Origin: an uncultured Chloroflexia bacterium
GTDB lineage: Bacteria > Chloroflexota > Limnocylindria > Limnocylindrales > CSP1-4
Assembly (NCBI GenBank): GCA_963829155.1
Contig: CAWHIA010000006.1
Coordinates: 179,161 to 243,160 of the forward strand
Length of the DNA stretch: 64,000 nucleotides
Direction: 5' to 3'
Shown here: positions 1 through 64,000 of the stretch, piece by piece
How positions within the stretch are numbered: position 1 is the first letter of the stretch
Layout of the letters: every line of letters begins with the position of its first letter
The notes under the pieces: model-generated
Told to the model about the DNA's origin: nothing
Databases searched by the model: none
What the model saw: only the letters and a program-made list of their open reading frames with translations
Made by a program: the position numbers and the translations under genes

Positions 1-850
1 AGATGCTGTCCCGGCCGAACATCGTCATGAACCACGGCAGGCCCGCCGCCGGGAGGCTGCGACCGCCGGCGATCAGCGGCGAGAAGCGGAGCGCGGCGAG
101 ATCGACGAGGCTGCGGTGGTAGGTCGCCTTGAGCGGCTCCCAGTCGCACTCGAGGTGCGGCGCCTCGCCGATCCAGTCCTCGAGGCTCTGGGCCATGTCG
201 GGGTTGGCCTTGCGGTTCGACCGGCCGTACTTGGTCTCGGTGATGCGCCGGCCGAGGCCGCCCAGCGACGTCACGACGTTGAGGTCCGTGGTCCAGGAGC
301 CGTGCGGCTCGACCCTGACGGTGAACGTCAGGCCGTGCTCGTCGACGGTCGCGGGCTCCGAGGCCGAGATCGTGGTCTCGCGCCGGAACGTCTCGCGCTG
401 GTAGCCGAGGACCAGCGACCCGCCGTCGACACGGGTGTCGTAGGTGCCCAGCTTCGGGAGCGCGTCCTTGACCTCGAACAGGTCGGCGAAGTCGGCTGCG
501 GCCTCGATCCGGATCGTCAGGTCGGCCGGCTCGGCGCTGTGGCTGAGGATCGTCAGCTCCTCGTGGAACCCGAGGCCGACGGCGCGCTGGCGGATGACCG
601 ACAGCTTGGGGTCGATGTACACGGTGCCCGTCGCCGGGACGAGGAAGAAGCGGGCCTCGAAGTACTGGAGGTCGTCGGTGGACAGGGCGTTCAGCCGCAG
701 GTCGTTGATCGTCAGGACCCACGTCGACAGGAAGCGCATGTCGTACGAGAACAGCCCGGTCGGATCGGTCTTCGACGCCTCGATGTCGCCGCGCTCGTCG
801 CTCACGACGAACGTGTTCCCATCCAGGATCCGGACGAGGGTGGCAACCAT
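1..850 (-). CDS. Glycogen debranching enzyme / amylo-alpha-1,6-glucosidase family (3' partial, runs off window)
   Basis: Not in ORF track. Manual translation from ATG 850: MVATLVRILDGNTFVVSDERGDIEASKTDPTGLFSYDMRFLSTW...; at the window edge AAGLPWFMTMFGRDSI, the PWF..FGRD motif of this family. Confidence 0.85.
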   Translation of the reverse strand, partial: MVATLVRILDGNTFVVSDERGDIEASKTDPTGLFSYDMRFLSTWVLTINDLRLNALSTDDLQYFEARFFLVPATGTVYIDPKLSVIRQRAVGLGFHEELTILSHSAEPADLTIRIEAAADFADLFEVKDALPKLGTYDTRVDGGSLVLGYQRETFRRETTISASEPATVDEHGLTFTVRVEPHGSWTTDLNVVTSLGGLGRRITETKYGRSNRKANPDMAQSLEDWIGEAPHLECDWEPLKATYHRSLVDLAALRFSPLIAGGRSLPAAGLPWFMTMFGRDSI

Positions 851-852
851 CG

Positions 853-1233
853 TCAGCTCCGCCGCTTGCCCATGGACCGTGGGCCCGTCGACTCCGGCAT
901 GCCGACCGGCGCCGGGAACAGGCGCTGGACACGGATCAGGAGGCGCGGGTTGCCGTCCAGGGTCATGGCGCCGCGGAGGGCGGCGGCCATCGGGTTGCGG
1001 CGACCGCTGGCCACCAGGTCGAAGTCGGCCTTGTTGGCCGTGATGACGCAGTCCGCCGTCGGCGTCGCCCGCGCGACACGCTGAGCGCGCCGTCGTTGAT
1101 CGCCAGCAGCCACTGGTCGGTCCGGCCGCCGTCGACGATGTCGAAGCGCACGGTCGCCCGCACCTTGCCGAGCAGCGGGTCCTGCCCGCGCTTCGACAGG
1201 TCGTCGAAGAAGTCAGCCGTCAGCGTCTGCCAA
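853..1233 (-). CDS. SCP-2 sterol-binding domain protein (frameshifted)
   Basis: GGAGG then TTG 1233. ADFFDDLSKRGQDPLLGKVRATVRFDIVDGGRTDQWLLAINDG continues in another frame as ADCVITANKADFDLVASGRRNPMAAALRGAMTLDGN (typical SCP2 NPMAA..G motif). Confidence 0.7.
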
Positions 1234-1392
1234 TACCCCAACCTCCGGCCACCCCAGGCCGTGGCGTGGGTTCGCGCGCCGCCGTCACGCGGTCGCATCG
1301 CCCCGTTCCCAAGAGGATGGCTTCTCACCCTCTCCGCGCATCACCAGAACTGCACCATACTCCCCTTCGCCGCACAGAGAAGCGCCGAAATC

Positions 1393-2051
1393 TCAGGCGT
1401 CGCGAACCGCCTCGCCGGCGACGCGCAGGCGCTTCCCGTCCCACGTGACAGACCGCAGATCCGACGATCTCGGCGTCGACATCGGCGTCGCGGGCACGTG
1501 TCCCCACCCCGATCACCGTGCCCACGCCCGGCCGCCCGCGCCGCGACGACGCCGTTGGGCGCATCTTCGATCACGACCGAGTCCGCCGGGTCGGCGCCAA
1601 GCCGGCGGACGGCGAGCGCGTAGCCCTCGGGATCGGGCTTGCCGTGCGCGACATCGTCGGCGGTGATGAACACGGGCGGCGGGTCGATGCCCGACGCGGC
1701 GAGCCGCGCCGTCGCGAGGACGCGGTTGCCGGACGTGCACAGGGCCCAGCGCCCGACCGGCAGGGCGGCGACGAGCTCGCGTGCGCCCGGCAGCGCGCGC
1801 GCCTCGGCGGCCAGCTCGAGCTCGAGTCGATCGATGTCCGCGAGCGCCTCGGTGACGTCGCCCGGCTCGACGAACGCCGCCACCGTCGCCCTCGCCGGCT
1901 GGCCGTGACACGCCTCGACCACGCGCCCGGGCTCCAGGCCGCGGGCGTCGGCCCAGGCCGTCCACGCCGCGACGACGCTCGCGTCCGAGTCGACGAGGAC
2001 CCCGTCGCAGTCGAACACGATCGCCGCCGGCTCGAGCACGAGGACGCTCAA
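1393..2051 (-). CDS. HAD-IA family hydrolase (sugar phosphatase-like), frameshifted near C-terminus
   Basis: Motif I FDCDGVLVDS, GKPDPEGY, motif IV VIEDAPNG. C-terminus DLRSVTWDGKRLRVAGEAVRDA* lies in another frame. Confidence 0.85.
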
Positions 2052-2083
2052 GGGCGACGACCCGGGCGCCGCTTCGGATCCGG

Positions 2084-3104
2084 TCAGCTGACGGGCCGGC
2101 TGCGGTACCGGCCCACCAGCTCGCGCGCGGCCGGCTGCATCCTGACCGGCGGCAGGCCACGCCGGACCTGGTCGAGGTCGTCCAGGACCATCTCGCCGAT
2201 CTCGAGGAACGCCTCCGGGATGCCGCCCGCGCGGTGCGGCGAGAGCACGAGGCCCTCGAGCGCCCGGGCCCGGTCGTCCGCCGGCATCGGCTCCTGCGGC
2301 CAGACGTCGATCGCGGCCAGGAACCGGCCCGCGGCGACCCGCTCGAGCACGGCCTCGTAGTCGAACACGGCGGCGCGGCTGACCAGGACGAGCCTCGCTC
2401 CGGCGGGCAGCAGGTCGAGCTCGCGCGCGCCCAGCAGGCGCTCGCTCTCTGCGGTGACCGTCGCGAGGACGAACACCACGCGGCTGTGCGTCAGGACCTC
2501 GTCGAGCGTCGCCGGGACCAGGCCGGCGTCGCGCAGCGTCGAGGCCGGGAGCCACGGGTCGAAGGCCCGGATCGTGGCGTCGAACGGGCGCAGGAGCGCG
2601 TGCAGCGCGCGGCCGAGGTTGCCGTAGCCGACGAGGCCGATGTCCGAGCGGCGCAGCAGGATCGCGTCGTCGTTGCCGGCCGCGAGGTATCGCTCGCGGC
2701 CGTCGCGGAAGGCGCGGTCCTCTCGGCTGATCCCGCGCGCGAGGTCGATGGCCAGGCCGAGCGCGAACTCGGCGACCGCCTCGGCGTACGCGGGGCCGCA
2801 GCCGAGGACGTGGATGCCGGCCCGGAAGCACGCCTCGTAGTCGACGTTGGGGTAGAAGTTGCCCTCGACGTTCATGACGACGCGCAGCGCGCGTCGCGCG
2901 CGCGAGGCGGGACGCCGGGAGATCGGGCTGGCCGACGATCGCGAACGCCCGCGGCAGGACCGCGTCGAGCTCGTCGTCGGTCGAGTCGGGACCGAGCAGC
3001 ACGACCTCGTAGTCGCGGAACAGTCGAGCCTGCGCCTCGGGGGTGAAGATCCGGCCGATCTCGTGCGGCGCCGGGCGAAGGACAACCAGCGGTCTGTCGG
3101 ACAT
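2084..3104 (-). CDS. D-isomer-specific 2-hydroxyacid dehydrogenase (frameshift ~2895)
   Basis: MSDRPLVVLRPAPH... joined to GLVGYGNLG (NAD-binding), LVSRAAVFD, AIDVWPQEP, LSPHRAG. Confidence 0.85.
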
Positions 3105-3427
3105 CGATCGAACGATACCGGCCCGACGCCCCCGGAACGGGTCCCCCCACCCTGAATGGGGACTGCCCGCGCTCCACCGATCCGCGATACAGTCGCGCGC
3201 GGCCATCCGTACGCAGACAGGACCCGAAACCGAAGAGCCACCGCTCCTTCGCGCGGTCCTGTGTCCTCGCGTCTTTGGCAATCCGGCGCCTCCTCGCGCC
3301 AACCCCGTCGATCCGTCCGATGACCGGATGTTCGATCGGCATGCCCCCCTGATCCCCTGCGCCCGGGAGCGGTCCCCATCCGCCGCCGTCCGCCCCATGC
3401 GTGACGCGTTGGTAGAAAGGAGCACCG

Positions 3428-4051
3428 TTGGGCCACCGACGTCGCCTCTCCCGCGCCCTCATCCCGATCGCGATCGCGATCACCGCCCTCACCGCCGTCC
3501 TTCCAGCCACCCCGGCGTTCGCGACCGATCCGGTCCCCGTCGATCCCGCGCCCGTCGATCCGTCGCCGACACCTGCGCCGATCGAGCCGGCACCGGCGCC
3601 GGCGGTCGTGGCGCCGACGACCACCGCCGTGGTCGCCACCAGCACCCGCCGCCACCGGCGGACCCGCGCAGCCCGGCTCATCGCCGTCGCCCGCCGCAAG
3701 CTCGGCGACCGCTACGTGTACGGCGCCGCCGGACCCCGCCGGTTCGACTGCTCGGGCCTCGTCCTGTTCTCTCTGCGCCGGAGCCACAACCGGCACGCCG
3801 CCCCGCTCGGCGGCCGGTCGGCCGACTCGTTCTATGCCGCGTACCGCCGGCACCACCGGGTCAGCCGCCACCATGGCCACCCGGGCGACTTCGTCATCTG
3901 GGGCCGCGGCCGGCACATCGGGATCTACCTCGGCCACGGCCGGGCGATCAGCGCCCTGACCCGCCGCGGCGTCAGCGTCCACGGCCTGCACGCCGTGACG
4001 CTGCCGTTCACCGGCTTCCTGCACACCCGCCTGTGGGCGCGCCACCGGTAG
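3428..4051 (+). CDS. Secreted NlpC/P60 (C40) cell-wall peptidase
   Basis: AGAAAGGAG RBS; signal peptide (...ATPAFA); Pro-rich linker; YVYGAAGPRRFDCSG catalytic Cys; PGDFVIW...HIGIYLG. Confidence 0.9.
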   Translation: MGHRRRLSRALIPIAIAITALTAVLPATPAFATDPVPVDPAPVDPSPTPAPIEPAPAPAVVAPTTTAVVATSTRRHRRTRAARLIAVARRKLGDRYVYGAAGPRRFDCSGLVLFSLRRSHNRHAAPLGGRSADSFYAAYRRHHRVSRHHGHPGDFVIWGRGRHIGIYLGHGRAISALTRRGVSVHGLHAVTLPFTGFLHTRLWARHR

Positions 4052-4079
4052 CCGTCCACCGCAACGTCGCCGCACATGC

Positions 4080-4110
4080 AGGAGCGCCACCCGCGATGGG
4101 TGGCGCTCCT
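4080..4110. terminator. Intrinsic (probably bidirectional) terminator hairpin
   Basis: AGGAGCGCCACCC-GCGAT-GGGTGGCGCTCCT, a perfect 13-bp stem between convergent genes. Confidence 0.7.
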
Positions 4111-4127
4111 TCGCGTCGAGGGTGGAC

Positions 4128-4346
4128 TCAGCGGGTCGCCGGATCCATCTCCGTGCTCTTGTCGTGGGCCTTGTCGGTCGCATTGTCGACCGCGTTGCTC
4201 ACGTCGTCCCCCGCGTTGCCGAGGTCCTTGCGGATCTCGTCGCCCGCGTTGCCGACCTTGTCGGCCAGGTCCTCGCCGTCCCAGTTGCGGGACGCCTTCT
4301 TGGCGTCGGTCTCGACCTCACGGCCGGCCTTCTTCATGTCGTCCAT
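4128..4346 (-). CDS. Small hydrophilic LEA/CsbD-like stress protein (72 aa)
   Basis: GAGGAG RBS; charged sequence with an 11-residue repeat (GNAGDEIRKDL/GNAGDDVSNAV). Confidence 0.65.
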   Translation of the reverse strand: MDDMKKAGREVETDAKKASRNWDGEDLADKVGNAGDEIRKDLGNAGDDVSNAVDNATDKAHDKSTEMDPATR

Positions 4347-4556
4347 CCCGGACTCCTCGTGGTTCGGGGTGGCCCCCGATGTGCTTCCGAGGATCCGTGC
4401 TGGCGTGTTGCGCCGGAGTCATGCGCATCGCCGTTCGGGTTGCGGATGGCTTGCGCGGGTCCGGGTGCCGAAACGGCATTTCCCATGCGATGGGCTCGTT
4501 GTAGGATCGACCGCGGGCGGTGACGAGCCCAGGCGCTGGCGAAGGGAGGCCGCGCC

Positions 4557-5983
4557 ACGGATCCCGAATTCCTGTCTCGGGTCCAGTTCGCCCTGACGGC
4601 GAGCTTCCACTTCCTGTACCCACCGCTCTCGATGGGGCTGGGGCTGATGATGATCGTCATCGGCGTCGCCTACGCGCGGACCAAGGACCCGAAGTGGCGC
4701 CAGCTGTCGTTCTTCTGGGTCAAGGTCTACGGCCTGATCTTCGCGATGGGCGTGGCCACCGGCATCGTCCAGGAGTTCGAGTTCGGCATGAACTGGGCCG
4801 ACTACTCCCGGTTCGTCGGCAATGTGTTCGGCAGCCTGCTCGCCGCAGAGGGCGTGTTCGCGTTCGCCCTCGAGGGCGGCTTCCTGGGCCTGCTGCTGTT
4901 CGGCGGCAACCGGCTCGGCCCGCGGCTGTGGCTGTTCGCGACGACCGTGGTCGTGTTCGGCGCCCACTTCAGCGCCCTCTGGATCATCATGGCCAACTCC
5001 TGGATGCAGACGCCGCAGGGCTACACGATCGCCACCGATCCGGCGCCGACGCGCGCGGTCATGACCGACTTCTGGCAGGTCGTGTTCACGCCGTCGTTCG
5101 TGCCGCGGCTGCTCCACGTGTTCTTCGCGTCGTGGACGGTCGGGGCCGCGCTGATGGTCAGCGTCGAGCGCCTTCTACGTCCTCAGGAAGCAGCACCTCG
5201 AGCTGGCCAAGTTCCCAACCTGAAGGTCGGCCCTGGCCGCGTTCATCCTGTTCGCGACGGCGAACTTCGGGCTCGCGGGACCGAGCATGGCGATCGAGGT
5301 CACGAACGAGCAGCCGCTCAAGCTGGCGTCGATGGAGGGCCTGTGGGAGAGCACGTCGTGCGCGCCGCTGTACCTCGTGGGCTGGGTGGACGAGCCGACT
5401 CAGACGACGACCGGGATCTCGATCCCGTGCCTGCTCAGCGTGCTCGCCTACTTCAACCCGCAGGCCACGGTCCAGGGCATCACCACGTTCTCGCCCCCGG
5501 ATCCGACCCCGCCCATCAACCTCGTGTTTCAGGTCTACCACTTCATGTTCGGCCTGGGGTCGCTGTTCGTGCCGATCGGCTTGCTCGCCGGCCTGCTGTA
5601 CTGGTGGAAGCAGCGGCTGTTCACGGACCCGCTGGATGCTGTGGATCCTCGTCATCACCGTGTTCTTCGTCGAGGCCGCGATCATCGCCGGCTGGTGGAC
5701 CGCGGAGGTCGGGCGCCAGCCGTGGGTCGTCTACAACGTGCTCGCGACGGCCGACGGCGTCTCCCCCACCCTGAGCGGCCTCGACGTCGCCGTCTCGCTC
5801 GGGATGTTCATCGCGCTGTACGCGATCCTGCTGGCGCTGTTCCTGTACCTCCTCAACCGGGCGATCCAGCACGGCCCGGAGCCGCTGGAAGACGTGGAGA
5901 CGGTCGACCGGGCGACCCTGCCCAACACCTTCCGCGAGGTCTTCACGCGCCGGGATCGCGCCGCCTCGAGTGGAGAGGACTGA
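4557..5983 (+). CDS. cydA: Cytochrome bd ubiquinol oxidase subunit I (several frameshifts; apparent ACG start)
   Basis: DPEFLSRVQFALTASFHFLYPPLSMG (heme His), QEFEFGMNW, ANSWMQTPQG, Q-loop QPLKLASMEGLW, AEVGRQPW, spread over three frames. Confidence 0.92.
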
Positions 5984-6999
5984 TGCTGGCCGAGATCTGG
6001 TTCGCGCTGTTCGTCGTCATCGTCGCCGGCTACCTGATCCTCGACGGCTTCGACATGGGCGTCGGGATGCTGATGATCCCGATGGGCAAGAACGACGACG
6101 AGCGGCGGACGATGCTCAACAGCATCGGCCCGATCTGGGACGGCAACGAGGTCTGGCTGGTGATCGCGGGCGGCGTGCTGTTCGGCGTGTTCCCGCTCGT
6201 CTACGCCTCGCTGTTCTCCGGCTTCTACCTGGCGTTCATGCTCGTGCTGTTCGTGATGATCCTGCGCACGGTCGCGATGGAGTTCCGGAGCAAGGAGCCG
6301 TCGCCGCGCTGGCGGTCGTTCTGGGACATGGTGTTCGCGCTCGCCTCGACCGGGCTGGCGTTCCTCCTGGGCGTGGCCTTCGGCGACGTCCTGTCGGGGG
6401 TGCCGCTGGACGCGGACGGCAACATGTCCGTCACGCTGATCGGGCTGCTCAAGCCGGTCCCGCTGCTGGTCGGCGCGGCGACCGTCGCGATGTTCGCGAT
6501 GCACGGCAGCCTGTACCTGGTCCAGAAGACCGAGGGCGACCTCCAGGCCCGGATCCGGCGGGCGGTACCGCGGCTGATCGCGGCCTTCTTCGTGCTCAAC
6601 ACGGTCGTCGTGGTCGGGATGCTGCTCTCCCGGGACCAGATCACGACCAACTACGTCGACGACATCTGGCCCGTCATCTTCCCGGCGGCAGCCCTGGTGG
6701 CCATCCTGATGGCCTACCGGTTCGTGCGCCAGGGACGCGAGTTCGCGGCGTTCCTCGCGTCGGCCGCGACGATCGCCCTGCTCGTCATCTCGGGCGCGGC
6801 GGGGATGTTCCCGAACCTCATCGTCTCGACCACCGATCCGGCCTACAACCTGACGATCTACAACGCCGCGTCCGCGGACAACACCCTCGTCGTGTGCCTG
6901 ATCTTCGCCGTGATCGGGATCCCGTTCATCCTGGCGTACACGGTCGGCGTCTACTACTTCTTCCGAGGCAAGACAACGGTCGACTCGCACGGGTACTGA
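5983..6999 (+). CDS. cydB: Cytochrome bd ubiquinol oxidase subunit II
   Basis: ATG overlaps the cydA TGA; YLILDGFDMGVG, IGPIWDGNEVWL, YNLTIYNAAS. Confidence 0.95.
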   Translation: MLAEIWFALFVVIVAGYLILDGFDMGVGMLMIPMGKNDDERRTMLNSIGPIWDGNEVWLVIAGGVLFGVFPLVYASLFSGFYLAFMLVLFVMILRTVAMEFRSKEPSPRWRSFWDMVFALASTGLAFLLGVAFGDVLSGVPLDADGNMSVTLIGLLKPVPLLVGAATVAMFAMHGSLYLVQKTEGDLQARIRRAVPRLIAAFFVLNTVVVVGMLLSRDQITTNYVDDIWPVIFPAAALVAILMAYRFVRQGREFAAFLASAATIALLVISGAAGMFPNLIVSTTDPAYNLTIYNAASADNTLVVCLIFAVIGIPFILAYTVGVYYFFRGKTTVDSHGY

Positions 7000-8742
7000 G
7001 GCCGTCGCGGGGGCCGCGCGGCCGGGCGCTGGTCTGATCCGCCGGTCGACCGCGACGAGGCCCGAGACCCGGCTGCTCGCGCTGGACCCCCACGCCGGAC
7101 GCCTGCTGACGGCGGCCGTCGGGGTGGCGATCGGCGGCGCGGTCGTTCGCGATCGCCGTGGCCATCGTCCTGAGCACGATCATCGCCGGGGTCGTGCAGG
7201 GCACGCTGCCGGCGGGCGGCCCGGCGCCCCTGCTGGTCGCGCTGGCCGCGCTCGTCGCCGTGCGCGCGACGCTGCTCGGCCTGTCTCCGACGCGCTCGCC
7301 GGCCGCGCGGCGGTCCATCTGGCGTCCGGACGTCCGCCGACGTCTGACCGGCCACCTGCTCGCGCTCGGCCCGGCGTTCGTCACCGGCGAACGGAGCGGC
7401 GAGGTCGCCTCGACGCTCGTCGACGGTCTCGAGGCCACCGAGGCCTGGGTGCGATCGTTCCGGCCGGCGGCCCTGCTCGCCAACGTCGTCCCGGTCGTGA
7501 TCCTCGTGGTCGTGCTCGTGATCGATCCTCCGACCGCCGTGGTGCTGCTGGCGACCGGACCCGTGCTCGTCCTGCTGCTGGGGCTGATCGGCCGGCGGGT
7601 CGGCCCGGCAACCGCCGCCCGGGCCGCCGACCTGCGCTGGATGCAGGGCTACTTCGCGGACATGCTGCAGGGGATCGCGACGCTGCGGGCGTTCGGGCGC
7701 AGCCGGGAGCAGGCGGACCGGATCCGCGAGATCGGCCTCCGCTACGGCGACTCGACGATGACGGTGCTGCGGACCGCGTTCCAGGCCAGCCTCGTGCTCG
7801 AATTCGGCGCCGCGGTGGCGATGGCGCTGGTGGCCGTGGAGCTGAGCCTGCGGCTGATGGGCGGCAGCATCGGGTTCGCGTCGACGCTCGCCGTGCTGAT
7901 CATCGCGCCGGAGTTCTTCGTGCCGTTGCGGCGGTTCGCCGCGGCCTACCACGAAGGTGCCGCAGGTCGCGAGGCCGCGGCGCGGATCCTCGAGATCCTC
8001 GACGCACCGCCGCCGCGCGCCGGCATCGAGACAGCCCTCGGCGAGCGGTCGGCGGCGTGCCCGTCGAGCCCTCGCGCTCGCTCGGGGACATCGTCCTGCA
8101 CGGCGTCTCCGTCACCTACCCGGGTCGCGCGGAACCCGCGCTCCGCGACGTCGACCTCGTCCTGCCCGCCGGCCGGCGGACGGCGATCGTCGGCGAGTCG
8201 GGGGCCGGCAAGTCGACCCTCGCTCGGCTGTTGCTGCGGTTCGTCGATCCGGACGCGGGCCGGATCACCGTCGGCGGCGAGGCCCTCGCCGACATCGACG
8301 TCCACGCCTGGCGCGGCCGGATCGCGTACGTCCCGCAGTCGCCCCACCTGTTCCACGGGACGGTCGCCGAGAACATCCGCCTGGCGCGTCCGGACGCGAC
8401 CGCTCGACGACGTCGCGGCCGCGGCACGCGACGCCGGCGCGACGGCGTTCATCGACGACCTGCCCGACGGCCTCGAGACGCCCATCGGCGAGGACGGCGT
8501 CAGGCTGAGCGGCGGCCAGCGGCAGCGGATCGCGGTCGCGCGGGCGTTCCTCCGCGACGCCGACCTCGTGGTCCTCGACGAGCCGACCGCCCACCTCGAC
8601 CCCGACGCCGAGGCGTCCGTCGCCGAGGCCATCGACCGGCTCGGCCGCGGCCGGACGGTCGTCGTGATCTCGCACCGGTCGGCGCTCGTCGAAGGGCGCC
8701 GACGTCGTGATCGAGCTCGACCACGGGCGGGTCGTCTCGTGA
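7000..8742 (+). CDS. cydD: Thiol/heme ABC exporter subunit CydD (frameshifted; start uncertain)
   Basis: IIAPEFFVPLRRF, Walker A GESGAGKST, LSGGQRQR, LDEPTAHLD; follows cydB. Confidence 0.85.
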
Positions 8743-8758
8743 TCCGCGGGCGCCGGCG

Positions 8759-10411
8759 ATGATCCTGCGGCGCGTCCTCGGGCTCGCGGCGTCCAGGCCC
8801 GGCTGGCTCCTGCTCGGCGCCACGGTGGCGGCGGTCTCCGTGATCGCGAACGTCGCGCTGGTCGGGACGTCCGCCTACCTGATCAGCCGCGCCCAGACCG
8901 TCACCAACGTCGCCGACCTCGCGCTCGCGATCACCGCGGTCCGTGTGCTGGCCATCGTGCGCTCGGGCTCGCGGTACCTCGAGCGGATCGTGATCCACGC
9001 CGGCACCTTCCGCGTCCTCGCGGACCTGCGTGCGTCGTTCTTCGCCGTCGATCGAGCCGCTGGCCCCGGCCGGGCTCCGGTCGGCTCGCGGCGGCGACCT
9101 GCTCGCCCGCATCACGGCCGACGTCGGGACGCTGGAGGAGGCGTTCGCCGGGGTCGCCGTCCCGCCGATCGCGGCCGCGGGCGCCGTCGCCTTCGGCTGC
9201 GTGCTGCTGGGCTGGATCGATCCGATCGCCGGCTGGATCCTGCTGGCGTTCGCGGTCGCCGCGGGTCTCGTCCTGCCGGGGCTCGTCAGGGTCGCCTCGC
9301 GCGAGCCCGCGCGGGAGCGGATCGCCGCGCGCGCGCTCACGACGGCCCTCGCGCTCGACGCCGTCCGTGGGGTGGGCGACCTCGCCGCGCTGGATCGCGA
9401 CCAGTCGCACCGATCGCGGCTGCTCGACGCGGCCGGCGCGATGGACGGCGCGACGGCACGGCTCACGTCCGTCCGCGCGGTCGCGACCGGCGCGTCGTCG
9501 CTGTTGACCGGGCTGTGCGCGGTCGTCGTGCTGTGGGTCGGGATCGACGCCGTCCGCGGTGGGTCGGTCCCGGACGTGCTGCTCGCCACGCTGCCGCTGG
9601 CGGCGATCGCGACCTTCGAGGCGATCGGTCCGCTGGCCGCCGCCGTCCAGCGGCTCGACGCGACCGAGGCCGCGGGCGCGCGGCTGTTCGAGGTCATCGA
9701 CGCGCGACCCGAGGTCGTGGACCCGCCCGCGCCCGCGTCACCGCCCGAAGGGTTCGGACTCGAGGTCGACGGCCTCCGGTTCCGGTACCCGGGCGGGGCG
9801 CGCGACGTCATCGACGGCCTGTCGATATCGATCCCGGCAGGCGGGCGGCTCGCCGTCGTCGGACCCAGCGGGGCCGGCAAGTCCACCCTGGTCCAGCTGC
9901 TCCTCCGCTTCGACGACTACGCGACCGGCGAGATCCGGGTCGGCGGCCGCGAGCTGCGCGGGCTGGCGCAGGACGCGGTCCGGGCGAGGATCGCCGTCGT
10001 CGCCCAGCGGGTCGACCTGTTCGACGCGACGATCCGCGACAACCTCGCGCTGGCCGACGCCGACCTGACGGACGACCGCGCCCGGTGGGCGCTCGAGACG
10101 GCCCAGCTCGCGGACGTCGTCGACGCCCTGCCGGACGGCGACGGGACGCGGATCGGCGACGACGGCCTACGTCTCAGCGGCGGCGAGCGGCGGCGCCTCG
10201 CGATCGCCCGCGCCATCGTCCGCGACGCCCCGATCCTCGTCCTGGACGAGCCGACCGCGGACCTCGACGCGGCGACCGAGGCCCGACTGTGGGCCGCGCT
10301 GGAGCCCGTGATGGCGGGGCGCACGACCCTCGTGCTGACCCACCGTCCCCCGCCGGGCTGGGACCCGGCCGCCGTCGTGACGATGCGCGCGGACGGATCG
10401 AGCCGGCCTAG
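8759..10411 (+). CDS. cydC: Thiol/heme ABC exporter subunit CydC (frameshifted; end approximate)
   Basis: AVRVLAIVRSGSRYLERIVIHAGTFRVLADLR, GDLLARITADV, GPSGAGKST, LSGGERRR. Confidence 0.85.
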   Translation: MILRRVLGLAASRPGWLLLGATVAAVSVIANVALVGTSAYLISRAQTVTNVADLALAITAVRVLAIVRSGSRYLERIVIHAGTFRVLADLRASFFAVDRAAGPGRAPVGSRRRPARPHHGRRRDAGGGVRRGRRPADRGRGRRRLRLRAAGLDRSDRRLDPAGVRGRRGSRPAGARQGRLARARAGADRRARAHDGPRARRRPWGGRPRRAGSRPVAPIAAARRGRRDGRRDGTAHVRPRGRDRRVVAVDRAVRGRRAVGRDRRRPRWVGPGRAARHAAAGGDRDLRGDRSAGRRRPAARRDRGRGRAAVRGHRRATRGRGPARARVTARRVRTRGRRPPVPVPGRGARRHRRPVDIDPGRRAARRRRTQRGRQVHPGPAAPPLRRLRDRRDPGRRPRAARAGAGRGPGEDRRRRPAGRPVRRDDPRQPRAGRRRPDGRPRPVGARDGPARGRRRRPAGRRRDADRRRRPTSQRRRAAAPRDRPRHRPRRPDPRPGRADRGPRRGDRGPTVGRAGARDGGAHDPRADPPSPAGLGPGRRRDDARGRIEPA

Positions 10412-10414
10412 CGG

Positions 10415-11249
10415 TCAGCGCGGCGGCCCCGCCTTGGCGATCGCGAGGATGTCGTCGGGCGAGCCGCGGAGCGGCGTGACGGACTCGAGCCACCAGGTCG
10501 CGCCGACGGCCTCGTAGTCGGCGGGCGTGAACCCGCCCAGGCCCGAGACCCCGAACACCGCCACGTCGAACGGGCGGCCGTCGAGGCCGGCCTCCCGGCG
10601 GGTCGCCCGCGCCAGCTCGACGCGCTCCGCCAGGCCGGACGGCGGCATCCCGAGCACCCCCGGGTCGTCGGCCGGTGGTCACCGCGATCCAGCCGTCCCA
10701 CCGCGCCGCCCGCCGGATGCCGCCCGGACGGAACGCGCCCATCCAGATCGGCGGCCGCGGCTGCTGGGCCGGCCGCGGGCCGATCCCCACGCCGTCGACC
10801 GGGAAGTCCGGCCCCGCGTGCGTGACCGACTCGCCGCGCAGGAAGGCGTCGACGATCTCGACGGCCTCGTCCATCCGCGCGACCCGGACGGCCGAGGTCC
10901 AGTCCTCGCCGAACGCCTCGTAGTCCGGCCGGTCGCCGCCGGCGCCGACGCCCAGCACCAGCCGCCCGCCGCTCAGGCGGTCGAGCGTCGCGGCGGCCTG
11001 GGCCACGAGCTGCGGGCGACGCCGCGGGAGGACGATGACCGACGCCAGCAGCGCGAGGCGCTCGGTCGCGGCGGCGACGCCGGCCAGCGCCACGAACGGG
11101 TCCGCGGCCACGCTGTCCATGGCGAGCCCGAGGGTGTCCCAGGTGCTGAAGCCGTCCCAGCCGGCAGCCTCGGCGGCCTCGGCCAGGCGGACGAGCGTCA
11201 GGGGATCGGAGAGGTCACCGAACGGGGCGACGTCGAGGGCGTATCGCAT
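10415..11249 (-). CDS. LLM-class flavin-dependent oxidoreductase (frameshift ~10675)
   Basis: AEAAGWDGFSTWD, LDRLSGGRLVLGVGAG, QQPRPPIWMG, RRAARWDGW; C-terminus GATWWLE in a second frame. Confidence 0.85.
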
Positions 11250-11303
11250 GGGTCGACCTTACCGGGTGCCAGACCGGCGTCGGCGCCCGCGAGACACGAA
11301 AAC

Positions 11304-11386
11304 GCCCGAAGGAACCGTCGATCACTAGCTGTTCCGATCACTGCAAGCAACAACCGGATCACTAGATGTTCGAGGCCCCTTCGGGC
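11304..11386 (-). ncRNA. Candidate small RNA (element A) with 3x AGUGAUC loop motif
   Basis: 5' GCCCGAAGGGGCC pairs with 3' GGTTCCTTCGGGC followed by GTTTTCGTGT. Upstream TTGCCC-17nt-TACGTT. Ends nearly identical to 14375-14554. Confidence 0.6.
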
Positions 11387-11392
11387 ACCACC

Positions 11393-11421
11393 AACGTACC
11401 CGCCCGGCGCGAGCCGGGCAA
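11393..11421 (-). promoter_or_regulatory. Sigma70-type promoter for element A
   Basis: -35 TTGCCC (11421-11416), 17-nt spacer, -10 TACGTT (11398-11393), 6 nt before the stem. Confidence 0.55.
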
Positions 11422-11465
11422 GCCACAACTCCATATCAACCGCCATCCAACGCATTCCCTCGACA

Positions 11466-12272
11466 TCACGACGGGGCGGCCAGGTCGCGCCGCGGGAAGC
11501 GCCACAGGCCGTAGCCCACGGCGACCACGAACACCGCGAGCAGCACCAGCAGGTCCGTCGGGTCGCCCTGCCCGCCGAGGATCGCGAACGGACGCAGGTA
11601 GTGGAACGGCGAGTACGGCTGCACCACCTGGGCGTCCGGCCACAGCTGGCCGAGGATCTCGAGCACGTACCCGAGCAGCACGACCGCGAGGCCGATGGCG
11701 ATCGCGGGACCGAGGCGGTCGAACGACGCCGAGGCGGCCAGCGAGATGGCGGCGAGCGCCGCGAGGAGCAGCACGGTGTTGAGGAACAGCAGGCCCTCGT
11801 GGCCGGCATCGAGCTGGCCGACCAGGCCGTATGCCGCGGACCCGACGACGGTGCCCAGCACGGCCGCGGCCGACGTGACGACCGCGACGCCCAGGATCGC
11901 CACCAGCAGCGTGACGAACACCGACCGCCTCGAGAGCGGGCGGGCCAGCAGGACCTCGAGCGTGCCGCTCTGCCGTTCGCCCGCGATCGCGGCCGCCGCG
12001 AACCCGACCGGGTAGACCACCTGGAGCGCGATGGCGATCGGGTGCCCGACGCCGAGCGCGATCGCGGCGTCGAGGCCGAAGACGCTCGAGCCGAGCAGCC
12101 GCAGGAAGGCCTGCGGGATGATGCCCGACTGGATCAGCGACTCCATCTGCCGGCCGAAGGTCGCGTAGATGACCGGCATCAGCGACGACCAGATCCCGAG
12201 GGCGACGGCGATCACGGCGACTCGCGTGCGCTGCGCGCGCCAGGTCTGGCGGAGGAGCGGGCCGCTGATCAC
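11466..12272 (-). CDS. ABC-2 type transporter permease
   Basis: Multiple TM segments; AIAGERQSGTLEVLLARPLSR; SPFHY; FPRRDL C-terminus. Confidence 0.9.
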   Translation of the reverse strand: MISGPLLRQTWRAQRTRVAVIAVALGIWSSLMPVIYATFGRQMESLIQSGIIPQAFLRLLGSSVFGLDAAIALGVGHPIAIALQVVYPVGFAAAAIAGERQSGTLEVLLARPLSRRSVFVTLLVAILGVAVVTSAAAVLGTVVGSAAYGLVGQLDAGHEGLLFLNTVLLLAALAAISLAASASFDRLGPAIAIGLAVVLLGYVLEILGQLWPDAQVVQPYSPFHYLRPFAILGGQGDPTDLLVLLAVFVVAVGYGLWRFPRRDLAAPS

Positions 12273-13243
12273 GCGTTCGCCCCGTGGTCCGCGCCCGTCG
12301 CACCGCCCTCGTCGTCGTGGACCGCGTACAGCTCGAGGAACGCGTCCTCGAGGCGGGCCGGCTCGATCAGCAGGTCGGTCACAGCCCGCGTGGCGATCGC
12401 CGCGAGCAGGGGCTTCGGGTCACCCTCCAGGTCGCAGGTCAGTCGCGTGCCGTCGACCGCGATCGCCGAGATGCCGCGGACCGAGGACAGGTCCGGCGGG
12501 TCGCCCGCGAACTGCAGCTCGACGCGGCGCTTGCGCCGGGCGAGGAGCGTCGCGACGTCCTCGTTCGCGACCAGGCGGCCCGCGCGCACGACGGCGACCC
12601 GGTCGCAGACGCGCTCGACCTCGGACAGCACGTGCGACGAGAACAGCACCGTCCGCCCCGCCCGACGAACGTCCTCGAGGATGCCGTAGAAGGCGCGCTG
12701 CATCAGCGGGTCGAGGCCCTCGGACGGCTCGTCGAGGATCGCGAGCTCGGGGTCGTGCTGCAGCGCCTGGACGATCCCGAGCTTCTGGCGCATGCCGCGG
12801 GAGTAGTCGCGGATCGGTCGGCGCAGGGTCCGGGCGTCGAGCTCCAGGCGGTCGCACAGGGCCGCGCGCCGGACGGACGGCCGGCCGGCGAGATCGGCGA
12901 GGTCGTCGAGGTGGCGCTCGCCGGTGAGCCCGTCGTGGAACGCGATCCCGCCCGGCAGGTACCCCGTCCGGGCGCGTATGGCCACGGACTCAGTGACGAT
13001 GTCCCGACCGAGCACGCGCGCCGTCCCGCTGGTCGGGTGCAGGAACCCCAGCAGCAGCCGGATGAACGTGCTCTTGCCCGCGCCGTTCGGCCCGAGGAAC
13101 CCGAACACCTCGCCGGCGCGGACGTCGAGCGTGACGTCGTTGAGCGCCGGGATCACCGCGCCGCGGCGCCCCAGTCCCCCGCCGCCGTAGTGCTTCGTCA
13201 GCGCGGCGGTCGAGATCGCGGGCTCGGTCGTTGGGGTCGTCAT
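12269..13243 (-). CDS. ABC transporter ATP-binding protein
   Basis: GPNGAGKST, YSRGMRQK, ILDEPSEGLDP, SSHVLSEVE; start MTTPTTEP after a TAGCCT -10. Confidence 0.92.
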   Translation of the reverse strand: MTTPTTEPAISTAALTKHYGGGGLGRRGAVIPALNDVTLDVRAGEVFGFLGPNGAGKSTFIRLLLGFLHPTSGTARVLGRDIVTESVAIRARTGYLPGGIAFHDGLTGERHLDDLADLAGRPSVRRAALCDRLELDARTLRRPIRDYSRGMRQKLGIVQALQHDPELAILDEPSEGLDPLMQRAFYGILEDVRRAGRTVLFSSHVLSEVERVCDRVAVVRAGRLVANEDVATLLARRKRRVELQFAGDPPDLSSVRGISAIAVDGTRLTCDLEGDPKPLLAAIATRAVTDLLIEPARLEDAFLELYAVHDDEGGATGADHGANA

Positions 13244-13330
13244 CGCCGCAAGGCTACGTCCCGGGCGGCCACCGCCGCGCGACGCGGCCGGCCGATCAAC
13301 GAGGTGGCGCGAGCCGGTACGATCGACCCG

Positions 13331-13996
13331 ATGCTCTACCGCGCGGACCCCTGGCTCCACGTCATCGCCGGCTGCATGTCGTCGGGCAAGACCGACGAGC
13401 TGCTGCGCCTCCTCCGCCGGGCCGAGATCGCCCGCCGGCGGATCCTGCTCGTCCGCCCCGACGTCGACGACCGGACGCCCGGCGAGTACGCGGAGAGCCG
13501 GAGCAAGGCGCGCTTTCCGTCGGTGCTCGTGCCGCGCAGCAAGCCGGTCGAGATCCTGTCCCTCGCGCGCGAGCGCGACGTCGATCTCGTCGGCATCGAG
13601 GAGGCGCAGTTCTTCGACCCGAGCCTGGTGCAGACGGTCGAGACGCTGCGCCAGAGCGGCCGCCACGTGATCGCCAGCGGCCTCAACACCGACTTCGCCG
13701 GCCGACCGTTCGGCCCGATGCCCGAGCTGCTCGCCCTCGCCGACGACATCACGATGCTCAGCGCGATCTGCGTGGTCTGCGGCGAGACGGCGACCCGCAC
13801 CCAGCGGCTGGTGGGCGGCCGCCCGGCGGCCGTCGACGACCCCCTGATCGTGATCGGCGGGTTCGACGGACCGGCGATCGAGACCTACGAGGCCCGGTGC
13901 CTCCGGCACCACGAGGTCGCACCGGCCGGCTCGGCCCGCGGCGTGGTCGCGGACGACGTCCCGGAGCGCATCGGTTCCACGTCCGGCGACGGGTAG
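13331..13996 (+). CDS. tdk: Thymidine kinase
   Basis: GCMSSGKTDEL, IEEAQFF, GLNTDFAGRPF, zinc ligands CVVCG and YEARCLRH. Confidence 0.93.
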   Translation: MLYRADPWLHVIAGCMSSGKTDELLRLLRRAEIARRRILLVRPDVDDRTPGEYAESRSKARFPSVLVPRSKPVEILSLARERDVDLVGIEEAQFFDPSLVQTVETLRQSGRHVIASGLNTDFAGRPFGPMPELLALADDITMLSAICVVCGETATRTQRLVGGRPAAVDDPLIVIGGFDGPAIETYEARCLRHHEVAPAGSARGVVADDVPERIGSTSGDG

Positions 13997-14258
13997 CGCG
14001 ACGGCCGACGCCGTCGCTGATCGCCGAGCGAGCGCTGTGACGCCGCTCGCCTTCCGCCGCTCGCCTTCCGCTGAACGCCGGCGGTGCCAACGGACGGCTA
14101 CCGCTCTGCCAGCCAACCGTCCGACGTCCGGCGCGGCGCATCCGCCATCGCACCGCTCGCCCGGTGAGCCGCGGGGGCCCGGCGGACGGCGGGAGGCCCG
14201 GGAGGCGAGTCGCCGCGGCTGACTGGCCGTGCTCGCGCACGGTGGATCGTGGTCCCAC

Positions 14259-14332
14259 TCGTCCACAAGTTGTCCACGATGCCGGCGTTTCGTGGACAAC
14301 TCTCCGGCCGCCGGATCGAAGTTCGTGGACAA
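14259..14332. promoter_or_regulatory. Cluster of four DnaA-box-like 9-mers
   Basis: TCGTCCACA 14259 (+), TTGTCCACG 14270 (+), CGTGGACAA 14291 and 14324 (-); each one mismatch from TTGTCCACA. Confidence 0.4.
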
Positions 14333-14374
14333 GCCGGTTGTTGCCCCCTGGGGCGCCCCGATATCGTTCGGTCT

Positions 14375-14554
14375 GCCCGAAGGGGCCGGTGGCACCGACG
14401 CCGGGCTGATGAGTGATCATTGGACCGGGTCCCCGGACCGCCGCCACGACGGCCGCAAGGCCGACGAGGTGGCTGGAGCACGGGGCCGCTATGACAAGGC
14501 CGAGCTTGCTCGGCAGTGGCGTGGGCGTGACGGTGCGGTACGGTTCCTTCGGGC
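14375..14554 (+). ncRNA. Candidate 180-nt rod-like ncRNA (element B), 6S RNA-like
   Basis: Closing stem GCCCGAAGGGGCCG/CGGTTCCTTCGGGC, then GCACCG/CGGTGC and ACGCC/GGCGT; central open region with 3'-side hairpin GCCGAG-CTTG-CTCGGC; apical CGGCC-GCAA-GGCCG; -10 TATCGT 7 nt upstream. Confidence 0.55.
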
Positions 14555-14585
14555 GCTTTCGTGTGCGCCGAACACCGGATCCGCC

Positions 14586-15056
14586 ATGCCCAAGCTGTCC
14601 GCAGGTCTCCTCCTCTACCGACGCGCCGGCGATGGCATCGAGGTGCTCGTCGCCCACCCGGGCGGACCGATCTGGTCGCGACGCGACACGGGGGCATGGT
14701 CGCTTCCCAAGGGCGCACCGATCGACGGCGAGGCGCTGCTCGATTCGGCGCGCCGCGAGTTCCGCGAGGAGACCGGCCAGGAGCCCCCGCCCGGCGACCC
14801 GATCGATCTCGGAGAGGTCCGGATGCGCTCGGGCAAGGTCGTGCATGCCTGGGCGCTCGAGGGGGACATGGATCCGACCGAGCTCGTGAGCATGGTCGCG
14901 GAGATCGAGTGGCCCCCGCGGTCCGGCCATCGCCTCGAGGTGCCCGAGATCGACCGGGTGGCCTGGGTCGGTCCCACGGAGGCGCGCCGCCGGCTCAACC
15001 CCGCGCAGGCGGGCTTCGTCGACCGGCTGCTCCAGGTGCTCGCGCGCGAGGGCTGA
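14586..15056 (+). CDS. NUDIX hydrolase
   Basis: MPKLSAGLLLYR...AHPGGP...WSLPKG...ARREFREETG (Nudix box)...EWPPRSG...PEIDR. Confidence 0.9.
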   Translation: MPKLSAGLLLYRRAGDGIEVLVAHPGGPIWSRRDTGAWSLPKGAPIDGEALLDSARREFREETGQEPPPGDPIDLGEVRMRSGKVVHAWALEGDMDPTELVSMVAEIEWPPRSGHRLEVPEIDRVAWVGPTEARRRLNPAQAGFVDRLLQVLAREG

Positions 15057-15099
15057 AATCCGGCCGGTCGCGGCGCCGGGAAAACCTCGTCACAGGTTG

Positions 15100-15136
15100 A
15101 GAGCCGCCCCGCTTGAATTCAGCGGTGCGGCTCTCG
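15100..15136. terminator. Terminator-like hairpin between convergent NUDIX and propeptide transcripts
   Basis: GAGAGCCGCCCCGCT...AGCGGTGCGGCTCTC inverted repeat. Confidence 0.5.
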
Positions 15137-15256
15137 TTCCCCCGTAGGGGCCCGCCGGTCGCCCGTCGGACCGGGGTTCCCGGTACTCCCCCCGCGGTTG
15201 TACCGGGCGTCGCGGATCATACGCGGTCATCTCGCGCTTGTCACGGGTTTATTGAC

Positions 15257-15367
15257 TCAGAGCTTCGGAAACCCGCCGCCGCCGCCGTCGGCGAAGGCGA
15301 TCGCAGCCGTCGCCAGGGTCAGCGCGCTGGCGATCGCGAAGGAAACGGCGAAGCGCAGTCGGCGCAT
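15257..15367 (-). CDS. 36-aa secreted propeptide, candidate signalling-peptide precursor (MRRLRFAVSFAIASALTLATAAIAFA|DGGGGGFPKL)
   Basis: RBS GAGGTGGGAG; basic N-region, hydrophobic H-region, A-F-A signal peptidase I site, 10-aa mature tail; divergent from HTH and HTH-TPR genes. Confidence 0.7.
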   Translation of the reverse strand: MRRLRFAVSFAIASALTLATAAIAFADGGGGGFPKL

Positions 15368-15439
15368 GGCTCCCACCTCGTGGTCCCTGCGGATCGGAGG
15401 TCCGGCCAGGTGGTCGTCCTTGCCTCCGCCGCTCCTGCA

Positions 15440-15480
15440 ATGGTAGGCTCGCCTTCGTGGTGGAGTCAATTATTAGTCAA
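15440..15480. promoter_or_regulatory. Overlapping divergent promoters and AGTCAA direct repeat
   Basis: Minus strand: TTGACT(15469-64)-18nt-TACCAT(15445-40). Plus strand: TAGGCT(15444-49) 7 nt before GTG 15457. AT-rich AGTCAATTATTAGTCAA at 15464-15480. Confidence 0.55.
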
Positions 15481-15759
15481 CACCGGCCCACCCGTCGTCA
15501 GTCGTCCGCGACCACCCCGGAATGGCGGCGGACGCTCGGCGAGGAGCTGCGCCGGCAGCGGCAAGGGCGAGGCCTGTCCCAGGCGGCATTCGGTGCCCCG
15601 TTGACACGGGCCTACGTGTCGGCCGTCGAACGCGGGCGGGCGGTTCCCTCGATCGCCGCGCTCGAGCTCATGCTCAACCGGGCGGGAATCCCCTTGTCGA
15701 CGTTTTTCGCCAGGATCGAGGCGCGAGATGGTCGACCAGGAGTTGACCGGGTCGTATGA
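15457..15759 (+). CDS. Stand-alone XRE-family HTH protein
   Basis: LGEELRRQRQGRGLSQAAFGAPLTRAYVSAVERGRAVPSIAALE; closely resembles the N-terminus of the next gene. Confidence 0.75.
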   Translation: MVESIISQHRPTRRQSSATTPEWRRTLGEELRRQRQGRGLSQAAFGAPLTRAYVSAVERGRAVPSIAALELMLNRAGIPLSTFFARIEARDGRPGVDRVV

Positions 15760-17060
15760 TCCGCGCCATGGACGTCATCGAGACCAGGAAGCGCCGTCGC
15801 GTCGTCGTCGATCATCGTGAGCTCGCCCGCGCGATCGGCGGACGAATCCGCGCGGCCCGCGTCGCCGCGGGGCTGACCCAGCAGGAGCTCGCGGGCGACC
15901 GCTACACGAAGGCGTACGTGAGCGCGCTCGAGCTCGGGCACGCGAAGCCGTCGATGGCCGCGCTCGACTATCTCGCGCCGCGCCTGGGCACGACGTCCGA
16001 CCGCCTGATCGCCGACCACGCCAGTCGGTGGAGCCGACTCGACGCCGACCTCCACCTGGCCTCCGGCCGGCTCGCCGAGGCCGCGGAGGCCTACGAGGAC
16101 CTCGCCGAGCTGGCGACGGACCGCGTCTCCCGCGGCGAGCTGCTGCTGGGCGCGGCCGAGGCCCACTGCAAGCTGCACCAGGCGCAGGCCGCCTCGCCGC
16201 TGCTGATCGAGGCCATTCGCCTGCTCGAAACCGGCGGCCGCCCCGCCGACCAGCAGCGCGCGCAGTACTGGCTCGCCTACGTCCACATGGCACTCGACGA
16301 TCCCGACGAGGCCCGGCGCCTGCTGCAGGCGATGCTCGGGACCGACCCGTCCCTGGTCGAGGACCCGGACTTCGAGGTGCGGGTGCGGATCGCCCTCGCC
16401 CAGCTCGAGACCGAGCACGGCGACCCGGCCCGCGGCGCCCTGTACCTCGAGGAGGCGCGCGATCTCACCGGCAGTCTCGACCTGCGGAAGCGCGGGATCT
16501 ACTTCGACGCCCTGTCCAAGGCCCGCTTCGAGGCCAACGACACGGAGGGCGCGATCCGGGCGGCGACCGAGGCACTCGCGCTGTTCCGCGCCTCCGAGCA
16601 GGAGGTCCAGGAGGCGCAGTTGGAGAACGCGCTCGCGATGTCGTTCGTGCGGCTGGGCAATCTGGGCCGGGCCGACGAGCTCGCGGCGCAGGCCGTCGCG
16701 ATCGCCGAACGGCTCAACCACTTCCAGACCCTCGGCCATTACCTCGACACGCAGGCGACGATCCGGCTGGCCCGCGGCGACGCCGATGGGGCGATCCGGC
16801 TGACCGATCGGGCGCTGGCCCTCGAGGCCGAGCACGGGCCCGCGAACGAGCAGGTCGGCGCCCGGATCACGCGCGCGCAGGCGCTGACGGCGGCGGGCCG
16901 GCTCGACGAGGCCGCCGTGGCGTGGGCCGATGCGGCGGCGGTCGCGCGCGACCTGTCCTCGCCGCTCCGGCGTCGCCGGATCCTGGCGGCGTGGGCCGAG
17001 TCGCTGGCCGCGCAGGGTCGCCACGCCGAGGCGTACGAGGTCATGCGCGAGGCCATCTGA
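15756..17060 (+). CDS. XRE-HTH + TPR transcriptional regulator, RRNPP (NprR/PlcR)-like; start 15756 or 15768
   Basis: IGGRIRAARVAAGLTQQELAGDRYTKAYVSALELGHAKPS, then ~340 aa of TPR-like helical repeats (AQYWLAYVHMALDDPDEA; QLENALAMSFVRLGNLGRADELAAQA). Confidence 0.85.
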   Translation: MIRAMDVIETRKRRRVVVDHRELARAIGGRIRAARVAAGLTQQELAGDRYTKAYVSALELGHAKPSMAALDYLAPRLGTTSDRLIADHASRWSRLDADLHLASGRLAEAAEAYEDLAELATDRVSRGELLLGAAEAHCKLHQAQAASPLLIEAIRLLETGGRPADQQRAQYWLAYVHMALDDPDEARRLLQAMLGTDPSLVEDPDFEVRVRIALAQLETEHGDPARGALYLEEARDLTGSLDLRKRGIYFDALSKARFEANDTEGAIRAATEALALFRASEQEVQEAQLENALAMSFVRLGNLGRADELAAQAVAIAERLNHFQTLGHYLDTQATIRLARGDADGAIRLTDRALALEAEHGPANEQVGARITRAQALTAAGRLDEAAVAWADAAAVARDLSSPLRRRRILAAWAESLAAQGRHAEAYEVMREAI

Positions 17061-17225
17061 CCGCGCCAGCGCCGTCACAGCGACCGTTCGGGAGCCCGTC
17101 CCGAAGCGCGCGCCACCCGATGCCGGAGGCTGAGCGCCGTCCGCGCTTCGAGAGCCCGATGCAATTCGCGGACTGGCCGCGTCGTCGGCGGCACGAAGTC
17201 GCCACCCAAGGCAGACTCTCCGCCG

Positions 17226-19998
17226 ATGACCACCCCCTCCCCGGCCCCGGCGCGACCCGGCAGGCCGCGCCCACGGCGTCGCGGGATCGGTCCCGCGGCC
17301 ACGATGGGACTGGTCCTGTTCGGCGTCCTCGTGGTCGGCGGCCTCGTCGGTGCCGGCGTCGCCCTCGCGACCTACGCATCGATCAGCCAGCGACCTGCCG
17401 CCACCGACGGAAGCTGGAGGAGATCCAGCTGCCCGAGCAGTCGGTCGATCTACGACCGGACCGGCCAGGTCGAGCTGGCCCGGTTCGGCGAGTTCAACCG
17501 CGACGTCGTGACCTTCGACCAGATCCCGCCGGTGCTGGTCGACGCCACCACGGCCGTCGAGGACGGCACGTTCTGGGACAACGCGGGCTTCGACACGATC
17601 GGCATCATCGCGGCCGGCATCGATTCCCTCCGCGGCGCGCCGCGCGGCGCCTCGACCATCACCCAGCAGCTGGTCCGCCAGCGGCTGCTCACCGAGAACG
17701 GCACGGCGCAGACGGACCTGTCGGCGACCCGCAAGCTGCGCGAGATCATCCAGTCGATCCGCGTCACCGAGGCCTACCACGGCGTCGAGGGCAAGCAGCG
17801 GATCATGGCCGCCTACCTCAACCAGAACTACTACGGCAACGAGTCGTACGGCGTCGCCGCAGCCGCGAAGGGCTACTTCGGCATCGACGAGGCGCACCTC
17901 AAGACGGACCTGACGCTCGCGCAGGCGGCGATCATCGCGGCGCTGCCCAAGTCCCCGTCGTCGTACGACCTCGTGCAGAACGCCATCATCGAATGCCTCG
18001 ACCCCGGGGCCGAGACGTCGGACGCCGAGACCTGCACCAAGTCCCAGCTGGTGGTCCCGCCCGACGCGCCGATCGTGCTGCGCCGCAACCTGGTGCTCGA
18101 CCTGATGGAGAAGGGCCGCACGCCGCTGACCGGGGGCGAGTTCACGGCGGCCGACTTCGACGCCGCACGCGCGGCGCCGGTGGTGCTCGTGGCGCAGGTC
18201 GTCCAACCAGTGGAAGGCGCCCCAGTTCGTGTGGCAGGTCCGCAAGGAGCTGACGACGAAGCTGTGCGGTCCCGACGCCGAGACCTGCGACCAGATCGAG
18301 GCCGGCGGCCTGTCGGTGACGACGACGCTGGACATGCGCCTCCAGGACGTCGCCGAGAAGTGGGTCAAGGCGGCGACGGTCGTCCCCAACTCGAAGAACC
18401 CGCGGGTCACGGCCAAGGCGCTCGGCCTCCCCTACCAGCGCTGGATGGACAGCCTGCGCAGCCACGACCTCCACAACGGGGCGCTCGTCGCGATGGACTA
18501 CGAGACGGGCGACGTCGTCGCGTACATCGGCTCGGCGGACCCGAACGGCCAGAAGGCGACGAAGAAGTTCCAGCCCCGGTTCGACGTCCTCGCCAACGGC
18601 TGGCGCCAGCCGGGTTCGGCGTTCAAGCCCGTCGTGTACTCCACGGGCATCGCGAACAAGAGCATCACGGCGGCGTCGATGTTCATGGATGTCGTCACCA
18701 ACTTCGGCGGCGGCTATACGCCGACCGACGCGGACAACCTCGAGCGCGGGCCCGTCCGGATGCGCGACGCCCTCAGCTTCTCGCTGAACATCCCGGCCGT
18801 GAAGGCCGGCACCGTGATCGGCAACGACGCGATCCAGGCGCAGGCAGAGGCGATGGGAATCCAGTTCCAGAATGCGCGCGTCGACGCAGGCGCCGCGTTC
18901 CCCCTCGGGGTCGAAGTCGTGCACCCGCTCGACCTGGTCCGCGCGTACGGCACCATCGGCGACCGGGGCCGGCTCGTGGAGCAGACCACGATCCGCACGG
19001 TCACCGACAACACCGGCACCGTCGTGATCGAAGAGAGCCAGCGCCCCAAGCCGGCCGACGCGCTCGACCCGGGCGCGGCCTACATCATGACCGACATCCT
19101 CGCGGGCAACACGAACCCGCGGAAGAACCCGTTCTGGGGCCAGTTCGCGATCAGCGACGGCGGCGTGCGCCGCCCGGCCACCCTCAAGACCGGCACCAGC
19201 AACGAGGCTCGCGACCTCAACGCCTACGGCTTCATCGCCGCCCCCGACGACCGCGGCCGCAAGGACGACGAGTACGCGCTGGTCGTCGGCGCGTGGAACG
19301 GCAACTCCGACAACTCGCTGGTCAGCGGCCGGGGGGGGCCGCTGTTCTCGATCGACGTCACCACGTACGTGTGGCAGGGCTTCATGGAGGAGGCCACCAA
19401 GGGCTGGAAGATCAACGCCTTCAAGGCGCCCAACAACCTCGAGCGCGCGTCGGTCGACCCATGGACGGGGCTCGCGTCGTCGAGCCGCAACGCCGTCGTC
19501 GAGCTGTTCCTGCCGGGCACCGCTCCCAAAGGCGTCCTCCCCCCGGAGGCGCGCTGCGGCGAGGCGGTCCTGACCAACGCCGGGTTCGAGGACGAGCACG
19601 CGTCGTGGATGGCCGCCAACCAGGGGTGGCTGGCTCGGGCCCGACGCGGCCCGGGCAGGATCGGCGGGCCGGAGAACACTGCGACCGCGTACTTCTACAA
19701 CCCGGTGTTCAACCCGTACGGCCGGTCGTGGGGACCGCTGCTGGATGACGCGGGCTGCAAGCCGGCCGAGAGCCCGTCCCCGTCCATCGACCCGTGCGCC
19801 TCGATCGTGGGCGTCATCGACCCGTCGGCCGAACCCGTGGTCTGCCCGTCGCCCTCCGAGTCGACCGCGCCGACCCAGGCGCCGACCGAGCCGCCCACGG
19901 AGGCGCCCACCGAGCCGCCGACGCCCGAGCCGACCCCGGAGCCGACGCCCGAGCCCACCCCAGCCGAGCCGTCCCCCGCCGAGCCCGCCGCGTCCTAG
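17226..19998 (+). CDS. Class A penicillin-binding protein (transglycosylase-transpeptidase), frameshift ~18200
   Basis: TM anchor; AVEDGTFW, GASTITQQL, RKLREI, YLNQNYYGN; QPGSAFKP, SLN, KTGT; Pro/Thr/Glu tail. Confidence 0.92.
19868..19990 (+). repeat. Degenerate 12-bp tandem repeat encoding a PTEP/PTPE tail
   Basis: APTQAPTEPPTEAPTEPPTPEPTPEPTPEPTPAEPSPAEP. Confidence 0.7.
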
Positions 19999-20149
19999 TC
20001 GGGCAGGCGGAACGCCCCGTGAGGCAGGAACCGGCGGTCTCAGCACCTTCTCAGGAATCCGGCCTATGATCCGCCCGGCCGCGAACGGTTCGAGGGACCG
20101 GACGCGAGAGCCTCGTCGACCTGTCACCGTCCATAACGCGGAGATGCAC

Positions 20150-21337
20150 GTGTCGGATCACGTCCCGGACCGGTCTCGCCGGTCCCGAACGGCGGCGAGG
20201 GCCGCCGTCCTGCTCGGCCTCCTGGCCATCGTCGCGCTGCCGCTGGCCCCACTCGCCGCCGCAGCCGGCGGCCTCAGCGTCACCACGCCGTTCCCGGCGG
20301 TCGTCGCCGAGCCCGGTTCCACGGCGACGTTCGCGCTCACCGTCGACGTCCCGAGCGCGATGCGCGTCGACCTCAAGACCGCGGGCGTCCCCTCGGGCTG
20401 GACCGCCCGGTTCCGCGGCGGCGGGCTCACCGTCGACGGCGTCTACGTCGATCCGAAGAACCCGCCCGACCTCACGCTCGACGTCGAGATCCCGGACGCC
20501 GCCACGGCGTCATCGAACACGATCACGATCACCGCGACGGGCGGCGGGCTGACCGCCGTGCTCCCGCTGTCGATCCGTGTCGCGGACGCGGCCGCGGGCA
20601 ACGTCACGCTGAGCACCGACTCGCCCGGCCAGCGCGGCCCGGCGGACACCACGTTCACGTTCAACGTGACGATCCACAACGACACGGCCGCAGAGATCGC
20701 GTTCACGATGGACGCGACGGGACCGGCCGGGTGGACCGTGACGGCCAAGCCGTCCGGCCAGGCCCAGGCCACGAGCGTCAGCGTCAAGCCGAGCAGCACG
20801 GGCGAGATGGCGGTCACCGCGACGCCGGCGTCGGACGTCACCGCCGGCGACTTCCCGCTGCAAGCGAGCGTCAACGGCGGCGGCAAGACGGCCTCGATCG
20901 ACCTCGGCGTGACCATCACCGGGACCTACACGCTGAGCCTGTCCACGCCCGACCAGGTGCTGTCGACGTCGGCGAACGCCGGTTCGGTGAAGGACTTCCA
21001 GCTCACGGTGACCAACGAGGGCACCGCGCCGCTGACGAACGTCGCCATGTCCGCGAGCGCGCCGACGAGCTGGAAGGTCGAGTTCGACCCGGCCACGATC
21101 CCGTCCGTCGACGCCGGCGCGACCCAGAACGTGACCGCGCACATCACGCCCACCAGCGACGCGATCGCCGGCGACTACGAGATGACGGTGACCGCAAAGG
21201 CGACCGAGGCGTCCGACGACACGACCATCCGCGTCCGCGTGGAGACGCCCCAGTTCTGGTGGATCGTCGGCGTCGTCCTGATCGTGGCCGTGTTCGCCGG
21301 CCTCTACTGGGTCTTCCGGACGTACGGCCGCCGGTAG
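20150..21337 (+). CDS. NEW3/Ig-like repeat surface protein with C-terminal TM anchor
   Basis: Signal peptide; three Ig-like repeats with P.GW and AGD(F/Y) motifs; C-terminal TM followed by RTYGRR; precedes an ABC pair. Confidence 0.8.
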   Translation: MSDHVPDRSRRSRTAARAAVLLGLLAIVALPLAPLAAAAGGLSVTTPFPAVVAEPGSTATFALTVDVPSAMRVDLKTAGVPSGWTARFRGGGLTVDGVYVDPKNPPDLTLDVEIPDAATASSNTITITATGGGLTAVLPLSIRVADAAAGNVTLSTDSPGQRGPADTTFTFNVTIHNDTAAEIAFTMDATGPAGWTVTAKPSGQAQATSVSVKPSSTGEMAVTATPASDVTAGDFPLQASVNGGGKTASIDLGVTITGTYTLSLSTPDQVLSTSANAGSVKDFQLTVTNEGTAPLTNVAMSASAPTSWKVEFDPATIPSVDAGATQNVTAHITPTSDAIAGDYEMTVTAKATEASDDTTIRVRVETPQFWWIVGVVLIVAVFAGLYWVFRTYGRR

Positions 21338-21341
21338 CCCG

Positions 21342-22491
<1,150 letters not shown>

Positions 22492-22508
<17 letters not shown>

Positions 22509-23520
22509 CAGCCAGCGCACCGACGCCACGCGGTCCGCCCGGCGCGCCGAGCGCGCCCCGTCCGGGGGCTGGCGGACGATCGCGGCCAAGGAGTTCGCTG
22601 ACCACCTCGGCAGCGTCCGGTTCTTCGTGCTGCTCATCGTCGTCGCGATCGCCGCGATCGTGCCGATGTACTTCATCTCCACGGACCTCAGCAACTCGGC
22701 GCCCCAGGTGGCCGGCTCCCCCGCCCTGTTCCTCGCGCTGTTCGTCGTCGGGTCGCAGAGCGTCGGCGGGGTGACGACGGTCGCGTTCGCGGCGCTGCTC
22801 GTGCCCCTGGTGGGGATCGCGTTCGGGTTCGACGGCATCAACAGCGAGCGCAGCCAGGGCACGCTGTCCCGGCTGCTCGCCCAGCCGATCCACCGCGACG
22901 ACATCGTCAACGGCAAGTTCGCCGCGGGCATCGCGGTGATCACGGTGATGCTCGCCGCCCTCGTGATCCTCGTGACGGCGCTGGGGATCGTGCGGCTGGG
23001 GATCATCCCCTCGGTCGAGGAGCTGGCCCGGGTCGTGACGTGGCTGCTGGCGACCGTGCTCTACGCGTCGTTCTGGCTCGCCTTCGCGCTCCTGCTGTCG
23101 GTGGTCATCCGCGGCGCGGCCTCGGCGGCGCTGGTCGGCTTCGGCAGCTGGCTGGCCCTGATCCTGTTCGGCCAGTTCCTGCTGCCGATCGCGGCCGGCG
23201 CCCTGTTCCCGGCCAACACCAGCGGCACCGCCAACGACTACTTCGCGTCGACCACGGCCCAGCAGCTGTTCCTGCGCATCTCGCCGGCCACGCTGTACCA
23301 GGACATCGTCACGGCCCTCATGAACCCGACGACCAAGAGCGTGCTCGGCGTCGGCAATCTCGGCCAGTACGTCAGCGCCCAGGAGCAGCTGCCGACGCTG
23401 CTGTCGCTCGACCAGAGCATCCTGCTCGTGTGGCCGCAGATCGTGATCCTCACCGCGCTGACCGTCGCCATGTTCGCGCTCGCATACATCCTGTTCCTGC
23501 GCCAGGAGGTCCGCGCGTAG
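22492..23520 (+). CDS. ABC-2 / NosY-like permease
   Basis: GGAGG RBS; KEFADH, FDGINSERSQGTLSRLLAQPIHRD..NGKF, FLRQEVRA. Confidence 0.88.
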
Positions 23521-23587
23521 GGCGCTCGCGCCCCGCGAACGCACCCGGCGTCATGCGACCGTCACGCGCGACCTCGACACTGGTGCA

Positions 23588-25216
23588 ATGAGCCAGCCCG
23601 CGCCCGCCTCCGCCAGCGCCTCCGGCATCGCCGGTGGCCAGCATGCCTCCACCGTGGCGCTGGCGCCGCGCGGACTCGCCGCGATCGCCGGCGCCGTGTC
23701 CGCGATCGTGGCCCTCGCCGTCGGGGAGTTGGCCGCCGGCCTGATCGTGGGCATCCCCTCCCCGATCGCGGCGGTTGGCGCCGCGGTCATCGACTTCGCG
23801 CCGCCCGGGTCCAAGGACTTCATGGTCTCGCTGTTCGGCACCAGCGACAAGACGGCGCTGACCGTCGTCGTCGTGGCGGCGGTGCTGCTCGTCGGCGTCC
23901 TGGTCGGGCTGATCGCCCGACGCCAGCCGGCGATCGCGATCGCCGTGATCCTCGGGATCGTGGGGGTCGGGCTGCTCGCCTCCCTCCGCCTCGCCGGATC
24001 CGCGACGATGCTGGTCCTCGTGTCCGCGGCCATCCAGGCGGGCGCCGCAGTCTACGTGCTGAACGCGCTGATGGCGTCGGCCATGGCGGCGGGCCAGGCG
24101 GCGCCGACGTCCTCGGGAACGAGGACGGGCGACGCGACGCCGGGCGCCTCGGGTCGCCGGTCGTTCCTGATCCGGGCCGGGATCCTCGGTGGGCTCGCGA
24201 TTGTCGGCGGGGGCCTCGGGCGACGGATGCTGGAGGGTCGCGCGGCCCAGGTGACCGCCGCGGCGATCGAGATCCCGCCCGCCGTCGCTCCCGTGGCACC
24301 GCCCGGACCCGACGCCTCGTTCGACATCGTGGGGCTGACGCCGGTCGTCGTGCCCAACGCCGACTTCTATCGGATCGACACCGCCCTGATCACGCCCGCC
24401 GTCGAGCTGGCCGGCTGGAACCTCCGGGTGTTCGGCATGGTCGACCACGAGGTCACGCTGACGTTCGACGACCTGATGCAGCTGCCGCTGATCGAGCAGT
24501 ACGTGACGATCGCCTGCGTCAGCAACGAGGTCGGCGGGGACCTCGTGGGCAATGCCAAGTGGACGGGCGTGCGGCTGGCCGACGTGCTGGAGATGGCCGG
24601 CGTCCAGCCCGGCGCGACGCAGGTCGTGCCCCGCTCCGTCGACGGCTGGACGGCCGGCTTCCCGACCGCCTGGCTCTCCGATCCCGCCCATCCGCGGGAG
24701 GCGATGATCGCCGTCAAGATGAACGACCAGCCGCTGCCCGCCGAGCACGGCTTCCCGGCCCGGCTCATCGTCCCGGGCCTGTATGGGTACGTGTCGGCAA
24801 CCAAGTGGCTGGCGGAGCTGGAGCTCACGACCTTGGAGGCGTTCGACGCCTACTGGGTGCCGCGCGGCTGGGCGAAGGAGGCGCCGATCCTGACCCAGTC
24901 CCGGATCGACGTCCCGAACGGGAACGTGCAGCCCGGGATCGTCCCGGTCGCCGGCGTGGCGTGGGCGCCCGATCGCGGCATCTCGAAGGTCGAGGTCTCT
25001 GTGGACGGCGGCGACTGGCAGCCGGCGACGCTCGCGACCGAGATCGGGCCGCAGACGTGGGTCCAGTGGAAGTGGGCCTGGCAGGCGGCGCCCGGCAACC
25101 ACGTGCTCGCGGTCCGCGCGACCGACGGCACGGGCGAGACCCAGACGTCCCAGGCATCGCCGCCGCCGCCCGATGGCGCCCGCGGCTACCACCAGATCGC
25201 GGTCCAGGTCGGCTGA
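23588..25216 (+). CDS. Membrane-anchored sulfite-oxidase-family molybdopterin oxidoreductase
   Basis: N-terminal TMs; RRSFL; FYRIDTAL, IACVSNEVGG (Mo Cys), HGFPARLIVPGLYGYVSATKW; dimerisation domain. Confidence 0.9.
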   Translation: MSQPAPASASASGIAGGQHASTVALAPRGLAAIAGAVSAIVALAVGELAAGLIVGIPSPIAAVGAAVIDFAPPGSKDFMVSLFGTSDKTALTVVVVAAVLLVGVLVGLIARRQPAIAIAVILGIVGVGLLASLRLAGSATMLVLVSAAIQAGAAVYVLNALMASAMAAGQAAPTSSGTRTGDATPGASGRRSFLIRAGILGGLAIVGGGLGRRMLEGRAAQVTAAAIEIPPAVAPVAPPGPDASFDIVGLTPVVVPNADFYRIDTALITPAVELAGWNLRVFGMVDHEVTLTFDDLMQLPLIEQYVTIACVSNEVGGDLVGNAKWTGVRLADVLEMAGVQPGATQVVPRSVDGWTAGFPTAWLSDPAHPREAMIAVKMNDQPLPAEHGFPARLIVPGLYGYVSATKWLAELELTTLEAFDAYWVPRGWAKEAPILTQSRIDVPNGNVQPGIVPVAGVAWAPDRGISKVEVSVDGGDWQPATLATEIGPQTWVQWKWAWQAAPGNHVLAVRATDGTGETQTSQASPPPPDGARGYHQIAVQVG

Positions 25217-25297
25217 TCCGATCGCGGCCCGCCGTCCGCGCCCGGCCGGTGGGGCCGACGGAGCCTGCGACCCGCATCCGGTACGCTCTCGATAGGG

Positions 25298-25852
25298 ATG
25301 ACTCGACGCCGCTACCTGTTCGACACACCAGACCGCTTCGTCGCCGGCACCGTCGGCGAACCCGGCAATCGCGCCTTCTTCCTCCAGGCCCGCGACGGCA
25401 CGCGGGTGACCTCGGTCGCCCTCGAGAAGGTCCAGGTCGCCGCGTTGATCCAGCGCCTCGACGAGCTGCTCGACGAGCTGGAGCGCCGCGGGATCGAGGG
25501 GGCCGGCACGGTCGAGACGTTCGACGCCGATCCGGCGCCCCTCGACGAGCCGATCAACGAGGCGTTCCGGGCCGGCACGCTGTCGCTCGGCTGGGACACG
25601 CAGGACGACCTCGTGCTCCTCGAGGCCCGGGAGCAGACCGAGGACGAGGAGGAGGACGAGGAGTTCGACGACGACGCCGATGACGGCCCGGACCTGCTGC
25701 GCGTCCGGATCACGCCGCTGGCGGCGCGGGCGTTCGTCGGCCGCGCGCTGCGGGTGCTCGCCGCGGGCCGCCCGCCATGCCCGCTGTGCGGCCAGCCGCT
25801 CGACCCGCAGGGCCACCTGTGCCCGCGGCGCAACGGCCACCGGCTGAACTAG
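25298..25852 (+). CDS. DUF3090 family protein
   Basis: PDRFVAGTVGEPGNRAFFLQA, GRPPCPLCGQPLDPQGHLCPRRNG. Confidence 0.88.
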   Translation: MTRRRYLFDTPDRFVAGTVGEPGNRAFFLQARDGTRVTSVALEKVQVAALIQRLDELLDELERRGIEGAGTVETFDADPAPLDEPINEAFRAGTLSLGWDTQDDLVLLEAREQTEDEEEDEEFDDDADDGPDLLRVRITPLAARAFVGRALRVLAAGRPPCPLCGQPLDPQGHLCPRRNGHRLN

Positions 25853-25869
25853 GGATCGGCGGCGACGGC

Positions 25870-26712
25870 GTGGACGACGGAGACGAGCTCGATGCCGTTG
25901 ATCTCGATGGCGTCGATGACGAGGGCGAGGACGAGGACGAAGGCACCGCCTCGGTCGACGATCTCGGCCTGCCAATGCCGGTCCTGCCCGAGGCCGTCGC
26001 GCTCGAGCTGCTGACCGAGGGCGACCTGACGGTCGTCGGCCGCCTCTGGGCGTCGACGAACAACGCCCTCCTGTGCCTCGCGACGCGCCGCTGCCCCGAC
26101 CCGGAGCCCGACCTCGTCGCGGCGTGCATCTATAAGCCGGTGATGGGCGAGCGTCCGCTGGACGACTTCCCCGACGGGACGCTCGCCAGGCGCGAGGTCG
26201 CGGCGTTCGCGGTGTCGCAGGCCAGCGGCTGGGGCATCGTCCCGCCGACCGTGCTGCGTGACGGCCCATTCGGCGAGGGCATGGTCCAGCTCTGGATCAA
26301 GGTCGACGGGGCCGTGGACCCAGTGGGCCTGGTGATCGACGAGGACGAGCGCCTTCGGCCGGTCGCGGTGTTCGACGCAGCGGTCAACAACACGGATCGC
26401 AAGGCCGGCCACCTGCTGCCGGTCCCGGGTGGACACGTGTACGGCGTCGACCACGGGGTCACGTTTTCGCCGGTGCCCAAGCTCCGGACCGTCCTCTGGG
26501 CGTGGCGCGGGCTGCCGCTCGCCGAGGCCGAGCTGGAGGTGCTGCGGACGCTCCGCGCCTGCCTCGACGACGACCTCGGCGCCCGGCTGCGGACGCTGCT
26601 GGCGCCGATCGAGGTGGCCGCGACCACCCGCCGGGTCGACCGGCTGATCGAAGGGGGCGTGTTCCCGCAGCCCGACCCACGCCGGCCCGCGCTGCCCTGG
26701 CCGCCCGTCTAG
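25870..26712 (+). CDS. SCO1664 family (PI3/4-kinase-like) protein; start approximate
   Basis: IYKPVMGERPLDDFPDGTLARREVAA, NNTDRKAGH, GVDHG, LRTVLW, PWPPV. Confidence 0.88.
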   Translation: MDDGDELDAVDLDGVDDEGEDEDEGTASVDDLGLPMPVLPEAVALELLTEGDLTVVGRLWASTNNALLCLATRRCPDPEPDLVAACIYKPVMGERPLDDFPDGTLARREVAAFAVSQASGWGIVPPTVLRDGPFGEGMVQLWIKVDGAVDPVGLVIDEDERLRPVAVFDAAVNNTDRKAGHLLPVPGGHVYGVDHGVTFSPVPKLRTVLWAWRGLPLAEAELEVLRTLRACLDDDLGARLRTLLAPIEVAATTRRVDRLIEGGVFPQPDPRRPALPWPPV

Positions 26713-26733
26713 GTCCTCGCCAGGGCCCGGACC

Positions 26734-27123
26734 TCAGAGGCCGGCGCTCTCCGCGTCGTCAGGGTCCGGGTCGTCCGGCGCGTCGGCGCCGAGGAGCGCG
26801 AGCTGGTCGGTCGGCGTCCGGCGTCCACCGCCGGCGTGATCCCTGCGGGAGGCGCCTTCGCCGGCCGTCATCCGGCGGCGGGTCTCGACCTCGACGCGGG
26901 CGGCGTCGCCCTCCGCCGCCGGGTGCTCGACCAGCGCGACGACCCGGCTCGACATGAACCGTCCGGTCCGGACGGGCGTCCCGCCGCGAGTCACCTCGGT
27001 GACCTCGACGACCCCGCGGGCGGTCGTGACCTCCAGCCGGCGGCCGTTGCGGGACGCGACGATCTCGAACGTCTGCGTCCCCTGGCCCGTGTCGACCACG
27101 ACCTCGATCCGATCGCCCTTCAT
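26734..27123 (-). CDS. Hypothetical small beta-rich protein
   Basis: MKGDRIEVVVDTGQGTQTFEIVASRNGRRLEV...; GC3-biased codons; TATCGT -10 upstream. Confidence 0.65.
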   Translation of the reverse strand: MKGDRIEVVVDTGQGTQTFEIVASRNGRRLEVTTARGVVEVTEVTRGGTPVRTGRFMSSRVVALVEHPAAEGDAARVEVETRRRMTAGEGASRRDHAGGGRRTPTDQLALLGADAPDDPDPDDAESAGL

Positions 27124-27398
27124 GGCTGCGCACGATACTCCGCGCGACCTGGCTCGCGCGTGCAAGGAGCCCGTCGCGATGTCCTGCCCCCATCGGCTGA
27201 GTTGACAGTTCGGCCGATCCAAACGATGATTCGTGCATCGCCCGATGACACGCGGCCACCTGGTCGTCGCCGAACACGCGAAACGATCGCCGCGCCGGGC
27301 TCAATTCGATCGCCGCTCCGGCCTCCGTATGAGACCGGCCGTTGGAGCGGCAGGGCGCTTGTCCCAACCCGACGCGCCTGGGAAAGGAATCAACCTTC

Positions 27399-27587
27399 AT
27401 GCTTTCACGCGCCACCACGAATGCCGTGGCGCATCGCGCCAGCTCGATGCGCCGGATGCGGCGCCGGGCCGTTCACTCCAACAAGCTGTATTGCGCCACC
27501 AACGGCTGCACCAGCTACCTCGTCGTCGATGAGCTCGGCGGCGTCGCCTACTGCGAGATCTGCGGCTACACCCGCCGTCTCCACTGA
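27399..27587 (+). CDS. Small basic zinc-ribbon protein (62 aa)
   Basis: GAAAGGAA RBS; CATNGC...CEICG; Arg-rich N-terminus. Confidence 0.7.
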   Translation: MLSRATTNAVAHRASSMRRMRRRAVHSNKLYCATNGCTSYLVVDELGGVAYCEICGYTRRLH

Positions 27588-27721
27588 TCCTCGCCTGATC
27601 GCCTGCGCCGCGGCCCATGTGCGCCGTGGCCCGAGCGACGCGACGGGGACCCACCGGGGCTCCTGACCCCCCATCATCCTCAGCGCAGCGTGCGGCACGG
27701 CCGCGCGGGCGAGGAGGACCG

Positions 27722-29089
27722 ATGACGGGCAGGACCCTGGACCGACTCCGCCTCGAGCGCCTCATGGCCGCCGAGACGGCCGCGTTCGAACGGGCCAACC
27801 CGCGATCGCGGGCGCTGTTCGAGCGCGCCAAGGGCTCCCTGCTCGACGGCGTCCCGATGAACTGGATGATCCGCTGGGCAGGCCCGTACCCGCTGTTCGT
27901 CGACGAGGCGACGGGTGCCCGGTTCCGCGACGTCGACGGCCACGAGTACGTCGACCTCTGCCTCGGCGACACCGGGGCCATGGCAGGCCACGGGCCCTCC
28001 CCCACGATCGCGGCCGTCGAGCGCCAGCTCCGCCGCGGGATCACCCACATGCTGCCCACCGAGGACGCGATCGTCGCCGCCGACGAGCTCCGCCGGCGGT
28101 TCGGGCTCCGATACTGGCAGTTCACCCTCACGGCGACCGACGCCAACCGGTTCGCGATCCGGCTCGCCCGGCACATCACCGGCCGGTCGAAGATCCTCGT
28201 CCACAACCACAACTACCACGGCTCGGTCGACGAGACCTTCGCCTGGATCGCGCCCGACGGCGGGGTCGTCGCCCGGCGCGGCAACCTCGGTGCGCCCGTG
28301 CCGCCGTCGGAGACCACGCGGGTCGTCGAGATCAACGACATCGATGCCCTCGACCGCGAGCTCGCCCACGGCGACGTGGCCGTCGCGCTGATGGAACCGG
28401 CGCTGACCAACGTCGGCATCGTGCTCCCCGACCCCGGCTATCACGACGCTGTCCGCGAGCTGACGCGCCGGCACGGCACGCTCCTGATCATCGACGAGAC
28501 CCACACGATCTGCGCAGGTCCCGGCGGCTACACGGGCGCCTACCGCCTCGAGCCCGACATCCTCACGATCGGCAAGACCATCGGCGGCGGCATCCCCGCG
28601 GGTGCGTACGCGTTCACCGAGGAACTCGGCGAGCGGATCGCGGCCAGCATCCCCGAGGAGGACGCGGACGTGGGCGGCGTCGGCGGGACACTGGCCGGCA
28701 ACGCGCTGTCGATGGCGGCAATTCGGGCGACGCTGACCGAGGTCCTGACCGACGAGGCGTTCGCACGGATGCTGCCGCTGGGCGAGCGCTGGGCCGACGG
28801 CGCCGGCGGCGTCATTCGTGAGCACGATGTCCCGTGGCACGTCGCCCGGCTCGGCGCCCGCGCCGAGTACCACTTCATGCCCACGCCGCCCCGCAACGGC
28901 TCCGAGCAGTGGGCGAACGCCGACCCCGACCTCGAGCGGTTCCTGCACCTCTGGGCGATGAACCGTGGCGTGCTGATGACGCCGTTCCACAACATGGCCC
29001 TGATGTCCCCCGCCACGACCTCGGCCGACGTGGACCGCCACACAGCGGTGTTCGGCGAGGCGGTGGAGGCCCTGTTCGGGCCCGCGTGA
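27722..29089 (+). CDS. Class III PLP aminotransferase (GSA-aminomutase-like)
   Basis: GAGGAGG RBS; DVDGHEYVD, YHGS, IIDETHT, PDILTIGKTIGGG, GTLAGN. Confidence 0.9.
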   Translation: MTGRTLDRLRLERLMAAETAAFERANPRSRALFERAKGSLLDGVPMNWMIRWAGPYPLFVDEATGARFRDVDGHEYVDLCLGDTGAMAGHGPSPTIAAVERQLRRGITHMLPTEDAIVAADELRRRFGLRYWQFTLTATDANRFAIRLARHITGRSKILVHNHNYHGSVDETFAWIAPDGGVVARRGNLGAPVPPSETTRVVEINDIDALDRELAHGDVAVALMEPALTNVGIVLPDPGYHDAVRELTRRHGTLLIIDETHTICAGPGGYTGAYRLEPDILTIGKTIGGGIPAGAYAFTEELGERIAASIPEEDADVGGVGGTLAGNALSMAAIRATLTEVLTDEAFARMLPLGERWADGAGGVIREHDVPWHVARLGARAEYHFMPTPPRNGSEQWANADPDLERFLHLWAMNRGVLMTPFHNMALMSPATTSADVDRHTAVFGEAVEALFGPA

Positions 29090-29289
29090 TGGCCGACGAT
29101 CGGAGGCCGGGCCGGCGGCTGCGGCCGGCGGTGGTGCTCGCGATCGTGCTCGACATCGTCGTGGTCGCCGCGGCGCTCGTCGCCGTCGCCAACGGCTTCT
29201 CGCCGATCGTGCTCGCCTTCGCGGCGATCCTCGCGATGGCCCCCTGGGCCTCGATCATCGACCAGCGCGACGGCCCTGGGCCGCGCTGA
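29089..29289 (+). CDS. Small two-TM membrane protein
   Basis: ATG overlaps the upstream TGA; two hydrophobic segments. Confidence 0.55.
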   Translation: MADDRRPGRRLRPAVVLAIVLDIVVVAAALVAVANGFSPIVLAFAAILAMAPWASIIDQRDGPGPR

Positions 29290-29310
29290 GCCGTCGTCGC
29301 CCGAGGCGGA

Positions 29311-29502
29311 CTAGCCTTCGGGCGGAGGCGCGCCGAGCCAACATCGGCGCTCCGCGACGTGTTCGGCGCCCAGCAGCTCATCGATCGGCTCGCGGGGGAC
29401 GAACCCGCGGGCCGCGTACCAGGCGTCGTTGGCGATCGCCGGACCGCCGGAGCCGGTCGCGCGGCGCACGCGGATAGGCGGCCTGGCGGCGGGGACGGGC
29501 AC
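29311..29502 (-). CDS. Short ORF, possibly an internally deleted GNAT acetyltransferase remnant
   Basis: IRVRRAT start and WYAARGF resemble the two ends of a GNAT, with the core missing; directly follows the DUF1992 gene. Confidence 0.3.
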   Translation of the reverse strand: MPVPAARPPIRVRRATGSGGPAIANDAWYAARGFVPREPIDELLGAEHVAERRCWLGAPPPEG

Positions 29503-29505
29503 GGG

Positions 29506-29988
29506 TCAGCGGGACGCGGCGGCGTCGAGGCGATCGAGCTCGGCGGCGAGGTCGAGCGGACGGCGGTGCTGGCGATCGGTAGGCGCCTCGGCGTTGAGCC
29601 GCGCGATGGCCGCGTTGACCTGGTGCACCAGGCGTTCGAGCGTCGTCCGATCGGATCGGCTGGCAGCGGGCCGGGACGTCGGGGATGCCGCCACCCGCGC
29701 GAGCACGGCGTCCCGCTGGGCCAGGAGCCGGCGGAATTCCTTGTCGGCCTCGATCCAGGGCGGCGCGGCGCCCGCGTTGCGCAGCATCCGGAACGCCATC
29801 GCCCAGTCGCCCGCGTACGCGTCGTCGTCCTTCGGGAGTGGGCGTCCCTGGTGCGGGAGATCGTCGAACTGGCCTGCCTCCATTGCCTCGCGGAGCTGCC
29901 GCTCGACGAGGCTCTCCCACGTTGGCGCGACCATCCGGCGACCGTCGGGCGTGCGATGTGTGGCGGGCCGGCGATCGGACTGGGCCAT
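29506..29988 (-). CDS. DUF1992 (DnaJC28-like) domain protein
   Basis: ESLVERQLREAMEAGQFDDLPHQGRPL...LRNAGAAPPWIE. Confidence 0.85.
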   Translation of the reverse strand: MAQSDRRPATHRTPDGRRMVAPTWESLVERQLREAMEAGQFDDLPHQGRPLPKDDDAYAGDWAMAFRMLRNAGAAPPWIEADKEFRRLLAQRDAVLARVAASPTSRPAASRSDRTTLERLVHQVNAAIARLNAEAPTDRQHRRPLDLAAELDRLDAAASR

Positions 29989-30118
29989 GCACGAACGATA
30001 GCGGGACCGGACCGTCGGATGCATCGGGACAGTACGAAGGCGGCATGCCACCCCCTCGCTATTCGCCCCGGGCGTTCGGTATGGTCGTCGGGGACGGGGG
30101 CGGTCCGAGGGAGCACGG

Positions 30119-31420
30119 TTGGCAGTCGCCATCAGGGTCGTTGGGCAGGCGTCGAGGCGCGGGCTGATTCCGCGTGTGCCGGCGCCCGACAAGCTGCTCG
30201 CGGACGCCAGCGAGTGGATCTCCGGCGAGTACAGCCAGTTCGTCCGTTCCGCGAGGGTCCAGGCGACCGCGGGCTGCCCGGAGCTCGTGCTCGGCCTCCA
30301 CCCGGCCGCCGAGCCGGTGACGATCACGGCCGACGACGAAGGACGCGTCGAAGCCTCCGCCGACACCTCCAACGCCGGCCCCGGCTACCACACCTACGTC
30401 GGCCGCGTCCTCGACCGCGTCGCCGACGAGATCGGCGTCGTCTGGTCCCACGACCACGACCCGCGCCCGGTCGGAGCGCCCGCACCGTGGATCGGCAGCA
30501 AGCAGCCACTGGCCGGCCGTGCCGCGGTCGAGCGTGAGCACCTCGAGGTCCTCGAGCGGCTGATCGGGCGGGCGTACGAGCAGCGGCGACGTGGCCTCCC
30601 CGACGTCCAGGTCGGGACGCTGCCCGGGTCACAGTTCGAGACCGACGGCGCGATCGCGACGCCGCTCGGGCCCCGGGACGACGCCTGGCTCGACCGGGCC
30701 TCGAAGGACGCCTGGGCCGCGTCCGATATCCGGCCCTGGTGGTTCGACGCGACCGACGCCCGCTACCTGCTCAACCGGGCGCTGGTGATCCTGTGGACCG
30801 AGATCCGCTGGCGCCCGCCCGCCGACGAACCCGAGCGCGCGGCGATGGATGAGGCGCTTGGCCTCCTGCGGCGCGCCCTGCCCAGCGACGCCTCGCTCGC
30901 CTACCCGTGGCGGGAATGGGCCGAGCTCATCAGGCTGAGAGCGATGCCCGATCCGATCGCCGAGCGGGTCTTCCGGCAGGCGGAGCGGGTCGACAAGGCA
31001 CTTCCCCTCATCGGCTACCGGCGGCGGCCGGTGACCGTGGCCCACGAGGGCTGGCAGGTCCGGGTCCCCGGCTCGTTCGGGGAACAGCGGACGCCGGAGG
31101 AGTGGCGCGGCGGCGAGCGCGGCCGTCGAGTGACGCTCGCGGCGACGACGACCCAGACCACCAACGGGATGCCGATGTCGGCCGACCGGTTCCTGACCAC
31201 GGTCGCGGGAGACCTCGGCGAGGGCGTGCTCCGCCACGAGGACGGCGAGCTGAACGGCCGCGCGCGCGTCACCTCGGATTCGAGCTCGGGGCTCGAGGTC
31301 GCGGTGCTCGAGGGCTTCTCGGCCGTGAGCGGGAGCGGCGCCGCGGTGCGGGTCGAGTTCGAGCACTCCGGCGACTGGGAGTGGGCCGTCGGCCTGTGGA
31401 GGTCGCTCCGCCCCGCCTGA
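30119..31420 (+). CDS. Hypothetical protein (433 aa)
   Basis: GAGGGAG RBS before TTG; coding-like codon bias; no family recognised. Confidence 0.75.
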   Translation: MAVAIRVVGQASRRGLIPRVPAPDKLLADASEWISGEYSQFVRSARVQATAGCPELVLGLHPAAEPVTITADDEGRVEASADTSNAGPGYHTYVGRVLDRVADEIGVVWSHDHDPRPVGAPAPWIGSKQPLAGRAAVEREHLEVLERLIGRAYEQRRRGLPDVQVGTLPGSQFETDGAIATPLGPRDDAWLDRASKDAWAASDIRPWWFDATDARYLLNRALVILWTEIRWRPPADEPERAAMDEALGLLRRALPSDASLAYPWREWAELIRLRAMPDPIAERVFRQAERVDKALPLIGYRRRPVTVAHEGWQVRVPGSFGEQRTPEEWRGGERGRRVTLAATTTQTTNGMPMSADRFLTTVAGDLGEGVLRHEDGELNGRARVTSDSSSGLEVAVLEGFSAVSGSGAAVRVEFEHSGDWEWAVGLWRSLRPA

Positions 31421-31470
31421 GCGCATCGTGACGCCCGAGCTGGCACTTGCCAGGGCTACAGTGGTCCTCG

Positions 31471-34400
31471 GTGCAGCTCCACGAAGACGGGACGCTCGTC
31501 GTCTCCGCTACCGATCTCGTCGGCTTCCTCGAGTGCGACCACCTCGTCACGCTCGAGCAACTTCGCGCGCTCGGCCAGATCGAGAAGCCGTTCCGGGACG
31601 ATCCCGAGCTCGAGCTCGTCCGCCGGCGCGGTTACGACCACGAGCGCCGGTACATCGAGATGCTCGAAGCCGGCGGCCGGACGGTCATCGAGATGCAGCT
31701 TCGGGACCCGAAGACGCCGGCCGACCTGCGCGCGTCAGAGGCCGAGACGCTCAAGGCGATGCGTGACGGCGTCGACGTCATCTTTCAGGGCACATTCTTC
31801 GACGGGCGCTGGCGTGGCCATCCTGACTTCCTCGTCCGGCGCGACGACCGGCCGAGCGGCCTCGGCGAGTGGAGCTACGACGTCGCCGACACGAAGCTCG
31901 CGAAGCGGGTCAAGGCGGCGGCCATCCTCCAGATGTGCGTGTATGCCGACCTCCTCGAGCGCCTCCAGGGCCTCCCGCCGGAGACGATCTCGGTGGTGAC
32001 CGGCGACCGCGCGTCGCACCAGCATCGGCTCGACGACTATGCGGCCTACTACCGGTTCGCGAAGCGGCGCTTCGAGGACCGCGTCTTCCCCTCCGCCGCG
32101 TCCGGATCGCCGTTGGCGCCGCCGACCGACACCTATCCCGAGCCCGTCGACCATTGCCGCGTCTGCTCGTGGTGGCAGCTGTGCATGGACCGTCGTCGCG
32201 CCGACGACCACCTCTCGATCGTCGCCGGCGCCGCGAAGACCCAGCGGCGGCATCTTGTTGAGGCCGGCGTGCCGACACTCGCGGCGCTCGGGCGGCTGCC
32301 CGCGGACCGGCGCGTCCGGGACATGCAGCCGCGCATCCTCGAGCGACTGCGGCGACAGGCGGCGCTCCAGCTCGAGAAGCGCACCGATGGCGTCGACCGC
32401 TACGAGCTCATCCCGCCCAACCCCGACGAACCCGGCAAGGGCCTCGCCGCACTGCCGCCGCCGTCGCGCCTGGACGTCTTCTTCGACATTGAGGCCGATC
32501 CCTGGGCCCTCAACGACGGCCTCGAGTACCTGTTCGGGTGGACCGAGGTCGCGCCCGACGGCAGCCGCCCGTTCCACGCCCTCTGGGCACACGACCGCGA
32601 GCAGGAGAAGGCCATGCTCGAGGCGTTCGTGGACCTGGTGATGGACCGCATCGAGCGCGATCCCAGGATGCACGTCTACCACTACGGCGGCTACGAGTCC
32701 GGGGCGCTCAAGCGCCTGATGCAGCGGCATGCGACTCGCGAGGACGAGATCGACGAGCTGCTGCGCGGCAGGGTCCTGGTCAACCTCTACGACCATGTCG
32801 TGCGACCGGGCATCCGCGCGAGCGTCGAGAGCTACTCGATCAAGAAGCTCGAGACCTTCTACATGCCGCATCGAGAAGGTGGCATCACGCAAGCCGGCTT
32901 CTCGGTCGTTGAGTACGAGCGCTGGATGGAGGAGGGCGACCCGGCCATCCTCCAGGCGATCGCCGCCTACAACCGCGACGACTGCATCTCGAACCTGCTG
33001 CTGCGAGACTGGCTCGAAGAGCGCCGAGCCGAAGCGCTCGCGACACATCCCGAGTGGTATCCCGACGGCGAGGTGCCACGACCCGGACTCGTGGATGGTG
33101 AGCCGCCGGCGGAGCTGGCGGCGCAGCAGGCCGAGACGCGGGCCCGCGAGGACGCGCTCAGGGACGGGGTGCCTGTCGACCGCGCGTTGCGCGACGACGA
33201 CCAACAGGGGCGCTGGCTGCTCGCGGCGCTGCTCGACTGGAACCGCCGAGAGGCGAAGCCGCAATGGTGGGATCACTTCCGGCTGGCCGAGGCCTCGCTC
33301 GAGGAGCTGGTCGCCGACCCGGCGGCGCTTGGCGAGATCACGTTTGAGGCGGATCTCGGTGCGTCGAACCGATCGCGGCTCCACCGGTTCCGGTTCGATC
33401 CCGCGCAGGAATCGAAGGTCGTGGAGGGCAAGTCGCTGATCGCCCTGGCGCCGGGCCCCGGCGGCTGGGTGCAGTCCGGCGTCACCGTGATCGCGTTTGA
33501 CCCCTTGGCCGGCACGATCGACCTCAAGCGCAACCCCGGCAACGCGCACCCATCGGCGTTGATTCCGACGAAGCCGTTCGGCACGGAGCCCATGCGCAGC
33601 GCCCTCGGGCGGCTCGCGGACCATGTGATCGCGAACGGGCTCGATGGCCCGGGCCGGTTCCGGGCGGCCCGCGACCTGATCCTGCGGGCGCCGCCTCGGA
33701 TCGAGGGCGTCCTGCCCGGATCGGTGCTCTCCGGCGGCGACGAGGATCAGACCGACGTCGCCCGGAGGCTGGGCCTTGGCCTCCGCTCCACGGTGCTCGC
33801 GTTGCAGGGGCCGCCGGGGACGGGCAAGACGTACACGGCGGCGCGGATGATCCTCGACCTGGTCGCGAACGGCCGCCGGGTCGGGGTTACGGCGCAGTCA
33901 CACCGGGTGATCGCCAACCTGCTTGAGGCGATCCGCGATGCAGCCCGCGAGGAGGGGGCCTCACTCCGCATCGCGCAGAAGGCGGACGCCGATGATGGGC
34001 CGCCGGGCGACGAGATCGCCCGCATCCCGACGCCGGACGCCGCTCGAGATGGCCTGGCCGCCCGGACGTGGGACGTGGTCGGTGCGACCTCCTGGCAATG
34101 GGCGCGCGAGGACATGGAGGGCTCCATCGACGTCCTGTTCGTCGACGAGGCCGGCCAACTGTCGCTCGCGACCGTGTGTGCTGTGGCTGGAGCGGCCGAT
34201 TCGGTCGTCCTGCTCGGCGACCCGAACCAGCTGCCCCAGGTGTCGCAGGGCTCGCATCCGGAAGGGGCCGCGGTCTCGGCGCTCGAGCACCTCGTCGGGG
34301 AGGCGAAGACGATCGCGCCGGAGCGCGGGCTGCTGCTCGCGACAACGTACCGCCTGCATCCCGATGTCAACGCCTACGTCTCCGACGCGTTCTACGAGGG

Positions 34401-35100
34401 CCGGCTCGTGCCGGCGCCGGGAAACGAGCTGCAGGACCTCGCGCCCGGCGAGCCGGTCGGCGGGACGGGGATCCGCCACGTGCCGATCGCGACCGAGGGG
34501 GCCGGCAACCGCTCGCGGGTCGAGGCGGACTGGATCGCGGCGGCGATCGGGCGCCTCGAGGGCCGGCGCTGGCGCGACCGCAAGGGACTGGAGCGACCGC
34601 TGACCGTCGAGGACGTCCTGGTGGTGGCCCCCTACAACGCCCAGGTGGCCGAGATCGCACGTGCCGGGAGCGACCGCCTCGGGCGCCGGCCCAACGTCGG
34701 AACCGTCGACAAGTTCCAAGGCCGCGAGGCGCCGGTCGCCATCTACTCGATGACGACGTCCACACCAGACGACGCGCCGCGCGACCTCGAGTTTCTATAC
34801 TCCGCGAACCGCCTCAACGTCGCGGTCTCCCGGGCGAGAGGCCTGGCCGTCGTCCTGGCCAGCCCCGCCCTGCTGCGCGTCGCGTGCAAGACGCCGGAGC
34901 AGATGCGGCTCGTCAACGCCCTGTGCCGGCTTGTCGAGGTGGCGGCCGAACAGGTCACAGGCGCGCAGGCCCCGGCACGGGCCCATGCCACCGAGCCGGC
35001 GTCCACGGGCGGCGATCCGACGGTCAACGGGCACGTGGCAGAGCTCCTGCTGTTCCCCGACCTCGGCCCGGCAGAGCGGCGTCGCGCATCGGACCGCTGA
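31471..35100 (+). CDS. TM0106-family RecB-like nuclease / RNase H-like / Upf1-type SF1 helicase fusion
   Basis: SATDL...C; GHPDFL...DTKLAK (PD-(D/E)xK); FFDIE...YNRDDC; QGPPGTGKT, VDEAGQ, GDPNQL, TVDKFQGRE, NRLNVAVSRA. Confidence 0.92.
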   Translation: MQLHEDGTLVVSATDLVGFLECDHLVTLEQLRALGQIEKPFRDDPELELVRRRGYDHERRYIEMLEAGGRTVIEMQLRDPKTPADLRASEAETLKAMRDGVDVIFQGTFFDGRWRGHPDFLVRRDDRPSGLGEWSYDVADTKLAKRVKAAAILQMCVYADLLERLQGLPPETISVVTGDRASHQHRLDDYAAYYRFAKRRFEDRVFPSAASGSPLAPPTDTYPEPVDHCRVCSWWQLCMDRRRADDHLSIVAGAAKTQRRHLVEAGVPTLAALGRLPADRRVRDMQPRILERLRRQAALQLEKRTDGVDRYELIPPNPDEPGKGLAALPPPSRLDVFFDIEADPWALNDGLEYLFGWTEVAPDGSRPFHALWAHDREQEKAMLEAFVDLVMDRIERDPRMHVYHYGGYESGALKRLMQRHATREDEIDELLRGRVLVNLYDHVVRPGIRASVESYSIKKLETFYMPHREGGITQAGFSVVEYERWMEEGDPAILQAIAAYNRDDCISNLLLRDWLEERRAEALATHPEWYPDGEVPRPGLVDGEPPAELAAQQAETRAREDALRDGVPVDRALRDDDQQGRWLLAALLDWNRREAKPQWWDHFRLAEASLEELVADPAALGEITFEADLGASNRSRLHRFRFDPAQESKVVEGKSLIALAPGPGGWVQSGVTVIAFDPLAGTIDLKRNPGNAHPSALIPTKPFGTEPMRSALGRLADHVIANGLDGPGRFRAARDLILRAPPRIEGVLPGSVLSGGDEDQTDVARRLGLGLRSTVLALQGPPGTGKTYTAARMILDLVANGRRVGVTAQSHRVIANLLEAIRDAAREEGASLRIAQKADADDGPPGDEIARIPTPDAARDGLAARTWDVVGATSWQWAREDMEGSIDVLFVDEAGQLSLATVCAVAGAADSVVLLGDPNQLPQVSQGSHPEGAAVSALEHLVGEAKTIAPERGLLLATTYRLHPDVNAYVSDAFYEGRLVPAPGNELQDLAPGEPVGGTGIRHVPIATEGAGNRSRVEADWIAAAIGRLEGRRWRDRKGLERPLTVEDVLVVAPYNAQVAEIARAGSDRLGRRPNVGTVDKFQGREAPVAIYSMTTSTPDDAPRDLEFLYSANRLNVAVSRARGLAVVLASPALLRVACKTPEQMRLVNALCRLVEVAAEQVTGAQAPARAHATEPASTGGDPTVNGHVAELLLFPDLGPAERRRASDR

Positions 35101-35136
35101 GGCCCGCGTGACGGCCGCTGCCGTATCGTCAGGTTC

Positions 35137-36423
35137 ATGAACCGCCCCGCCGGTGCCGAGCTCGAGGTCGCCCGGCGGCGGGTCCGGAACGTGCTCGTCG
35201 CGGGGGTCGCGCTGGGCAGCACGGGGCACATCGCCGCCGTCACCGTCGCGACGATCGTCGCGCGCCAGATGCTCGGATCGCAGGCGCTGGCGGGACTGCC
35301 GGGCGCCACCGTCGTGCTCGGTGCCGCGATGGGCTCCGTGCTGCTGTCGGGCCTCATGGCCCGGAGCGGTCGTCGGCGCGCCGGCCTCACCACCGGCTAC
35401 GGCCTCGGCGTGGTGGGCGCCCTGATCGCCACCGCGGCCGTGCTGTCGAGCTCGTTCCCGCTTTTGCTGGCCGGCACGCTCCTGATCGGCTTCGGCAACA
35501 GCTCCAACCAGCTCTCGCGCTACGCGGCCGGCGACATGGTCCCGACCGATCGCCGGGCCTCCGCGATCAGCATCGTGGTCTGGGGCGCGACCATCGGGTC
35601 CGTCATCGGGCCGGCGATGGTCCCGATCTCGGGCGACCTCGCGGTCCAGGCGGGCCTGCCCGAGCTGGCCGGTCCGTACCTCGTCCCGATCGTGTTCGTC
35701 GGCCTCGCCGCGATCCTGACCTTCGTCCTGCTCCGGCCCGACCCGTACGAGCTCGCGGACGAGGCCTCGCGCCTCGCGACCGGCGACGACCCGGGCCCGA
35801 GCGTCGGCCCGATCCGGGAGATCCTGCGCCGCCCGGGCGTCGCGGCGGCCATCATCGCGCTCGTCGTCGGCCAGCTCGTGATGGTCCTGATCATGACGAT
35901 GACGCCGCTCCACATGACCGAGCACGGGCACGACCTGACCGCCGTGGGCATCGTCCTGTCGGCGCACACGCTGGGGATGTTCGCGCTGTCGCCCGTCTCG
36001 GGGCGGCTGACCGACCGCTTCGGCGCGGTGCCGACGATCTTCGCCGGGACCGTGGTGCTGGCCACCGCCTCCCTGCTGGCCGCGGCGGCACCCGCCGAGG
36101 GCGGCATCGTCCTGCTGCTGGCGCTGTTCCTGCTCGGCTGGGGCTGGAACCTCGGGTTCGTGGCCGGCAGCGCGATGCTCTCGCAGCACCTCGAGCTGCA
36201 CGAGCGGACCCGTGTGCAGGGCCTCGCCGACGCGCTGATCTGGAGCTCGAGCGCGGCGGCCAGCCTCGGCTCGGGGCTGATCATGGCCGCGGTCGGCTAC
36301 ACGGCCCTGGGCATCCTCGGCGCCGGCATGGTGGTGATCCCTGTGCTCGCCCTGCGCGCCCAGCGCCGCGCCGCGGTGCGCGCGGCGGACGTGGCCGGCG
36401 GGATCGACATCGTCGCCTCGTAG
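35137..36423 (+). CDS. MFS transporter
   Basis: About 12 TMs; QLSRYAAGD, MTMTPLHM, GRLTDRFG. Confidence 0.9.
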   Translation: MNRPAGAELEVARRRVRNVLVAGVALGSTGHIAAVTVATIVARQMLGSQALAGLPGATVVLGAAMGSVLLSGLMARSGRRRAGLTTGYGLGVVGALIATAAVLSSSFPLLLAGTLLIGFGNSSNQLSRYAAGDMVPTDRRASAISIVVWGATIGSVIGPAMVPISGDLAVQAGLPELAGPYLVPIVFVGLAAILTFVLLRPDPYELADEASRLATGDDPGPSVGPIREILRRPGVAAAIIALVVGQLVMVLIMTMTPLHMTEHGHDLTAVGIVLSAHTLGMFALSPVSGRLTDRFGAVPTIFAGTVVLATASLLAAAAPAEGGIVLLLALFLLGWGWNLGFVAGSAMLSQHLELHERTRVQGLADALIWSSSAAASLGSGLIMAAVGYTALGILGAGMVVIPVLALRAQRRAAVRAADVAGGIDIVAS

Positions 36424-36429
36424 GAACGT

Positions 36430-37707
36430 TTAGCCCGGGCCGATCTCCGCGCAGACCCAGGTCGCCAGCACCCGGGCGCACGCCTCGACCTCGTCCAGGG
36501 GCACCGACTCGTCGGCTGCGTGCGCCAGCCCGACGTCGCCTGGGCCGAAGACCACGCAGGGCGTCGCGCCGACCCCGATGAACAGCCGCATGTCGCAGCC
36601 GTAGGGCACGCCGATCGCCCGTGGTGCGCGGCGGGTCGCGCGCCGGCTCGCCGCGGACAGGCCCGTCACGAGGCGGTGGCCGGCGGGCACCGACGAGGAC
36701 GCGAACCGGGCCCCGGTGATCTCGACCGTCGCGGGATGGTCGCGCAGGAACGGGTCGGCGGCGCAGGCCGCCTTGATGCACGCCCGCAGCTCGTCGGCGG
36801 CGGCCTCGGGCGTCTGCCCGAGGCGCACCCCGTAGCGGCCGTCCGCGGTGATCCGGTCCATCACCGTCGAGGCCCACTCGCCGCCGGCGACGATGCCGAT
36901 GATGGTCGGGTACGGCAGGCCGATGTCGGTCATCAGGGGGTCGGTCTCGGCGGCGTTGCGGTCCGCCTCGTCGGCCTCGAGCGCCTGCACGAGCGTCTGG
37001 AGGTTCGCCAGCGCGGACACGCCCTCGGTCCGGCGGCTCGCGTGGGCGGCGCGCCCGGGCACCGTCAGCTGGAACGTGATCGCGCCGGCATGGGCGACGA
37101 CGATGTCGAGGCCCGAGGGTTCGGTGATGATCGCGAGGTCGCCCGTCGCCCCGGCCCGGATCGCCGCGAGGGTGCCCTGCCCGCCATCCTCCTCCGATGG
37201 CACGAGCGCCACCACGAGCTCGCCGGCGAGCGCGTCGAGCGTCCCCGCGTCGCGCAGGGCGCGGATGGCGCCCAGGATCGCGGCCACGCCGCCCTTCATG
37301 TCGCAGGCACCGCGCCCGAACAGGCGGCCGTCGCGGACCTCGGCCGACCACGGGTCGACCGTCCAGGTCGCGGGATCGCCGGGCGGCACCACGTCCACGT
37401 GGCCCGACAGCACGAGTCGGCGTCCGCCCGTGGACCCGACGCGACCGATCACGACCGGGAGCCTCGAGCGAGGCACCTCCTCGCCCGGCCAGTCCTGGTC
37501 GTCGCGGATCGCCGCCGGGTCGGGGTGGAACACCTCCACCGCGAGGCCGAGCGACTCCAACCGATCGGCCAGGTTCGCGGCGATGGCGTCCTCGTCACCG
37601 GTGATGCTGGGAATCCGGACGAGATCCTCGAGGTCACGACGGAGGGCGGCGCCGTCGATGGCGGGCACCCTCACCGCGCGACCGGCGGCGGATCCCACCG
37701 CGCTCAC
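36430..37707 (-). CDS. M20 ArgE/DapE-family deacylase
   Basis: SGHVDVVP, GRGACDMKGG, SEEDGG, TEP, GRAAHA, AHAADE; GTG overlaps the upstream stop. Confidence 0.9.
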   Translation of the reverse strand: MSAVGSAAGRAVRVPAIDGAALRRDLEDLVRIPSITGDEDAIAANLADRLESLGLAVEVFHPDPAAIRDDQDWPGEEVPRSRLPVVIGRVGSTGGRRLVLSGHVDVVPPGDPATWTVDPWSAEVRDGRLFGRGACDMKGGVAAILGAIRALRDAGTLDALAGELVVALVPSEEDGGQGTLAAIRAGATGDLAIITEPSGLDIVVAHAGAITFQLTVPGRAAHASRRTEGVSALANLQTLVQALEADEADRNAAETDPLMTDIGLPYPTIIGIVAGGEWASTVMDRITADGRYGVRLGQTPEAAADELRACIKAACAADPFLRDHPATVEITGARFASSSVPAGHRLVTGLSAASRRATRRAPRAIGVPYGCDMRLFIGVGATPCVVFGPGDVGLAHAADESVPLDEVEACARVLATWVCAEIGPG

Positions 37708-38576
37708 CCGCGAAGGATCGGCCGCGTCAGGCAGGTCACGCCTCCGGAGCCGTTCTCGCCCACCTCGCCGAGCGGGATCGCGTGCACCTCGCAGCCGGCC
37801 GCATCGAGCGCGCGTCGCGTGCCGTCGTTGCCCTGCGCGACGACCACGACCCCGGGCCGGACCGCCAGCACGTTGCAGGCGAGCGTCGGGTACTCCGCCT
37901 CGGGCACCTCGACCAGCCGCACCCCGAGGTCGGCCAGGAGCGCGAAGAGGCCGGCGGGCAGCAGCGGCAGGAACACGACCGCCACGTCGTCGGCGACCGG
38001 CGAGATGACCGACAGCAGGTGGACGAGCTCGGCCGGTCCCCTCCAGTACGGGACGTCGAACACGCGGACGTCGCCGCCGACGATCGAGGCGAGCTGGCGG
38101 GCGCCGGCATCGTTGGTCCGCAGCGTCCGCCCGATGCACAGGAGGTCGGGGCGAAGCCAGAACGTGTCGCCGCCCTCAACGGTGCCGGGCGCCTCGATGC
38201 GGCCGAGCGTCGGGATGCCCGCGGCGAGCGTCCACCGCTCGAGCACGGCGGGCTCACCCGCGCGGTTGGCCTTGCCCGGCCGGAGCGGGATGGCGCCGCC
38301 GTCGGCGACCAGCAGCGGGTCGAAGACGTAGACGAGGTCCGGGTCGTCGTCGGCCTCGGTGTCGAGGACGCGGACGGCGACCCCCAGCCGTTCGAGGATC
38401 GAGACGAGGCCGTCGTGCTGGCGGCGCGCGAGATCGAGGTCGACGGGCCGCAAGAAGCCGCAGCCCTCGACGTCGAACGCCCGCCCGAAGGCCGGTCCGG
38501 GCGCCTTGACCAGGACTTCGCGCAGGGGCGCCGTCATGCTCTGCGCGCCGAAGGTTCGGTTGGTCACGGAGGTCAT
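37704..38576 (-). CDS. Amidinotransferase / DDAH-like guanidino-modifying enzyme
   Basis: YVFDP, RAGE, VEGGD, RTN, VHLLS, GGVTCLTRP (catalytic Cys). Confidence 0.88.
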   Translation of the reverse strand: MTSVTNRTFGAQSMTAPLREVLVKAPGPAFGRAFDVEGCGFLRPVDLDLARRQHDGLVSILERLGVAVRVLDTEADDDPDLVYVFDPLLVADGGAIPLRPGKANRAGEPAVLERWTLAAGIPTLGRIEAPGTVEGGDTFWLRPDLLCIGRTLRTNDAGARQLASIVGGDVRVFDVPYWRGPAELVHLLSVISPVADDVAVVFLPLLPAGLFALLADLGVRLVEVPEAEYPTLACNVLAVRPGVVVVAQGNDGTRRALDAAGCEVHAIPLGEVGENGSGGVTCLTRPILRG

Positions 38577-38694
38577 CCCCACGCAGAATAAAGGCCCGGT
38601 TCGACGCTCGACGCCATTCGGGGCAGGATTCCCCGGGCGCCGGGCATGATCCGGGCGCCGTCGACACTCACCGCAGGGATGACGCTTTGTGACC

Positions 38695-39930
38695 ATGTCC
38701 ACCGCCGCCCGCGCGCCCCGCTCGCTGATCCGCACCGCCATCGTCGGCGGGGCGCTCGCCGCCGTCATGCTCGTCGGGCTCCTGCCCGCGCAGGCCTCGG
38801 CGCCGGCCGGGTTGCAGCCGCTCACCGACGGCACGGTGGCGCTCGCCGCGCCGTCCCCGTCGACGATCAGGCTGACGACGTTCATCGACACCGGCCTCAC
38901 GTCGCCGGTGCTGATCACCAGCGCCCACGACGGCACGGGTCGCCTGTTCGTCGTGCAGCAGAACGGCGTCATCAAGGCGTTCACCGGCGGCGGCTCGCCC
39001 CTGGGCACGCTGCTGGACGTCAAGAACCAGGTCACGCGCGGCGAGGAGCAGGGCCTCCTCGGCCTGGCGTTCCACCCCGACTTCGAGACCAACCGCAAGT
39101 TCTACGTCAACTTCACCAACAGGTCAGGCAACACGGTCATCCGCGAGTACAAGGCGTCGGCGTCGAACCCCAACCGCGTCGCGGCCGGGTCCGGCCGGAC
39201 GATCCTCAAGATCCACCAGCCGTTCTCGAACCACAACGGCGGCGACATCGTCTTCGGGCCGGGCGGCTACCTGTTCATCGGGATGGGCGACGGCGGCGCC
39301 GCGGGCGACCCGGGGAACCGCGCGCAGGACACCGGCAAGCTGCTGGGCAAGATGCTCCGGATCGACGTCAACGGCACGTCGGGCAGGAAGCACTACCGCA
39401 TCCCGGCGTCGAACCCCTATGTCGGGCGGTCCGGGCGCGACGAGATCTGGCTGCGCGGCCTCCGCAACCCGTGGCGCTACTCGTTCGACAAGGCGACCAA
39501 CCGCCTGTGGATCGGCGACGTCGGCCAAGGTCGGTACGAGGAGGTCGATCGCATCTCGACGTCCCAGAAGGGCGCCAACCTGGGCTGGCGACGGGTCGAG
39601 GGGTATGCCTGTTACAACCCGTCGCGCCACTGCCACAAGGCGGGCACGGTCAAGCCGATCGTCGCCTACAGGCACCCCGGCGGTCGCTGTGCGATCACGG
39701 GCGGCTACGTGTACCGCGGCTCGGACATCCCGGCGCTGAAGGGCTGGTACGTATTCGGCGACTTCTGCAGCGGTGAGATCTGGGCGGTGTCGTCGACGGC
39801 CGGGACGCACGCCAGCAAGGTCCTGCTGCGCAACACGCCCTACTCGATCAGCTCGTTCGGCGAGGACGCGGTCGGCGAGCTGTACGTCGTCGACCTGGCG
39901 GGCGCGATCTACCGGATCGACCACGGCTGA
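38695..39930 (+). CDS. Secreted PQQ-dependent sugar dehydrogenase (GSDH/sGDH beta-propeller)
   Basis: Signal peptide; EQGLLGLAFHPDF, NHNGG, GDGG, GKMLRID, GLRNPWR, ISSFGED. Confidence 0.9.
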   Translation: MSTAARAPRSLIRTAIVGGALAAVMLVGLLPAQASAPAGLQPLTDGTVALAAPSPSTIRLTTFIDTGLTSPVLITSAHDGTGRLFVVQQNGVIKAFTGGGSPLGTLLDVKNQVTRGEEQGLLGLAFHPDFETNRKFYVNFTNRSGNTVIREYKASASNPNRVAAGSGRTILKIHQPFSNHNGGDIVFGPGGYLFIGMGDGGAAGDPGNRAQDTGKLLGKMLRIDVNGTSGRKHYRIPASNPYVGRSGRDEIWLRGLRNPWRYSFDKATNRLWIGDVGQGRYEEVDRISTSQKGANLGWRRVEGYACYNPSRHCHKAGTVKPIVAYRHPGGRCAITGGYVYRGSDIPALKGWYVFGDFCSGEIWAVSSTAGTHASKVLLRNTPYSISSFGEDAVGELYVVDLAGAIYRIDHG

Positions 39931-39970
39931 TCCCGCCGCCCGGCTGGACGGGCGAGCCTAGACTTCCGGC

Positions 39971-40216
39971 ATGGCCGGATATGCGGCGTTCGGGACGGTC
40001 GAGCGGGGCCGCGTGTCGGCGCTCCCGACGGTCCGATGGTGGTCGGGGTACCCGGTCGAGGACACGTGGGTCGACGACGCGACCGCGATGATCGAGGACG
40101 CCGCCGACGAGGCGGTCGCGCCGGCCCGGGCGCGACTGCGAGACCGGGTCGCGACCGTGCGCGAGCAGTGGTCGATCACGACGTTCTACCTGTTCGACCC
40201 GAACAGCTGGCGCTGA
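39971..40216 (+). CDS. Small hypothetical protein (81 aa)
   Basis: TAGACT -10 6 nt before ATG; aromatic C-terminus WSITTFYLFDPNSWR. Confidence 0.6.
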   Translation: MAGYAAFGTVERGRVSALPTVRWWSGYPVEDTWVDDATAMIEDAADEAVAPARARLRDRVATVREQWSITTFYLFDPNSWR

Positions 40217-40228
40217 TCGCGGCCGGGA

Positions 40229-41425
40229 TCAGGCCGGCGGCGCGCCGAACCGGGCGGCGTCCGTCGCTGTCCGGACGCGAGGCTCGCGCGGGTCCGGCTC
40301 GCCCAGCACGAGCGCCGCGACGTGTGCCGCCGAGGCCGGACCGGTCGAGATCCCCCACGGTCCGTGGCCGGCGGCGATGAACAGGCCGTCCGCGCTGTCC
40401 GCGCCCGGCACCGGCCCGACGAGCGGGCGGCCGTCGAGCGCGAGCGGCCGTGCGCAGGCCCGCAGGCCCAAGACTGGGGTGTCCCCGATCGCCGGCAGGT
40501 AGCGCGCGCCGCCCTGCCGGAGCCGTCGTTCGTAGTCGCGCGGGTCCGGCTCGAAGGGCAGGAACGTCGACCCGAGCGACGACCGGCCGTCCACGGTCAC
40601 GAGGCTGAAGCCGATCGCACCGTCCTCCGTGTCCGCGAGCCCGCCGTCGGGCTCGATCGCGGCGTCGACGCCGGCCTCCTCGAGGACATGGGTCGGCGGC
40701 GCCTCGAGCCCGAGCTCCACGATCACGCCCCAGTACGGCAGGATCGGGCGCCAAGCCCCGGACGGGTCGACGATGGCGGGGGTCCAGGGCCCGGCCGTCA
40801 CGACCACGGCCCCCGGGCGCACGACGCCTCCGCCGGTGTCCACGGCAACGGAGGCGCCCGAGGCACGGACGACCCGCGCGCTCGTCGCAGTCCGGATCCG
40901 GGCGCCGCGGCGGACCGCGAGCGCGGCGAACGCCCGGCAGGCGGCGGCCGGCGCGATGGGGAAGCCGATGTCGAGCCGGACGCCACCCAGCCCCTCGGCC
41001 AGGCCGGGCTCGAGCCGGCGCAGGTCGTCAGGCCCGACGTACGAGGCACGGAAGGCGGGGCTGGCGTCGGCGATCGCCACCGCCTGAGCGCGGAGCCTCG
41101 CCTGGTCCCAGCCGAGGGTGAGGATCCCGACGGGCTCTTCGGCGAGGCGGAAGTCACGTTCCGGCGCCCCGGCCGGGAGCTCGGTCCGGACCTCCTCGGC
41201 GAGCCGGCGGTAGCGCGCGAGGGTCTCGAGGTACAGCGTGCCCAGGACCGGGTCCGCCGGATACCAGACCGCGCCGGAGTTGCGTCCCGACGCGCCCGCG
41301 GCGACCTCGTGTCGCTCGAACAGCTCGACGCTGACGCCCCGCCCCGCGAGCTCGGCGGCGAGCGCCGTGCCGACGATGCCGCCTCCGACGATCGCGACGT
41401 CGGGCGTCGGACGCCTCCCCGACAC
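40229..41425 (-). CDS. FAD-dependent oxidoreductase (DAO / glycine oxidase family)
   Basis: VAIVGGGIVG, GASGRNSG, DGRPLVG, GHGPWGISTGP. Confidence 0.9.
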   Translation of the reverse strand: MSGRRPTPDVAIVGGGIVGTALAAELAGRGVSVELFERHEVAAGASGRNSGAVWYPADPVLGTLYLETLARYRRLAEEVRTELPAGAPERDFRLAEEPVGILTLGWDQARLRAQAVAIADASPAFRASYVGPDDLRRLEPGLAEGLGGVRLDIGFPIAPAAACRAFAALAVRRGARIRTATSARVVRASGASVAVDTGGGVVRPGAVVVTAGPWTPAIVDPSGAWRPILPYWGVIVELGLEAPPTHVLEEAGVDAAIEPDGGLADTEDGAIGFSLVTVDGRSSLGSTFLPFEPDPRDYERRLRQGGARYLPAIGDTPVLGLRACARPLALDGRPLVGPVPGADSADGLFIAAGHGPWGISTGPASAAHVAALVLGEPDPREPRVRTATDAARFGAPPA

Positions 41426-41436
41426 GGTCGCCGCGC

Positions 41437-42709
41437 TCAGGCGACGCCGGCGCCGGTGGCGATATCGGCCAGCTCGCCCACCAGGCGGTCGACCTCGGCG
41501 GCCGTGTTGTAGTGGGTGAGCCCGACGCGCAGCACGCCCTCGGGCTCGAGCCCGAGCCGCTCGATCGGCCCCAGCGCGTAGAAGTTGCCCCACCAGGTCG
41601 CGATCCCCCGCTCCCCCAGCGAGACCGAGGCCGCCTCCGCCGACACGCCGTCGAGCGTCACGGCCGCGGTCGGCGTCCGTTCCTCGAATCGCCCCCGGTC
41701 GGCGATGCCCCACAGGCGCAGGCCGTCGATCCCGGCCAGGCCATCGAGCAGTCGGGCGAACAGCGGCATCTCATACGCGCGGATCGCCGCCATCCCCGCG
41801 TGCGCCTCGAGGCGGCGTCCGGTCATGCCCGGGAACCGGCCCGCGAACGCGGCGCCGAACCGGCGCCCCACCTCGGCGATGTACTCGACGGCCGCGAGCG
41901 ACCCGGCGATCCCCTCGTGGTTCAGGGTCCCGGTCTCGAACCGGTCGTAGGCCGGCAGGAGCTTGTACGTCGGCAGCGCGTCGAGGACCTCGCCCCGCCC
42001 GAAGAGGACGCCGGCGTGGGGGCCGAAGAACTTGTAGACCGAGCAGGCGAGGAAGTCGGTGCCGACGGCCTGCACGTCGATCGGGAGGTGGGGCGCGGCG
42101 TGCACGGCGTCGACGTAGGTCAGCGCGCCGGCCTCGTGGGCACGCCGGACGAGCTCGGCCACCGGGTTGATCGACCCCACGGCGTTGGACGCCCACCCGA
42201 AGGCGACGAGCTTGGGCCGGCCGTGGAGGGCGGCGTCGAACGCCTCGACGTCGAGCGTGACGTCGTCCGCGTGGATGTCCACGGTCCGGACCGTGAGCCC
42301 CCGGTCCGCGGCCGCGCTGCGCCACGGGCCCGACGTTCGCCTCGTGGTCGAGGCTCGTCACGACGATCTCGTCGCCGGGCGCGAGGGCAGCGGTGATCGA
42401 CCGCGCGACGTGCATCGTCAGCGTGGTCATGTTGGCGCCGAACTTGATCTCCGACGAGTCGGCGGCGTTGAGCAGGTCGGCCATCGCCTCGTGGGCGTCG
42501 TGGAGGACCGCGTCGCTGCGCTGGGAGGTCAGGAATGGCCCGTCGTGGTTCGCGTTCGACTCGCGGTAGTAGCGGGACACGGCCTCGATCACGGTGTCCG
42601 GGACCTGCGTCCCGCCGGGACCGTCGAACAGCGCGACCGGCCTACCGTCCTGCTCGATCGAGAGCGCGGGAAAGCGGGCGCGCAGCGCGTCGACGTCGAA
42701 CTCGGGCAT
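41437..42709 (-). CDS. Cysteine desulfurase-like class V aminotransferase (frameshift ~42330)
   Basis: FDGPGGTQVP, LDHEAN, VDAVH, SVYKFFGPH, FETGT. Confidence 0.88.
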
Positions 42710-42781
42710 GGTGACCTCTTCCGGTGATCGTCGGCCGATGCTAGCGCGGGCGCCGCCCGTGCTGCGGTTCGCCGAGTGTGG

Positions 42782-42800
42782 ATAGTTGTGTTGTCAACGA
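42782..42800. promoter_or_regulatory. Probable MarR operator (GTTG-N6-CAAC)
   Basis: ATAGTTGTGTTGTCAACGA, an AT-rich imperfect palindrome between the divergent marR and desulfurase-like genes. Confidence 0.5.
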
Positions 42801-42825
42801 CCTTCCAGCGCGGTACCATCTCGCA

Positions 42826-43377
42826 ATGCCGACAGAGACCGCCGCCGGCCGATCCGGGGATCGTGCCGCGGCCAGCGAGCCGCATGTGCCGTCGAGGGGT
42901 GCGGACCCGCGCCTCGGGACGTGGCGCACGTTCCTGCGGGCGCACGCCCGCCTGACGCGCCGCCTCGACGACGAGCTGCGGGCGGCGCACAACCTGTCGC
43001 TCGCGGAGTACGACGCGCTGGTCCAGCTGGCGCAGGCGCCCGGACGCCGGCTGCGCATGAGCGTGCTCGCGGACCGGGTGCTGCTGTCGCGCAGCGGCAT
43101 CACGCGGCTGGTCGACCGCCTCGTCGCCGATGGGATGGTCGAGCGCTCGACCTGCGCCACCGACGCGCGCGGCGCCGAGGCATCCCTGACCCGCGCCGGC
43201 CTCGAGCGGCTGCGCGCGGCCTCGACCACGCACCTCGAGGGCGTGCGCCGCTACTTCCTGGACTCGATCGACGCCACAGACCGGCAGGCGATCGACCGCG
43301 GCCTCGGCCACGTGATGGACGGGCTCGACTGCGCCGCGCCATCGGCGCTCGCGGCGGACCTCGCGGCCGACGCCTGA
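42826..43377 (+). CDS. MarR-family regulator
   Basis: LSLAEYDALVQL, LRMSVLADRVLLSRSGITRLVDRL, DARG..LT..G. Confidence 0.92.
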   Translation: MPTETAAGRSGDRAAASEPHVPSRGADPRLGTWRTFLRAHARLTRRLDDELRAAHNLSLAEYDALVQLAQAPGRRLRMSVLADRVLLSRSGITRLVDRLVADGMVERSTCATDARGAEASLTRAGLERLRAASTTHLEGVRRYFLDSIDATDRQAIDRGLGHVMDGLDCAAPSALAADLAADA

Positions 43378-43387
43378 CGCCCGGCCC

Positions 43388-44125
43388 GTGACGGCGGCCG
43401 GGACCGTCCTCGCCGGCACGAGCGGCTTCGCCTACGCCTCCTGGGCGCCGCTGTTCTACCCGGCCGGAACCAAGTCGCGCGACCTGCTCCCCGCGTACGC
43501 CGCGCGGCTCTCGGCCTGCGAGCTCAACAACACGTTCTACGCGCGGCCGACGGTCGACAAGATCAACGGCTGGTGCGCGGCGACGCCACCGGCGTTCAGG
43601 TTCGTGGTCAAGGCGCAGCGCGGTGCGAGCATCCGGGCGCTGTACGGCGATCCGGCCACCTCCGTGCCGTGGCTGACCGAGACGTTGCCGACGTTCGGCG
43701 AGCGGCTCGGGGCGGTGCTGTTCCGCGTGCCGGGCGAGGTCAAGCGCCAGGACGAGAAGCTCACCGCGCTGCTGGCCGCCTGGCCGCCGGCCATCCCGCT
43801 CGTGCTCGAGGCGCAACACGCGTCGTGGCAGGTCGACGAGACGTTCGCGGCGCTTCGCGAGGCCGGCGTCGTGCTGTGCACCACCGACCTCGACGAGCTC
43901 GAGACGCCGCCCGACATCCGCCGCACCGGCCCGTTCCTGTACCTGCGGCTCCGCCGGACGGCGTACGACGAGGTGGCGCTCGACGCCTGGGCGCGCCGAC
44001 TCGTGCCGTTCCTCGACGACGGGCTCGACGCCTACGTCCTGTTCCGCCACGACGAGGACGGCACGAGCGCCATCCACGCGGCGGCGTTCGCGGATCGCGT
44101 CGAGCGCGTGCGCGCGACCGGCTGA
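43388..44125 (+). CDS. DUF72 family protein
   Basis: GTSGFAY..W, ELNNTFY, FRFVVKA, YLRL. Confidence 0.9.
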   Translation: MTAAGTVLAGTSGFAYASWAPLFYPAGTKSRDLLPAYAARLSACELNNTFYARPTVDKINGWCAATPPAFRFVVKAQRGASIRALYGDPATSVPWLTETLPTFGERLGAVLFRVPGEVKRQDEKLTALLAAWPPAIPLVLEAQHASWQVDETFAALREAGVVLCTTDLDELETPPDIRRTGPFLYLRLRRTAYDEVALDAWARRLVPFLDDGLDAYVLFRHDEDGTSAIHAAAFADRVERVRATG

Positions 44126-44169
44126 CGAGCGACGCGACGCGGGAGCGGGCGATCTGCCTGCCCCACCAA

Positions 44170-44502
44170 TCAGTCTGTCCCGCGCGACCCCTCGGCGGGC
44201 CCGAACACGACGACCAGGCGCAGCGTCTCCGTGATGTCGTGGAACCCGTGCGGGACCCCGGCGGCGACGAAGATCGTGTCGCCAGTGCCGACGTCTCGCG
44301 TCTCCGAGCCGGCCGTGAACCGCGCGCGGCCGGCGAGCACCACGTAGGCCTCGTCCTCGGAGTGTGGCTGCTGGCGGTCAACCGCGCCGGCCTCGAGCAC
44401 GTACAGCCCGAGCGACAGATCGGGCACCCGGAGGAACTCGAGGTAGGGGCCGCCGGACGCCGCCTGCCGGTCGACGAGCGTTTGGAGGGTGTACACGTCC
44501 AT
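44170..44502 (-). CDS. Cupin domain protein
   Basis: QQPHSEDEAYVV...GDTIFVAAGVPHGFH. Confidence 0.88.
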   Translation of the reverse strand: MDVYTLQTLVDRQAASGGPYLEFLRVPDLSLGLYVLEAGAVDRQQPHSEDEAYVVLAGRARFTAGSETRDVGTGDTIFVAAGVPHGFHDITETLRLVVVFGPAEGSRGTD

Positions 44503-44523
44503 CCGGCTACCCTACGCGGAGCC

Positions 44524-45825
44524 ATGCACGTCGTCAGCCCCGCCCGACTCCGCGTCCCGCTGCTGGTGCTCGCCGTCCTCGCGCTGCTTGTCCAGGCGTG
44601 CGGCGACCGCGGCGCGCCATCGGCCGGCGCCGCGGCCACGGCCGCGTCGGCACCGGCATCCGCCGCGCCGACCCCGGGCGAGCCGTCCCCGTCGGCCCCC
44701 GCCGGCCCGTCGCGGAGCCCCGGCGGATCCACCGACCGCCCCGACCTGGCGGCGGCGCACGTCGCGGTAGAGGTCGTCGCGGACGGCCTCGACTCGCCGC
44801 TGTGGGTCGACCGCATCCCCGATGGCAGCGGCCGGCTCGCGGTCGCCGAGCAGGGCGGGAAGATCCGCATCGTCGAGGACGGCCGGCTGCTCCCCGACCC
44901 GTATCTCGACATCACCGATCGGACCCTCTCGGGCGGCGAGCGCGGGCTGCTCGGCGTCGCGTTCCCGCCCGGCTTCGGCGACCAGCACCAGACGCTGTTC
45001 GTCCACTACTCGGACCTCTCGGGCAACACCACCATCGCCGCCTTCGACGCGCCGGCGGGCAGCACCACGCTCGACCCCGGCAGCGGCCGCATCCTGTTCA
45101 CCGCCGACCAGCCGTTTGCCAACCACAACGGCGGGTGGATCGGCTTCGACCCGACGGGGATGCTCCTGATTGCGCTGGGCGACGGCGGCGCCGGCGGTGA
45201 CCCCGAGAACCGCGCGTCGAACCTGGGCGAGCCCCTGGGCAAGATTCTGCGGATCGACGTCCTGAACCCCGGCGACGCGCCGTACGCGATCCCGTCGGAC
45301 AACCCGTTCGTGGACCGCGCCGGCGCCCGCCCCGAGGTCCTCCACTACGGCCTGCGGAACCCGTTCCGCGACAGCATCGACCCCGCCACCGGCGACCTCT
45401 GGATCGGCGACGTGGGCCAGGGCGCGTGGGAGGAGGTCGACGTCGCGCCGGCCGGCGCCCGCGGCCTCGACTTCGGCTGGCGTCGCTGGGAGGGGTCGCA
45501 CTGCTACAACCCGCCGACCGGCTGCGACCCGACCGGCGTCACCATGCCCGTCACCGAGTACCCGCACACGCTCGGCTGCGCGATCATCGGCGGCGTCGTC
45601 TACCACGGCGACGCGATCCCGGCGCTTCGGGGTGCGTACCTCTTCTCCGACAACTGCTCCGGGACGCTGTGGGCGATCGACGCCGGGCTCGAGGCGCCGC
45701 AGGCACCGATCACGCTGCTCGAGACCGGTCGGTCGCTCAGCTCGTTCGGCGTCGACGACGCGGGCGAGGTGGTGCTGACGGACCTGGCCGGCGCGCTGGT
45801 GAAGCTGGTGCCCGCCTCGTCCTGA
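44524..45825 (+). CDS. Lipoprotein PQQ-dependent sugar dehydrogenase (second paralog)
   Basis: Lipobox VQAC; ERGLLGVAF, NHNGG, GLRNP, LSSFG. Confidence 0.9.
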   Translation: MHVVSPARLRVPLLVLAVLALLVQACGDRGAPSAGAAATAASAPASAAPTPGEPSPSAPAGPSRSPGGSTDRPDLAAAHVAVEVVADGLDSPLWVDRIPDGSGRLAVAEQGGKIRIVEDGRLLPDPYLDITDRTLSGGERGLLGVAFPPGFGDQHQTLFVHYSDLSGNTTIAAFDAPAGSTTLDPGSGRILFTADQPFANHNGGWIGFDPTGMLLIALGDGGAGGDPENRASNLGEPLGKILRIDVLNPGDAPYAIPSDNPFVDRAGARPEVLHYGLRNPFRDSIDPATGDLWIGDVGQGAWEEVDVAPAGARGLDFGWRRWEGSHCYNPPTGCDPTGVTMPVTEYPHTLGCAIIGGVVYHGDAIPALRGAYLFSDNCSGTLWAIDAGLEAPQAPITLLETGRSLSSFGVDDAGEVVLTDLAGALVKLVPASS

Positions 45826-45954
45826 TCCGACGGCGCCCCGACGCTTGCGCCGCGCCGCAAGCCGGGTGCAAGCGCAGGACAGATTTCGTTGATCGGCGCA
45901 TCATCGGTGGCCGCTCACCATGCGCCGGTGAGCGATCAACGGGGTGGAGCGCGC

Positions 45955-48711
45955 ATGCCATCAGTGGGGGCGTCTCGGAGCACCGGTGGGGTCCGGTCCC
46001 ACCGGTCGCCGGCGAGCCACCCGCCCCTCCGCCGCGCCCGTCCGCGAGCCCGACGCCGATCGGGCCCGTCGCTCGTCATCCGCGGCTTCGTGCTCCTGGG
46101 GATGCTCCTGGTCCTGATCGCCGTGACCGCCGTCGGCGCCACCGGCTTCGTCGCGATGAGCTCGATCGCGACCCTGTCGCACGACCTCCCGGACCCCGAG
46201 GCGCTGTCGACGCTCTCGTTCGACGAGCCGACGCTGGTCTACGACCGCACCGGGAAGGTGCAGCTCGGTCGCTTCGAGCGCGCCGCACGCCATGTCGTCG
46301 ACTACCGCCAGATCCCGGCGCTCGTGCTCGACGCGACGACGACGGCCGAGGACCGGACGTTCTGGGCCAACGACGGCTACGACGTCCAGGCGATGATCGC
46401 GGCCGCGATCGAGACGCTCCAGGGCGACGGGCGTGGCGCCTCGACGATCACCCAACAGCTCGTCCGGGCGCGGCTGCTGCCGGCCGACGTCGTCGATCCC
46501 GGCGCCGACCTGTTCGTGCGCAAGGCGAAGGAGATCATCCAGTCGGCCCGCCTGACCCAGGCCTTCCCCGGCCAGACCGGCAAGCAGCAGATCATCACCG
46601 CGTACCTGAACCAGGTCTTCTACGGGCACGACGCCTACGGCATCGCGGCCGCGGCCCAGATCTACTTCGGCATCTCGAAGCTGTCCGACCTGACGCCCGC
46701 CCAGGCCGCCCTGCTCGCCGCCCTCCCCAAGTCGCCCTCGAGCCTCGACCCGTACCGCTACGCCGTGACCAACAAGAAGGGCCAGCTGGTCGTGCCACAG
46801 GATGCCCCGCCGATGATCCGACGCGACTGGGTCCTCGACAACCTCGTTGACTCGCGCTGGACGCACCTGACGCCGCAGCAGCTCGCGGCGGCCAAGACCG
46901 AGCCGGTGATCCTGCGCGGCGACCAGCCGCTGATCTACAAGGCGCCGCACTTCATGTGGCAGGTGCGCGGAGAACTGGAGCAGATCCTCGGGTCGGCCGA
47001 CGCCGTCGAGACCGGCGGCTACCGCGTCATCACGACGCTCGACTGGCACGCGCAGCAGATCGCCCAGCACCAGTTGGAGGCCGCGGCGGTGGCGCCCAAC
47101 CTGCCGCCCGCTCGAGCGACGCGCCTGCTGAACCACCTGGGCATCCCCCAGCAGGACCGCGGCTGGATCAACCGGCTGCGGGGCAAGGACCTCCACAACG
47201 GGGCGCTCGTGGTGATCGACTACCGCACCGGCGACGTGCGGGCCTACGTGGGCAGCGCCGGGTACTACCTCGACGGGCTCCGGAGCCGGCGGTTCGAGCC
47301 CAAGTTCGACGCGGCCGGGGTCGGGTTCCGGCAGCCGGGCTCGGCGTTCAAGCCGGTCCTGTACTCGACGGCGTTCGAGCGGAAGGTGCTGACACCCGGC
47401 TCGCTGCTGCTGGACATCACCACGCACTTCAACCGCGCCGAGAACTGGGCGCCCAAGGACGCCGACGGCCTGGAGCGAGGGCCCGTCCTCGTCCGCCAGG
47501 CGCTCCAGATGTCGCTCAACATCCCGGCGATCCGCGCCCTCCAGCGCGTCGGCAACGCGGCGGTCGCCGACCAGGCGGCGAAGATGGGCCTGGCGTTCCA
47601 GGGCGGAAAGCCGGCGTTCATGGCGGCCGGGCTCGCCGGCGCCCTCGGCACGGTCGAGGTCCGGCCGCTCGACCTCGTGTCCGCCTACGGCACGATCGCC
47701 AACGGCGGCGTCCACGAGCCGGCCCGGATGATCCTCGAGATCCAGGACCGGACGGGCAAGGTCGTGTGGCGGGCGCCCGACGCCGGCAAGCGCGCGATGT
47801 CCGCGGCGGCGGCCTACCAGGTGACCGACATCCTGAAGGGCAACACGAACCCGTCGGTGAACCCGATCTGGGCGGCCAAGCTCGCGATCCGCAACGGCCC
47901 GGACGGCACGCGCCGGCCCGCCGCGGTCAAGACCGGGACGGCGACCGACGCGCGCGACCTGTCCACGTACGGGTACCTCGCGCCGCCCGCCAACCCGAAG
48001 GGGCCAGCGCTGGCGATCGGCGTGTGGCTGGGCAACAGCGACCATTCGATGCCGCGGTCGTCGAACCCGGCCATCTCGCTCACGGCCGCCGCCCCGCTGT
48101 GGCGATCGGTGGTGCGCCAGCTCACCAACGGCCAGCCGGTGACCGACTTCCGGCAGCCCGCCGGCCTCGTCCGCTCGCGCATCGACGCGTGGTCCGGCGG
48201 CGCCCCCGGGCCGTGGACCCGCCAAACCCGCACCGACCTGTTCCGCGTCGGCACGCAGCCGGGCGCCCGCAACGCCATCGATCGCCCGGGCCTCCTCTAC
48301 AGCCCGTCGTGCGGCACGTGGGTCGTGGATCCAGTCAAGGCGGAGCTCGGTCCCCGGTCGTGGGACAGCGACGATGCCAACTGGCTCGCCCGCGCCCGGG
48401 CGGGCGTCGGCGTGGGCGGTGCCCTCGGATCGCGGACGGCGTTCTTCTGGGGCCGGTCCGGCTGGGGCGGGCCCCTCCTCGGGGCGTGCTTCGTGCCGCC
48501 GAAGCCCGCCCACGGCAACGGCAATGGGCACGGGCCGCCGCCCGGCCACGGGCCGCCGGGTGGCCCGCCTGGGCAGCCGCCCGCGAGCCCGCCGGCGGGG
48601 ACGCAGCCGCGGCGCCGCCGGATCGGCGCGCGGTCCCTTCGAGCCAATCCCGACCGCCGTCCGGGCGAGCCCCTCGGCGACCCCGATGGCGCGATCGCAA
48701 TGCGGAGTTGA
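45955..48711 (+). CDS. Class A penicillin-binding protein (second paralog); 3' end uncertain
   Basis: AEDRTFW, GASTITQQL, RKAKEI, YLNQVFYG; QPGSAFKP, SLN, KTGT. Confidence 0.92.
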   Translation: MPSVGASRSTGGVRSHRSPASHPPLRRARPRARRRSGPSLVIRGFVLLGMLLVLIAVTAVGATGFVAMSSIATLSHDLPDPEALSTLSFDEPTLVYDRTGKVQLGRFERAARHVVDYRQIPALVLDATTTAEDRTFWANDGYDVQAMIAAAIETLQGDGRGASTITQQLVRARLLPADVVDPGADLFVRKAKEIIQSARLTQAFPGQTGKQQIITAYLNQVFYGHDAYGIAAAAQIYFGISKLSDLTPAQAALLAALPKSPSSLDPYRYAVTNKKGQLVVPQDAPPMIRRDWVLDNLVDSRWTHLTPQQLAAAKTEPVILRGDQPLIYKAPHFMWQVRGELEQILGSADAVETGGYRVITTLDWHAQQIAQHQLEAAAVAPNLPPARATRLLNHLGIPQQDRGWINRLRGKDLHNGALVVIDYRTGDVRAYVGSAGYYLDGLRSRRFEPKFDAAGVGFRQPGSAFKPVLYSTAFERKVLTPGSLLLDITTHFNRAENWAPKDADGLERGPVLVRQALQMSLNIPAIRALQRVGNAAVADQAAKMGLAFQGGKPAFMAAGLAGALGTVEVRPLDLVSAYGTIANGGVHEPARMILEIQDRTGKVVWRAPDAGKRAMSAAAAYQVTDILKGNTNPSVNPIWAAKLAIRNGPDGTRRPAAVKTGTATDARDLSTYGYLAPPANPKGPALAIGVWLGNSDHSMPRSSNPAISLTAAAPLWRSVVRQLTNGQPVTDFRQPAGLVRSRIDAWSGGAPGPWTRQTRTDLFRVGTQPGARNAIDRPGLLYSPSCGTWVVDPVKAELGPRSWDSDDANWLARARAGVGVGGALGSRTAFFWGRSGWGGPLLGACFVPPKPAHGNGNGHGPPPGHGPPGGPPGQPPASPPAGTQPRRRRIGARSLRANPDRRPGEPLGDPDGAIAMRS

Positions 48712-48779
48712 TGTGGTCCCGGACATCTGTCACGCGGCAGGACGACGGCGCTTCCTAGCATCTGGGTGTCCACGGGACC

Positions 48780-48877
48780 ACAACCGAATCCATCACCCTC
48801 GGGAACGCTTGTGACGGGGCGTTCCCGCTCTCCTCTCGGACGGCCGGAGTCCCCCTCCTCCGGCCGTCCGACTCTTT
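48780..48877 (+). ncRNA. Candidate sRNA, tandem copy 1
   Basis: ACAACCGAATCCA; hairpin GGGAACGCTT-GTGACG-GGGCGTTCCC; hairpin TCGGACGGCCGGAG-TCCCCCTC-CTCCGGCCGTCCGA followed by CTCTTT. Confidence 0.6.
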
Positions 48878-48997
48878 CCCTGCCGGCCGGCGAGACGATC
48901 CCGAGGTACGCTGGCCCCACGTGCTGTTATGCCGATGTAATGCGCGTGCAACGTTCTCGGCCGGTCACGGGTGGCGCGCCCACCCTAGAATCACCGC

Positions 48998-49099
48998 ACA
49001 ACTGAATCCAACGCCGCGGCAGCGCCTGTGACGGGGCCTGCCGCGGGCCTCACGCCGCACGGTCCGGTCCCCTCCCGGATCGTGCGGCGTTCTTCGTGT
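48998..49099 (+). ncRNA. Candidate sRNA, tandem copy 2
   Basis: TAGAAT -10 6 nt upstream; ACAACTGAATCCA; hairpin with the same GTGACG loop; hairpin ACGCCGCACGGTCCGG-TCCCCTC-CCGGATCGTGCGGCGT followed by TCTTCGT. Confidence 0.65.
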
Positions 49100-49164
49100 C
49101 CGCCCCGGTGTCCATGGCGGCCTGATCCCGGAGGGCGGGGCGTTCATGTCGCGCGGCGCTGTCG

Positions 49165-50388
49165 CTACCCCGCGAGTGCCATCACCGCGGCGCTGCCTGC
49201 GACCACGACCAGCGGCGGGACCCGCGCGACGAGCAACAGGCCCACCCCCGCGGCGGCCACGACGACCGCGAGCGGCGACGTCAGCGAGCCGGTCATCACG
49301 GGCGAGATGAGGGCGGCCGCGAGGATCCCCACGACCGCCGCGTTGACGCCGGCGAGCGCCGACTCCACGCCCGGCCTGCCGCGGAGCCAGCCAACGACAG
49401 GCAGCGCCGCGAGGACGAGGAGGGCGCCGGGGAGGAAGATTGCGACGAGGGCGAGCAGCCCGCCCGGGACGCCGCCGGGCCCCGCCGTCGACACCGCGCC
49501 GAGGTAGCCGGCGAACGAGAACAGGGGTCCCGGCAGCGCCTGGGCGGCGCCGTACCCCGCGAGGAACTGGTCCTCCGTCACCCAGCCCGGCCGGACGACG
49601 CCCGAGTCGAGGAGCGGCAGCACGACGTGGCCGCCACCGAACACGAGGGCGCCCGCCCGCACGAAGGCGGCGACCAGGCCGAGGTCCGGGTTCCCGGTCA
49701 CGGTGGCCAGGACCTGGCTCCCGAGGACGATCACGAGGAACGCGGTCACGAGCACCATGGCCTCGGAACGGCGACCCGCGTCCGGCCGCTGTCGAGCCGG
49801 GTGCGCCCCTGCCGCGTCGCGGGCCGCGAGTCGTCCTTCGAGCACGAGGCGTCCGATGACGGCGCCGATGCCGATCACGGTCACCTGCGCGAGTGGCGAT
49901 GGCGCGACCAGGACGATGGGCGTCGCCGCGACGGCGATCAGGCGACGCGCCAGGTCCGGCGCGAGCGTGCGAACCATCGTCACCAGCGCCTGGGTCACGA
50001 TCGCGACCGCCGCGACCTCGAGGCCGTGGATGGCACCCGCGACGGCGCCGGTCGCCGGCACGTGCGCGTCGGCCGCCACCAACCCGAGCACGATCATGAT
50101 CAGCGCGCTGGGCAGCGTGAACCCGAGCCATGCGGCGAAGGCGCCGGACCAGCCGGCGCGCAGGCGACCGACCGCGATCGTCAGCTGGCTGCTGGCCGGG
50201 CCGGGCAGCGTCTGGCACAGGGCGGCGAGGTCCGCGAACGCCGCGTCGTCGAGCCAGCCGCGCTCGTCCACGAACGCCCGGCGCTGATAGCCGAGGTGCG
50301 CGATGGGGCCGCCGAACGAGGTCAGCCCCAGCCGGAGCGTGGCGGCAAACACCTCCCGGGCGGTGCCGTGCGGCGCTCGCTGGGGCAC
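49165..50388 (-). CDS. chrA: Chromate efflux transporter (start approximate)
   Basis: [54 protein letters not shown]. Confidence 0.9.
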
Positions 50389-50447
50389 GTCCTCGGGGAG
50401 CGCCCCGGTCGTCGCGGACCCGGCCGTCGCGGCGTCCGTGGGCCGGG

Positions 50448-53127
<2,680 letters not shown>

Positions 53128-53341
53128 CAGGGCTCCGTGGACGCTGGGCGACGCACGCCGGGAAACGGCGTACAGCGTAGCCCCGTTGCGGTCCGGATGC
53201 GCCGCCGCCGGAGGTTTCGATTGGGATGCGGCGGCCATCACGGGCCCGATCCCGCGTGCTTGGCCCGGCTGCCAGCCGACCCCTGGCGAAGTCGTGATTT
53301 GCCCTCGTGGGGCACACTTGACGTCGAAGGGGGCCGTATCC

Positions 53342-54049
53342 ATGACTACGCCGCCGCTCGTCCTCGTCGCGGATGAGCCAAGGGTCACGCGACATGTCGC
53401 CGAGGCTCTGTCGGGGGAAGGGTTCCGCGTCGTCGCCGCCCATCGCGGGGAGGCCGCGCTCGCCGTCGACGACGAGCTCCGCCCCGACATCGTGCTGCTC
53501 GACCTCGCGCTGCCGGACCTCGACGGGTTCGAGGTGATGCGCCAGCTCCAGGTGCGCCGGCAGGTACCGATCGTGCTGCTCAGCGCGAAGGGCTCGACCG
53601 CCGACAAGGCGCGGGGCCTCGACCTCGGCGCCGACGACTACCTCGCCAAGCCGTTCCAGGCCGAAGAGCTCGCAGCGCGCGTGCGCGCGATCCTCCGCCG
53701 GACGTTCGACGTCATGGGCGCCCCGAGCGTGGTCGGCTTCGACGACGTGGAGATCGACCTCGCCCGGCGGCTGGTCACGCGGGGCGGCAAGCTCGTCCAC
53801 CTGTCCCGGACCGAGTGGCTCCTGCTCAGCCACCTGGCGGCCAATGCGGGCCGCGTCGTCCTCCACGGCGAGCTGCTGACCAAGGTCTGGGGCCCCGAGT
53901 ACCGCGAGGACCTCGGGTACCTGCGCGTCTGGGTGTCGCGCGTCCGCCGCAAGCTCGGCACGCCGCCCGGCCAGGCCGGCCGCATCCGGACGTTCCAGGG
54001 GATCGGCTACCTGCTCGACGTCCGCGATCCGGCGGTCCAGCCCGCCTGA
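53342..54049 (+). CDS. OmpR/KdpE-type response regulator (no kinase nearby)
   Basis: [25 protein letters not shown], winged helix LSRTEW...VWGPEY...[12 protein letters not shown]...GIGY. Confidence 0.9.
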
Positions 54050-54215
54050 GCTCGGCTCCCGCGGCGCCCCGCCCGCCGGCCCGGCCCGCGGCGAGGCGCC
54101 GCTGGCCCTCTCGTTCCTCGTCCGCCGGACCGCCGGGCGTTCACTCCAGCGGTTGCCCCGCTGATCTGCCCTCCCGGCGACCATCGGTGACCTCGGCGGC
54201 GCAGTGCTCGCTGAG

Positions 54216-54340
54216 CGTGCACTGCAGCGGTCTTCACGCTGTCTTGCTCGCCCGGGAGCGGAACGCCGGAAAGGCGAGCGGTCTTCCGCTGTCTTGCTCG
54301 CCCTCGGAGCGCGTTGCGCCATTTGCCGCTGCAGTGCACG
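54216..54340. repeat. Nested inverted and direct repeat element
   Basis: 15-bp IR CGTGCACTGCAGCGG (54216) / CCGCTGCAGTGCACG (54326); direct repeat AGCGGTCTTC(A)CGCTGTCTTGCTCGCCC at 54226 and 54277. Confidence 0.75.
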
Positions 54341-54400
54341 GCAGGCGAGCAGCCGTCTCATGGTGAGTGGCAGTCGAACGCGTCCCGCCACACTCGCACG

Positions 54401-55055
54401 ATGCCGACTCGACAGGACCCATCCGTTGAGGGAGGCCGCCTCGCGACGCGGCTCCGCCGGGAGTTCGGTGAGGAGATCCGCAGAGCGCGCATTGCGAACG
54501 GACTGAGCCAATCTGCGGTAGGTGCCGCTGCCGGCATGTCCCGGGCACAACTGGGCAGGATCGAGCGCGCTGAGCTCTCGGACCTCGCTCTCGAGCAGGT
54601 CTGCTGCGCTGGGCTGGCGGTCGGGCTGCGTCTCGGCGCCAGGCTCTATCCGGACGGCGATGCGGTTCGCGATGCGGCGCAGCTCCGGCTACTGGAGCGG
54701 TTCCGGATGATTCTCCCGCCGGTCGTCGCATGGGCCACGGAGGTCCCGCTTCCGATCCCGGGCGATCGGCGGGCCTGGGACGCGGTGATCGGGCTGAACG
54801 GCAGGCAGGCGGGATGTGAGGCGGAGACTCGGCTGGCGGACGTCCAGACCCTCGAACGTCGCCTCGCCCTCAAGGCCCGAGACGGCGGTGTCGACGTCAT
54901 GATCCTGATCGTGGCCGACACGGCGCACAATCGCGCGGTGCTCGAGCGGGAGCGTGTGGCACTTCGGGGGTTGCTCCCGCTGGATGGTCGCGACGTCCGC
55001 CGGGCTCTCCGGCAGGGTCGGTTGCCGCAGGCCGAGCGGGCTCGTCGTGCTGTAG
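54401..55055 (+). CDS. XRE-HTH fused to a putative PD-(D/E)xK nuclease-like domain (frameshift near the end)
   Basis: EEIRRARIANGLSQSAVGAAAGMSRAQLGRIER; ATEVPL...RAWDAV...CEAETRL; ends SGLVVL* in another frame. Confidence 0.75.
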
Positions 55056-55085
55056 GCGGGACGCTCGGCGCGCTACCCTCTGGGC

Positions 55086-55691
55086 ATGTTCCGCTACCGG
55101 CCCGACGTGGCCCTGATCGTCGTCGACGTCCAGAACGACTTCGCGGATCCCGAGGGCAGCCTGCACGTCCGCGGCGGCACGGACGTGATCCCGGTGATCA
55201 ACCGGGAGATCTCGCTGGCCGTCGACGGCGGCGCGCTCGTCGTGTTGACCCAGGACTGGCATCCCGAGCACACGCCGCACTTCGCGAAGGACGGCGGGAT
55301 CTGGCCCGACCACTGCATCCAGGACACCTGGGGCGCGGCCTTCCACCCGGACCTCGACGTGCCGGCGGGCGCGCGGATCGTCCACAAGGGCGCCAACGGC
55401 GAAGACGGCTACTCCGCGTTCACGATGCGCGACCCGAGCACGGGCGAGACCATCCCGACCGAGCTCACCGGGATCCTCCGGGCGGGCGCGATCCACGACG
55501 TCGTGATCACGGGCCTGGCGACCGACTACTGCGTGAAGGCGACCGCGCTCGATGCCCGGCTGCTCGGCTTCGTGCCCACCGTCCTGACCGATGCGATCGC
55601 CGCGGTGGACATGCAGAGCGGCGATGGCCTGCGGGCGCTCGACGAATGCCAGGCCGCGGGGGTGCTGCTCCTGTCCACCCGGGCGCGCTGA
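55086..55691 (+). CDS. pncA: Nicotinamidase / pyrazinamidase (isochorismatase family)
   Basis: VDVQNDF, QDWHPEH, WPDHC, KG..YSAF, GLATDYCV. Confidence 0.9.
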   Translation: MFRYRPDVALIVVDVQNDFADPEGSLHVRGGTDVIPVINREISLAVDGGALVVLTQDWHPEHTPHFAKDGGIWPDHCIQDTWGAAFHPDLDVPAGARIVHKGANGEDGYSAFTMRDPSTGETIPTELTGILRAGAIHDVVITGLATDYCVKATALDARLLGFVPTVLTDAIAAVDMQSGDGLRALDECQAAGVLLLSTRAR

Positions 55692-55699
55692 CCGGCATC

Positions 55700-56245
55700 G
55701 TGCTGCGCCGCGTCCTCGCCCTCGCCGTCGTCGCCGTCCCAGTCGCGTGGCTGCTGGACCGGTGGCTCGCGCGTGACGACGACCCCGATGGACGACCCGC
55801 GCCGCTGGAGATGCTTGCCGTGGTGGACGCGCCGATCGACACGACGTGGGCGGTCGTCGCCGACATCCCGCGCCAGGTCGAGTGGATGCGCGAGATGAAG
55901 TCCGTCAGCGTGGACACGCCGGGCCCCGTCCGCGTCGGGACGATGGCCCGGGCGACGGTGCGGATTCTCGGCATCCCGGTCAGCGATCCCGTCGAGATCA
56001 CCGAGCTCGAGCCGCCCCGGCGGTACGCGATCCGGCACCTCGGGCTGTTCGCCGGCGACGGCCTGATCACGCTCGAGGCGGGCGCCGACGGCTCGACGAC
56101 GATCGTCCGTTGGCAGGAGCGGCTCGCGCCGCCCGTGCTGCCGGCGCTCGGGGCGGCGGTGCAGGCCCCGATCCTGCGCTCGATCTTCCAGGCCGACCTC
56201 CTCCGCCTCAAGCGCCTGGTCGAGACCGGCGCCGCGGCCGGCTGA
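55700..56245 (+). CDS. SRPBCC (polyketide cyclase-like) protein
   Basis: VDAPIDTTWAVVADIPRQVEW...ITELEPPRR...DLLRLKRLVE. Confidence 0.8.
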   Translation: MLRRVLALAVVAVPVAWLLDRWLARDDDPDGRPAPLEMLAVVDAPIDTTWAVVADIPRQVEWMREMKSVSVDTPGPVRVGTMARATVRILGIPVSDPVEITELEPPRRYAIRHLGLFAGDGLITLEAGADGSTTIVRWQERLAPPVLPALGAAVQAPILRSIFQADLLRLKRLVETGAAAG

Positions 56246-56283
56246 GGCCAGGGCAGACGACGACCGAGGAGCCAACGACGACG

Positions 56284-57174
56284 ATGCAGGTCCACCTCGT
56301 CGACGCGACCTACGAGCTGTTCCGGGCGCACTTCGCGCCGCGACCGCCCGTGCTGGGCCGGGACGATAGGCCGCTGTCGGGCGTCAGCGGCCTCGTCGAG
56401 CAGCTGCTGTTCCTGCTGCGCGAGCAGGGCGCGACGCACGTGGGCTGCGCGACCGACCGCGTGATCCGCTCGTTCCGCAACGAGCTCTTCGCCGGGTACA
56501 AGACCGAGGCCGGGATGCCGCCCGAGCTGCTCGACCAGTTCCCGATCGCCGAGCAGGCGATCGAGGCCATGGGGCTCGTGCTGTGGTCGATGCTCGAGTT
56601 CGAGGCGGATGACGCGATCGGAGCCGCGGCCGTCCGGTTCGCCGCGGATCCGCGCGTCGAGCGGGTCGTGATCTGCACCCCGGACAAGGACATGGCCCAA
56701 CTGGTGGTCGACGAGCGGGTCGTGCTGTGGGACCGGCGTCGCGACCTGACCTACGACGACGCGGGCGTGCGCGCAAAGTGGGGCGTGGCGCCGGAGAGCA
56801 TCCCCGACCGCCTGGCGCTGGTCGGCGACGCCGCCGACGGCTACCCGGGGCTCCCCGGCTGGGGTGACAAGTCGGCAGCCGCAGTGCTGGCGAAGTACGG
56901 CCACTTCGAGTCGATCCCGGCCAATGGCAGCGCCTGGGACATCCCGGGCCTGCGCAACCCGGTCGGGCTTGCCACGACGCTGCGCGATCACCAGGCCGAG
57001 GCGATGCTCTATCGCGACCTGGCCCGGCTGCGGACGACCGCCGATGGGGTGCCGATCCCCCAGCAAGACGTCGAGGAGCTCGAGTGGCGCGGGGCCGACC
57101 GCGCCGCCTGGGAGGCGTTCTGCGACGAGTGGGGGCTCGCGCGGCTGCGCGGCCGACCCCACCGCTGGGCTTAG
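56284..57174 (+). CDS. Stand-alone 5'-3' exonuclease / flap endonuclease
   Basis: LVDATYELFR, FRNELFAGYK, FEADD, DKD, LVGDAADGYPGLPGWGDKSA (H3TH). Confidence 0.9.
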   Translation: MQVHLVDATYELFRAHFAPRPPVLGRDDRPLSGVSGLVEQLLFLLREQGATHVGCATDRVIRSFRNELFAGYKTEAGMPPELLDQFPIAEQAIEAMGLVLWSMLEFEADDAIGAAAVRFAADPRVERVVICTPDKDMAQLVVDERVVLWDRRRDLTYDDAGVRAKWGVAPESIPDRLALVGDAADGYPGLPGWGDKSAAAVLAKYGHFESIPANGSAWDIPGLRNPVGLATTLRDHQAEAMLYRDLARLRTTADGVPIPQQDVEELEWRGADRAAWEAFCDEWGLARLRGRPHRWA

Positions 57175-57851
57175 CTGCCCCCGAACATCCCCTTGATCCG
57201 GGCCCACAGGCCCGGCTTCGCGGGCGCGGCCGACGAGGCCGGCGCGGCCGACTTCGCCGGTGCCGCAGCGGCAGCAGGCCTCGCCGCGGGTGCAGCGGGC
57301 GTCGGCGCCGGAGCGACAGTCGGGGCAGGTGCGGGCGCGTGCTCATGCCCGTGCCCGTGGTCGTGCTCGTGGGCCGCGGCCGGGGCCGAGGCGGCCGCTG
57401 CGACGGGCGCCGCAGGCACGGCCGACGTGGGTTCCGGCGTCCCGCCGCCGTGGGAGACGGCCTTGTCCATCGCCTTCGCCTGCTCGATCCATCCGGTCAC
57501 CGTCGTCTCCGACGGGACGCGGCGGATCCAGTTCGGGCGCGCCGCGTCGATCTCCTGGAACGTCGTGGCGAGGTTGGCCGCGTTGCGATGGGCGAGCTCG
57601 GCCGGCGAGTCGACGCCGGCGGCTTCCAGCAGGTCCGCATACTCCGATCCGACCCCGTCGATTCGCATCAGGTCGGCGTGGTTGACCCACTCCAGGATCA
57701 GCTTCCCGGAGATCCCCGTCGCGGACTCGATCCCGGTGCGCCCGCGCGGCGTCGCGCCCCGCTCGAGGAGCTCGTCCGTCGTGTAGATGCCGGCATCCGC
57801 CAGCTTCTGTCGGTGTTCGGGCCCGATGCCCTCGACCTCGGTGATGTTCAT
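57171..57851 (-). CDS. DUF4332 (HhH-repeat) protein with Ala/Pro/His-rich tail
   Basis: ITEVEGIGP, ADLMRIDGVGSEYADLLEAAGVDS..ELAHRN, WIEQAK; tail HEHDHGHGHEH. Confidence 0.85.
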   Translation of the reverse strand: MNITEVEGIGPEHRQKLADAGIYTTDELLERGATPRGRTGIESATGISGKLILEWVNHADLMRIDGVGSEYADLLEAAGVDSPAELAHRNAANLATTFQEIDAARPNWIRRVPSETTVTGWIEQAKAMDKAVSHGGGTPEPTSAVPAAPVAAAASAPAAAHEHDHGHGHEHAPAPAPTVAPAPTPAAPAARPAAAAAPAKSAAPASSAAPAKPGLWARIKGMFGGS

Positions 57852-57974
57852 CCCGGCCTCCCGATGGACCCCGATGGGCGGCGCGGACACCGCCCGACCC
57901 CGTGCCCCGAGTCTACTGCCGCCCGCATCACGAGCGGGGTGCCGGCGACGCTCGGCCGCGGTGCCGGCGACGCC

Positions 57975-58805
57975 TCAGCCCGGCTCGCGTGCGATCCGCA
58001 GGAGCTCGGCATAGTGCTGCGGCGGGGCGGCGATCATGCCGAAGGTCCGCGTCGCGCGCTCGACGTCGAACCACGGCCCGCCTGCCATCCCGGTGACCGT
58101 GGCCCCGGCACGCTCGACGATCAGCCCGGCCGCGGCGACGTCCCACGCCGACATCCCCCCGGACTGGATGAAGGCATCGAAGCGCCCGTTGGCGACGTAG
58201 GCCAGGGCGAGCGCCGCCGAGCCCATGTTGCGGGACACGCGGATCGCCTTCCGGATCGCGCGGACCCGCGTCGCGACGGCCCGCCCGCCGAGCGCGAGCG
58301 ACACGACGCAGTCGCCCAGCTTGTCCTTGTCGGACGCATGGACCGTCGCGCGCCCGAGCACGGCCGGCCCGTCGATGTCAGACGCGAACGTCTCGCCGCG
58401 CATCGGGTCGTGGATCACGCCGACCGACGGGACGCCGTCCACGACCAGGCCCACCGACACGCAGAAAAACGGGATGCCGTTCGCGTAGTTGATGGTGCCG
58501 TCGAGGGGGTCGATGACCCAGGTGCGCCCGACGGCGAGGCTGCCGGCCCCATCGGCCCCCGGCTTCCGGTGCGCCCCGGACTCCTCGGCGAGGATCCCGT
58601 CGCCCGGGAACCGCGCCCGGATCGCCTCGATGACCAGCGCCTCGGACAGGTGGTCGACCTCGGTCACGACGTCCCGCGCCGACTTGTAGTCGACCTGCTC
58701 CACCCGCTCGTAGCGCTCGAACAGGATCCGTCCCGCGCGCTCGGCGATCTCCCTCGCGAACTCGAGGTCGGCCGCAAACGGGCTCGCGACCGCCTCGGTC
58801 GTCAC
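57975..58805 (-). CDS. Inositol monophosphatase family (SuhB-like)
   Basis: VVTEVD, ILAEE, WVIDPLDGTINY, GSAAL, WDVAAAGLIV. Confidence 0.9.
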   Translation of the reverse strand: MTTEAVASPFAADLEFAREIAERAGRILFERYERVEQVDYKSARDVVTEVDHLSEALVIEAIRARFPGDGILAEESGAHRKPGADGAGSLAVGRTWVIDPLDGTINYANGIPFFCVSVGLVVDGVPSVGVIHDPMRGETFASDIDGPAVLGRATVHASDKDKLGDCVVSLALGGRAVATRVRAIRKAIRVSRNMGSAALALAYVANGRFDAFIQSGGMSAWDVAAAGLIVERAGATVTGMAGGPWFDVERATRTFGMIAAPPQHYAELLRIAREPG

Positions 58806-59297
58806 GGCGCGCAGTCGACGTTGAGGGTCCTCGGCGTCGTCCCGAGGCTGGTCACGACGGCGTCGAACGTCATCGTCGCCCCGGGCTGGACGATCGGGCT
58901 CTGGACGAACGCCGTCTCCGGCCCGATCCCGCGCAGCTCCGGGTCGCCGATGCGACAGGTCGTCGCGCCGGCGTTCGATCCGGCGTTGGTGATCGAGATC
59001 GTCACCCGTAGCCCGGCGGGGTCGGCGCCCACGGAGACCAGGCTCGACGTCCATGGCCCGATGCCGGCCACCGCGATCCGGGCGATGACGGCGAGGATGA
59101 CGACGGCGACCGCGACGCCGAGGATCGCGGTGCCATGGGCCTGCGAGGCGGCCGGGAGCCTTGAGGCCCAGCGGGTTGCACCGCTCGCACATCGACTCCG
59201 AGATCGGGATCCTGGCGCCGCACCGGACGCATCCGTGCATCGGCTCCGAGGGGGCCGGCGCGGCGGCGGGCGTCGGGGTGGTCGGCATCGAGGTCAT
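58802..59297 (-). CDS. Zn-ribbon + TM + small extracellular domain protein (frameshift ~59150)
   Basis: CVRCG...CERC, then in another frame ASQAHGTAILGVAVAVVIL...VTISITNAG...C...DCAP*. Confidence 0.65.
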
Positions 59298-60157
59298 CCG
59301 GTCGGCCGCGGCAGCCCCGTCTCGAAGATCCGGATGTCGTCGGCGCCTGCGGCATGCCCGTCGCCGCGCGTGTGCGCCAGCATGTCGCGGGCGCCCAGCG
59401 TGTCGAGGTCGGCCGGGAATCGCCCGACCATGTCCAGGACCACGGCGCGGATGCGCTCCGCGTTCTGCTCGAACACCGCGAGCACGTCGTGGGCGGTCAC
59501 GGCCTCGGTGCCCTCGAGCACCCCGGCGTCGTAGTCGGTGATCAGGGCGATGTTGACGACGGCCATCCCGAGCTCGCGACACAGGTAGGCCTCGGGGTAC
59601 TGGGTCATGTTGATGACCTGCCAGCCGGCGTCGCTGAACCACTTCGACTCGGCCTTGGTCGAGAAGCGCGGCCCCTGGATCACGACGACGGTCCCGCCGT
59701 CGTGGGCGGTGATGCCGTGCTCGCGGATGACGTCGAGGGCGATCCCGCGCAGGGTCGGGTCGTAGGTCTCGGCCGACGAGACGTGGGACACGATCGGGCC
59801 GTCGAAGAACGTGTCCTCGCGGCCGGTCGTGCGGTCGACGAACTGGTCGCTGACGACGAAGTGCCCCGGCTCGACGGCCAGCTGGAGCGACCCGGCGGCG
59901 CACGGGCTGATGACGGCCTTCACGCCCAGCGAGCGCATCGCCCAGACGTTCGCCCGGTAGTTGATCCGGTGCGGCGGGATGGTGTGGCGACGGCCGTGGC
60001 GCGGGAGGAACGCCACCCGCCGGCCCGCGATGGTCGCCAGGAAGACGCTGTCGGACGGCGGTCCATACGGCGTGTCGACCTTCGCCTCGCGGACGTCCTC
60101 GAGGAGCGTGTAGAACCCCGATCCGCCGAAGACGCCGATCTCCGCGAGATCCGCCAC
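59294..60157 (-). CDS. mtnP: S-methyl-5'-thioadenosine phosphorylase
   Basis: AAGGAGG RBS; IGVFGGSG, PRHG, INYRAN, GPRFSTKAES, INMT..PEA, TDYD. Confidence 0.9.
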   Translation of the reverse strand: MADLAEIGVFGGSGFYTLLEDVREAKVDTPYGPPSDSVFLATIAGRRVAFLPRHGRRHTIPPHRINYRANVWAMRSLGVKAVISPCAAGSLQLAVEPGHFVVSDQFVDRTTGREDTFFDGPIVSHVSSAETYDPTLRGIALDVIREHGITAHDGGTVVVIQGPRFSTKAESKWFSDAGWQVINMTQYPEAYLCRELGMAVVNIALITDYDAGVLEGTEAVTAHDVLAVFEQNAERIRAVVLDMVGRFPADLDTLGARDMLAHTRGDGHAAGADDIRIFETGLPRPTG

Positions 60158-60219
60158 CAACCACCTCCTTCGATGCCGTCGCATTCTCGCATGGGCCGCC
60201 CGGACCTAGGATGGCGGGC

Positions 60220-60884
60220 ATGACCGACGAGACCGCGACCCCGACCGCGACGGACCGACTGGACCTGGCCGACTGGCGCCGCCGCGTGGCCGAGCTGTAC
60301 GCCGAGGTGCGGGCAACCGCCGCGACCGACCCGGCCGCCGCCCGGGCGACCTGGGCCGCCGAGCGCGAGGCGCTCTACCGGGACCATCCGTCGTCGCCGG
60401 TCCTGCTGTCGGAGCGGGCGACGTTCCGGGCGCGGCACTGGCCGTACGACGACCGGTTGCGGTTCGAGGTCGCCGTCGAGCCCTCGCCGCCCGGTGTCCG
60501 GGCTCGGCGGCCTCGCCGGTCTCGACCTCCCCAACAGCGGCGCCGACGTCCTCGCCTTCGACCGGGTCGGTGTCAGTCAGGCTGCCGCTCCCGGACGGCG
60601 AGGCGTCGCTGTCGCTGTTCTGGATGCGCGGCTACACGGGCGGCCTGTTCCTGCCGTTCCGCGATGCGACCAGCGGCGGCGAGACCTACGGCGCCGGCCG
60701 CTACATCCTCGACACCGGCAAGGGCGCGGACCTCGGCAGCGACCCGGCCGCCGGCACGATCGTCGTCGACCTCAACTTCTCGTTCCAGCCCTCGTGCGCG
60801 TTCGATCCCAAGTGGGCCTGCCCGTTGGCCCCGCCCGAGAACCGCCTGGCCGCGCGGATCGAGGCCGGCGAGCGGCTGCGCTGA
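60220..60884 (+). CDS. DUF1684 family protein (frameshifted)
   Basis: LADWRRRVAELY...HPSSP; LFLPFRDATSGGETYGAGRYI, DLNFSFQPSCAFDPKWACPLAPPEN. Confidence 0.85.
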
Positions 60885-60891
60885 TCCGAGC

Positions 60892-62061
60892 TCAGTCGCC
60901 CCGGGCCCGGTCGATCCGGGCTCCGTCGATCCGCACCCGCTCCAGCGCGAACGCCACGGCGCACAGGGCGATCACGAGCGGCCAGCCGGCGACGACGCCC
61001 AGCGTGTCGGCGACGGCGCCGAGCAGCAAGGGCATCGCCAGGATCGCGACGCCCGACGCGAGCGTGAGCCGAGCGCCGGCGGCCAACGCGCCGTCGCCCG
61101 CCCGGTCGAGGGCCGTCGCGAGCCCCTGCGGGTAGAGCGACGCGGTCCCGAGGCCCGCGACGAACAGTCCGATGACGCTCACGACGGGTGTCGTGGCCAG
61201 CCACGCGATCACCCCGCCGATGGCCGCGAGCGCGAGCGCGGCGTCCACCCAGTGCCGCCACCGGCCGCTGCCGATGAGGCCGGCGCCGAGAGCGATCCGC
61301 CCGACGAGCATCCCGCCGAGGAAGCAGGTCGCGAGCGCCGTCGCCGTCTCCCGCGACACGCCGGTCCTGGCCGCGACCAGCGTCGAGCCCCAGACGACAT
61401 AGGCGAACTCGATCGACACCGCCGCCACCACGAACAGCCACGCGATCCAGAACGAACGCGGCAACGACCGCGCGCCCGATGGCGACGCGCGGCGGCCGCC
61501 GCCGGGAAGCCCACCGGCGACCTCGAGGGCGACGGCGGCGACGAGGGGCACGAGGAGCGCCGACTGCCAGCCCAGCGACGACGATGCGAGGCCCGCGATC
61601 AGCAGCGGCGCGATCAGCGCGGACAGCAGCGCCCACGTGTTCGCCCGCGCGAACCGCGTCTCCGCCAGCGCGCCACCCGGGCTGCCGAGCACGATGTTGA
61701 GCGCGGCGAGCATGACGCCCGCCCCGAGGCCGATCGCGAACGCGCCCGCCAGGGTGACCGGGAGGACGCCGCCGAGCATGACCGCCACGCCGCCGGCGAC
61801 CACGAGCGCCGCGGCGGCGATGCCCGCCCGCCGGCGGCCGAGACGGCGTTCGACCGCGTCGGCCGACGAGCCGGCGACCATCAGCCCGACCGCGAGCACG
61901 GAGGCATGCAGCGCGGCCTCGGCCGCGGACAGGTGGAGGGCGTCGCGGAGGTACGGCGTCAGCGCGCCGATCGCGTACAGCAGGAAGCCGACCACGCACA
62001 GGTACGCGTACGCGAACCACGTCACCCGGCGCCCGCTGAGCATGGCGGGCGTCGACTGCAT
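60892..62061 (-). CDS. MFS transporter
   Basis: About 12 TMs from MQSTPAMLSGRR; SIEFAYVVW, GTASLYP, GAVADTLG. Confidence 0.85.
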   Translation of the reverse strand: MQSTPAMLSGRRVTWFAYAYLCVVGFLLYAIGALTPYLRDALHLSAAEAALHASVLAVGLMVAGSSADAVERRLGRRRAGIAAAALVVAGGVAVMLGGVLPVTLAGAFAIGLGAGVMLAALNIVLGSPGGALAETRFARANTWALLSALIAPLLIAGLASSSLGWQSALLVPLVAAVALEVAGGLPGGGRRASPSGARSLPRSFWIAWLFVVAAVSIEFAYVVWGSTLVAARTGVSRETATALATCFLGGMLVGRIALGAGLIGSGRWRHWVDAALALAAIGGVIAWLATTPVVSVIGLFVAGLGTASLYPQGLATALDRAGDGALAAGARLTLASGVAILAMPLLLGAVADTLGVVAGWPLVIALCAVAFALERVRIDGARIDRARGD

Positions 62062-62160
62062 GGCCGAGATCGTAGCGTCGGGGCAGCGGGCGGAAGCGGT
62101 CGAGCGCACCAGCGGCCGGCGGCCGCCCGAGCGGCGCGTCCTCCGACATACCATGGGCCG

Positions 62161-62592
62161 ATGTCCGCCACGACCCCGGTCCTGTCCGACGCGATCCGCG
62201 CCTTCCTCGAGGGGCCGTTGGTCGCCTCGGTCGCGACCACGGACGACGACGGGTCGCCGCGCCAGGCGGTCGTCTGGTACCGCCTCGAGCCCGACGGCCG
62301 GATCCTGCTCAACTCGCGTACGCCCCGCCGCTGGTGCGCGAACCTGGTCCGGGATCCGCGCCTCGCGATCTCCGTCATCGACGCCGCGGACGCGTACCGG
62401 TGGGTCGGCCTGACCGCCGTCGTCGAGGAGGTCGTCGACGACGTCGAACGCGCGCGGGACGACATCGTCGCCCTCGCCCATCGATATCGCCCGGAGGGGC
62501 CGACGGCCGCCTCGATCGCCGCATTCCGATCGCAGCCCAGGGTCACCTTCGTCGCCCGCATCACGGGCGTCCACGACCATCTCGAGGACTGA
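62161..62592 (+). CDS. PPOX-class (split beta-barrel) probable F420-dependent oxidoreductase
   Basis: ASVATTDDDGSPRQAVVWY, NLVRDPRLAISV. Confidence 0.85.
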   Translation: MSATTPVLSDAIRAFLEGPLVASVATTDDDGSPRQAVVWYRLEPDGRILLNSRTPRRWCANLVRDPRLAISVIDAADAYRWVGLTAVVEEVVDDVERARDDIVALAHRYRPEGPTAASIAAFRSQPRVTFVARITGVHDHLED

Positions 62593-62595
62593 GGC

Positions 62596-63528
62596 GTGCC
62601 CTCGACCAAGGTCGGCTTCCTGCTGTGGCCGCAGACGGCGAGCTGGCCGGAGATCCGCGACGCGGCGGCGCTCGCCGACCGCTCCGGTGCCACGTCGCTC
62701 TGGACGTGGGACCACCTGAACTCGATCGTCGGGCCATGGGAAGGCCCGATCCTCGAGGGCTGGTCGGTCCTCTCGGGCTGGTCGCAGGTCACCGAGCGGG
62801 CCACGCTCGGGCTGATGGTCGCCGCCAACACGTTCCGCAATCCGGGCCTGACGGCGAAGCTGGCCACGACGCTCGACCACCTGTCGGGCGGCCGCGCGGT
62901 GCTCGGGCTCGGCGGCGCGTGGTTCGAACGCGAGCACGACGCCTACGGGATCGACTTCGGCAGCGGCTTCGGCGAGCGGCTCGACCGGCTCGACGAGGCC
63001 GTGATGCTGGTGCGCCGGCTGCTCGACGGCGAGCTGGTCACGCACGACGGGCCGATCTACCCGATGCACGACGCGCTGGTGACGCCGCGGCCGGTGCAGG
63101 TGCGGCTGCCGATCATGATCGGCGGATCGGGGCCGAAGAAGACGCTGCGGACGCTGGCCCGGTACGGCGATCAGTGGAACTCGATGGGCACGGTCGACAA
63201 GCTCGCGCAGCGCGACGCAATCCTGCGCGAGCATTGCGCCGCGATCGGGCGCGACGACGCGGAGATCGAGCGGACGACCACGCTCGACATCGTCATCCGC
63301 GACACGCACGAGGCCGGGCTCGCCTACTACCGGGCGCAGCTCGCCGCCGACGGGGAGGAGTTCGACCCGGACTGGAACTACTTCGTCGGGCCGCCGGCCG
63401 AGATCGCCGAGGGCCTCCAGCCGATCCTCGAGCTCGGATTCCGTCACCTCCTGATCGACATGCCGGCGCCGTACGACCTCGAGACCATCGGACGCATCGG
63501 CGAGCTCGTCGAGCTCCTCAACGCGTGA
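62596..63528 (+). CDS. LLM-class probable F420-dependent oxidoreductase
   Basis: SLWTWDHL, ANTFRNPGLTAKLATTLDHLSGGRAVLGLGGAW, PIMIGGSG. Confidence 0.88.
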   Translation: MPSTKVGFLLWPQTASWPEIRDAAALADRSGATSLWTWDHLNSIVGPWEGPILEGWSVLSGWSQVTERATLGLMVAANTFRNPGLTAKLATTLDHLSGGRAVLGLGGAWFEREHDAYGIDFGSGFGERLDRLDEAVMLVRRLLDGELVTHDGPIYPMHDALVTPRPVQVRLPIMIGGSGPKKTLRTLARYGDQWNSMGTVDKLAQRDAILREHCAAIGRDDAEIERTTTLDIVIRDTHEAGLAYYRAQLAADGEEFDPDWNYFVGPPAEIAEGLQPILELGFRHLLIDMPAPYDLETIGRIGELVELLNA

Positions 63529-64000
63529 CGGCGTCGCGCGTCGTCGCGCTGGCCGGCGGGGTCGGCGGCGCCAAGCTCGCGGACGGCCTCCTCGCCCACC
63601 TCGGCGATGGGCTGTCGGTGGTCGTCAACACGGGCGACGACTGCGAGCGGCACGGCCTGCTGGTGATGCCGGACCACGACACCGTGCTCTACAACCTGGC
63701 CGGGATCGAGCAGGTCGAGTGGGGCTGGGGCATCGAGGGCGACACCCACGCGACGATGGCGCAGCTGGCCGCGTACGGGGAGCCCGACTGGTTCTCGCTG
63801 GGCGACCGTGATCTCGCGCTGCACATCGCTCGGACCGCGCGGCTGCGCGCGGGCGCCCGGCTGACCGACGTGTGCCTGGGCCTGCAGGCGTCGCTGGGCG
63901 TCGTCGCGCGGATCCTGCCGATGGCCGACGAGCCGGTGCGGACCGAGGTGCTGACCGACGACGGCTGGCTCGAGTTCCAGGAGTACTTCGTGCATCGCCG
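63525..64000 (+). CDS. cofD: 2-phospho-L-lactate transferase (F420 biosynthesis), 3' partial
   Basis: Not in ORF track. Manual translation: VVALAGGVGGAKLADG, VVVNTGDD, PDHDTVLY, WFSLGDRD, FQEYFV. Confidence 0.9.
   Translation, partial: MTASRVVALAGGVGGAKLADGLLAHLGDGLSVVVNTGDDCERHGLLVMPDHDTVLYNLAGIEQVEWGWGIEGDTHATMAQLAAYGEPDWFSLGDRDLALHIARTARLRAGARLTDVCLGLQASLGVVARILPMADEPVRTEVLTDDGWLEFQEYFVHR

Follow-up and report, generated by a model that had tools for sequence, protein, structure and literature searches.

The stretch at 11294..11421 of the window (the whole 64,000-nucleotide piece of DNA analysed here) raises the question of whether it encodes a structured RNA and, if so, how such an RNA would act. 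The first-pass annotation had read it as a short non-coding RNA carrying AGUGAUC three times in a single-stranded loop, related to a second element 3 kb away and acting either as a CsrB-like sponge or as a multi-seed RNA. We refer to the two elements as E1 and E2. Judged from sequence comparison, E1 is likely a conserved, transcribed, stand-alone small-RNA gene. Its mode of action appears to be different from the one first proposed.

E1 is predicted to fold as a rod in which the repeated motifs are paired

The letters on which the earlier reading was built are all present: GATCACT at 11320, 11336 and 11357, AGTGATC at 14412, a 13-mer common to the starts of both elements (11386 on the minus strand, 14375 on the plus strand), 3′ ends of E1 and E2 that agree at 23 of 24 letters, and the extension of two of the copies to AACA-n-CTAGTGATC. 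The genes flanking E1 encode an ABC-2 permease and a luciferase-like monooxygenase; its layout is as follows.

11304..11386, minus strand: E1, rod RNA of 83 nt from one clamp strand to the other, symmetric subtype (A) (pattern match, covariation, covariance model, folding)
11374..11386, minus strand: end clamp, 5′ strand (13 nt), with the predicted transcript start (placed by the -10 spacing)
11357..11371, minus strand: symmetric duplex, 5′ half, GA-A-CA-U-CUAG-UG-A-UC (alignment of homologues)
11335..11356, minus strand: apical hairpin, variable and covarying, holding (partly) the non-conserved middle AGUGAUC; CUUG cap at 11344-11347 (covariation)
11320..11334, minus strand: symmetric duplex, 3′ half, GA-A-CA-G-CUAG-UG-A-UC (alignment of homologues)
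11304..11316, minus strand: end clamp, 3′ strand (alignment of homologues)
11294..11303, minus strand: U-rich tail following the clamp, where termination is predicted (profile of 162 elements; no call in the strict terminator scan)
11393..11398, minus strand: -10-like hexamer TACGTT (sequence and family spacing)
11416..11421, minus strand: weak -35-like hexamer TTGCCC with a 17-nt spacer to the -10, without an upstream DnaA-box-like site (sequence)

The promoter claimed for E1 stood in part: the -10-like and weak -35-like hexamers are there at this spacing, but a strict promoter and terminator scan of 11000-15000 returned no site of either kind, so the promoter call rests on conservation. Across the family, TAnnnT precedes the stem by 5-8 nt in 151 of 161 elements, compared with 152 of 33000 random positions, and the profile over 162 elements has a U-rich tail behind the clamp.

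The predicted fold of E1 is a single rod of -49.4 kcal/mol (z -6.57), matched by none of 200 shuffles. We aligned 27 of 28 homologues along the rod, leaving out one with an extra base in the core. Over 37 pairs in these 27 distinct sequences, 96.4% of 985 cells were paired and 14 pairs showed two-sided, compensatory change. The covariation score of 0.224 was reached by none of 500 shuffles; since that test is blind to kinship, we place the weight on slid controls, in which paired cells fell to 31-51%, and on specific swaps. A covariance model scored 99.8 bits on the E1 strand and 33.5 on the opposite one.

These results contradict the display of motifs in a single-stranded loop, because the interior is paired in the rod and 18 of the 21 AGUGAUC bases have an unpaired probability below 0.5. 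Nor are three copies of the motif a family trait: of 42 distinct elements from genomes, just the one in the window has them, and of the 93 metagenome elements among the matches listed, 4 do; over the whole window the AGTGATC heptamer is not enriched (5 found, 5.08 expected). CsrB and RsmZ carry many single-stranded GGA motifs in loops. E1, by contrast, lacks repeated GGA loops, its single GGA lying outside any hairpin loop, and its own repeated motif is double-stranded. CsrA (PF02599) was found in 0 of 5 subtype-bearing genomes, compared with 3 of 14 controls. Three AGUGAUC copies packed into 44 nt would suit a CsrB-like sponge whose end stem presents them as single-stranded sites, but covariation contradicts an open interior, the middle copy is not conserved and the E2 copy proves to be a tetraloop (see below); we regard this reading as barely credible, and the same points leave a multi-seed RNA built on the repeats unsupported.

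A separate alternative is a trans-acting base-pairing sRNA that would open on an mRNA target, or would be paired by the loop of a paralogue carrying the complementary GAUCAC. An own promoter, a tail and sibling copies are typical of trans-acting base-pairing sRNAs; E1 has all three, and the loop of the C-type paralogues described below is complementary to GUGAUC over 6 nt. However, those loops vary at the positions that pair with GUGAUC, Hfq (PF17209) was found in 0 of 5 genomes compared with 5 of 14 controls, and forcing the E1 interior open gives -23.6 kcal/mol as against -49.4 folded, an opening cost of about 26 kcal/mol. The apex is freely variable yet paired and ends in generic caps, with a closing pair that covaries (U-A in 19 of 27 homologues, C-G in 7 of 27), and therefore offers no conserved exposed seed. 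With the conserved bases paired and the apex free, the structure argues against a base-pairing seed, and the reading is decidedly improbable. Two further candidates were rejected: a micropeptide (tandem stop codons inside E1 and no start codon) and a K-turn or box C/D element (the tandem G.A pairs, placed by hand, fall outside the covarying register).

E1 and E2 share an end clamp with a wider family

E2 lies between a thymidine kinase gene and a NUDIX gene.

14375..14554, plus strand: E2, 180-nt paralogue (subtype D) with the same clamp, an inner helix and three arms (folding, homologues)
14413..14416, plus strand: GNRA tetraloop (GUGA) of the first arm, source of the AGUGAUC in E2 (homologues)
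14555..14564, plus strand: U-rich tail (sequence)
14362..14367, plus strand: -10-like hexamer TATCGT (sequence)
14270-14278 (one orientation), 14291-14299 and 14324-14332 (both in the opposite orientation): DnaA-box-like sites, three in all, preceding E2 (putatively read by DnaA)

Its fold (z -4.35) was likewise matched by none of 200 shuffles, and 9 of 65 consensus pairs showed two-sided change among 10 homologues. In these the AGUGAUC of E2 amounts to an A-U pair closing a GNRA loop that reads GUGA in 4, GCAA in 4 and GCGA in 2. The interiors of E1 and E2 are no closer to each other than shuffles (p 0.27), and AGUGAUC could not be upheld as a motif common to both RNAs; the stem they share is real and is limited to the 12-13-bp end clamp and the U-rich tail. 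The two genes flanking E2 are unchanged in 8 of 8 relatives, whereas the E1 subtype occurs within the fetched stretch in 2 of 8. The 3-kb spacing thus reflects no fixed pairing, and on the same counts we rejected a functional E1-E2 link drawn from that distance. In one relative (L008:1337-1534, plus strand) the last 19 nt of the clamp of a D-type RNA, with its tail, are duplicated in tandem.

The proposal of a paralogous family of stand-alone structured RNAs was borne out: this genome holds five clamped elements, of 73, 83, 84, 143 and 180 nt, each with its own -10 and U-rich tail, and across the family paralogues range from 73 to 275 nt. E1 has all the features of this clamped Limnocylindria family, namely the 12-13-bp end clamp, the -10 at fixed spacing and the U-rich tail. 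The two-ended clamp pattern was found in 67 of 91 genomes of the bacterium's own family and in 0 of 209 from four other families of the class; the reversed pattern and a search of viruses both gave 0. An all-species scan found at least 120 loci, and among the 80 record titles listed 77 are Chloroflexota, several of them Limnocylindrales, and 3 name other groups.

We sorted the interiors into subtypes A (E1), B (other rods, some two-armed), C (one to three GAUCACAUCAA-type loops) and D (about 180 nt). Within any one subtype the interior is conserved, which speaks against termini of a REP-like repeat around random interiors, the alternative that the first-pass annotation had itself raised. The C-type paralogues at G000:C29:38108-38250 (plus strand) and G000:C4:53022-53094 (minus strand) carry a small loop module, and the 143-nt C-type copy carries three of them, so the repeated-loop member is that copy and not E1. 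Over 162 elements the C-type loops read GATCACATCAA (55), GATCGCATCAA (18), GATGACATCAA (8), GATCACCTCAA (5), GATTGCATCAA (4) and GATCGCCTCAA (2).

Some features of other members were noted in passing. B rods (L102, L014, L018 and others) carry a GAAAG/GACUAC internal loop in either strand orientation, which we take to be akin to a modular loop-E-type motif. A 262-nt clamped member at L039:1501-1762 (plus strand) consists of many GCAA-capped hairpins. The C-type loop module resembles the 3′ end of this genome's 16S rRNA, GAUCACCUCC, a likeness seen after the fact and with GAUCA broken in 32 of 92 copies; in the available part of PMC10582724, this 16S end is the sequence read by the GTPase Era.

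Comparison with Rfam, suggested earlier as a check, gave no family for E1 or E2. The window had no match among 4227 families at gathering scores, 11150-14700 had none at E up to 10, 6S and Ms1 included, and nine other loci gave three weak matches, none of them over an element. A literature search, which left most subscription papers outside its reach, found no paper on the clamped family. E1 and E2 thus belong to what sequence comparison predicts to be an uncatalogued RNA family with a distinct symmetric subtype.

Subtype A is built around a symmetric duplex

In subtype A, the unit GA-A-CA-n-CUAG-YG-A-UC occurs once per strand and contains the first and third AGUGAUC copies of E1. Since the unit is self-complementary except for a bulge and an A, its two copies form a nearly two-fold symmetric duplex, consisting of a 4-bp CUAG/CUAG centre with one bulged base per strand and, on each side, two pairs, a purine-purine mismatch and two further pairs. 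We aligned 94 of 99 distinct sequences across this core, skipping five whose alignment anchors were unmatched. Each pair of the centre is formed in 93-94 of the 94, the pair adjoining it changes from U-A to C-G in 8, and both mismatch positions pair in none. Of the 94, 93 carry U at the 5′ bulge, while the 3′ bulge is unconstrained. The lower mismatch is A.A in 91 and the upper one A.G in 73 and A.A in 19, so that the two-fold symmetry is not exact. In every one of the 94 the core begins 20-21 nt from the RNA 5′ end. Much of this invariance was imposed by the search patterns, and independent support comes from BLAST, clamp-pattern and covariance-model matches; the invariant core pairs themselves are uninformative on pairing, either way.

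A conserved, sequence-symmetric duplex with fixed bulges is what selection by a homodimer with two equal RNA-binding faces would be expected to produce. We therefore favour, at a probability of roughly 0.45, the reading that E1 is a ligand or decoy for a homodimeric protein that docks on the symmetric duplex. Alternatively, the self-similar core could stem from a duplication that was retained because it stabilises the fold.

A specific candidate would be a dimeric nuclease, RNase III or another: the rod might be cut centrally into two short pieces that act or decay, or be bound uncut and so lower the activity of the enzyme. RNase III was present in 5 of 5 genomes and is the only dimeric double-strand binder confirmed there. 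According to the available text of a review (PMC3867540), it binds 22 bp with two-fold symmetry, and its substrates and binding-only ligands are long hairpins that, like E1, contain a duplex of two-fold symmetry with bulged bases close to the middle; the E1 duplex spans at least 22 bp, as such a ligand requires. The same text describes a selected binding-only RNA whose resistance to cleavage comes partly from a GC/CG pair adjoining the cleavage site, and in E1, by a mapping made after the fact, the axis falls mid-CUAG with both flanking pairs C-G/G-C. However, as far as that text goes, the symmetry of RNase III substrates excludes base sequence and their sites are degenerate over 22 bp, whereas the E1 core is symmetric in its very sequence, with conservation across about 15 pairs. 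RNase III also occurs in all genomes tested while subtype A is patchy (at least 26 of 301), and by eye the rRNA leader and trailer of this genome have no such symmetric core. As RNase III sites are not sequence-symmetric in this description (PMC3867540), we keep the enzyme as a rival to the wider homodimer reading, and an unlikely one.

We rejected the core as mimic of a genomic DNA palindrome, CACTAGTG being present once in the genome. In the same genome (G000) GATC occurs 35089 times, palindromes containing CGATCG top the palindrome counts, and CTAG is rare (835). A rod subtype of one genus (L216-L218, L220 and L222-L224, at about 1501-1585) has CCGAACGA on both strands of an internal loop and is a second case of a self-similar core.

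Subtype A is patchy and its gene neighbours change

By strict pattern, subtype A was found in at least 26 of 301 genomes and at least 7 of 49 genera of the family, both lower bounds. The covariance model also found it in 5 of 46 genomes of one family in another order, in copies with a changed clamp, a kept core and 70-81% identity to E1; in two further families it gave 0 of 27 and 0 of 5 genomes. Of 401 genomes sampled across the phylum the core pattern hit 5, each belonging to this class; the control gave a single match. Eight viral matches to the core pattern, in low-GC DNA with an open frame and without clamp or model score, were put down to chance. A core-only metagenome scan yielded at least 121 loci; among the matches listed 100 were distinct and 93 full length, and among these 93 listed, 91 have a clamp with at least 10 of 12 pairs, some with compensatory changes, 86 have the -10 and 91 the U-rich tail. 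We attribute the remaining two, which lack the clamp, to chance in low-GC DNA.

The commonest upstream and the commonest downstream gene each occur at 8 of 85 subtype A loci, counts in which short flanks may split clusters, and the neighbours scanned are unrelated enzymes and transporters, which argues against a leader RNA. No gene co-occurring with subtype A was found in its neighbourhood. The luciferase-like gene downstream of E1 has its own -10 six bases before the ATG, and a role for E1 as its leader was rejected on this ground and on the varying neighbours of the subtype. That -10-like TAAGGT (window 11256-11261, minus strand), also seen in L206, suggests that the gene is read as a leaderless mRNA from its own promoter. 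Some subtype A copies stand in tandem with B rods near hflX, probably the ancestral locus. The gene upstream of this site resembles PF06475 glycolipid-binding proteins (13-46% of cluster members), and gave no lead to a partner encoded nearby. Elsewhere in the window (4500-10500 and 17200-20000), cytochrome bd/cydDC-like and penicillin-binding-protein-like genes, named by eye, are split over several frames, which suggests assembly indels.

Patchy occurrence in dozens of gene contexts, together with ends that are 9-bp inverted repeats, would also fit an element that acts as DNA, for instance a small mobile unit or paired operators, and makes no functional RNA. Against this, just one of the strands retains G.U pairs (87 of 94 sequences have G.U at clamp pair 11), the covariance model separates the two strands by the scores given above, the -10 and U tail keep a fixed spacing, each genome has one subtype A copy, and no transposase or integrase is common to the neighbour genes scanned. 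A purely DNA-level role is highly improbable. With its own promoter, its own tail and changing neighbours, E1 is instead indicated to be a trans-acting RNA.

DnaA-box-like sites mark most promoters of the family

Among the B, C and D copies, 158 of 161 have a GTGGAYAA-type box placed a few bases upstream of the -35; among the A copies 24 of 47 do, and E1 does not. We take this box to fit the DnaA consensus. It is absent from E1 and from 23 of the 47 A copies and hence does not define the family. The box is rare, with 49 occurrences in the 3.4 Mb genome, and three of its four clusters there are promoters of clamped RNAs. DnaA with the usual RDHSTV stretch was present in 5 of 5 genomes. Three exact boxes lie just behind dnaA in one relative, and the other four dnaA loci have one or none within 1.5 kb. 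From these sequence data DnaA control, of either sign, is likely for most clamped paralogues, E1 excepted.

DnaA as an activator that offsets a weak -35 was not borne out, since the -35 match does not differ between 182 box-bearing and 26 box-less promoters (p 0.83; within subtype A, p 0.32), although a -35 match of 5-6 out of 6 occurs in 11 of 23 box-less subtype A copies and in none of the 24 with a box. The promoter of a protein gene at G000:C7:191470-191510, which by eye we assume to be rsmG, also carries this DnaA-box-like site, equally far from the -35.

Comparison with known RNAs

The family might instead bind RNA polymerase like 6S (RF00013) or Ms1 RNA, with the 180-nt member as main form, the rods as short versions and DnaA tying their level to replication. 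6S and Ms1, as commonly described, have a long paired 5′/3′ stem, and E2 has a 6S-like length, paired ends and one fixed locus in 8 of 8 relatives; no 6S was found at E up to 10 in the genome, which is 72% complete. On the other side, E2 is a multi-arm junction without a central bubble, E1 has no bubble and is under half the 6S-like length, the clamped RNAs come as several paralogues of widely differing length, and neither 6S nor Ms1 matches E1 or E2 in Rfam. Polymerase binding is quite unlikely. ARAGORN found no tRNA or tmRNA in the window, and a tmRNA and an SRP-like motif are found elsewhere in the genome. E1 is not 6S, Ms1, SRP, tmRNA or tRNA.

CsrB/RsmZ-type sponges, as commonly described, resemble the clamped RNAs in being sibling non-coding RNAs under a common upstream regulator site that likely act on a dimeric protein. 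Bacterial Y RNAs (Yrn1, YrlA and YrlB, partners of Ro60/Rsr), as described in the accessible part of PMC4201824, are like E1 short, stand-alone RNAs whose 5′ and 3′ ends pair and include a conserved 5′ sequence, and whose second module can be exchanged. Their motif in that text, GNCGAAN0-1G, differs at one position from E1 5′ CCCGAAGG: the E1 5′ end, GCCCGAAGG, has C at the first position, the motif's first G being missing, and E1 falls outside the motif. E1 also has neither the bulged helix nor the tRNA-like domain described there (ARAGORN and Rfam, 0 each). The same source places Ro60/Rsr usually within 4 kb of the Y RNA gene, and Ro60 (PF05731) was found in 0 of 81 genomes compared with 2 of 14 controls. 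In layout, a common handle with an exchangeable module, the clamped RNAs come closest to Y RNAs, and in regulation to CsrB-type siblings, but they belong to neither group. They also resemble orphan multi-copy motifs such as Chloroflexi-1 (RF01698; PMC2864571, in its available part), likewise lineage-restricted, without assigned function and found by covariation, although E1 and E2 match neither Chloroflexi-1 nor any of the 4227 Rfam families.

A proposed mechanism and its meaning

In the mechanism we propose, transcription would begin at the first G of the clamp, and closure of the clamp just before the U-rich tail would end it, so that the whole RNA would serve as its own terminator hairpin with both ends shielded. 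The transcript is predicted to fold as the 83-nt rod with the nearly two-fold symmetric duplex at mid-rod, and a homodimeric protein may dock on this duplex and so be held or titrated by the RNA. Of the role proposed earlier, our best guess retains protein binding in the wider sense, through a double-stranded symmetric site. The probability that remains after the readings weighed here belongs to functions outside them.

A broader scheme, which we think rather unlikely as a whole, would make the clamped RNAs a modular RNA system peculiar to the Limnocylindria. In it, the shared clamp would recruit a common protein or end transcription, exchangeable interiors (symmetric duplex, loop-bearing rods, one to three GAUCACAUCAA loops, three-arm form) would each capture a different effector, and DnaA boxes would couple synthesis to replication initiation; the symmetric subtype would have escaped this control and spread between loci and orders as an accessory gene. 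New here are the symmetric core, the loss of the box in half of the subtype A copies and the reach into a second order.

An abundant uncultured lineage of soil and freshwater, in whose searched genomes Hfq, CsrA and Ro60 were not found, carries as many as five sibling RNAs that share a handle and differ in their interiors, most of them with DnaA-box-like promoters. If the clamped RNAs bind proteins, pull-down would lead to new RNA-binding proteins and possibly to an RNA that directly connects the initiation of replication with other functions of the cell. As bait, the symmetric subtype would be the easiest, at 83 nt, with a sharply conserved core and natural compensatory variants as controls.

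Follow-up and report, generated by a model that had tools for sequence, protein, structure and literature searches.

A sensor-less XRE-type HTH gene within an RRNPP-like receptor and peptide cassette of Limnocylindria

The window, by which we mean the whole 64,000-nucleotide stretch of DNA analysed here, carries a gene cassette (Table 1). A plus-strand ORF with a GTG start, 100 aa as assembled and containing LSQAAFGAPLTRAYVSAVERGRAVPSIAALE, lies between a divergent 36-codon ORF and the ORF of an HTH-TPR protein, called at 15756-17060 (434 aa). The small ORF scores above the Pfam cut-off for both HTH_31 and HTH_3, while a scan of NCBIfam gave no family above cut-off. Its AF2 model (pLDDT 85) has helices at residues 21-37, 42-46, 51-58, 66-75 and 80-88; residues 1-12 are disordered and the tail past helix 5 is not conserved. 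Pfam, AF2 and Foldseek agree on the five-helix domain of XRE (Cro/CI-type) HTH proteins, matching HTH_3/HTH_31. The top Foldseek match, C.BclI (TM 0.72, rmsd 1.3), is a generic XRE likeness. The fold and the conserved helix 3 would predict sequence-specific DNA binding. The small ORF is a stand-alone XRE HTH protein, a genuine gene with no sensor domain.

Table 1. Genes, predicted promoters, candidate operators and other features of the cassette, in window coordinates
Feature	Position	Strand	Remarks
Structured putative small RNA	15085..15208	-	3' of third promoter; fold z -4.55
Third promoter GTGACA-17-TATGAT	15244-15216	-	predicted to drive the putative small RNA
O3 candidate operator GTCACGGGTTTATTGAC	15240..15256		on -35 of third promoter
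36-aa propeptide-like gene	15257..15367	-	basic N-terminus, hydrophobic core, A-F-A, tail DGGGGGFPKL
Predicted peptide promoter TTGACT-18-TACCAT	15440..15469	-	-35 inside small-gene codons 3-5
Predicted small-gene -10 box TAGGCT	15444..15449	+	overlaps peptide -10 on opposite strand; conserved in relatives
Small XRE HTH-only gene	15457..15759	+	100 aa as assembled; GTG 7 nt past -10 box
Probable true extent of small gene	15457-15820	+	120 aa once extra base removed
O1 candidate operator GTCAATTATTAGTCAAC	15465..15481		small gene +9..+25; peptide promoter about -48..-32
Five-helix XRE domain	15517..15720	+	residues 21-88 of small protein
Extra base (about 15723)	15723..15725	+	shifts tail frame, creates TGA 15757-15759
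O2 candidate operator GTCGACCAGGAGTTGAC	15731..15747		small-gene tail; receptor promoter -37..-21
Predicted receptor -10 box TATGAT	15755..15760	+	includes ATG 15756, i.e. the 'ATGA' overlap
HTH-TPR receptor-like regulator	15768..17060	+	430 aa from likely leaderless ATG

Restriction-modification controller (C) proteins such as C.BclI, C.AhdI and C.Esp1396I have the same five-helix fold, small size and leaderless-type start, and a gene that overlaps the next one (PMC2632904). Here, unlike there, the next gene encodes a TPR regulator and not a nuclease, and the link between helices 2 and 3 is two residues shorter. The receptor, rather than a restriction endonuclease, is downstream in 38/38 loci, and the conserved site lies within the transcript, not upstream of the gene's own start. 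Identity as a restriction-modification C protein was rejected on this gene context.

The HTH-TPR protein carries TPR_MalT, TPR_2, TPR_12 and TPR_14 above their Pfam cut-offs. ComR is its sole PDB sequence match (E 0.004), and PlcR is among its fold-search matches. The divergent ORF has a basic-hydrophobic-AxA pattern that, by an ad hoc rule, would suggest Sec export, and similar propeptide ORFs occur in 59/62 three-gene loci and 20/26 two-gene loci, as against 30/471 in the control. Both lengths fall within the RRNPP ranges (propeptide 36 aa for 10-100 aa, receptor 430-434 aa for 250-500 aa). Direct adjacency of propeptide and receptor is found in 20/26 two-gene relatives and fails in the window because the small gene sits in between. 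The first-pass annotation had called this gene a third component outside the two-gene RRNPP definition, and so it is. RRNPP signalling has been described for Bacillota (PMC10075063). The cassette resembles the RRNPP(A) systems of that phylum (PlcR-PapR, ComR-ComS, Rgg-SHP, NprR-NprX) in its 430-aa HTH+TPR protein beside a short signal-peptide-like ORF, in a candidate operator at the peptide promoter -35, and in the ComR and PlcR matches. It differs in its Chloroflexota host, in the HTH-only gene between peptide and receptor, and in that export and sensing are predicted. The divergent ORF is a likely secreted-peptide gene, and the HTH-TPR protein would be the receptor of its product.

The putative small RNA beyond the peptide gene forms hairpins with purine-rich loops and is kept in close relatives; Rfam gave no match for it, or elsewhere in that search. 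It is a likely output of the cassette. In four two-gene cassettes (L049, L068, L071, L089) an operator-like site and a -10 box lie directly 3' of the receptor. The conserved hairpin that comes next, GCGGCCGGC...CTACTGGGAGCGC...GCCGGCCGC, would be another kind of putative small RNA, different from the first. Elsewhere in the window, at 14440-14560, an element ending in GGTTCCTTCGGGCGYTTTCGTGTG, with GATCGTTCGGTCTGCCCGAAGGGG-like text ahead, precedes a NUDIX gene. The same GGTTCCTTCGGGCGYTTTCGTGTG-ending element stands beside the peptide gene in L003 and L018 and is possibly another small RNA.

The search for sigma-70-like promoters gave three, against an expectation of 0.0. The cassette also has three copies (O1, O2 and O3) of a 17-bp GTCAA-N7-TTGAC-like site. 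These rank 1, 2 and 7 of 132 matches when the 3.4-Mb genome is scanned with a matrix built from close relatives, a procedure that is partly circular; the other matches lie mostly in apparent coding DNA. An operator had been expected within 15430-15490, and candidate O1 falls inside that interval. Third codon positions in O1 are near-invariant (GC3 4% vs 86% in the core of the gene), which points to conservation at the DNA level; the N-terminal 'SSI' of the small protein is therefore a read-through of the site. O1 is non-coding in two-gene cassettes, and an O1-like site is present in 11/26 loci without the small gene. O2 is at most two mismatches from a palindrome in 34/63 three-gene and 11/22 two-gene loci (random windows about 1%), is placed 6-8 nt ahead of the receptor -10, and has counterparts ahead of 8/9 checked receptors of a sister family (f4). 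Since O1 and O2 persist without the small gene, the sites are best assigned to the receptor, which would bind all three. O1 has its end on the -35 box of the peptide promoter and O3 on that of the small-RNA promoter, an activator-type position, while O2 before the receptor and O1 within the small-gene transcript are at repressor-type positions. Upstream of the small-gene start the -10 box alone is conserved.

Two side observations concern similar sites. In genus relatives (L119-L130) an unrelated XRE regulator of ~185 aa has, in several genomes, a GGCAA-N7-TTGCC palindrome upstream; its geometry is that of the cassette site, and cross-talk is possible. Beyond the peptide gene of L012-L014 and L015 are ORFs whose motifs resemble those of cyclic-di-GMP proteins, EAL in L013 and L014 and HD-GYP in L015; an O1-like site lies over a likely -10 in L012-L014, a possible regulated output.

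The extra base in the small-gene tail is absent from 6/8 aligned relatives, the other two having indels of their own (L033) or a deletion at that place (L030), and it is likewise missing from 5/5 of the spanning read-derived contigs for which an indel is listed at this point (X1, X20, X5, X7, X9). Without it the small ORF has 120 aa and ends at 15820; its eight closest database homologues have 120-121 aa. An assembly error is likely because the adjoining transglycosylase gene is also broken across frames, a private variant being the alternative. This penicillin-binding protein gene (window 17226-19998) runs through several frames, consistent with assembly indel errors. The overlap of the small-gene TGA with a receptor ATG, pointed out in the first-pass annotation, is present at ATG 15756 as assembled, but it is caused by the extra base and does not characterise the system. 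Translational coupling via the ATGA overlap was rejected, the extra base being absent from relatives and read-derived contigs. Among loci the small-gene stop lies as early as 40 nt ahead of the receptor start and as late as about 310 nt past it. A -10 box with an in-frame ATG/GTG 5-9 nt further on occurs in 88/94 receptor loci, so leaderless translation from ATG 15768 is the most likely start as judged from the alignments; these boxes are mostly TACACT, with no internal ATG. The relative frame of small gene and receptor is conserved in 72/83 loci, which mostly reflects a fixed spacing of 154 nt (52/80 loci with a called start).

The small protein and the receptor HTH share 31/86 identities (36%; pairwise E 2e-9). 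A single-sequence tblastn of the genome put another XRE protein (40.4 bits) level with the receptor (40.0), whereas the small-family profile gave the receptor 56.3 bits and other XREs at most 38.1. A close match to the receptor HTH had been claimed; the receptor is indeed the nearest relative by family profile, but 'close' overstates a 36% identity and a tblastn tie. Across the genus genomes the profile scores at least 91 for the small family, 59-75 for adjacent receptors and at most 53 for all else. In a wider comparison receptors have a median of 63.5 bits (n=91), other HTH-TPR proteins reach at most 57.9 and XRE-cupins at most 52.2, and three multi-HTH proteins attain 60-63; in a search of 1.84 billion proteins, multi-HTH proteins dominated through summed scores. 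By profile score the receptor is thus nearest outside the small family. In the reverse search the order changes: the receptor profile gives a median of 59.7 for other HTH-TPRs and 46.9 for the small family. In an HTH tree (69 rows, 58 columns) the receptors join four other HTH-TPRs (95/83) and the small proteins fall outside, none paired with its own receptor; a joint clade of small proteins and receptors was not rejected (p-AU 0.445, with 9 long-branch rows dropped). HTH identity is 41.7% to the own receptor and 42.1% to those of others, the own one being closer in 23/57. Recent duplication locus by locus was rejected on this comparison and the tree. An old paralogy is plausible from these alignments; the small gene would probably go back to a single old partial duplication, in the lineage ancestral to the window's family, that copied the 5' end of a receptor gene, and repeated losses followed.

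To survey the cassette we collected 100 receptor loci, 20 from one search and the 80 top-ranked among 464 from another, a set biased to close relatives; those placed belong to Chloroflexota, Limnocylindria. Of the 94 distinct loci, 63 have a tandem small gene (with single-base indels in L022 and L024), one has a small gene broken by an indel, three are rearranged, 26 are without it and one is too short for a call, 'without' meaning not found in the fetched flank of what are draft genomes. In the rearranged loci peptide gene and small gene have both moved to the downstream side of the receptor; the small gene is intact in one, broken in another and truncated where the contig stops in the third. 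It thus keeps its place beside the peptide promoter and O1 rather than beside the receptor. Among 41 genus genomes the small-gene profile found 17 copies in 16 genomes, 17/17 immediately ahead of a receptor; a single genome has the receptor alone and 24 have neither. Among 201 class genomes it found 24 copies, 24/24 followed by the receptor, 23 in the window's family and one in f4, and among 301 phylum genomes the small family is confined to the window's family. Weaker matches in the receptor range counted 79/79 in f4, 38/38 in f3, 1/1 in f5 and 0/10 in f2; the f4 tally takes in unpublished genomes G156, G188, G226 and G237, and that of f25 takes in G491. Nine f4 loci were checked and have full receptors with no small gene upstream. 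Six checked f25 matches were rejected as receptor relatives, being a different HTH-TPR. Another Chloroflexota family (L161, L164, L165, L167-L169) has a distinct, highly conserved HTH-TPR regulator with the helix FSISYISAIE, found in 23/24 of its genomes.

The receptor thus spans the class while the small gene is nearly limited to one Limnocylindria family, and being older and wider the receptor makes the small gene a likely later addition. A FastTree of 92 receptors implies 12 or more changes in small-gene presence. Its distances follow those of the receptor (Mantel rho 0.44, 0/999) and the nearest neighbour is shared in 41/57; the small gene is co-inherited with the receptor. The synteny survey that had been proposed came out divided: each of the 38 distinct copies from the unbiased genome searches is directly upstream of a receptor, yet the intact gene is missing from the 26/94 receptor loci where it is absent or decayed, which makes it accessory and dispensable. 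No receptor relative that would indicate phage origin was found in viral_contigs (45 pattern matches, 0 confirmed). Fusion of small gene and receptor was rejected as well, P0139 and P0077 looking like frameshifted read-throughs; a search of longer proteins for fusions, of limited sensitivity, yielded nothing beyond copies over-called at the N-terminus, XRE-cupins and other HTH-TPRs. Three loci (L005 in G030, L025, L028) have an intact receptor, a peptide gene seemingly damaged or not found and a small gene deleted or missing, and are possible 'listener-only' or signal-deaf loci.

Both ends of the small ORF are operator or promoter DNA, and L004 and L005 have internal deletions of the gene that retain both flanking sites. 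These loci and the repeated presence changes would suit a decaying duplicate whose protein is incidental, kept for its operators and promoters or for transcriptional interference with the peptide promoter. Codon-level evidence makes this very improbable. In a 57-codon core, which leaves out O1 and O2, dN/dS is 0.052 (0.040-0.064) over 21 close, disjoint, hand-picked pairs (1197 codons), with differences by codon position of 170/86/459. The first-pass annotation had proposed dN/dS as a check on the small ORF, and this value is strongly in the purifying range; over 20 pairs the receptor gives 0.023 for its HTH and 0.047 for its TPR part. Four other frames of the core give 1.6-9.6; in the antisense frame with common third positions the value is 0.125, and 25/42 sequences have stops there. 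In about 57/61 loci an ATG/GTG stands 9 nt ahead of the O1 core, a few nt past a TAGNNT box; as read from these alignments the small ORF has a conserved start of leaderless type. One RNA-library contig spans 15494-15750 (3 differences) and two span 15211-15365, at depth 2-4; we do not count them as evidence because DNA carry-over is possible. What the first-pass annotation had described as a sensor-less HTH partner is borne out as a conserved, selected, HTH-only gene whose nearest relative by profile is the receptor HTH.

The recognition helix is P-[LMF]-[TS]-[RK]-[AGS]-[FY]-[VI]-S-[ASQ]-[VL]-E in the small proteins and R-Y-T-K-A-Y-[VI]-S-A-L-E in the receptors, with a common T-R/K-A-Y/F-V-S core. 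Flanking it, receptors have R before and K/R after in 90/90 each, an invariance that comes in part from the search patterns, as variants are seen in wider-genome loci; small proteins have P (56/57) and V/L/I/M (56/57) at these positions. The helix positions of the small protein drift faster than the receptor HTH, and together with the flank differences this indicates that specificity may have diverged. A profile alignment places the small-protein helix on that of C.BclI. In C.Esp1396I R35, T36 and Y37 contact DNA, and base binding is chiefly by R35, T36 and R46 (PMC4041747); if the numbering transfers, the small-protein helix would correspond to this DNA-contact helix. The loop equivalent to R46 reads K/R-P-S-M in the receptor and G-R-x-[VL]-P-S in the small protein. 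From these residues, overlapping but not identical specificities are a fair expectation. Co-variation of helix and operator could be compared in 2 independent pairs only (p 0.5-1).

The fixed differences round the recognition helix, its faster drift, the place of O1 inside the small-gene transcript and a tree that does not group the small protein with receptors would fit a downstream output regulator, switched by the receptor via O1 and controlling genes elsewhere through a DNA specificity of its own. We regard this as somewhat unlikely, given that the small gene was never found away from the cassette, that its core base-reading motif is still receptor-like and that no second conserved motif lies near its promoter.

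HTH-TPR receptors mostly dimerise through their TPR part, and the small protein is without any TPR part. This speaks against contact between the two proteins, whether as a poisoned heterodimer or anti-activator or as a repressor pulled off DNA by the receptor TPR until the peptide blocks it. Tight linkage and co-inheritance would suit such contact, as would an invariant P-S and hydrophobic positions in helices 4-5 that could form an interface. The Rap/Phr/Rco system of pLS20 provides a known three-part logic of TPR receptor, peptide and separate repressor (PMC7641744). There, however, Rap binds no DNA and acts on Rco, whereas the receptor here has its own highly conserved HTH, resembling the small protein, and is present without the small gene in the loci counted above, those of the sister family included. 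A complex prediction of the receptor (A3) with the small HTH (A2) gave a score of 0.01 (mark 0.32) and counts for neither side. On balance we consider protein contact quite unlikely.

We lean, short of even confidence, towards a small protein that is a peptide-blind repressor, predicted to be a homodimer, competing with the receptor at the GTCAA-N7-TTGAC-like sites and so setting the threshold of the feedback. In favour of this reading are the purifying selection, the linkage to and co-inheritance with the receptor, the retained recognition-helix core, the rearranged loci and a fold that matches homodimeric controller proteins; the divergent helix flanks, the tree and the loci without an intact small gene weigh against it. 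While peptide is scarce, the small protein, whose promoter overlaps that of the peptide gene, would occupy O1 and O3 and hold the peptide and small-RNA promoters off. Peptide-bound receptor would then displace it, turn on peptide and RNA, and shut the small gene. The net logic would be a Cro/CI-like or Rgg3/Rgg2-like switch over a likely positive-feedback loop. In Streptococcus pyogenes Rgg2 and Rgg3 are proposed to compete at sites near the -35 of peptide promoters, which would prevent premature induction (PMC3509411); these too are two related regulators with shared sites, but both are full-length and peptide-responsive, and in our cassette the competition is a prediction.

A stronger form of the competing-repressor reading, which we think unlikely, is a Cro/CI-like bistable switch built from a truncated receptor copy by one gain and at least 12 losses, turning a graded response into an all-or-none one. 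The sensor-less copy would begin and end in two competed operators, head-to-head with the peptide gene. In lambda, Cro is small and consists of an HTH only, while CI is a larger HTH protein that senses; their recognition helices are related, and an operator lies between overlapping divergent promoters; the cassette differs in being chromosomal, with tandem genes and a likely exported peptide as signal in place of RecA cleavage.

A literature search on RRNPP in Chloroflexi/Chloroflexota and on quorum sensing in Limnocylindria found no description, most subscription papers being outside its scope. Its listings showed no HTH-only receptor paralogue, and RRNPP_detector tables may list such loci.

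The XRE regulator in the window is thus real and accessory, has no sensor and belongs to an RRNPP-like Limnocylindria cassette; its mechanism we infer. The cassette is a class-wide RRNPP look-alike in uncultured soil Chloroflexota, and its two- and three-gene versions have their candidate operators in common. These versions form a natural comparison of what the addition of a DNA-binding protein without a sensor does to a peptide feedback loop, and since the proteins, the short peptide and the three 17-bp sites are all defined, it is testable in vitro or in a heterologous reporter.
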